Origin: Candidatus Zixiibacteriota bacterium
GTDB lineage: Bacteria > Zixibacteria > MSB-5A5 > CAIYYT01
Assembly (NCBI GenBank): GCA_040235515.1
Contig: JBECKX010000156.1
Span: forward strand, 1-30,886
DNA length: 30,886 bases
Direction: 5' to 3'
Shown here: one piece after another, positions 1-30,886 of the stretch
Layout: each line of letters begins with the position of its first letter
Position numbering within the stretch: the stretch's first letter is position 1
Position numbers and translations under genes: made by a program
The notes under the pieces: model-generated
The model's database searches: none
What the model was told of the DNA's origin: nothing
The model's input: only the letters and a program-made list of their open reading frames with translations

Positions 1-291
1 CTCAACACACAGCCGCAGGAGCTCAAGTTCCCGACTGAGTTGAAGGTCAACTCGCAGCAATCTGAGAACATAGGAAGTTTCAAAGATACCCTGAAGCAAT
101 TCGTCGACTCGGTCAATGGTCTGCAGCAGCAGGCCGCCGCGGCCGAAACCGGTTTCCTAAACGGAGAAATCACCGATGTCCACCAGGTGATGGTGGCGGT
201 GGAGGAAGCCTCGGTCGCATTCGAGCTGCTGATGGAAATCCGCAACAAGCTGCTGGAAGCCTACCAGCAGATTCAGCGGATGCCGATCTAA
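1..291 (+). CDS. fliE: Flagellar hook-basal body protein FliE (5' end probably outside the window)
   Basis: Frame is open from base 1. Typical FliE C-terminus DVHQVMVAVEEASVAFELLMEIRNKLLEAYQQIQRMPI; lies directly upstream of fliF. Confidence 0.95.
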   Translation, partial: LNTQPQELKFPTELKVNSQQSENIGSFKDTLKQFVDSVNGLQQQAAAAETGFLNGEITDVHQVMVAVEEASVAFELLMEIRNKLLEAYQQIQRMPI

Positions 292-363
292 GCGTGGATT
301 CGGTTCACGGATAACTCAGCGGTATCTGGCTGACGAATTGCCCTTCACGGGGAGCATGGACGC

Positions 364-1893
364 ATGAAGAGGATACTCGAACACTTTTACAAAGTCATCG
401 GCCGGATGACCCCCAGCCAGATCATCATGTTTGTAGCATTGATGGGCGGCCTGGTCCTCGGTACGATATTGATTTTTAACTGGGCCAAGAGCGAGTACTA
501 CGTGCCGCTCTACAGCAATCTCTCTGCGGAGGATGCCGGTCGCATCGTGGAAAGACTCCAGGAAATGGGGGTCTCCTACGAAATCGGCGACAAGGGCGCT
601 TCGATCAACGTGCCCTCGAGCCAGGTCTATGAGACCCGCATGAAACTCGCCAGCGCCGGGCTACCCAGTTCGCAGAACATCGGCTACGCACTCTTCGATG
701 AAACCAACATCGGTGTGACCGATTTCGTGCAGAAAATCAACTACCGGCGTGCCCTCGAGGGTGAACTGGCCAAGACGATCAGCGGCCTCTCGGAGATTTC
801 CGCCGCGCGCGTGCATCTCGTTATCCCGGAAGACAAACTATTCAAAGAAGATGAAAACCCGCCGAGCGCGTCGGTCGTTGTCAAGCTCAGCGGCACCACC
901 CTCACCCGCAGACAGGTCAACGGCATCGCCTACCTGGTTGCTTCGTCGGTGGAGGGGATGTCTGCCGAGAACGTGACCATCGTCGACTACAACGGCAACA
1001 TGCTCAGTTCGCAACAGTCCGCCGATCCGGCCGCGACGCTGACCGCCAGCCAGTTCGAGATGCGCAAAAACGTCGAGAGCTACCTGGAACAGAAGGCGCA
1101 ATCGCTCTTGAACAGCGTGATCGGACCGGGGCACTCGATCGTGCGTGTAACCGCCGATCTCAATTTCGAACAGAACAGCACCCAGATCGAAGAATACGAT
1201 CCCGACCAGGTCGCGATCCGCTCAGAACAGCGCTCCTCCAAAGAGGGCAACGAGTCTCAGGCGGAGCCGGGTCAGCCCCCGACAACAACTATGTCAAGCT
1301 CAGATGATGCCACAGATATCATCACCAACTACGAAGTCTCACGCACCGTCCGCAACATCATCGGTGAAGTCGGCAGCATCAAACGCCTGACCGTCGCAGT
1401 GATGATCGATGGCAGCTATGAAGAAACGACCTCACCCGAGGGTGAAGTCACCGAGCAATTCATCGAGCGTTCACCGGAAGAACTGCAGCGACTCGCCGGA
1501 ATCATCCAGAACGCCGTAGGCTTCGCGGAAGCCCGTAGCGATAAATTCGATATCGTCTCCGTCCCATTCAGCAAGAGCTTCCTCGAAGATAGCCGCGAGG
1601 AACTCGACACCATGTCGCAATGGAGCATGTACATCGAGTGGGGCAAGAAAATCGGACTCGTCCTTCTTCTGATCGCGCTCTTCTTCTACGGCAAGAAGAA
1701 AATGGTGAAGGTGTTCAAGGCGATTGCGGCCTACATCCCGCCACCGCCGCCACCGCAACAAATCCTGGCCGAAGAGATGATTTCGCAGAAACCACAGAAA
1801 CCGAAACTGATCGATACCATGCGCGAGCAGACCAAAGGCAAGAATGAAGAGATTGCCAAAGTGATCAAGACGATCATGACGGAAAGCGAATAG
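364..1893 (+). CDS. fliF: Flagellar MS-ring protein FliF
   Basis: N-terminal TM helix, YRRALEGELAKTI...ARVHLVIP..LF motif, TNYEVSRT, RLTVAVMIDG, C-terminal TM helix; fliE-F-G synteny. Confidence 0.97.
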   Translation: MKRILEHFYKVIGRMTPSQIIMFVALMGGLVLGTILIFNWAKSEYYVPLYSNLSAEDAGRIVERLQEMGVSYEIGDKGASINVPSSQVYETRMKLASAGLPSSQNIGYALFDETNIGVTDFVQKINYRRALEGELAKTISGLSEISAARVHLVIPEDKLFKEDENPPSASVVVKLSGTTLTRRQVNGIAYLVASSVEGMSAENVTIVDYNGNMLSSQQSADPAATLTASQFEMRKNVESYLEQKAQSLLNSVIGPGHSIVRVTADLNFEQNSTQIEEYDPDQVAIRSEQRSSKEGNESQAEPGQPPTTTMSSSDDATDIITNYEVSRTVRNIIGEVGSIKRLTVAVMIDGSYEETTSPEGEVTEQFIERSPEELQRLAGIIQNAVGFAEARSDKFDIVSVPFSKSFLEDSREELDTMSQWSMYIEWGKKIGLVLLLIALFFYGKKKMVKVFKAIAAYIPPPPPPQQILAEEMISQKPQKPKLIDTMREQTKGKNEEIAKVIKTIMTESE

Positions 1894-1894
1894 T

Positions 1895-2914
1895 ATGGCG
1901 ACGATTACTTACGAGAACTTGACCCCGGTGCAGAAAGCCGCGATCGCGTTGATCGCGTTCGGTACCGAAGTCTCGGCTGAAGTGCTCAAAAGCCTCTCCG
2001 ATTCCGAACTGGAACGAATCACCATCGAAATCGCAAACATGCGCGATGTGCCCGCCGAGGTCGAGGAACAGGTTGTCCGCGACTGCTACGACATCTTTCT
2101 CGCGCGTGAGTATATCTCAACCGGTGGCGTCGATTACGCACGCGATCTGCTTGAACGCGCGGTCGGCGGCAGTCGGGCCGTCGAAATTCTCAAACGCCTT
2201 GAAGGTTCACTTGTCTCGTCCGGCTTCAATCTCCTCAAGGGGATCGACCCGAAGCAGCTGGTCAACTATATCCAGAACGAGCACCCGCAAACGATCGCAC
2301 TGATCATGACACAACTCTCACCGCAACAGGCGGCAGGGGTGCTGGCTGAGTTTCCGCCCGAACTGCAGTCCGAGGTCTCGATGCGTATCGCCACAATGGA
2401 AAAGATTTCACCTGAGGTGCTGAAAGATATCGAGGCCACACTCGACATGCACTTCTCAGGCTCCGTGTTCCGCGAGAGCAAACAATCTGGCGGAGCAAAG
2501 TCACTGGCGGATATCCTCAACCTCGTGGAAACCTCCGCCGAGAAACATATTCTGCAGTCACTCGAGGCCGAGAACCCCGACATGGCGGCGGAAATCAAGA
2601 ACATGATGTTCGTCTTCGAGGACATCGTCCTGCTCGACGATCGTTCGATCCAGCGCCTCCTCAAAGAGATTGAAACCAAAGATATCGCCATCGCCCTCAA
2701 GGCCGCCTCCGACGAGGTCAAGAACAAGATCTACTCCAACGTCAGCGAGCGTGTCTCTGTTATGATCAAGGAAGAAATCGAGTTCATGGGGCCGATGCGC
2801 CTCTCCGATGTGGAAGCGGCACAGCAGCGAATCGTCGAAACGATCCGTCGCCTCGAGGAAGAAGGCCAACTCGTGATCTCTGGACGCGGAGGCAAGGAAG
2901 ATGTCGTCGTCTAG
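1895..2914 (+). CDS. fliG: Flagellar motor switch protein FliG
   Basis: QKAAIALI, GGVDYA, EHPQTIALI, MFVFEDI, GPMRLSDVEAAQQRI motifs. Confidence 0.98.
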   Translation: MATITYENLTPVQKAAIALIAFGTEVSAEVLKSLSDSELERITIEIANMRDVPAEVEEQVVRDCYDIFLAREYISTGGVDYARDLLERAVGGSRAVEILKRLEGSLVSSGFNLLKGIDPKQLVNYIQNEHPQTIALIMTQLSPQQAAGVLAEFPPELQSEVSMRIATMEKISPEVLKDIEATLDMHFSGSVFRESKQSGGAKSLADILNLVETSAEKHILQSLEAENPDMAAEIKNMMFVFEDIVLLDDRSIQRLLKEIETKDIAIALKAASDEVKNKIYSNVSERVSVMIKEEIEFMGPMRLSDVEAAQQRIVETIRRLEEEGQLVISGRGGKEDVVV

Positions 2915-3554
2915 AGTCTTCTCAAGGTTTGCCCTCGCCAGCGACAAGGTGCCCGTCGGGACCCAGGATTTCGTTACCCGCTATCGCAAGGAAGTCGAAG
3001 AGGGCTCGGAGCTGGGTCGCCGGATCAAAGAGCTTGAACAGAAGCACCAGGTCGAGCTGCGCGAAGCCTTTGACCGCGGTCGCAGGGAGGGTGAAGCAGC
3101 CGCCACCAGGGTCGGGGAACAGAAACTCCAACAATTCGATGCTCAGTTCCGACAACTGATGCAGCAGCTCGTCAGCTATCGTGAGACCCTCTACACGCAG
3201 GCGCGTCAGCAACTCTTCGAGTTTTCCTTCAAGCTGGCTAACACCATCACCACTGCGCGTGGCGAAGCGGAGGAATCCGAAGTGCTTAACACGATCGACA
3301 AATGTCTGCATGAAATCCTCGACAAGTCAAAGCTAAGGATCAGGGTGCATCCCGCCGCCGCCGGTTATGTCAAAGATCATATCGACCAGCTTGCCAATCT
3401 CGATTCGATCAACTCGACTATTTCAGTCGAGCCCGATTCGCGAATTTCTGCCGGCGGCTGCGTCATCGAAACCGATTCCGGGTCGGCCGATGCCACGCTG
3501 GAATCCCAACTGGATGAGCTGAAGCAAAGTTTACTGAAGCTCGACAGCAAATAG
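2901..3554 (+). CDS. fliH: Flagellar assembly protein FliH
   Basis: AFDRGRREG (AxxxGxxxG) segment; C-terminal IRVHP...DSRISAGGCVIETDSGSADA; lies between fliG and fliI. Confidence 0.93.
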   Translation: MSSSRVFSRFALASDKVPVGTQDFVTRYRKEVEEGSELGRRIKELEQKHQVELREAFDRGRREGEAAATRVGEQKLQQFDAQFRQLMQQLVSYRETLYTQARQQLFEFSFKLANTITTARGEAEESEVLNTIDKCLHEILDKSKLRIRVHPAAAGYVKDHIDQLANLDSINSTISVEPDSRISAGGCVIETDSGSADATLESQLDELKQSLLKLDSK

Positions 3555-3560
3555 GCCACC

Positions 3561-4967
3561 ATGTCGAAGCTGATCGATTTTACACCATACAGTCGAGCTA
3601 TCGAACGGGTGAACCCCGTTTGCCTCGATGGTCGGGTCGCACGAGTGATCGGGCTGATCATCGAGTCAATCGGTCCCCAGGCCTCGCTGGGAGAACTCTG
3701 CAAAATCTATCGCAGGAACTATCCCGAACCGGTGCTGGCCGAGGTAGTCGGCTTCCGAGATAATTTCGTTTTGCTGATGCCTTACGGCGAACTGGAGGGG
3801 ATCAATCCCGGCGCGGTCGTTCGCGCTACCGGCTCGGTGCTGCAGGTACCCGCCGGTGAACAAATGCTCGGGCGCGTTCTCAACGGCCTCGGCAAACCGA
3901 TCGATGATCTGGGGCAGATTTCCACCGACACGAATCGACCAATTACCGCCAGGGCTCCACACCCGCTCAAACGTCAGCGGATCACGGAACAGCTACTCAC
4001 CGGAATCACGGCAATCGACCTGTTCGCCAGCTGTGGCAAGGGACAGCGACTGGGAATCTTCGCCGGTTCCGGCGTCGGCAAATCTGTTACCCTCGGTATG
4101 ATTGCCCGCTACTCCAGCGCATCGATCAACGTAATCGGTTTGATCGGAGAACGTGGGCGCGAAGTCAGAGAATTCATCGAGCATGAGTTAGGCCCCGAAG
4201 GGTTGAAGCGCTCCGTTGTCGTTGCGGTTACATCGGATGAACCCGCCCTGATGAAACTGAAGGGCGCCATGACCGCCACAGCGATCGCCGAGTATTTCCG
4301 CGATCAGGGGCATGATGTCATGTTGATGCTCGATTCTGTAACGCGCGTCGCGATGGCACAGCGGGAGATCGGTCTCGCCGTCGGTGAACCACCGGCCACC
4401 AAGGGCTACACCCCGTCCGTCTTCGCATTCTTGCCGAAACTGTTGGAACGCGCCGGGGCAGGGGAGCGTGGCTCGATCACGGGCCTCTATACGATCCTGG
4501 TGGAAGGGGATGACTTCAACGAACCGATATCAGACACCGTCAGGTCTATCCTCGATGGCCACGTCACCCTCTCGCGCCGACTTGCGCAGCGTAAACAATA
4601 CCCCGCCGTGGACGTGCTCGATTCTATCTCGCGCGTGATGGTCAACATCGTGCCGAAAGAACATAGCGAAGTTGCAGGGGATGCTCGACGATTGCTGGCC
4701 ACTTTTCGGGAGAACGAAGACCTGATCAACATCGGCGCCTACTCTCGCGGGTCCTCGAAAGAAATCGATACGGCAATTGCCAGGACACCGAAGATCAACG
4801 AACTCCTGCGCCAGGACCTCAGCGACCCAAAACGAGATTTCACCAAAGACCTCATGGCTCTGAAAGCGATAGTCCAGAATGAAGAAGTTCAGCTTCCGAC
4901 TGCAGAAGCTGCTCCAGCTAAAGGAGCACCGAAAGCTGCAGCAACAAAAGCAATTGGCAAACGCTGA
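3561..4967 (+). CDS. fliI: Flagellar export ATPase FliI
   Basis: Walker A AGSGVGKS, GERGREV, DSVTRVAMAQREIG, GEPPATKGYTPS, SILDGH motifs. Confidence 0.98.
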   Translation: MSKLIDFTPYSRAIERVNPVCLDGRVARVIGLIIESIGPQASLGELCKIYRRNYPEPVLAEVVGFRDNFVLLMPYGELEGINPGAVVRATGSVLQVPAGEQMLGRVLNGLGKPIDDLGQISTDTNRPITARAPHPLKRQRITEQLLTGITAIDLFASCGKGQRLGIFAGSGVGKSVTLGMIARYSSASINVIGLIGERGREVREFIEHELGPEGLKRSVVVAVTSDEPALMKLKGAMTATAIAEYFRDQGHDVMLMLDSVTRVAMAQREIGLAVGEPPATKGYTPSVFAFLPKLLERAGAGERGSITGLYTILVEGDDFNEPISDTVRSILDGHVTLSRRLAQRKQYPAVDVLDSISRVMVNIVPKEHSEVAGDARRLLATFRENEDLINIGAYSRGSSKEIDTAIARTPKINELLRQDLSDPKRDFTKDLMALKAIVQNEEVQLPTAEAAPAKGAPKAAATKAIGKR

Positions 4968-5352
4968 GCGTGTGCGGCGCATGGAGGAGGCCCACCAGCA
5001 GATGCTTCAGAAGAAAATGGAGCATGAAGTGGAGAGTCTCAAACTACCGCAGGACACGTCCGTTACCCTCGAAAGACACCGCAGGTCAGTCCTGTATCAG
5101 CAGAAACTTCAGGCGAACATGCAGACGCAAACCAAGGTGATCGCCAACGCCAGGCAATTCGAGGAACAGAGTCGTGAACAATTGGTGGAAGCTACCAGAA
5201 ATGAGAAAATCTACCAGCGGCTCAAGGAGAAGCAACTCGAGGCTTACCTGAAGGAACTCGATCAGCTGCAACAAAAAGAAACGGATGAGATTGCCGCGAA
5301 CATCAGCCGTCGCGGCGAGGACTCCTCAAAGAAAAACCCCCACCAGGATTGA
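4879..5352 (+). CDS. fliJ: Flagellar export protein FliJ
   Basis: N-terminal MKKFSFRLQKLL and C-terminal QQKETDEIA motifs, coiled-coil; follows fliI and overlaps it by 89 nt. Confidence 0.92.
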   Translation: MKKFSFRLQKLLQLKEHRKLQQQKQLANAERVRRMEEAHQQMLQKKMEHEVESLKLPQDTSVTLERHRRSVLYQQKLQANMQTQTKVIANARQFEEQSREQLVEATRNEKIYQRLKEKQLEAYLKELDQLQQKETDEIAANISRRGEDSSKKNPHQD

Positions 5353-5365
5353 TGGGGGTTCTTCC
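5328..5365 (-). terminator. Intrinsic terminator of the minus-strand secreted-protein gene, overlapping the fliJ 3' end (possibly bidirectional)
   Basis: On the - strand GAAGAACCCCCAUCA-AUCC-UGGUGGGGGUUUUUC forms a 15-bp stem (two G-U pairs) ending in UUUUUCUUU. On + the same two positions are mismatches. Confidence 0.75.
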
Positions 5366-5422
5366 TTCTGCAACGCTTCTCGCATGGCGTCTTGGGTATT
5401 TACATCATGTCAGGGTACGACC

Positions 5423-7501
5423 CTACTTCATCATCAACATCTTGCGAGTCTCGGTGAATTCCGATGTGCTGATGCGGTAGAAGTAAACGCCGCTCTGTAC
5501 CGTGCGACCGGAAGAATCGGTTCCATCCCACACAACCCGCTTGTTGCCGGCGCTCAGTGACTCATCTATCAGTGTCGTCACCTTCTGACCGAGAACATTG
5601 TATACCGTCAGAGAAACAACCGCCGGCTTCGGCAAGTTGAATTCAATCGCGGTCGTCGGATTGAAGGGGTTCGGATAGTTCTGCGCCAGGCTGAACTCTG
5701 TCGGCAGCGCTCCACCAATGTCATCGACATCGGTTGACTGATCCACCGTGAGTTGTACATAAACCGTGTCCTGATCATCCTCGATGCTGAGCTTCGGAGT
5801 GATCTGTCTGACGATAATGATCGCCTGATAATCGCCCGGAAGCAGCGAGCCGATTTCGATATTGACGGTCACGTCGGAGGGTGATGTCCCGCTCGTCGCC
5901 GAGAGCGACATCCACGCAGAGGTCTCGGATGCGGACCAGTCGAACTCTACACCTGACGGACTACCGTTCGAGATATTGAAAGACTGCGACTCCGGATTCT
6001 CGCCCATCGCGACGAAGAAGAGCGAATCGGGGTCAAGGATGATGTCAACGTCATCGATGATCGTCACTTCAACGGCAATCGTCTGCGGCGAGTTGTCCGC
6101 TTCGGCCGAAGTGATCGTAATCGTCGCCGTGTGGGTTCCGATGTCGAGCGCAGCGGCATCGATGCTCACGTCGAATCCTGACGGAGCTGCACCGCTCGTG
6201 GCGCTCAGCCCGACCCACGTCTCCGAGGCTGCGGCGTTCCAGTTGAGGTCTCCGGTGCCGCTATTGGTCACGATGATTGTCTGGTCAGCCGGATCAGGAC
6301 CGCCCTGGTAACCATCGAAGAATAGACTGTCTTCATTGAGCGTAATATGGGCTACCGCCGAGGCGATGCTGAAGGTCGCGGCATCACCGTCGCTTGCCGT
6401 ACCCGGATCGGTGGCAGTGAACGTGATAGTCTCACTTCCTGACCAGTCCGCTGACGGCTTGGTAATCGTTGCCACATGGTTGCCATCGATCGTCACCGTC
6501 AAGTCGGTGTTGCCACTATATGTCCAACTGATCTCGGCATCGCTGTGGTCGGGATCCGAAACATAGTCATCCAGATCGAAGGTCGCGAATTCTGCGCCAT
6601 AGGGGAGCGACTGATCCGGTATGTCCGCCACGACCGGCGGATCGTTGACCGGGGTCACCGTGAAGCTGGCGGTATCGGAATCGAACAGGCCACCCGGGTC
6701 GGTCGCGGTGAAGATAATATTGGCGCTGCCGCTGAACTCGCCGCCGGGATGAGTGACCGTAGCAACTCGGCTTCCGTCGATACTCACGCTAAAATCGCCA
6801 TTGTCAGACGAAGCCGTCCAGCTCATGTCAGCATCGGCATCCTCGGCGTCAGTGACAAAGTCGTCAAGATTGATTTGTGCGAAGGTCGAGCCCTCATCGA
6901 TCGTCTGGTCTCCAATCCCTGCAACCACAGGAGCGGTGTTGGAGGAGACATCGCAGCCGCCACCAATGCTGATATCACCATCACCACAGTCAACGTAGCC
7001 CGGGGTGACTGATCCACCAGCCTGCGGGGACACGACGAACACTCCCGCCGGCGGCACGAAGACCGAGTCGATATTCACGCACTGTGCGGCGGTACCGTTC
7101 GGAACCTGAAACCAGATGGTAAGCAGGTGAGCCGGTGTGCTGTGGGCCGGCAACGGAAGTGAAGGAATGAAATTCAGCATTCCAATCAAGACCTGGTTGC
7201 TGGCAGGGCGATTGTCGGTGAGCACGGTAATCGAACCACCAAAGCTCAACGCCGGACCCTGTGAAACCGAACTGATCTCGATATCTGGAGAATTGTGTTC
7301 GAAGCCGAGTGAGAAACCACCCAGCGGATCATCATTTTGAAGGTAAATCTTTACGCCGATCGAATCACCATCCGGGCTCGGTACTTCCACCGGGCACTCA
7401 ACAGAAATGGTGTTGGTTGCGAAAAGTACGTCGGTCATCGCGAAGGTCGAGAATAGAGCCATCGCAACGATCATTAAGGTTGTCGTGAGCAGTTTGCGCA
7501 T
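5423..7501 (-). CDS. Secreted surface protein: signal peptide, cohesin-like domain, 2 cadherin/tandem-95-like Ig repeats, 2 BACON-like repeats, C-terminal FlgD-Ig/T9SS-type sorting domain (692 aa)
   Basis: Start moved to 7501 because of AGGAGGT-N8-ATG and the signal peptide MRKLLTTTLMIVAMALFS. Repeats NTAPVV..LDDFVTD..FTATDPG / NDPPVV..LDDYVSD..FTATDPG and DSLFF..W..LSATSG (x2). C-terminus LAQNYPNPFNPTT...YNVLGQKV...WDG..SGVYFYR..RKMLMMK. Confidence 0.85.
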   Translation of the reverse strand: MRKLLTTTLMIVAMALFSTFAMTDVLFATNTISVECPVEVPSPDGDSIGVKIYLQNDDPLGGFSLGFEHNSPDIEISSVSQGPALSFGGSITVLTDNRPASNQVLIGMLNFIPSLPLPAHSTPAHLLTIWFQVPNGTAAQCVNIDSVFVPPAGVFVVSPQAGGSVTPGYVDCGDGDISIGGGCDVSSNTAPVVAGIGDQTIDEGSTFAQINLDDFVTDAEDADADMSWTASSDNGDFSVSIDGSRVATVTHPGGEFSGSANIIFTATDPGGLFDSDTASFTVTPVNDPPVVADIPDQSLPYGAEFATFDLDDYVSDPDHSDAEISWTYSGNTDLTVTIDGNHVATITKPSADWSGSETITFTATDPGTASDGDAATFSIASAVAHITLNEDSLFFDGYQGGPDPADQTIIVTNSGTGDLNWNAAASETWVGLSATSGAAPSGFDVSIDAAALDIGTHTATITITSAEADNSPQTIAVEVTIIDDVDIILDPDSLFFVAMGENPESQSFNISNGSPSGVEFDWSASETSAWMSLSATSGTSPSDVTVNIEIGSLLPGDYQAIIIVRQITPKLSIEDDQDTVYVQLTVDQSTDVDDIGGALPTEFSLAQNYPNPFNPTTAIEFNLPKPAVVSLTVYNVLGQKVTTLIDESLSAGNKRVVWDGTDSSGRTVQSGVYFYRISTSEFTETRKMLMMK

Positions 7502-7506
7502 ACGAG

Positions 7507-7551
7507 TGCACCTCCTACAGAAGTTTCTTCTCATCACTCCCTGTAGATGCA
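7507..7551 (-). promoter_or_regulatory. Hairpin sequestering the Shine-Dalgarno of the secreted-protein gene
   Basis: On - strand UGCAUCU.ACAGGG can pair with UUCUGU.(AGG).AGGUGCA, covering AGGAGGU. Confidence 0.4.
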
Positions 7552-7698
7552 AACGACGTGCTAAAATCGAAATTCCCTGAATCTGAAACCTGATTTCCGT
7601 GCAGCGGTCGCAAACTGTTCTGATGCAGACTCTTGCCCGGTACCGGGAGTCGTGCCGCCGCTGCTCAATGCTTGAACAGGCACGGTTTGCTTAGTGAA

Positions 7699-7724
7699 GT
7701 AGTTTGCACCATAGGTGCAACTAC
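7699..7724. promoter_or_regulatory. Inverted repeat, candidate operator in the divergent intergenic region
   Basis: GTAGT-TTGCACC-ATA-GGTGCAA-CTAC; perfect 7-3-7 core at 7704-7720. Confidence 0.4.
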
Positions 7725-7865
7725 GACGGTGCAGATTTCACTTGTTTGGCTCATTCACTCATTGTATGTAAAGCATCATAACAGCCAATTCTGCGGTTAA
7801 GAAGATGGGCGGTTCTTGATTGCTACCCCGCCCGCTTTGATTCACGTGAGACTTGTGAGGGATTC

Positions 7866-8801
7866 ATGAAAAGCCGGAATATCCTGCAAACTAAAGCGAT
7901 ACTGACTCTAACGTTTGTATTCACATTACTGATACTCTCGTGTGGCGGAGAGGCCGAGGACTCCTCCAGCGATTCCACGAAAGCTGTTCCCGAAGTCTTT
8001 CAAGGCGCCGAGCAAAAAGTTGTTCAGCAACTCTTCAAGATCTGGCAAGTCGACGGACATATCGGCTCGTTCGAGGAAGCGGCGCGCATGGCCGGAGTGA
8101 CAATCACCGATTCGATGCGCGCTGATATGCTGCACAAGATGGAATCTAACCTGATGATGCACGATATGGTTGCCGCTTATCGTCCTTACATATTCACCCT
8201 GACCAACCAGGAAAAACGAATCGCCGGCTATATCCGCCACTATGAACAATCCAAAGGCGAGTTCCCGCCACTCGATTCGGTCGTGGCCACCACCGGATAC
8301 TCACCCGATGAAATCAAATCGCGACTCCAGTTTCTCTCGCGGCTGGAGATGTTCTATGACCTGGGCGCGCCTGACGAGTACAATCAACTTGGCTTCTCCT
8401 ATGGATCAAAACTGACCAATTTCACATTTGATCTGGGGACCCACCTGCATGTCATGAAACCCGCCGGTGGCTCAGAATTCAACGCCGGTTGCGCAAAAGA
8501 GGCGCTGGTCATCGTTGCCAAAGAGTATCGTGATGGGGAAGTGACCTTTAACACCTTTGACCCCTTCTCACTGGAACCGATCACCGTCAACTTCAAGGAT
8601 GGTGAGGTTGCCTCAGTCGATCCCGAAACCTCTGTCCTTTTTACGGGTGGCACCTGCGGCACCAACAACATGTTCACTTCCAGGGGGCATGCCGAAAACT
8701 ACGCTGCACACTTCCCGCAGTTCCAGGGACAGAGGCTGCAAATCTTGCCTGTAGCTGATGCACTTGCCGAGGTAAAGCAGGCAGTCGCCGGAAGTAACTG
8801 A
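7866..8801 (+). CDS. Lipoprotein with a winged-helix-like region and a C-terminal MerB (organomercurial lyase)-like domain
   Basis: Lipobox ILS-C26 after a hydrophobic stretch. GCAKEAL ~ MerB WCALDTL; DPFSLEPITV ~ CAATGAPVSL; VASVDP ~ IQAVEP; TCGTNNMFTSRGHAENYA ~ FCCHVHFFASVPTAEDWA; ILPVADAL ~ IVSVHEAF. MerB segments recalled and aligned by eye. Confidence 0.72.
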   Translation: MKSRNILQTKAILTLTFVFTLLILSCGGEAEDSSSDSTKAVPEVFQGAEQKVVQQLFKIWQVDGHIGSFEEAARMAGVTITDSMRADMLHKMESNLMMHDMVAAYRPYIFTLTNQEKRIAGYIRHYEQSKGEFPPLDSVVATTGYSPDEIKSRLQFLSRLEMFYDLGAPDEYNQLGFSYGSKLTNFTFDLGTHLHVMKPAGGSEFNAGCAKEALVIVAKEYRDGEVTFNTFDPFSLEPITVNFKDGEVASVDPETSVLFTGGTCGTNNMFTSRGHAENYAAHFPQFQGQRLQILPVADALAEVKQAVAGSN

Positions 8802-8866
8802 AGTAACCGGCGTGTCAATAGCCGGCCGCCCACGGTGGGGCGTCACCGGTCAAAATCTGAATGTTA

Positions 8867-8894
8867 GCGGGGTACTCTTGATGGAGTACCCTGC
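8867..8894 (+). terminator. Strong hairpin between the convergent lipoprotein and porin genes
   Basis: GCGGGGTACTCT-TGAT-GGAGTACCCTGC, a 12-bp stem with G-U pairs on +, followed by a weak U-tract GATTGTT. Confidence 0.5.
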
Positions 8895-8935
8895 GATTGT
8901 TCCAGCCACGCTGTTCCCGCATCGCTGGTTTAAGC

Positions 8936-9982
8936 TCAGAAGCCAAACACCACCTGTCCCAGCAACTCGTCGGCGTCGCCTGAGAGATCGGCCCGATATT
9001 CGCTCCGCACCCGCAGCCCCTCCACCAATCCTCTACCGATTCCGAAACAGACGCGCCCTTGATATCCGTCCTCACCTTCTGGCGCATCACCGCCAAAACC
9101 GGTTGCAACTGCATCGTAGCGAACTACTCCTGTCCACCGCGCGAACGAATACGAGGCCTCCGCATAGAATCCATCAATGCTAAGTCTATTGCCAACCGCC
9201 GGAGTGAACCACTCGACGATATATTCTCCCTCGAAACGAAACCCGCCATCCTCCATAACAATCTCCGCGCCTGCGATCTGAAGGTCGGGTGAGTCGTTGC
9301 GCCCCACAGAAAAAGCATACGATCCACCGATTGCCAGAAACGAAAGCGGGGATGCCACCAATCTGCCGCCGATCGCATAATCAGGCAGCAGGGGAGTGGC
9401 GGATAGATCTTCGTCCGCGACACAGCCGAGACCGTTCACCCCGAATGCGGTCAATTCCAGGAGCTGATTACTCACTCGTATGTAACCACCATAATCATTC
9501 CAGCAATCGTGCAACGATTCCACAACGAGTGGCGTGGAGATCAGGTCGCGGTCGATCGAGGCATAGCGCTGCCAGTCCCGCCCGAACGGTACGTCGAACA
9601 ACCCGCCGCCAACGCAAAGTTCAGAAATACTCCACTGGTCGTCCTGCTGCAGGGCAGGGGAGTAGATGCAGTATTCCGCCATCGCCGTGCCGAGCACAAA
9701 GGAGCCGTCATCATGGGCAATCGCCAACTCGATCGACAATTGCGTACCCGATGTTGCCGAGAGATCGACTTCTGCTTGCCCCAGGTGGAATGTCTGCTCC
9801 TCTGCTGCAGCTCCGCCAATCAACAAGTCTGCAAATCCCGTAATCTCGATCTCTGACAACTCACCGACTAAAGACTCCGAATCGGAATCCTGGGCGTTTA
9901 AGCTATTGCTACCCAACATCATAAGCGGCAGTGCGATCGCGGCGAACTTAATCAGGTTACCTCTATGCCGTAAGCTACTCAT
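8936..9982 (-). CDS. Outer-membrane beta-barrel porin (OprO/OprP-like architecture)
   Basis: GGAGG RBS, Sec signal peptide (…SLNA|QD), amphipathic beta-strands, GLFDVPFG, GFYAEASY, VVRYD motifs, C-terminal Phe (GQVVFGF). Confidence 0.8.
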   Translation of the reverse strand: MSSLRHRGNLIKFAAIALPLMMLGSNSLNAQDSDSESLVGELSEIEITGFADLLIGGAAAEEQTFHLGQAEVDLSATSGTQLSIELAIAHDDGSFVLGTAMAEYCIYSPALQQDDQWSISELCVGGGLFDVPFGRDWQRYASIDRDLISTPLVVESLHDCWNDYGGYIRVSNQLLELTAFGVNGLGCVADEDLSATPLLPDYAIGGRLVASPLSFLAIGGSYAFSVGRNDSPDLQIAGAEIVMEDGGFRFEGEYIVEWFTPAVGNRLSIDGFYAEASYSFARWTGVVRYDAVATGFGGDAPEGEDGYQGRVCFGIGRGLVEGLRVRSEYRADLSGDADELLGQVVFGF

Positions 9983-10027
9983 GAAAACCTCCAGAGTTGA
10001 AAAAGTAAGAGTGGTCTTACAGCTCCA

Positions 10028-10056
10028 AGTTTACTAAAACTAACCTGCTTTGTCGA
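10028..10056 (-). promoter_or_regulatory. Sigma70-type promoter for the porin
   Basis: - strand TCGACA-N17-TAAACT, ~45 nt upstream of the porin start. Confidence 0.5.
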
Positions 10057-10062
10057 CTAAAT

Positions 10063-10080
10063 TTGTTAATTTTTTCACAT
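10063..10080. promoter_or_regulatory. Rex-like (or CRP/FNR-family) operator
   Basis: TTGTTAA-TTTT-TTCACAT vs Rex consensus TTGTGAA-N4-TTCACAA (2 mismatches). Also reads TGTTA-N6-TCACA. Confidence 0.55.
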
Positions 10081-10224
10081 AATTTTCTGGGGTTCAGGCA
10101 GGGAGCTTCAATGTCGAGTTTCCCCGGCAGGGAAACTGCCACGATCAGCGCAACGGTGGGGTGCTGGTAAACTCGCCAATTCCTCTAGGCTGCTTCACGG
10201 TAACAGCTTATACAGCGATTCAAT

Positions 10225-10253
10225 TCAAGTCAACACGATCCATCTCCGATACT
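10225..10253 (+). promoter_or_regulatory. Sigma28 (FliA) promoter for the small Cys-rich ORF
   Basis: TCAAG-N16-CCGATACT, identical in motif and spacing to the promoter upstream of fliC (24439-24467). Confidence 0.7.
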
Positions 10254-10266
10254 TTCAATAGGCCTC

Positions 10267-10500
10267 ATGACAGGCCCACTTTACTGGATGGTGTCGATGG
10301 TTGAGAAGAAACCAAGAATCAAGTGCTTTTATACGGACGTCTGTTATCTGGCTGAGGCGCTCAAGTGCTATGGCTATAAGACAGATTGCGTCCTCTATAC
10401 GCCGATGACCGATCACAGCGCAACCATCGAGGAGTTCCACCGAGCGATCAATGAGTTGATCAGTCGGACGCAGAAGAGCGAGCAGGCGGCTGCCGGGTAG
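10267..10500 (+). CDS. Small hypothetical protein with C-x5-C-x7-C-x6-C motif (start may be 10288 or 10297)
   Basis: Main + strand ORF in this gap, directly downstream of a sigma28-like promoter; four Cys followed by an amphipathic helix (TIEEFHRAINELISR). Confidence 0.62.
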   Translation: MTGPLYWMVSMVEKKPRIKCFYTDVCYLAEALKCYGYKTDCVLYTPMTDHSATIEEFHRAINELISRTQKSEQAAAG

Positions 10501-10635
10501 CCCCGTACCAGGTCGAATCCAGTAAATTTATATCCTCAGACTCGGAAAGTTTTTCTCCAAAGCAACTCCCCAACAACTACTCGAATCGCTGTAACCCCCA
10601 ACTCCATAATCAGTTAGAGATTCCGCATCAGAGTT

Positions 10636-10651
10636 TGGCAAGGCCCTTGCT
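10636..10651 (+). promoter_or_regulatory. Sigma54 (-24/-12) promoter for the flgF operon
   Basis: TGGCAAGGCCCTTGCT = GG-N10-GC, close to TGGCAC-N5-TTGC; AGGAG RBS and flgF ATG follow. Confidence 0.8.
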
Positions 10652-10673
10652 TTAACAGGAGCAGGAGAATGCC

Positions 10674-11399
10674 ATGATTAAAGGAATTTTCAACACAGCA
10701 GCCTCGATGGTACCCCGCGAACGGAAGCAGGAGATCATCGCCAACAATTTGGCCAACTCAGAAAGCGCTGGATTCAAGAAGGACTCGCTCTTCCTGCGCG
10801 TCTTCAAGGACACCAAGCTGACCGGCAGCCAACTCGGACCGTCGTGGGAGGTCAAAATGATCGATAAAGTCTATACCAGCTTTACACCCGGCTCACTCGA
10901 ACGCACCGGTCGTGACCTTGATGTCGCTTTGCAGGGTGACGGCTTCTTTGTGATTCAGACGCCACAGGGGGAAGCGTACACTCGCAACGGCGCTTTCACC
11001 ATCGCACCCGATGGCACCCTGATGAATTCCGACAACATGCCGGTTCTGACAGACTCCGGTCCGGTTACGCTCCAGGGCGGTAACGTCACTATTGGCGTCG
11101 ATGGCCAGATTTCGGTCGATTCCACGCCGATCGCCACGCTGCGAGTCGTTGACTTCGAAGACCACAACCAACTGAAGAAAACCGGTGATGGGCTTTTTGT
11201 CCCCGAAGCGGGAGTTCAGCCGATCGCCCTTACATCGCCCGAAGTCCACCAGGGTTACCTGGAACGTTCGAATGTCGACGTGCTCCGCGAGATGGTGGAT
11301 ATGATCGAGACTTACCGCAGTTTCGAGACCGGGCAGAAAATGATCCATATCCAGGACGAGACACTTGCCAAAGCCGTGAACGAGCTGGGCAAGTCTTAA
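10674..11399 (+). CDS. flgF: Flagellar basal-body rod protein FlgF
   Basis: IANNLAN..GFKKD, TGRDLDVALQGDGFF, YTRNG, QGYLERSNVD motifs; precedes flgG. Confidence 0.92.
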   Translation: MIKGIFNTAASMVPRERKQEIIANNLANSESAGFKKDSLFLRVFKDTKLTGSQLGPSWEVKMIDKVYTSFTPGSLERTGRDLDVALQGDGFFVIQTPQGEAYTRNGAFTIAPDGTLMNSDNMPVLTDSGPVTLQGGNVTIGVDGQISVDSTPIATLRVVDFEDHNQLKKTGDGLFVPEAGVQPIALTSPEVHQGYLERSNVDVLREMVDMIETYRSFETGQKMIHIQDETLAKAVNELGKS

Positions 11400-11439
11400 T
11401 GCTCTATCGAGGAACAGCAGGCAGAAGGAGTAACGATAA

Positions 11440-12228
11440 ATGATCCGTTCACTCAGAACAGCATCTTCAGGGATGCAGGCACAACAACTCAACGTTGACA
11501 ACATCGCCAACAACCTGGCCAACGTCAATACGACCGGCTTCAAGAAGGCAAAAGTTGAGTTCCAGGACATCATGTATCAATCGCTCCGCAGTCCCGGAAT
11601 CACGGCCGCTTCTGGATCAACGATTCCAACCGCACTCGACGTCGGCTATGGCAGCCGCCCGGTGGCAACCACCCGCCAGTTTTCGGTAGGGGAGTTGCAG
11701 CAGACCGAGGCGCCGCTCGACATGGCGATCGAAGGCGACGGTTTCTTCCAGGTGCTGCAGCCGGACGGCACAATCGCCTATACCAGGGATGGTAGTTTCA
11801 AGCTGTCCTCCGACGGACAGTTTACCACCTCCGATGGCTACTACATGGAACCCGGAATCACGATTCCGGAGGATGCTCAGTCGATTGCAATCGGCACCGA
11901 CGGCACGGTCTCCGTGATCGTCGCCGGCTCCAACGACCCGCAGGAAGTTGGCCAGATCGAACTGGCTCGCTTCATCAATCCCGCCGGTCTCTCGGCGATA
12001 GGGCACAACCTTTACGAAGAAACTCCGGCCTCTGGCGCCGCCATCGTCGGCACGCCTGATTCCGATGGCCTGGGACGCGTTACGCAGGGTTACCTCGAAA
12101 TGTCAAACGTTGATGTGGTTACCGAGATGGTCAACATGATCGTCGCGCAGCGCGCCTACGAGATCAACTCGAAAATGATCCAGACCGCCGACGATATGAG
12201 CAGTCTGGTCAACAACCTCAAGAGATAA
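11440..12228 (+). CDS. flgG: Flagellar distal rod protein FlgG
   Basis: 262 aa; GMQAQQ..IANNLANVNTTGFKK..FQDIMYQ and EMVNMIVAQRAYEINSK motifs. Confidence 0.98.
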   Translation: MIRSLRTASSGMQAQQLNVDNIANNLANVNTTGFKKAKVEFQDIMYQSLRSPGITAASGSTIPTALDVGYGSRPVATTRQFSVGELQQTEAPLDMAIEGDGFFQVLQPDGTIAYTRDGSFKLSSDGQFTTSDGYYMEPGITIPEDAQSIAIGTDGTVSVIVAGSNDPQEVGQIELARFINPAGLSAIGHNLYEETPASGAAIVGTPDSDGLGRVTQGYLEMSNVDVVTEMVNMIVAQRAYEINSKMIQTADDMSSLVNNLKR

Positions 12229-12242
12229 GAGCAGACGATAAA

Positions 12243-12959
12243 ATGACCAAGCTCTCCAATCTCATCAGCAGCCTGACCGGCACGATTCTGACGACAATGT
12301 TGTGGTTAATGCTGGCGCCGGTGGACACCACTCTAGCCACCGGCTCGCTGGCCGTGGACATCGAAGCGAAACTGCGCGAGATGCTTCCCGACAACCACTT
12401 CGAGTATATAATCACGATTCCCCAGCTCAGCACGTCACTACCAACCGAGTATGACTCCCTCGCGGTTCAACTGCAGGGGGACAATCACCCGATCGGAAAC
12501 TGCTGGGTTAAGCTCTATTTCTATCAGGGCGGCCGGGTGGCCAACACCGGTAACGCCGGCGTTCAGGTGCAGTGGTTTCAGCCGGTGCGCATCGCTGCAC
12601 AGACAATCAAGCGTGGCGACCCGCTCAGCAAGGATATGTTCGCCGTCGTTCAGCGTGAGCTCAAGACGCTGGCTGACCCGCCTATGGCCGTCGACGCCGA
12701 CCTCAATGGACTGCAGGCCTCGCGTACGATTCGCGAGGGTACCACGCTGACCGAATCGCTGGTGCAGCCGGAGCAGGTGGTCGATCGCGGTGATCGCGTT
12801 ACGATCGTCTACGATAACGGCTCGCTCTTCATCACAGCGCTCGGTGAAGCTCGTGAACCCGGCAGCCGAGGACAAGTAATCCGCGTCCGCAATATCTCAA
12901 CGAAAAAAACTATTTATGCCGAGGTGCAGGATGACCAGTCAGTCAAAGTCGTCAAGTAG
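12243..12959 (+). CDS. flgA: P-ring formation chaperone FlgA
   Basis: Signal peptide, SAF-like region, VDRGDRV...GEAREPG..GQVIRVRN..TKK motif; flgG-A-H-I synteny. Confidence 0.92.
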   Translation: MTKLSNLISSLTGTILTTMLWLMLAPVDTTLATGSLAVDIEAKLREMLPDNHFEYIITIPQLSTSLPTEYDSLAVQLQGDNHPIGNCWVKLYFYQGGRVANTGNAGVQVQWFQPVRIAAQTIKRGDPLSKDMFAVVQRELKTLADPPMAVDADLNGLQASRTIREGTTLTESLVQPEQVVDRGDRVTIVYDNGSLFITALGEAREPGSRGQVIRVRNISTKKTIYAEVQDDQSVKVVK

Positions 12960-13545
12960 GCTAATCGCCTGGACCTCTATTCTGATTTCCCTGCCGCTGT
13001 TGCTTGCGGCCCCGAAATCTCTCTTCGCCCAGATCGTCGGACCGGGCGGCTCGATGTTTACCGACATCAAGGCGCATCGCGTCGGTGATCTGCTTACCGT
13101 GCTGATCTATGAGAACGCCGAAGCTTCCAACGAATCAGCCCAGAAAACCGAGGAAAAGGCCGATGGTTCAACCGCCAGTTCCGGCGGTCTCGGACCCCTC
13201 AATTTCATTCCGCTGTTCGGTGCCGACTACCAGGCCGACAACAGCTACGATGGTAAAGGAACTAACTCCCGCAAGGGTTCTCTTCGTGCGCGCATGACAG
13301 TGGAAGTCGTCGCTGTGAGAAATAATGGTGACCTGGTCATCTCAGGCACGCGTGTGATCTCGATCAATACCGAAGATGAAACGATGACCCTGTCAGGAAT
13401 CGTCCGCGCCGTGGACGTCGCCCCTGACAACACGGTCGAATCGTCATCCATAGGTAACGCCAGGATCGAGTACACGGGCAAGGGACCTGTCGCCAATGGC
13501 TCCAAACCGGGATTGGTCAGCAGAATCCTTAACTGGATTTTCTAA
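12931..13545 (+). CDS. flgH: Flagellar L-ring protein FlgH (no lipobox Cys)
   Basis: MFTDIKAHRVGDLLTVLI, NGDLVISG, LSGIVRAVDV..DNTVESSSIGNARIEYTGKG, PGLVSRILNWIF. Start at 12931 follows GAGGTG. Confidence 0.93.
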   Translation: MTSQSKSSSRLIAWTSILISLPLLLAAPKSLFAQIVGPGGSMFTDIKAHRVGDLLTVLIYENAEASNESAQKTEEKADGSTASSGGLGPLNFIPLFGADYQADNSYDGKGTNSRKGSLRARMTVEVVAVRNNGDLVISGTRVISINTEDETMTLSGIVRAVDVAPDNTVESSSIGNARIEYTGKGPVANGSKPGLVSRILNWIF

Positions 13546-13633
13546 ACAACAGGATCGCCGGGTCTGCGCCCGTCGGTCGGAGTGGACGTTTGCAAGTCTT
13601 TAGGCGAAAGGCCATAGGAAGGAAGGCAGCAAA

Positions 13634-14752
13634 ATGAAACTGGTGCGCATCATCATCGCAGCACTCTTGATCTTTGTACTGGTGAACATCCTGTCGCTCA
13701 TGGAAGCGAAAGCCGATGTTCGCATCAAAGACATCGCACGCATAAGCCAGACCGGCGAGTTAGACCTCGTCGGTTATGGTCTGGTGATCGGCCTGGCCGG
13801 CACAGGTGATGGAAACGGCGCGCAGTTCACCGTCCAGTCTGTCGCAAACATGCTTCAGCGCATGGGCGTGACCGTTCCCAAAGAGAAAATAAAAGTCAAG
13901 AACGTTGCCGCCGTCATGGTTACCGGTAAGCTGCCCAGCAGCGTATCGATCGGCGACAAGATAGATGTCACCGTCTCCTCCATCGGAGATGCCTCCACAC
14001 TCGAGGGCGGCACACTGATCCTCACACCTCTAACCGACCGCAACGGCATTATCTATGGTTACGCCCAGGGATCCGTCTCGATCGGCGGTTTCAACGTGCA
14101 GGTAGGGGAGAACAAGATCGTCAGCAACTACACGCTCGTGGGGCGCGTGCCTAATGGCGCCAATATCGAAAGGGTTCCTCTGAGCCCGATGGATGATCCG
14201 CGCGCGGTCAAGCTGTCCCTTTATAATCCAGACTACACCACGGTCGAACGGGTGAAGGATGCCATCAATGAAGCATACCCCTCTTCCGCCACCACCGTGA
14301 ACGACGGCTCGATTAGCCTGATGGTCCCGGAAGGGATGGCCGACGGTAACGGCAGAGTCGAATTCATCGCCTCCATCGAAAACCTTCTGGTCAAGCCCGA
14401 TAATCGCGCCCGCGTGGTGATCAACGAGAAGACCGGCACAATCGTCGCGGGCGCCAACGTTACCATCGCCCCGATTGCGCTCGCGCATGGAAACATCACG
14501 GTCGAGATTAAGTCATATCCGGTCATCTCGCAACCCGGTCCCTTCTCAGACGGTACCACGGTGGAAACGACCGACAACTATATCAATGTCAGTGAAGAAG
14601 CCGCTCGCGTGGTTTACTTCCAGGAACGCACCGATATCTCCGAAATCGCCTCTGCGCTCAACGCGATTGGCGCATCCCCGCGCGATATCATCGCGATCTT
14701 CCAGGCTATCAAGCAAGCGGGTGCACTGCGCGCTGAATTGATCGTGCTCTAA
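13634..14752 (+). CDS. flgI: Flagellar P-ring protein FlgI
   Basis: RIKDI, LVGYGLVIGLAGTGD, KNVAAVMVT, GDASTLEGGTL, VVINEKTGTIV, QAIKQAGALRAEL motifs. Confidence 0.98.
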   Translation: MKLVRIIIAALLIFVLVNILSLMEAKADVRIKDIARISQTGELDLVGYGLVIGLAGTGDGNGAQFTVQSVANMLQRMGVTVPKEKIKVKNVAAVMVTGKLPSSVSIGDKIDVTVSSIGDASTLEGGTLILTPLTDRNGIIYGYAQGSVSIGGFNVQVGENKIVSNYTLVGRVPNGANIERVPLSPMDDPRAVKLSLYNPDYTTVERVKDAINEAYPSSATTVNDGSISLMVPEGMADGNGRVEFIASIENLLVKPDNRARVVINEKTGTIVAGANVTIAPIALAHGNITVEIKSYPVISQPGPFSDGTTVETTDNYINVSEEAARVVYFQERTDISEIASALNAIGASPRDIIAIFQAIKQAGALRAELIVL

Positions 14753-14762
14753 AGAGGGAGCC

Positions 14763-15569
14763 ATGATCAAGTTCACTCCCGACACAGCCACAAAGCCGAT
14801 CGAACCGGCAAAATCACAACCCAACGAGAAAGCCGCTCAACGCCTCAAGCTCAAGCACGCGACCGAAGCGTTCGAATCGATATTCATTGCGCAGATGCTC
14901 AAGAGCATGCGCAGTTCGGCGCTCAATCCGGACTCCGAAGATGGCTTCGGCAAGGACGTCATGCTCTCCATGGCCGATGAAAGCGTCTCGAATCAGCTCG
15001 CCAAATCAGGCATGCTGGGAGTAGGGGACATCCTCTACGAACACCTGCTGCACAAGCTGGAGCTGGAGGAAGCGATGCGTCAGTCGGACGGCAGCGGGGT
15101 GTCTGATCTGAAAGTCCCCCACTACATTCCGAGGGTAGTGTCGCTGGCGCCCGACGCGACTGAAGTCGCCGGCGAAGCGGGTCACTGGAAAACGCGGTTC
15201 CGCCCGGCTATCGAGCAGGCCGCCCGCAGCAGCGAACTTCCCGCCAGGTTGATTGAAGCAGTTATTTCAGCGGAATCGGGAGGAAATCCCGGCGCCGTTT
15301 CACGTAAGGGTGCGCTCGGTCTGATGCAGTTGATGCGTGACACGGCGACCGCGGTGGGGGTAAGCGACCCGCTCGATCCAGTCCAGAACATCGCCGGCGG
15401 TGCGAAGTATCTCCGCCGGATGCTCGATCGCTTCGGCGATCTGCCGACCGCACTGGCAGCCTATAACGCCGGACCGACAGCCGTCGAACGGCATGGGGGT
15501 ATGCCACCCTATTCCGAGACACGAGCTTATGTCGAACGCATAATGAAAGAGATTTCCGACGTCGAGTAG
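14763..15569 (+). CDS. flgJ: FlgJ rod-binding domain fused to an SLT/GH23 lytic transglycosylase
   Basis: N-terminal LKHATEAFESIFIAQMLKSMR...LGVGDILYEHL (rod-binding). C-terminal AVISAESGGNPGAVSRKGALGLMQLM, ALAAYNAG, PPYSETRAYV (SLT motifs). Confidence 0.9.
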   Translation: MIKFTPDTATKPIEPAKSQPNEKAAQRLKLKHATEAFESIFIAQMLKSMRSSALNPDSEDGFGKDVMLSMADESVSNQLAKSGMLGVGDILYEHLLHKLELEEAMRQSDGSGVSDLKVPHYIPRVVSLAPDATEVAGEAGHWKTRFRPAIEQAARSSELPARLIEAVISAESGGNPGAVSRKGALGLMQLMRDTATAVGVSDPLDPVQNIAGGAKYLRRMLDRFGDLPTALAAYNAGPTAVERHGGMPPYSETRAYVERIMKEISDVE

Positions 15570-15570
15570 G

Positions 15571-15598
15571 TTAATGAATTGCCTCACTGTTCCGAAAT
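15571..15598 (+). promoter_or_regulatory. Possible internal sigma28 promoter for flgN-flgK and downstream genes
   Basis: TTAA-N16-TCCGAAAT, same spacing as the two better sites, with a degenerate -10 and -35. Confidence 0.35.
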
Positions 15599-15620
15599 AG
15601 AAAGTAAGAGAGGAGCCACT

Positions 15621-16124
15621 TTGGAACAGAAGATTTTACAACTGATCAAGCTGATAGGGGAAGAGGTAGTTATCTTTCACACATTCCTTGACTATCTCAA
15701 TCAGCAGCAGGAAGCACTGGTGGCTAATGACATCGAGGCGCTCGAGCAAGTCACTGCGCAACAAGAGGAACTCGCGCAGAAAACGACCGATATCGAACAG
15801 CAGCGCCGCAACCTGGTCGCTGATATCTCAGTCGATCTGAATCGCAACCAGGATGACCTCAATCTGACCGAGTTGATGAAGCTCGTCAATGCCCAGCAGT
15901 CAGAGGAACTCCACGCATTGCAGGAGACTCTGCTCAACCTGCACACGCAGATCAGCGAACAGAAAACGCAAAACGACTTTCTGATTCGCAAATCGATGGA
16001 GTACCTCAACTCCGCAATGGTGCAGCTTGGCTTGAGTCCTTCATCCCAGTCGCAAGGCTATTCACCCGAACCGAAGCTGCCGCGCAAGACAAGATCGACT
16101 GCGCTGGTGGATAGAACGGCGTAA
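15621..16124 (+). CDS. flgN: Flagellar export chaperone FlgN
   Basis: TTG start after AGGAG; QQEALVANDIEALEQVT..E and NDFLIRKSMEY pattern; directly before flgK. Confidence 0.85.
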   Translation: MEQKILQLIKLIGEEVVIFHTFLDYLNQQQEALVANDIEALEQVTAQQEELAQKTTDIEQQRRNLVADISVDLNRNQDDLNLTELMKLVNAQQSEELHALQETLLNLHTQISEQKTQNDFLIRKSMEYLNSAMVQLGLSPSSQSQGYSPEPKLPRKTRSTALVDRTA

Positions 16125-16139
16125 CGGGAGGACATAGGA

Positions 16140-17522
16140 ATGTCAGGACTATTTTTTGGTTTGGAAGTTGGAAAGCGAGCCCTGCTCGCCCAACAGCTGG
16201 CCATGAACACCAGCGGTCACAATATCGCGAATGCTTCAACGCCCGGCTACAGCCGTCAGCGAGTAAGCCTCAACGCCACGAACCCGATTGTCTACGCCTA
16301 CGGCGCAATGGGTACCGGCGTTATCGTCGACAACGTCACGCACGTGCGTGATCTCTTCCTCGGAAATCAGTGGCGCCAGGACAACAGCCAGTTGAGCTAT
16401 TGGTCCACGGCAAACAAATCACTCTCCCAGATTGAAAACTACTTCAACGAACCGGGCGACACCGGACTTAACCAGTTGATCACCGACTTCTGGAACTCAT
16501 GGGAGAACCTCTCGACCAATCCCTCGGCGCGTACCGCCGTGGTTGAGAAAGCCAATGTGATGGTCAACGCCTTCCATGAGCACGCCGCCCAGCTCGAGGA
16601 TATGCGCACCAACCTGGATGACGATATCCGAAACCGCGTTGAACAAATCAATCTCCTGGCCGAGCAGATTGCCGGTCTCAACAAGGAAATCGCCCGCACC
16701 GAACTGACCGGGACGATGGCCAACGACATGCGTGATCGGCGTGATCTGCTGGTGGACCAGCTGTCCAACTACGCCGACGTCAAGATATATCAGCGCAACA
16801 ACGGCGCCGTGGCCGTCCACCTGGGGTCGATGGCGCTGGTGGATGGTGCGAGTCATATGTCACTCGCGACCAAGACCGTCTCGGACGGCAGCCGCACGAT
16901 CACCAAAACGATCTGGCAGGGTACCGACTTCGAAGTGAAATTCGAGGGTGGTGAACTCTATGCGCTCCAACAGTTGCGTGACAAAGTAGTCCCGCAATTC
17001 CAGAAAGATCTCGATCAACTCGCCGCGACGATAGCTACCCAGGTCAATGCGATTCATGTCGCCGGCTACGATGAGTACGCCAACCCCGGTGTGAATTTCT
17101 TTGATCCGAATGGCACCACGGCAAGCTCGATGGCGATCAATCCCGACCTGATCGATGACGCCGGATTGGTGGCGGCTTCACTCTCAGGCGAACCCGGTGA
17201 TACACGCAATGCCCAGGCAATCAGCGAACTGCGATACGCCCGCGTGATGTCATCCGGTTCGTTGACCATCAACGAATTCTATGCCGGGTTTGTCGCCAAT
17301 GTCGGAATCAGGAGCAAAGAATCAGAAGATCTCGCAGCTAACTACACCCTGCTGACGACACAGCTTGAGAATGCCAAGCAGTCGATCCAGGGTGTCTCGA
17401 TAGATGAAGAAATGACAAACATGATCAAGAACCAGCGTGCCTACGAGGCCGCTGCGCGTGTGATCACGTTCGTGGACTCCGCGCTGGAAACAGTTATCAG
17501 CGGAATGGGAATCACCCGTTAG
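16140..17522 (+). CDS. flgK: Hook-associated protein FlgK
   Basis: GHNIANASTPGYSRQRV, NDMRDRRDLLVDQLS, GVSIDEEMTNMIKNQRAYEAAARVI motifs. Confidence 0.97.
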   Translation: MSGLFFGLEVGKRALLAQQLAMNTSGHNIANASTPGYSRQRVSLNATNPIVYAYGAMGTGVIVDNVTHVRDLFLGNQWRQDNSQLSYWSTANKSLSQIENYFNEPGDTGLNQLITDFWNSWENLSTNPSARTAVVEKANVMVNAFHEHAAQLEDMRTNLDDDIRNRVEQINLLAEQIAGLNKEIARTELTGTMANDMRDRRDLLVDQLSNYADVKIYQRNNGAVAVHLGSMALVDGASHMSLATKTVSDGSRTITKTIWQGTDFEVKFEGGELYALQQLRDKVVPQFQKDLDQLAATIATQVNAIHVAGYDEYANPGVNFFDPNGTTASSMAINPDLIDDAGLVAASLSGEPGDTRNAQAISELRYARVMSSGSLTINEFYAGFVANVGIRSKESEDLAANYTLLTTQLENAKQSIQGVSIDEEMTNMIKNQRAYEAAARVITFVDSALETVISGMGITR

Positions 17523-17589
17523 GGTTGGCCATAACACGACCGGTAGTTAACAGGGAAGCAGCACAGGCCATGAGCGGCCAGTAACATAA

Positions 17590-17602
17590 CCACGGAGGGT
17601 GG
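17590..17602 (+). promoter_or_regulatory. Candidate CsrA autoregulatory site (GGA loop over the csrA SD)
   Basis: CCAC-GGAGG-GTGG hairpin containing ACGGA just before the GTG start; a second AGGGA at ~17552. Confidence 0.45.
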
Positions 17603-17603
17603 G

Positions 17604-17954
17604 GTGCTCATTTTAACACGGAAGTTAGGTGAGTCCATCAACATCGGAGACAATATCAAGGTAACGGTTCTCGGCATCTACGGCCGGCAGGTTCGCCTTG
17701 GTATCGACGCGCCGTTGAAGGTGGTAGTTCATCGCGAAGAAGTTTACGTCAAGATTCAAAATGAGAATCGTAAGGCGGCACAAGCGGGCAAGAAGGATCT
17801 GATGTCGGTTGTTTCGATGCTCAAGGACAAATTCAAAGGCGAAATGAAAGACAGCGACAAGAAATCAAGCCTCGAATACCGCAAGTCGCGTGGCAAGGGC
17901 AACAAGAACGACAAGGACGAGGAGAACGAGGCGCGGCGCGATAACAATCGCTGA
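17604..17954 (+). CDS. csrA: Carbon storage regulator CsrA, FliW-type, with a long charged C-terminal tail
   Basis: [29 protein letters not shown]44 and N55 are present; GTG start after GGAGG. Confidence 0.96.
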
Positions 17955-18045
17955 TACCGCAGAACGCCCAACCGGCGCAGCAACAGTTCTCAAGGAAGTG
18001 AATTGAAGATTTGATTTGAATAGGAAGGGTAACGGTAAGGACACC

Positions 18046-18165
18046 ATGAAAAGCAATGCTAACGGACCGGTAAAATCAGGCAACACACAGGGACAGGACA
18101 ACAACGAATCCACGGTATCACTTCCAGTCGGCTGCGATCAGGACTTCGTCTACTACGAAGACTAG
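18046..18165 (+). CDS. Possible 39-aa microprotein MKSNANGPVKSGNTQGQDNNESTVSLPVGCDQDFVYYED
   Basis: Read by hand, below the ORF-track cutoff; TAAGGA-CACC-ATG start; same strand as the operon. Confidence 0.35.
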   Translation: MKSNANGPVKSGNTQGQDNNESTVSLPVGCDQDFVYYED

Positions 18166-18243
18166 CTGCAGCGCAAGTGTGCCGGGAGATCAAGGACACA
18201 AGGATTAGAGCAGAGTGACCAGAGAAGAGAATAGAGAAGCAAT

Positions 18244-20169
18244 ATGCGCGTAACCCAGGACATGATTGCCAATCAGGTTATCTTTAACCTGAGCAATACC
18301 ATCGAACGGTTCCTCAAGATCCAGAATATGATGTCGACCAATCGTCGCATCAACAAACCATCGGATGATCCCGTTGGCACGATCAAGGATCTCTCCTACC
18401 GCGAACGCCTGGCGGAGATATCGCAGTTCAAGGCCAATATCTCGATCGGACAAACCTGGGTCTCCACAACCGATGTCGCGCTCAATGACGTGAATGTCGG
18501 GCTGCGCGAAGCCTACTCGATCGCGGTCGAAATGGCCAACGATACCTACGACGCGACCGCGCGTAACTCGGCAGCCAACGAAATCGCCTCTATCCTCGAC
18601 CAGGCGCTCGCCGCCGGAAACTCGCAGCTGCAAAGCAGCTACATCTTCTCCGGCTACCGCACCCGGACCGAGCCATTCTCGCGCTCCGCAAGCGGCGTGA
18701 CCTACATGGGGGACAACGGACAAATCAATTACACGATCGACTCGCGTGCAAAGGTACAGGTGAACACGATCGGCTCCCGGATCTTTACCTCGCCATTCCA
18801 GGCGATCGGCGCCGAATCGAACGTACATCTCGGTATCGTCGGCACAACACCTCTGGCGAGCCTCCATAACGGCAACGGCATCGACCAGTCACCCGGTATA
18901 TTTACCGTCGTCGACAACAACACCGGTACCAGCGTTGATATCGATATCTCCCTGGCAACCGGCGTCAGCGACGCGATTTCACTGATCAATGCACAGTTGG
19001 CAGGTGCCGGGCTGACCAACATCACCGCCTCGATTGGCATCGAGGGGAACAACCTGAAGCTGGAAGCGACCAGCGTTCCCACGATTACGACCTCGACCCC
19101 GCTGAAGAATCTCAACAACGGCAACGGTATCGATCAATCGCCCGGAGAGTTCGTCATTCGCAACGGCTCTGACTCGATAAACTTCACAGTCGACGTCAGC
19201 AGCGCGTCCACGGTCGGTGATGTCATCAGCGCAATCAACTCGGCTCTCAGCGGCGCGGGCGTCAGCAACGTGACAGCATCTCTCAATACCGCGGGTACTG
19301 GAATCGCGATCACGGACACCAATGGCATCCCGCTCGGCTTGCGCGTCGAGGATTCAGCCCCGACGGAGTTCACCGCGGCGAACCTCGGCATTGTCGGCCT
19401 GATCGCAACCGACCTGCAGGGTACAGATCTGAATCCGCGTCCCGATTTTACCGTGAAGGAGTTCGGCGCGGGTTCGACCGCCAGCGATCTCGGCATTGCC
19501 GGTGATTTTCACTTCAACAAGGCGGGGGATGCGCTAGAGCCTCAGTTGCTGCCGACGTCACTGCTCTCGCAGTTCCAGAACGGACTCGGGATCCCGGGCG
19601 GCGAGTTCAAAATCTCGCAGGGGAGTCAAACCGTCTCCTTCAACACTCAAGCAGCCGGGATAACAACTGTACAGGATCTGCTCGATGCGATCAATAACTC
19701 GGCGCTCGATGTTACCGCGTCGATCAACGACGCAGGCACCGGAATCCAGATCGTCAACGATGACCCTTCACGCACGCTGATCGTCAACAACGGCGATGGC
19801 AGCACCGCCGCGACAAATCTGGGGATCAATGATTCGGCTGATGTACTCGGTACGCTGATGTTTCTCGTGGATGCACTGCGGAGAAACGACCGCGAATCGG
19901 TGGAAACGGCCATCGGTACACTCGACAAAGCCCTCAACAAAGTACTCGACGAGCGTGCGTCGGCAGGCGCGAAGGTCATCCGCATGGAAACGACCTTCAG
20001 CCGACTCGAACAATCGGAGTTGAGCTACACCAGCTTGCTCTCGGATGTGGAGGATGCCGACATCACTCAACTCGTAACCGACCTGGCAATGCAGGAAAAT
20101 GCTTATAACGCGGCTCTTCAATCAGCCGCCCGGATAGTCCAGCCGTCACTATTGGATTTTTTAAGGTGA
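18244..20169 (+). CDS. flgL: Hook-associated protein FlgL, enlarged by internal repeats
   Basis: MRVTQ, RINKPSDDPV, YIFSGYRT, LSDVEDADI..YNAALQSAARIVQPSLLDFLR motifs. Confidence 0.95.
   Translation: MRVTQDMIANQVIFNLSNTIERFLKIQNMMSTNRRINKPSDDPVGTIKDLSYRERLAEISQFKANISIGQTWVSTTDVALNDVNVGLREAYSIAVEMANDTYDATARNSAANEIASILDQALAAGNSQLQSSYIFSGYRTRTEPFSRSASGVTYMGDNGQINYTIDSRAKVQVNTIGSRIFTSPFQAIGAESNVHLGIVGTTPLASLHNGNGIDQSPGIFTVVDNNTGTSVDIDISLATGVSDAISLINAQLAGAGLTNITASIGIEGNNLKLEATSVPTITTSTPLKNLNNGNGIDQSPGEFVIRNGSDSINFTVDVSSASTVGDVISAINSALSGAGVSNVTASLNTAGTGIAITDTNGIPLGLRVEDSAPTEFTAANLGIVGLIATDLQGTDLNPRPDFTVKEFGAGSTASDLGIAGDFHFNKAGDALEPQLLPTSLLSQFQNGLGIPGGEFKISQGSQTVSFNTQAAGITTVQDLLDAINNSALDVTASINDAGTGIQIVNDDPSRTLIVNNGDGSTAATNLGINDSADVLGTLMFLVDALRRNDRESVETAIGTLDKALNKVLDERASAGAKVIRMETTFSRLEQSELSYTSLLSDVEDADITQLVTDLAMQENAYNAALQSAARIVQPSLLDFLR
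18841..19830 (+). repeat. Three internal protein-level repeats in FlgL
   Basis: TTPLASLHNGNGIDQSPG / STPLKNLNNGNGIDQSPG (249 nt apart) / TSLLSQFQNGLGIPGG, each followed by TVxDxIxxIN..VTASxN-like segments. Confidence 0.75.
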
Positions 20170-20175
20170 GTTAAC

Positions 20176-20667
20176 ATGGAGTTAAACACAAGACAGTTCG
20201 GAGTGCTTGAAGTATCCGAAGACGAATTCATCCACGCCCCGAAGGGACTGCTTGGATTCGAAGGATTCGAGCGCTTCGTGATGGTAGATCATGAGGACTC
20301 GCGCCCGTTTCGCTGGTTGCAGAGCGTCGACGCGCCCGAGCTCTCCTTCGTGATCGTCAGTCCCGCAGTCTTCTTTCAGGACTATCGGGTAGTGGTCAAT
20401 GCCAAGGAAGTAGCGGATATCAAGGTCAATCGACCGGAGGACGTTGACGTCTACGTCATCGTCACGGTTCCGGAAGATATCAACCAGATGACCGCCAATC
20501 TGCAGGGACCAATCCTGCTCAATCGTCGCGAGAACCTGCTCAAACAGCTAGTTCTTACCGACAGTGCCTACTCGGTTCAGCACTCGATCGTCAAACAGCT
20601 CGAGCGCAACCGGAATCTGGTGGCCACTGCAAAGGCCACTCCAATGGAGATTTCCTCGGCGAAGTAG
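20176..20667 (+). CDS. fliW: Flagellar assembly factor FliW (CsrA antagonist)
   Basis: TRQFG, GLLGFE, PFRWLQS, FVIVSP..F..Y, MTANLQGPILLN motifs. Confidence 0.96.
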   Translation: MELNTRQFGVLEVSEDEFIHAPKGLLGFEGFERFVMVDHEDSRPFRWLQSVDAPELSFVIVSPAVFFQDYRVVVNAKEVADIKVNRPEDVDVYVIVTVPEDINQMTANLQGPILLNRRENLLKQLVLTDSAYSVQHSIVKQLERNRNLVATAKATPMEISSAK

Positions 20668-20745
20668 CGGATAGCTGCTCTCACTTTCGGGGATCTCGAG
20701 GATTGTCAGTTCGCATGATGCGTAATCAGGCAAATAGGAGATTGC

Positions 20746-21363
20746 ATGGATACCAGCTTGGAAACCACTACGGCGACTGCCTCTAGCCGCCACGCCGATT
20801 CCGAACAGACGGATCGAGCCCCGGTTCTGCTCGAACAAGCCACCCAGCTTATCGCCGCAGGGAAACTGAAGGAGGCTGCCGCGATTCTCGAACAGGCCGT
20901 CGCCGCCGCACCGAAGTCGCTCGACCTGCAGATATCCACGGCCTTCCTGAACGTGAAAATCGGCGACACCGATTCAGCTCGCAAGCACCTGCAGGCGGCG
21001 CTCAGACTCCGTACCGATAATCCCGACGCCCTGCACAACCTCGCGGTCCTCCTGACGGCAGTCGGGGAGTTTGAAGAGGCAAAACAGTGTCTGCACAAGC
21101 TGCTGGTACTCGACAATCAGAACATTGACATCTATAACGATCTGGCGGTCATCGAAGCCGAGAGTGGAAATATCGCGGGGGCTGAACACGCCTTTACTCA
21201 GGGCATGCAGTTGCGGAGCGTCAACAAGAAGATCTTCCACAACTACTTAGATTTCTGCAAGCAGACAAACAACCAGAGTGGATTCGACACCGCCTGTGCG
21301 GCCTACCGCAAACATTGGCACGTCGATCCGCCGATTACCTGGGATTCCAACCTTAAAGGATAA
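20746..21363 (+). CDS. Tetratricopeptide-repeat protein
   Basis: TPR-like helices (DNPDALHNLAVLL..GEFEEA; DIYNDLAVI..GNIAGA); AGGAG RBS. Confidence 0.85.
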   Translation: MDTSLETTTATASSRHADSEQTDRAPVLLEQATQLIAAGKLKEAAAILEQAVAAAPKSLDLQISTAFLNVKIGDTDSARKHLQAALRLRTDNPDALHNLAVLLTAVGEFEEAKQCLHKLLVLDNQNIDIYNDLAVIEAESGNIAGAEHAFTQGMQLRSVNKKIFHNYLDFCKQTNNQSGFDTACAAYRKHWHVDPPITWDSNLKG

Positions 21364-21422
21364 ACCTCCGGCCGTGGCGCCGGAGATATGAGGGCTGACA
21401 ATTCGCAGCAGGACAAATCAAA

Positions 21423-24164
21423 ATGGCCAATAAGAAAACTGGAAAATCGAAAAACTCATCAACCGGAACCGGCAAGAAAACGGCGCGCAAGAAGAAGGCT
21501 GCCACGCCTCGATCCGCCGGGTCGGCAGGGCGGGCAAAAACGACAAAACAGGCAGCCGTCGCGAAAACAACCGGCGCCGTCGACTTCGTAGCAGCCCTGA
21601 CTCACTTCGACAAGAACGATCTCAACAAAGCATGGCAATCCTGCTGCGGGCTGCATGACTCACCTGAGGTTCGCTCCGAACAGTCGACCGACAACATCCT
21701 CTTCGCCGCATACCTTGCCACCAGCGTTGGAAAACACCCGATAGCGCACGATCTGCTCGATGTCGCGGTTGGACGCGGCGCGGATGACATCACCCTCGCG
21801 TTCGTGGCTGGAGCGATCGAATTGAATTTCAATCGGCCTGAGCTGGCGCTTGAGCACGCGAAACATGGGCTGTCACTCATTGCCGTCGCCGGCACTTTTG
21901 CGAGCAACTGGCTCAAACTCGACCAGGCCCTCCCCGGGTTTTATTTCCTGGCCGGCAGGGCCAACTATGACCTGGCCAGACTTGAGGAAGCCGCCGAAGC
22001 TTTTGAAAAATATCTCCGTCGCCGGCCGAACTCTGAACAGGGATACCTCCGTCTGGCAACCGTGCGCAAAGCCCAGGGCAAGATTAGCGAAGCCAGCTCG
22101 GCGGTAGCAGAGGGGATCAAACTCTGCAAGAGCCATCGCGAACTCGATAAACTCAATGCTCTGCTTCAGAATCATGAGACTATCTCACTCTGCATGATCG
22201 TGAAAAACGAAGAGCAGATGCTGGGCCAGTGTCTTGAGAGCGTCAAGGACGTCGTGGATGAAATCATCATCGTCGATACCGGTTCGGAGGATTGCACCGT
22301 CGAAATCGCCGAGAGCTACGGCGCCAAAGTCTTTCACCATAAATGGGAAAATGATTTCTCCAAACATCGCAATCAGTCGCTTGAGTATGCTACGTCAGAC
22401 TGGATCCTGATCCTCGACGCCGACGAAGAGCTTCTGAAAGATGATATCGAAAAACTGCGTCAGGCAACTTTCCAGAAAGCTTATGACGCCATCTCCGTGT
22501 CGGTACACAATAAACACCTCCGCACAGGAGAGGTTACCTCATTCCTCCCTTCGACTCGTCTCTGGAGGAGCAAGCTCGGCGCCCGCTACGAGGGGATAGT
22601 CCACAATGAACTGCGCTTGCCCCCCAATGTGAAGATCCTCCGTGCCGATATCAGGATCATCCACTACGGCTACGGACTCGATTGGGAGAAGATGAAGAAG
22701 AAGATCGCCCGCAGTAAGGCGCTTCTCCTCAAGCAGCTCGAAGAGAATCCCAACAACGCCTTCGCCAACTTCAATCTCGCGCAGCTGATTCGCGGCGAGT
22801 ATAAACACCCACCCAAAGAGGCCTGCGAGGAAATCCTCAAATATGCCGGTCGGGTGGTGGAGCAGACCTCACCGACGGAACGGGGTCAGCGGCACCTGCA
22901 CCTGATGGCGCTTGATCAGATCAGCTCCGCCTATATCCACATGCACGAATATGAAAAGGCGGAGGAGGTCGCGCTTCGAGCACTCGAGTATGATCCGAAC
23001 TACCTCGACCCGATGTTTTCGCTCGGCAATATCTACGCCGGTCAGCGGAAGATGGAGTTAGCCAAACAGGCGTACAACGACTACATCGAGGCAGCTGACA
23101 AGTATGATCCCGGTGAAGAGACTACCGCGTTCATTCTTCTACACGGTTCGAGTCAGCCCCGAGCCTGCTTCAATCTCGGATTGGTGCATGAAGAGTTAGG
23201 GGAGAACAAGGAGGCTGAGCAGGCGTTCAAGCGCATCTTCGATTATATCGAGACGTTCCAGGATGTTTATGCACACCTCGCGTTGGTGACCCTGCGCCAG
23301 GGCAAATTCGACGAATCGGAACAGCACGCCAGAAAGCGACTGGCGCAGAACGACGACGACAACAATGCCCGCCAGTTGCTTGCACGCGCCTGCTACCGGC
23401 AGCAGAAGTATGACCTTGCTCGTACCGCCTGCAGGGAACTGCTGCAACGCAACAGTGCCGACACGATCGCGATGGAATTGTTGATCTCGGTCGAACGCAG
23501 CGCCGGAGATGATGATGCCGCACTGCTTCTGATCGAAGAACTGCTTTCGGTGGAACCCGACAACTATACTGCCCTGAGCGAGAAAGCGGATATCTTCATC
23601 GCGCAAAATGAACCCGATAAAGCACTGGCGCTCTACCACCGGCTCAATCAGATCAAGCCGCGCGATGCAGAAATCATCAACGATATGGCCAATTGCCATT
23701 TCCGCCTCAATGAGTTCGAGGAAGCTGTGCGCTACTACAGCGAAGCACTGGCAATCTCACCTCAGCTCACACCCGCTCTGCGCAACCTTGGCCTTACCTA
23801 CTTCAAGCTCGGTGAGTCGGACAAGGCGATCGAGAAGCTGGCCAATTATCTCGACTACAGCCAGGAAGATTCAGACATCCTCTATCTGATCGCCCGGCTT
23901 CATTTTGACCGCGGCAACTTCGAGGATGCCGCTCGTTACGTCGAACGCTGTTTGCAGTTGAATCCGACTTCCGCCGAATTGGTGGCGTTGCTGGCGGATT
24001 GTTATCTGAAGCAGGGTCATCTCAAGAGCGCGTTGCTGGGCTATCAGAAGGCGCTTGCGATCGATCCCGCCTTCTCACCCGCCGCCGAAATGATAGAGAA
24101 TATCAAGCAGGCCGGGAGAGAAGACACCGCCGCTGAAGAGACCGAGGAGCCGGTAGAGAAGTAA
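21423..24164 (+). CDS. GT2 glycosyltransferase flanked by TPR arrays, putative flagellin glycosyltransferase
   Basis: ISLCMIVKNEE..CLESV..DEIIIVDTGSED, WENDFSKHRN, LDADE, YEGIVHN, IIHYGY motifs; multiple TPRs; immediately upstream of fliC. Confidence 0.88.
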   Translation: MANKKTGKSKNSSTGTGKKTARKKKAATPRSAGSAGRAKTTKQAAVAKTTGAVDFVAALTHFDKNDLNKAWQSCCGLHDSPEVRSEQSTDNILFAAYLATSVGKHPIAHDLLDVAVGRGADDITLAFVAGAIELNFNRPELALEHAKHGLSLIAVAGTFASNWLKLDQALPGFYFLAGRANYDLARLEEAAEAFEKYLRRRPNSEQGYLRLATVRKAQGKISEASSAVAEGIKLCKSHRELDKLNALLQNHETISLCMIVKNEEQMLGQCLESVKDVVDEIIIVDTGSEDCTVEIAESYGAKVFHHKWENDFSKHRNQSLEYATSDWILILDADEELLKDDIEKLRQATFQKAYDAISVSVHNKHLRTGEVTSFLPSTRLWRSKLGARYEGIVHNELRLPPNVKILRADIRIIHYGYGLDWEKMKKKIARSKALLLKQLEENPNNAFANFNLAQLIRGEYKHPPKEACEEILKYAGRVVEQTSPTERGQRHLHLMALDQISSAYIHMHEYEKAEEVALRALEYDPNYLDPMFSLGNIYAGQRKMELAKQAYNDYIEAADKYDPGEETTAFILLHGSSQPRACFNLGLVHEELGENKEAEQAFKRIFDYIETFQDVYAHLALVTLRQGKFDESEQHARKRLAQNDDDNNARQLLARACYRQQKYDLARTACRELLQRNSADTIAMELLISVERSAGDDDAALLLIEELLSVEPDNYTALSEKADIFIAQNEPDKALALYHRLNQIKPRDAEIINDMANCHFRLNEFEEAVRYYSEALAISPQLTPALRNLGLTYFKLGESDKAIEKLANYLDYSQEDSDILYLIARLHFDRGNFEDAARYVERCLQLNPTSAELVALLADCYLKQGHLKSALLGYQKALAIDPAFSPAAEMIENIKQAGREDTAAEETEEPVEK

Positions 24165-24438
24165 GTTCCTGTGCCGATGCACGATAAGTTCCCGCCCCCA
24201 CGGGAGTGGCCAACTTCTGCCCAGTTGCTGCTAAACCGGGGCTCTCAACACCGCCGAATCTGGGGGAAAATCAAACAGTGAAACACCCGGCCGCGGGGTG
24301 CGGGTCAACCGCGTCCACGCCACACGCTTAGCTGGTGCGGCGCGTTTTTGCGTCGAAACTGCTCACTTTTAGCCCGTTAAGGGCAAAGAAAATTCCGCCG
24401 AAAATCAGTAGCAGACGCAGTTCCAGGCCGATTTTGGC

Positions 24439-24467
24439 TCAAGCAATAAACGCTTGGAACCGATACT
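24439..24467 (+). promoter_or_regulatory. Sigma28 (FliA) promoter of fliC
   Basis: TCAAG-N16-CCGATACT about 230 nt upstream of the flagellin ATG. Confidence 0.72.
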
Positions 24468-24643
24468 GTTAGAGAAGAGGCGGCCTGCGCGATTGCAGCG
24501 TTCGGGCCGGCTGAACTGCCTAAAAGGGCAACGACGAATACCTCCCACTAGCCGGGGAGGAGATCGCGGCTAGAAGGTCGCACATGCTCCGACCTTAGCG
24601 AACATCGGAAGTGGCTGAAATGACGAGAGCACACAAAGCACAA

Positions 24644-24688
24644 TGAAAGTAAGTCGGAAAGGAAATCCGACAGGGACTTTCAAGGAGG
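24644..24688 (+). promoter_or_regulatory. CsrA-binding hairpin plus SD in the fliC leader
   Basis: TGAAAGT-AA-GTCGGA-[AAGGAAA]-TCCGAC-AGGG-ACTTTCA hairpin with ANGGA in the loop, abutting the AAGGAGG SD. Confidence 0.75.
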
Positions 24689-24695
24689 ATCCGTA

Positions 24696-26885
24696 ATGGC
24701 TCTACGCATTAACCACAACATTGCCGCACTGGATGCCCAGCGTAACCTGGCTATGACTACACGTTCCATGAGTGGTGTCATGGAGAAGCTGTCTTCAGGT
24801 TATCGTATCAACAAAGCGTCCGATGATCCGGCGGGTCTGGTCATTTCCGAGCAGTTCCGTGCTCAGATTGCCGGCCTCAACCGCGCGATTCAGAACTCAG
24901 AGGGCTCGATCAACATGATCCAGACCGCTGAGGGATCGCTCAACGAGATCAACTCTTTGCTCGTTTCCATGCGTGAGTTGGCGATTCACGCCGCGAACGA
25001 AGGATTCAACGATGCCAACCAGCTGGCAGCTGACCAGGCAGAAATCGAAAACGCGATCAAGACGATCGACCGTATCGCTGCCAACACTCAGTTCGGTACC
25101 AAGAAGCTCCTCGATGGCACCAAGGACAATATCGCGACTATTACTACCGCGAATTCCTCCGGCCTCACCATCGTCCAGAGCGGCTTGTCCTCAGGTAGCC
25201 ACTCGATTACCGCTACCAAGACCGCCGATGCCAGCGCTTCGCTGAACACGACTTCTCTCGGTATCTCGCTCAGCAGCTCAGGCAATCCGAACAACCTCGA
25301 AGAGAAGATCCACAACCTGAACGTGCTTCAGGCCTCAGCCGGCGCCGAGAAGGATTCTGCTGATGTGGCTATTACAGACGCGTTTGGTAACGGCCTCCAG
25401 GTCGCTGCCACAGCCGACTACGCCACCATCAACAGCGCCGCCTCAACCGTCGCCGCCGCTACAACGTCACAGGCTGGTACCTACACCATCGTTCTCAACT
25501 ACCAGGAGAACAATGAGTCGGTGACCGGTGACCAGACGTTGCAGATCGCGATCGCTTCAAGTGATACCCGCGCCAACATCATTGACAAGTGGAACCAGGC
25601 CATCGCCAACAACGCTGCGCTGGCCGGCAAGGTTACCGCTGCCACATACTCCGTCAGCGGTGGTGGTACCGGTATCCAGTTCCGTTCCGTCAACAAGGGT
25701 GCGCAGTACTCCCTGAAGATGACTTCGGCCTCGACCGATGCCACAACTAACTACATGGGCATGGGCTCCTCACGCTCAAGCCGTGGCGTTAGCTTGAACG
25801 TTCTCAACTTCACCGTCACAACGGCGAAGAACACCAACACGACCGCCAACGCTACTGTCGGCGCTGCAACTTACTCGTCAATGTCAACTCTGGCTACGGC
25901 GATTCAGACTGCGCTTAACTCAGCGTTCGGTACCGTCTCCGACGGTTCAGGTTCGTCAACGACCAACGACGTGGATGTCCAGGCGGTTGATAACAAGCTC
26001 CGCTTCTTCACCTACGACGAAGGTTCCGATTACAAGATCAAGCACAACTCTACCGGTAACGAGACCGAGCGTCTTTACAACGTTCTCGGCCTCTCGGTCG
26101 ATACCCTCGCCATCTCCGGTACCGATGCGCTGGTCAACTTCGACGGCTTTACCAGCACTGTCACATCAGTGAAGTACGGTTCAACTTCTAACGTCACGCT
26201 TTACAACAAGGCGGCGGGAGAAGCCGGCCGTGGTAGCGTCGACCTTGTCATCGACAAGGCGTCGAACGGCATCAACATCGGCAACCTGTTGCTCGATGTC
26301 AAAGCCGCGAAATTCGACGTTCGTCTCGATGGTGGCCCGGCCACGTCAGTGACCGCCGGTAAGGATGCCACGATCTATGACGCCGATCGTTCCGAATCCC
26401 TCAAGATTCGCTACAGCCTGACCTCACAGGGTGGTTCCGAAACCATCTCCAACACCGATCAGTCGCTCGTCTTCCAGATCGGTGCCAACGTCGGTCAGAC
26501 TGCTTCAATCGGTCTGCGCAACATGGCTGCCTCAGCGCTCGGTAAGGACGTTGCCGGTAACATGTTCGCAAGCCTCGCCGATATCAATGTCGAGACCGTC
26601 CAGGGCGCACAGGATGCCCAGGCCCTTATCGACAAGGCGATTGATGAGGTTACCAACGCTCGCGGTACTCTCGGTTCGTTCCAGAAGAACACGCTCGAAT
26701 CGAACCTGCGTAACCTCCGCGTTGCGTCACAGAATCTGTCCGCTTCAGAGTCCGGCATTCGTGACACCGATATGGCCGAAGCCATGTCCGAGTTCACGAA
26801 GTACCAGATCCTGATGCAGGCTGGTACGGCCATGCTGGCTCAGGGCAACCAGATGCCGCAGATCGTACTTTCGCTGTTCGGATAA
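24696..26885 (+). CDS. fliC: Flagellin (729 aa)
   Basis: MALRINHN, EKLSSGYRINKASDDPAGLVISE, FQIGAN, RGTLGSFQ, ESGIRDTDMA, AGTAMLAQ motifs. Confidence 0.98.
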   Translation: MALRINHNIAALDAQRNLAMTTRSMSGVMEKLSSGYRINKASDDPAGLVISEQFRAQIAGLNRAIQNSEGSINMIQTAEGSLNEINSLLVSMRELAIHAANEGFNDANQLAADQAEIENAIKTIDRIAANTQFGTKKLLDGTKDNIATITTANSSGLTIVQSGLSSGSHSITATKTADASASLNTTSLGISLSSSGNPNNLEEKIHNLNVLQASAGAEKDSADVAITDAFGNGLQVAATADYATINSAASTVAAATTSQAGTYTIVLNYQENNESVTGDQTLQIAIASSDTRANIIDKWNQAIANNAALAGKVTAATYSVSGGGTGIQFRSVNKGAQYSLKMTSASTDATTNYMGMGSSRSSRGVSLNVLNFTVTTAKNTNTTANATVGAATYSSMSTLATAIQTALNSAFGTVSDGSGSSTTNDVDVQAVDNKLRFFTYDEGSDYKIKHNSTGNETERLYNVLGLSVDTLAISGTDALVNFDGFTSTVTSVKYGSTSNVTLYNKAAGEAGRGSVDLVIDKASNGINIGNLLLDVKAAKFDVRLDGGPATSVTAGKDATIYDADRSESLKIRYSLTSQGGSETISNTDQSLVFQIGANVGQTASIGLRNMAASALGKDVAGNMFASLADINVETVQGAQDAQALIDKAIDEVTNARGTLGSFQKNTLESNLRNLRVASQNLSASESGIRDTDMAEAMSEFTKYQILMQAGTAMLAQGNQMPQIVLSLFG

Positions 26886-26904
26886 TTCTAATAGACACGC
26901 TCTT

Positions 26905-26941
26905 GGGCGGGCCGCGTAATCCTCAGATTGCGCGCCCGCCT
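26905..26941 (+). terminator. GC-rich hairpin after fliC (no U-tract; leaky terminator or stabilising stem)
   Basis: GGGCGGGC(C)GCGTAATC-CTCA-GATTGCGCGCCCGCCT, 16 bp with one bulge. Confidence 0.6.
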
Positions 26942-26963
26942 CGAGCACCTGTGAGGTGATCTC

Positions 26964-27380
26964 ATGTCAGACCAAAGCGTAAACTTGCCGGGGGTCAAAG
27001 TGAGTGTCGCTCAGCCGACTTCACCGCGTTCCCTTCCGGCGGATGCGTCGCCGAACATGGATGCTCGGGTGCAAAAGAAACAGGCCGCGTCGTCTGATTC
27101 ACTCCGAAGCGAAAAACAGAGTGAAGCACAAGGCGAGTCCCGTAAAGGGCTTCTCGATCGTGACCTGTTGGAAGAACAGATTAGCGAAGCCAATAGAGAG
27201 TACGAAAGACGTAATATCTCCATTAGCTTTATGATCGACGAGGATTCTGAAGCCCTCGTCATCAAAGTCATGGATACGAATACTGATAAAGTTATCCGGC
27301 AAATTCCACCGGATGAAATACTTGCCATTCGGAGGCAAATGCATGAGGTGCTCGGAGGAATCTTCGACACCCAGGCATAA
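26964..27380 (+). CDS. flaG: Flagellar protein FlaG
   Basis: ISFMIDEDSEALVIKVMDTNTDKVIRQIPPDEIL...GGIFDTQA motif; lies between fliC and fliD. Confidence 0.93.
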   Translation: MSDQSVNLPGVKVSVAQPTSPRSLPADASPNMDARVQKKQAASSDSLRSEKQSEAQGESRKGLLDRDLLEEQISEANREYERRNISISFMIDEDSEALVIKVMDTNTDKVIRQIPPDEILAIRRQMHEVLGGIFDTQA

Positions 27381-27497
27381 ACAGAAAGACAGTTTTGCAC
27401 ATAGGACTGCTGGTCGGGTGCTTCCGATCAAGACCTCAGTACCTCTGAGGCATCCGACCAGATTTTAAGTTGGAATTCAGTAGGAGACAACCCCACT

Positions 27498-29849
27498 ATG
27501 CCCGGATTATCAGGCTCGATAGACGGACTTAACTCAGGATTGGATACAGCCAGTATCGTTGAGGCCTTACTGCTGTATGACAATAACCGAGTTACGCTGC
27601 TTGAGTATGACCAAACCGTCAAGACCAATCAGATCTCAACCTACCAGTCTATCAACACAAAACTCCTGGCGTTTCAGACGCAAGCAGCCCTGCTTTCTCG
27701 CGCGGACACCTATGACTCGACAAAAGTCTCCGTCTCGAACGAAGATTATCTGACCGCGATCGCAGGTGACAACGTCGCCCCCGGCAGCTATTCCATCAGC
27801 GTGGCTGCTCTCGCGCAGAACCACCAGATCGCATCACAGGGGTTCAGCGACCAGGAAGCCGCCAACCTCGGAACGGGCACGATTACCATCAAGGTGGGCA
27901 GTGGCTCGGAAAAGACAATTACGATTGGCAGCGACAGCAGTAGCCTCGAGAGCATCCGCGACGCCATCAACGCCGCCAATGCAGGCGTTACGGCATCGAT
28001 CATCAACGACGGCACCGATGCCAACTCCTATCGCCTGCTCCTGAGCGCCGATAAGACCGGAGCGAAGAACAAGATTACCTTCAGTTCCTCGCTGTCAGGA
28101 GAAAAGCAGTTAGACTTCACAACCGCACAATTTGATGAGGTAGAGAAGACTTCATTTTCGGCACTCGCCTCCTCGAACCCGACGATCGGTACCACCGCAT
28201 CCTACACGGGCAATGAAAACAAAACCTACACATTCACCGTCCGTGGCAACGGTACCCAGACTGTCGGCAATGGCGATATTACCGTCGACTGGACCGACGG
28301 CACAAACTCCGGCTCGATCCTGGTCAGTTCGGCAGACACCGAAGTAGAACTGACCGGTGCAGGGTCCGACGGGCTGAAACTGCAGTTTTCCGCCGGGGAA
28401 CTGGTGGCGGGAGATACATTCTCCGTCCAGACTTTCGCGCCGCTCCTGCAAAGCGCGCAGGATGCCAAAATCACGCTCGGCTCGACCGCCGGCGGCGGCT
28501 CGCCCATCACGGTTTCCAGTGAATCCAACCTGGTGGACAACCTGATCAGCGGTGTTACCCTGAATCTCAAGAAAGTCTCGAACGGCGAGAAAATAAATAT
28601 CGTAGCAGAACGCGACATTGAGGGAATCGAGCAGAAGCTCAATGACTTTATCGATAAATTCAATGACGTGATCGGGGCAATCGACGAGCAGTTCAAGTTC
28701 GACCCCGATAACCCGGATGAGGCGGGGATACTCTTCGGCGATAACACCCTTATCACCGTACAGAATTCGCTGCGCAGTAACGTGACTTCGCGCGTGAGCG
28801 GACTCGATTCCGAGTTCAAGATGCTGGCCGCGATCGGTATACGCATGGGCCAAACCGGAAAGCTCTCTGTGGTCAGCCCATCCAAACTGCGCGAGGCGCT
28901 CGAGAATAACCTCGATGATGTGCGACGTCTGCTGGCAGCATCGGGCAGTTCAAGCAACAGCAAAGTATCTTTCCTCTCGATGGGGAGCAAGACGAAGGTC
29001 TCGGAAGACGGCTACGATGTGGAGATCACGCAGGCGGCGCGTCGCGGCTACATGCAGGGCGCATCGATCGCCAACCCGTCCTCCACACCCATCACAATCG
29101 ACGCGTCCAACAAGAACATTGCGCTCCGTGTCGATGGTGTTCTCTCCAATACGATCACGCTCGACGAGGGCACCTACGACTCCTGGCAGGAACTTGCCGA
29201 TGAGCTGCAGCAGAAGATCAATGCCGACAGCAAAATCGGGAAGCTCGGGGTTGAAGTGACGTTCGTTGACAACGGCAGCAACGGCCACCTGACCTTCACC
29301 AGCGGTTCCTACGGCAGCTCTTCGAAGGTCGAGCTGCAGACAGGTGTGTCGGACAATGCCCACACTCTCCTGGGACTCTCAGGAGCATCACTCTTCGCCG
29401 GGCTCAACGTCGAGGGCACGATCAACGGCGAGGAGGCTACCGGCCTCGGTCAGATCCTCACCGGAAAGGATGACAACGCGAACACCGCCGGTCTTAAACT
29501 CCTGGTCGAGCTGACCTCGGCTGACCTCGGTGACTCGGCGGAAGCTACCGTTTCGGTGTTCCGCGGCATCGCTTCACAGATTCAAAGCTTTGCAGATACA
29601 GTAACGAAGAGCATCGATGGCACCCTTGCCCGCAGGACCTCCGCGCTGCAGGCGCAGATCGAGGATATCAAGGGTCGCGTCGAAAGTCAGAATGAGAGAA
29701 TCGAACTGAAACGCCAACGTCTGCTCCAGCGCTTCCAGGAAATGGAGGACGTCCTCGGACAGCTCGGCTCTCAGTCGTCATATCTCACGGCGCAACTCGA
29801 ACAGCTCTCCAATAACTTCAAGCAGATTGTGAGCAACGGGAATAGGTAA
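27498..29849 (+). CDS. fliD: Filament cap protein FliD (783 aa, enlarged)
   Basis: GLNSGLDTASIVEAL, GSYSISVAALAQNHQ, AQDAKI, LISGVTLNL, GILFGD, RLLQRFQEME motifs. Confidence 0.96.
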   Translation: MPGLSGSIDGLNSGLDTASIVEALLLYDNNRVTLLEYDQTVKTNQISTYQSINTKLLAFQTQAALLSRADTYDSTKVSVSNEDYLTAIAGDNVAPGSYSISVAALAQNHQIASQGFSDQEAANLGTGTITIKVGSGSEKTITIGSDSSSLESIRDAINAANAGVTASIINDGTDANSYRLLLSADKTGAKNKITFSSSLSGEKQLDFTTAQFDEVEKTSFSALASSNPTIGTTASYTGNENKTYTFTVRGNGTQTVGNGDITVDWTDGTNSGSILVSSADTEVELTGAGSDGLKLQFSAGELVAGDTFSVQTFAPLLQSAQDAKITLGSTAGGGSPITVSSESNLVDNLISGVTLNLKKVSNGEKINIVAERDIEGIEQKLNDFIDKFNDVIGAIDEQFKFDPDNPDEAGILFGDNTLITVQNSLRSNVTSRVSGLDSEFKMLAAIGIRMGQTGKLSVVSPSKLREALENNLDDVRRLLAASGSSSNSKVSFLSMGSKTKVSEDGYDVEITQAARRGYMQGASIANPSSTPITIDASNKNIALRVDGVLSNTITLDEGTYDSWQELADELQQKINADSKIGKLGVEVTFVDNGSNGHLTFTSGSYGSSSKVELQTGVSDNAHTLLGLSGASLFAGLNVEGTINGEEATGLGQILTGKDDNANTAGLKLLVELTSADLGDSAEATVSVFRGIASQIQSFADTVTKSIDGTLARRTSALQAQIEDIKGRVESQNERIELKRQRLLQRFQEMEDVLGQLGSQSSYLTAQLEQLSNNFKQIVSNGNR

Positions 29850-29851
29850 TC

Positions 29852-30304
29852 ATGAAGAAGAAACTCTCCTCCTACCAACGAGCACAGGTCAACGGCGCTT
29901 CACAGCAAGAACTGATCTTGATGTGTTACCGTGGCGCGATCAACTACCTGAATGAAGCGAACAAATCCTTGGAGGCAGGGGAGGTGGAGCGTTTTTCCGA
30001 GTTTCTGGAAAAAGCCCACCGTGTCGTATTTCATCTTTACACTACCCTCGATATGGAAAAAGGCGGCGAGATAGCTGAGAAACTGGCAGACCTCTACAGC
30101 TATATCATCAATCAACTCTATCTGCTCAATGCGACCAAGAACGCCGATATCTTCAACAGCGTTCTGAAAGTCCTCAACAACCTCAAGGAGGGATGGGAAC
30201 AGCTTGGTCGGGAGCAGCCGGAACCAGAAGAAGACAGCGCGATCACAGCAGAAACGCCGCAACTAGCGACCGTGCAGGGCGCATCTGTTTCGGTCCAGAT
30301 TTGA
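29852..30304 (+). CDS. fliS: Flagellin chaperone FliS
   Basis: YQ..V..ASQQELILMCY.GAI, TLDMEKGGEIAEKLADLYSY, LKEGWEQ motifs. Confidence 0.95.
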   Translation: MKKKLSSYQRAQVNGASQQELILMCYRGAINYLNEANKSLEAGEVERFSEFLEKAHRVVFHLYTTLDMEKGGEIAEKLADLYSYIINQLYLLNATKNADIFNSVLKVLNNLKEGWEQLGREQPEPEEDSAITAETPQLATVQGASVSVQI

Positions 30305-30311
30305 GGGACGA

Positions 30312-30764
30312 ATGAACTACAGTGATGTCACCAAGCTTGAGGCCCGACTGGTGGCGGGACTGAAAGAAGAGTACTCCTTTTATCAGTCGCTCTTTATCAT
30401 CGTTGATAAACAGCGCGACCACATCAAGTACGATAAAGATCAGAAGATCGTCGACTTGTATGGAGAGGTCGAACGGATCACCAAACGCATCACGGAATCC
30501 GAACAGACCATCGCTACGTTAAGGCAGCAGAATCCTGAGCTCTTCAATCTCGCCGCGACCGCGCCGGAAGTGCGCCGGCTGGTCAACTCGATCACGACGT
30601 TGATCTCGAAGACCCTCAAGCTTGTTCGGGAGAATGAAGAGACGGCGTCAGCCAAGTATGACGCAATCAAGCAGCAACTGCAGGAACTGCAGCGGGGAAG
30701 AAAAATCGCCGATTACTTACAAACTCCGCAGGAATCACCGCAATTTGTCGATAAAAGAAATTAG
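30312..30764 (+). CDS. FlgN/FliT-like helical export chaperone
   Basis: Sits after fliS (the fliT position); helical LKEEYSFYQSL..KQR..I pattern; C-terminal FVDKR resembles the FlgN tail. Confidence 0.6.
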   Translation: MNYSDVTKLEARLVAGLKEEYSFYQSLFIIVDKQRDHIKYDKDQKIVDLYGEVERITKRITESEQTIATLRQQNPELFNLAATAPEVRRLVNSITTLISKTLKLVRENEETASAKYDAIKQQLQELQRGRKIADYLQTPQESPQFVDKRN

Positions 30765-30778
30765 GGGACTGGAACATT

Positions 30779-30886
30779 ATGAGAATTGACGATCCACTGG
30801 ACATCTTTCGGTCACTGAGGCACGATATGAACGATTCACGCATCAAATCGAAGGAGGATAACGCGAAAGCGAAGTCCACCCAGGAG
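30779..30886 (+). CDS. Partial ORF MRIDDPLDIFRSLRHDMNDSRIKSKEDNAKAKSTQE…, possibly FlgM
   Basis: ATG after GGGGA/GGA; open to the window end. MRI start and a disordered charged N-terminus fit FlgM, but the diagnostic C-terminus is outside the window. Confidence 0.4.
   Translation, partial: MRIDDPLDIFRSLRHDMNDSRIKSKEDNAKAKSTQE

Follow-up and report, generated by a model that had tools for sequence, protein, structure and literature searches.

We found that the gene at positions 7866-8801 of the window (the whole stretch of 30,886 nucleotides analyzed here, contig JBECKX010000156.1 of a Candidatus Zixiibacteriota bacterium) belongs, by its sequence, to an exported branch of the MerB fold that lies outside mer operons and is a newly found variant of the MerB kind. 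Its clade is placed by our alignments and tree as the cysteine form within a tandem-helix MerB-like family, in other branches of which one or both catalytic positions have UGA followed by a SECIS-type hairpin. The initial annotation had proposed an undescribed exported MerB-family branch linked to the copper chaperone NosL or acting as an envelope organometal lyase; the branch and its position outside mer operons stood, and the copper link did not.

Homology to MerB, which had been read by eye from the C-terminal domain, was real in profile searches. The Pfam MerB lyase family matched the window protein at 38 bits (cut-off 27), and 18 of the 24 homologues matched it at E<=0.01, but the NCBIfam MerB model NF033555 gave 13.2 bits and did not pass its cut-off of 200. 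The best solved relative by sequence was MerB2 (5c17, E 0.005). Profile-profile comparison of the alignment of 24 homologues with four annotated plasmid MerB proteins gave a match probability of 97% (E 6e-11) over amino acids (aa) 132-293, and because this alignment includes the winged helix-turn-helix (wHTH), both MerB domains are present. An AlphaFold model built on a 13-row alignment (mean pLDDT of 79) agreed with these results: all 11 Foldseek matches at E<=0.001 were MerB or MerB2, and VIA-align superposed the model on MerB structures with Z scores of 12.6 to 16.8 (rmsd of about 3.2 over 136 to 140 residues; 3f0o, Z 16.8, rmsd 3.2, 139 residues). The predicted winged helix likewise proved sound, as aa 111-186 of the model matched LexA-type wHTH domains with Z of about 10 (LexA 1jhh, Z 10.2, rmsd 1.8, 70 residues). 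The NosL comparison, proposed together with that to MerB, came out much weaker (7og7, Z 7.8, rmsd 3.0, 102 residues), below the tool threshold of 8 and at the level of unrelated wHTH matches, and can be explained by the kinship of NosL with MerB. Whole-chain Foldseek rmsd values of 12-14 Å suggest that the domain orientation differs. In the ESM Atlas, MerB clusters appeared at 0.80, which we treat as a lead only.

The helical domain at aa 45-105, which canonical MerB lacks, is common to the window protein and its selenocysteine-containing sister family. We observed a weak internal repeat between this domain and the helix-turn-helix (hhalign probability 47%, E 2e-4), and the domain may be a diverged copy of the latter.

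The lipobox reported earlier was also borne out. A basic N-region and then a hydrophobic stretch (mean Kyte-Doolittle 2.68) precede Cys26, and a hydrophobic leader ending in the aligned lipobox Cys was called heuristically in all 24 aligned homologues. Lgt and signal peptidase II are encoded in the same genome. We consider export, lipidation, and envelope anchoring most likely for this protein. The dN/dS ratio was 0.03-0.07 over the whole gene in four of five orthologue pairs, with the fifth saturated, and 0.03-0.09 over the lyase part in five pairs, values that place the gene under purifying selection.

Features of the gene and its upstream region in the window (clade counts refer to 24 aligned homologues)
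Feature	Positions	Strand	Observation
MerB-fold predicted lipoprotein gene (P0001), 311 aa	7866..8801	+	ORF translation matches earlier description
Predicted lipoprotein signal peptide, aa 1-25, with lipobox Cys26 (7941-7943)	7866..7943	+	Alignment of leader and Cys
Extra N-terminal helical domain, ~aa 45-105	7998..8180	+	Helices in AlphaFold model; aligns to P0133
Met/His patch, aa 84-101	8115..8168	+	6 Met and 2 His here; only His99 kept (19/24)
Winged-helix domain, ~aa 110-180	8193..8405	+	Counterpart of MerB N-terminal domain, LexA-like fold; profile and structure match
MerB lyase domain PF03243, aa 195-293	8448..8744	+	Pfam match; lacks ~10-residue loop before Cys159
Cys209	8490..8492	+	MerB Cys96; UGA (Sec) in exported sister clade; Cys in 24/24
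Glu212	8499..8501	+	MerB Asp99; Asp in Sec clades; Glu in 24/24
Asp232	8559..8561	+	MerB Cys117 position; CxHC in Sec clades; Asp in 24/24
Cys264	8655..8657	+	MerB Cys159; UGA (Sec) in sister clades; Cys 20/24, Arg 4/24
Palindrome TTGCA-N7-TGCA(A)	7704..7720	.	Intergenic region shared with divergent gene; kept at 18/18 loci

The assignment of four active-site positions made in the initial annotation held in both the profile and the family alignment (Table). Residues invariant in the 24 aligned sequences were the lipobox Cys, His195, Asn206, Cys209, Glu212, Asp232, and Asn267. The accessible text of PMC8261052 gives Asp99/Cys117 as the MerB signature with 99Ser and 117alt as described variants, and the Glu212-Asp232 combination departs from that signature in every homologue. 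In the subclade P0015-P0018, G-W-(Y/F)-R-G stands for G-G-T-C-G, such that the Cys159 equivalent is lost and Cys209 and Glu212 are kept. Since Arg264 occurs in four of the 24 and the basal homologue P0024 has neither catalytic cysteine (Gly at the Cys209 position), a two-thiol clamp is not family-wide, and the Arg264 subclade indicates that it is dispensable in part of the family. From what is accessible of PMC10114901 and PMC8261052, MerB holds metal through Cys96, Cys159, and Asp99, and changes of Asp99 abolish or lower activity while metal binding stays; our literature search found no paper on a D99E MerB.

A word-indexed alignment search stayed within the window's clade, and the full HMM search of 1.84 billion representatives, which returned 108 matches, alone reached the wider family. 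By a rough pattern, 45 of these matches end just before the Cys96 (26) or Cys159 (19) position. For a check at the DNA level, loci were retrieved with two sub-alignments, yielding 14 exported-clade genome loci from Acidobacteriota, Bacteroidota, Calditrichota, Deferribacterota, Marinimicrobia, and unplaced genomes. Ten of the 14 could be read through a pair of in-frame TGA codons (W-U-x-x-D and GGG-U), and in these the homology continued to the natural end; one more had the first TGA before the contig end, two were frameshifted, and one was cut off. Most of the exported sister proteins open with a hydrophobic leader, and several have a lipobox-like Cys. All 21 catalytic TGAs were followed, 20-21 bases downstream, by a hairpin of 5-13 bp with a GGTC loop, a layout that we take to be a SelB-type SECIS. 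This hairpin was found at none of three true-stop TGAs and at none of 36 catalytic codons in the window's clade, and it also followed all nine catalytic TGAs in six of eight metagenome loci from a non-exported branch. The stems were 99% paired, with both-side changes in 3 and 9 cells, and none of 500 shuffles reached the covariation score, a score that the relatedness of the sequences inflates. A match to selA was present in 10 of 11 exported-clade genomes and in 20 of the 21 genomes of the window's family.

The window's gene itself has Cys codons at both catalytic sites and neither UGA nor a GGTC hairpin. We considered a relic SECIS in its clade and rejected it, as none of the 36 catalytic-position codons at 18 loci was TGA or preceded a GGTC-loop hairpin. 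A DNA-pattern scan of the genome contigs with the window protein confirmed nothing. Elsewhere in the phylum, two other MerB-domain genes, L089 (genome G084) and L096 (G009), each have one in-frame TGA inside the Pfam match and are candidates for further selenoproteins. One member of the scanned tandem-helix set matches bacteriohemerythrin. The 168-aa sequence P0087, which stops just short of the Cys96 position, has a bacteriohemerythrin-like N terminus that suggests a hemerythrin fusion.

Membership of the window protein in this family is supported by each of the traits that we compared, namely the extra helical domain, the wHTH, the lyase domain with a short loop, and a separate clade. A search with the di-selenocysteine lipoprotein P0133 returned ORF 7866-8801 as its sole match in the window's genome, and the two proteins align over 255 aa and all three domains (24% identity, E 8e-17). 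A tree was built on 51 rows after removal of 13 of the 27 clade members and of eight rows that were long or divergent. In it the window's clade (support 100/100) joined the Sec clades in a group supported at 100/97, which excluded five canonical-type MerB rows. The tree does not support any one branching order inside that group and is therefore silent on the direction between Sec and Cys.

Twelve homologues have 44-57% identity to the window protein, one of them labeled Candidatus Zixiibacteriota. An orthologue was present in single copy and in synteny in 18 of the 21 family genomes, and the search of 264 further genomes from the phylum found none. We regard the gene as stably and vertically inherited in this clade. 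Of the three family genomes without it, G010 has a contig that breaks off at this position, G019 matched the neighboring surface-protein gene only in part, and G004 has that neighbor with the orthologue absent beside it. The gene sits at the fliI-fliJ end of a flagellar gene cluster. The survey of homologue neighborhoods proposed in the initial annotation covered 11 regions. The gene was divergent from the same secreted Ig/BACON/sorting-domain gene in all 11, the downstream genes varied (flgF-type, thiolase-type, and others, identified by eye), and no metal, redox, or mer gene was among the shared neighbors, as named by eye.

The divergent gene (5423-7552, minus strand) encodes a secreted protein with Ig-like, BACON, and C-terminal FlgD/T9SS-type sorting domains that is kept beside fliJ in most relatives at 700-1330 aa and is a candidate major surface protein. 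A sigma54-like -24/-12 motif at 7549-7563 on the minus strand is aimed at this gene in 16 of 18 loci, and its spacing from the intergenic palindrome, the full form of which (TTGCA-N7-TGCA) occurs only three times in the genome, is fixed at 141-142 bp across the family. The surface-protein gene likely has an enhancer-dependent promoter, with the palindrome likely being its enhancer rather than a metal-regulator site. A generic promoter scan gave no sigma70 site upstream of ORF 7866-8801 on the plus strand. On its other side, 8936-9982 (minus strand) encodes a predicted outer-membrane porin (Atlas 0.97, with PF07396 Porin_O_P in 21-47% of top-cluster members) that has no Pfam match itself and is present in only one of the 11 regions. 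The window also encodes unusually long flagellar proteins, which we named by eye: a FlgL-like protein of 641 aa (18244-20169) and a flagellin-like protein of 729 aa (24696-26885).

Our tentative preference, which we regard as possible though somewhat short of probable, is that the protein presents a lipid-anchored Cys/Glu/Cys site for soft metals or organometals and traps or shuttles these, cleaving carbon-metal bonds little or not at all. The protein would be exported by Sec, lipidated at Cys26, and anchored in the envelope with the site facing the outer side of a membrane. A TlpA-like redoxin, of which the genome has several, would keep its thiols reduced, a step that we propose from the redoxin pairing of the sister clade. 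Cys209 and Cys264 would hold the metal with Glu212 as an oxygen ligand, as Hg(II) is held in MerB, and the longer Glu together with the shortened loop would slow protonolysis, so that the protein would buffer the metal or hand it on. Conservation of Cys209 and Glu212 throughout the clade and of Cys264 in most of it favors such a site, as do purifying selection in the lyase part, the grouping with the Sec clades, and the redoxin, MerB-domain, heavy-metal, and merA genes near some relatives. Counting against it are the absence of shared metal, redox, or mer neighbors, the presence of hgcA in only one of 18 carrier genomes, and the lack of a CcdA match to either of two queries in the window's genome; a periplasmic Cys209/Cys264 pair may also simply form a disulfide.

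Mercury alone is unlikely to maintain the gene, considering its stable vertical inheritance in genomes without merA. The earlier statement that the window lacks merA, merR, merT, and merP was confirmed, as none was recognizable by eye among its ORFs and searches of the genome gave no match to MerT, MerP, or MerR. None of the 21 genomes of the family had merA over cut-off, and the two best matches in the window's genome, considered as a hidden merA, were a dihydrolipoyl dehydrogenase and a transhydrogenase. A link to mercury methylation was likewise rejected on the hgcA count in carriers, against about 48-49 of 285 genomes in the phylum. Across the phylum, hgcA over cut-off is distributed patchily by family.

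Two Sec residues in one active site are characteristic of redox catalysts, and the Cys pair (Sec in relatives) could instead cycle between dithiol and disulfide in an envelope thiol-redox enzyme that reduces or repairs a substrate and is recycled by a TlpA-type redoxin. A TlpA-type redoxin is upstream of or fused to the gene in 10 of the 14 exported sister loci, the 10 that were scanned on the relevant strand; MerA passed cut-off in only one of 11 exported-clade genomes; and the window's genome has five TlpA-like loci. However, no redoxin lies beside the gene in the window's clade, the Sec clades retain the MerB Asp99, a metal site kept reduced would need a redoxin equally, and heavy-metal genes occur near some sister loci, so that we consider this enzymatic role doubtful. 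In the sister-clade survey, which covered 48 of 112 neighboring ORFs, a heavy-metal ATPase and an HMA gene were near one of the 14 exported loci, a MerB-domain gene adjoined two, and BlaI and/or M56-type genes were near three. The redoxin-like domain is fused N-terminally to the tandem-helix MerB-like protein in L070:5497-7068, P0054, and P0069.

It is also possible, though in our view unlikely, that a MerB scaffold has been reused structurally or for assembly in a non-catalytic envelope protein that needs its cysteines only in part, with a job perhaps tied to the divergent surface protein or the flagellar cluster. The constant divergent partner at the fliI-fliJ end, the single copy confined to one family, and the losses of Cys264 and, in P0024, of both cysteines are consistent with this role. 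Such a role is harder to reconcile with the invariance of Cys209, Glu212, His195, Asn206, and Asn267, with G004 having the surface-protein orthologue alone, and with the two divergent genes appearing to be separately promoted.

A further alternative is a true envelope lyase that would cleave R-Hg (or R-Sn or R-Pb) extracytoplasmically and without MerA, using Glu212 as its acid. A Cys/acid/Cys triad is found in 20 of 24 homologues and U-x-x-D...U in the sister clades, the exported Cys-form relative P0028 has the full C96/D99/C117/C159 set, and merB without merA is common among genomes according to the accessible text of PMC8261052. One relative, non-exported and di-Sec, sits in a merA cluster, 3.4 kb downstream of a merA over its cut-off. 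This metagenome locus (L081:1-5706) has merA, redoxin-like, CcdA-like, HMA-like, and beta-propeller genes before the di-Sec gene (the redoxin-like and CcdA-like genes named by eye), an order resembling merA-merB-redoxin-ccdA on plasmid locus L058. Nevertheless, the role is weakened by Glu at position 99, the loss of Cys159 in a subclade, and the absence of merA, in addition to the low NF033555 score and the missing hgcA link; the accessible part of PMC10114901 reports Cys96, Asp99, and Cys159 as essential for MerB. We rate this lyase role as quite improbable. In a broader version, which we likewise hold to be unlikely, the window lipoprotein and its exported di-Sec relatives would together be extracytoplasmic, redoxin-recycled organometal lyases that cleave carbon-metal bonds in the periplasm without MerA. 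If so, sediment bacteria would have an overlooked demethylation route acting on methylmercury or other organometals, one that escaped notice because databases contain the Sec genes in truncated form and because MerB signature filters reject the Cys form.

A NosL-like chaperone, in which the Met/His patch and the Cys pair would deliver Cu(I) to a periplasmic cuproenzyme, is very unlikely, and the copper argument from the patch fails because the patch is not conserved. The 18-residue stretch is indeed present as first described, and no other 18-mer of this kind occurs in the genome's 2995 crudely called ORFs. Across the 24 homologues, however, it contains 0-6 Met (median of 1, with none in nine), four of its six Met positions being L, I, V, or F in most of them, which ruled it out as a copper site. 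The protein shares with NosL a predicted lipoprotein signal and the weak structural match noted above, and the genome has a CuA-type domain match on contig C142; two SCO-family genes flank this match and count against the chaperone reading. Neither the protein nor the genome matched the NosL family PF05573, and no nosZ was found in the genome. In the accessible text of PMC8457098, the copper ligands of NosL are a Cys-x-Met motif, which is strictly conserved, and one more Met; the mature proteins of the window's family have no conserved Met. The earlier premise that substitution of Asp99 favors copper is correct for the engineered D99S MerB, which bound Cu(II), and not for native Ser99 MerB2, which did not (PMC8261052 and PMC10114901, as far as accessible). 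The accessible portion of PMC4999995 covers only the fold shared by NosL and MerB.

These findings describe an exported, vertically inherited MerB branch that is strongly selected in bacteria lacking merA and that represents, as its alignments suggest, the natural cysteine counterpart of an exported di-selenocysteine family not yet catalogued. MerB has been called an orphan fold that lacks both a clear origin and a clear function outside mercury (PMC10114901, accessible text). Because expressing the Cys form in common hosts would require no Sec recoding, it offers the easiest handle on non-mercury roles of the fold, with the natural Glu99 and Arg159 variants as built-in controls. For merB surveys, Pfam alone counts ORF 7866-8801 as merB, and filters on C96/D99/C159 miss both this gene and the truncated Sec genes. 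Our literature search, at the level of listings and abstracts, found no exported MerB, and the accessible parts of PMC12484752 and PMC3903129 do not describe such a branch. NCBIfam (June 2026) has no model specific for the tandem-helix family, the top matches among 103 members scanned being SaoL (19) and MerB (16). SaoL is the sole MerB-naming entry in the accessible text of two selenoproteome reviews (PMC13188914, PMC9312934), and the main text of the BSepDB paper has no MerB-like term.

Compared with known systems, the window protein has the same wHTH and lyase fold as MerB (plasmid R831b; 3F0O, 3F2G; NF033555, PF03243) and Bacillus MerB2 (5C17), with Cys at positions 96 and 159 and an acid at 99. 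It differs from them in its lipoprotein signal, extra helical domain, and shorter loop and in having Glu99 and Asp117, which also set it apart at both positions from the described 99Ser and 117alt variants; canonical MerB is cytoplasmic and encoded in a mer operon or together with merA. SaoL (NF040728) is also MerB-like and outside mer operons, and its Sec occupies the Cys159 position, a placement that the sister clades share. It is, however, a cytosolic protein of 213 aa in C. difficile that contains a CU motif and a single Sec and is encoded in a nine-gene SAO locus (bioRxiv 10.1101/2022.07.06.499078). The window protein has no Sec, a flagellar neighborhood, and no NF040728 match at E<=1, and three read-through relatives scored about 30 bits against the SaoL cut-off of 140. 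NosL (PF05573; 7OG7) is a lipoprotein with a MerB-related core (PMC8457098, accessible text) but has no wHTH. Closest are the tandem-helix proteins of L067-L086, such as P0133, many of which are exported, some with a lipobox, and which have the same short loop before Cys159. Their Sec members are distributed patchily over several phyla and combine U-x-x-D, GGG-U, SECIS-type hairpins, and CxHC at position 117 with an adjacent redoxin, whereas the window's clade has no redoxin neighbor, uses cysteine only, has Glu99, and appears to be inherited vertically.
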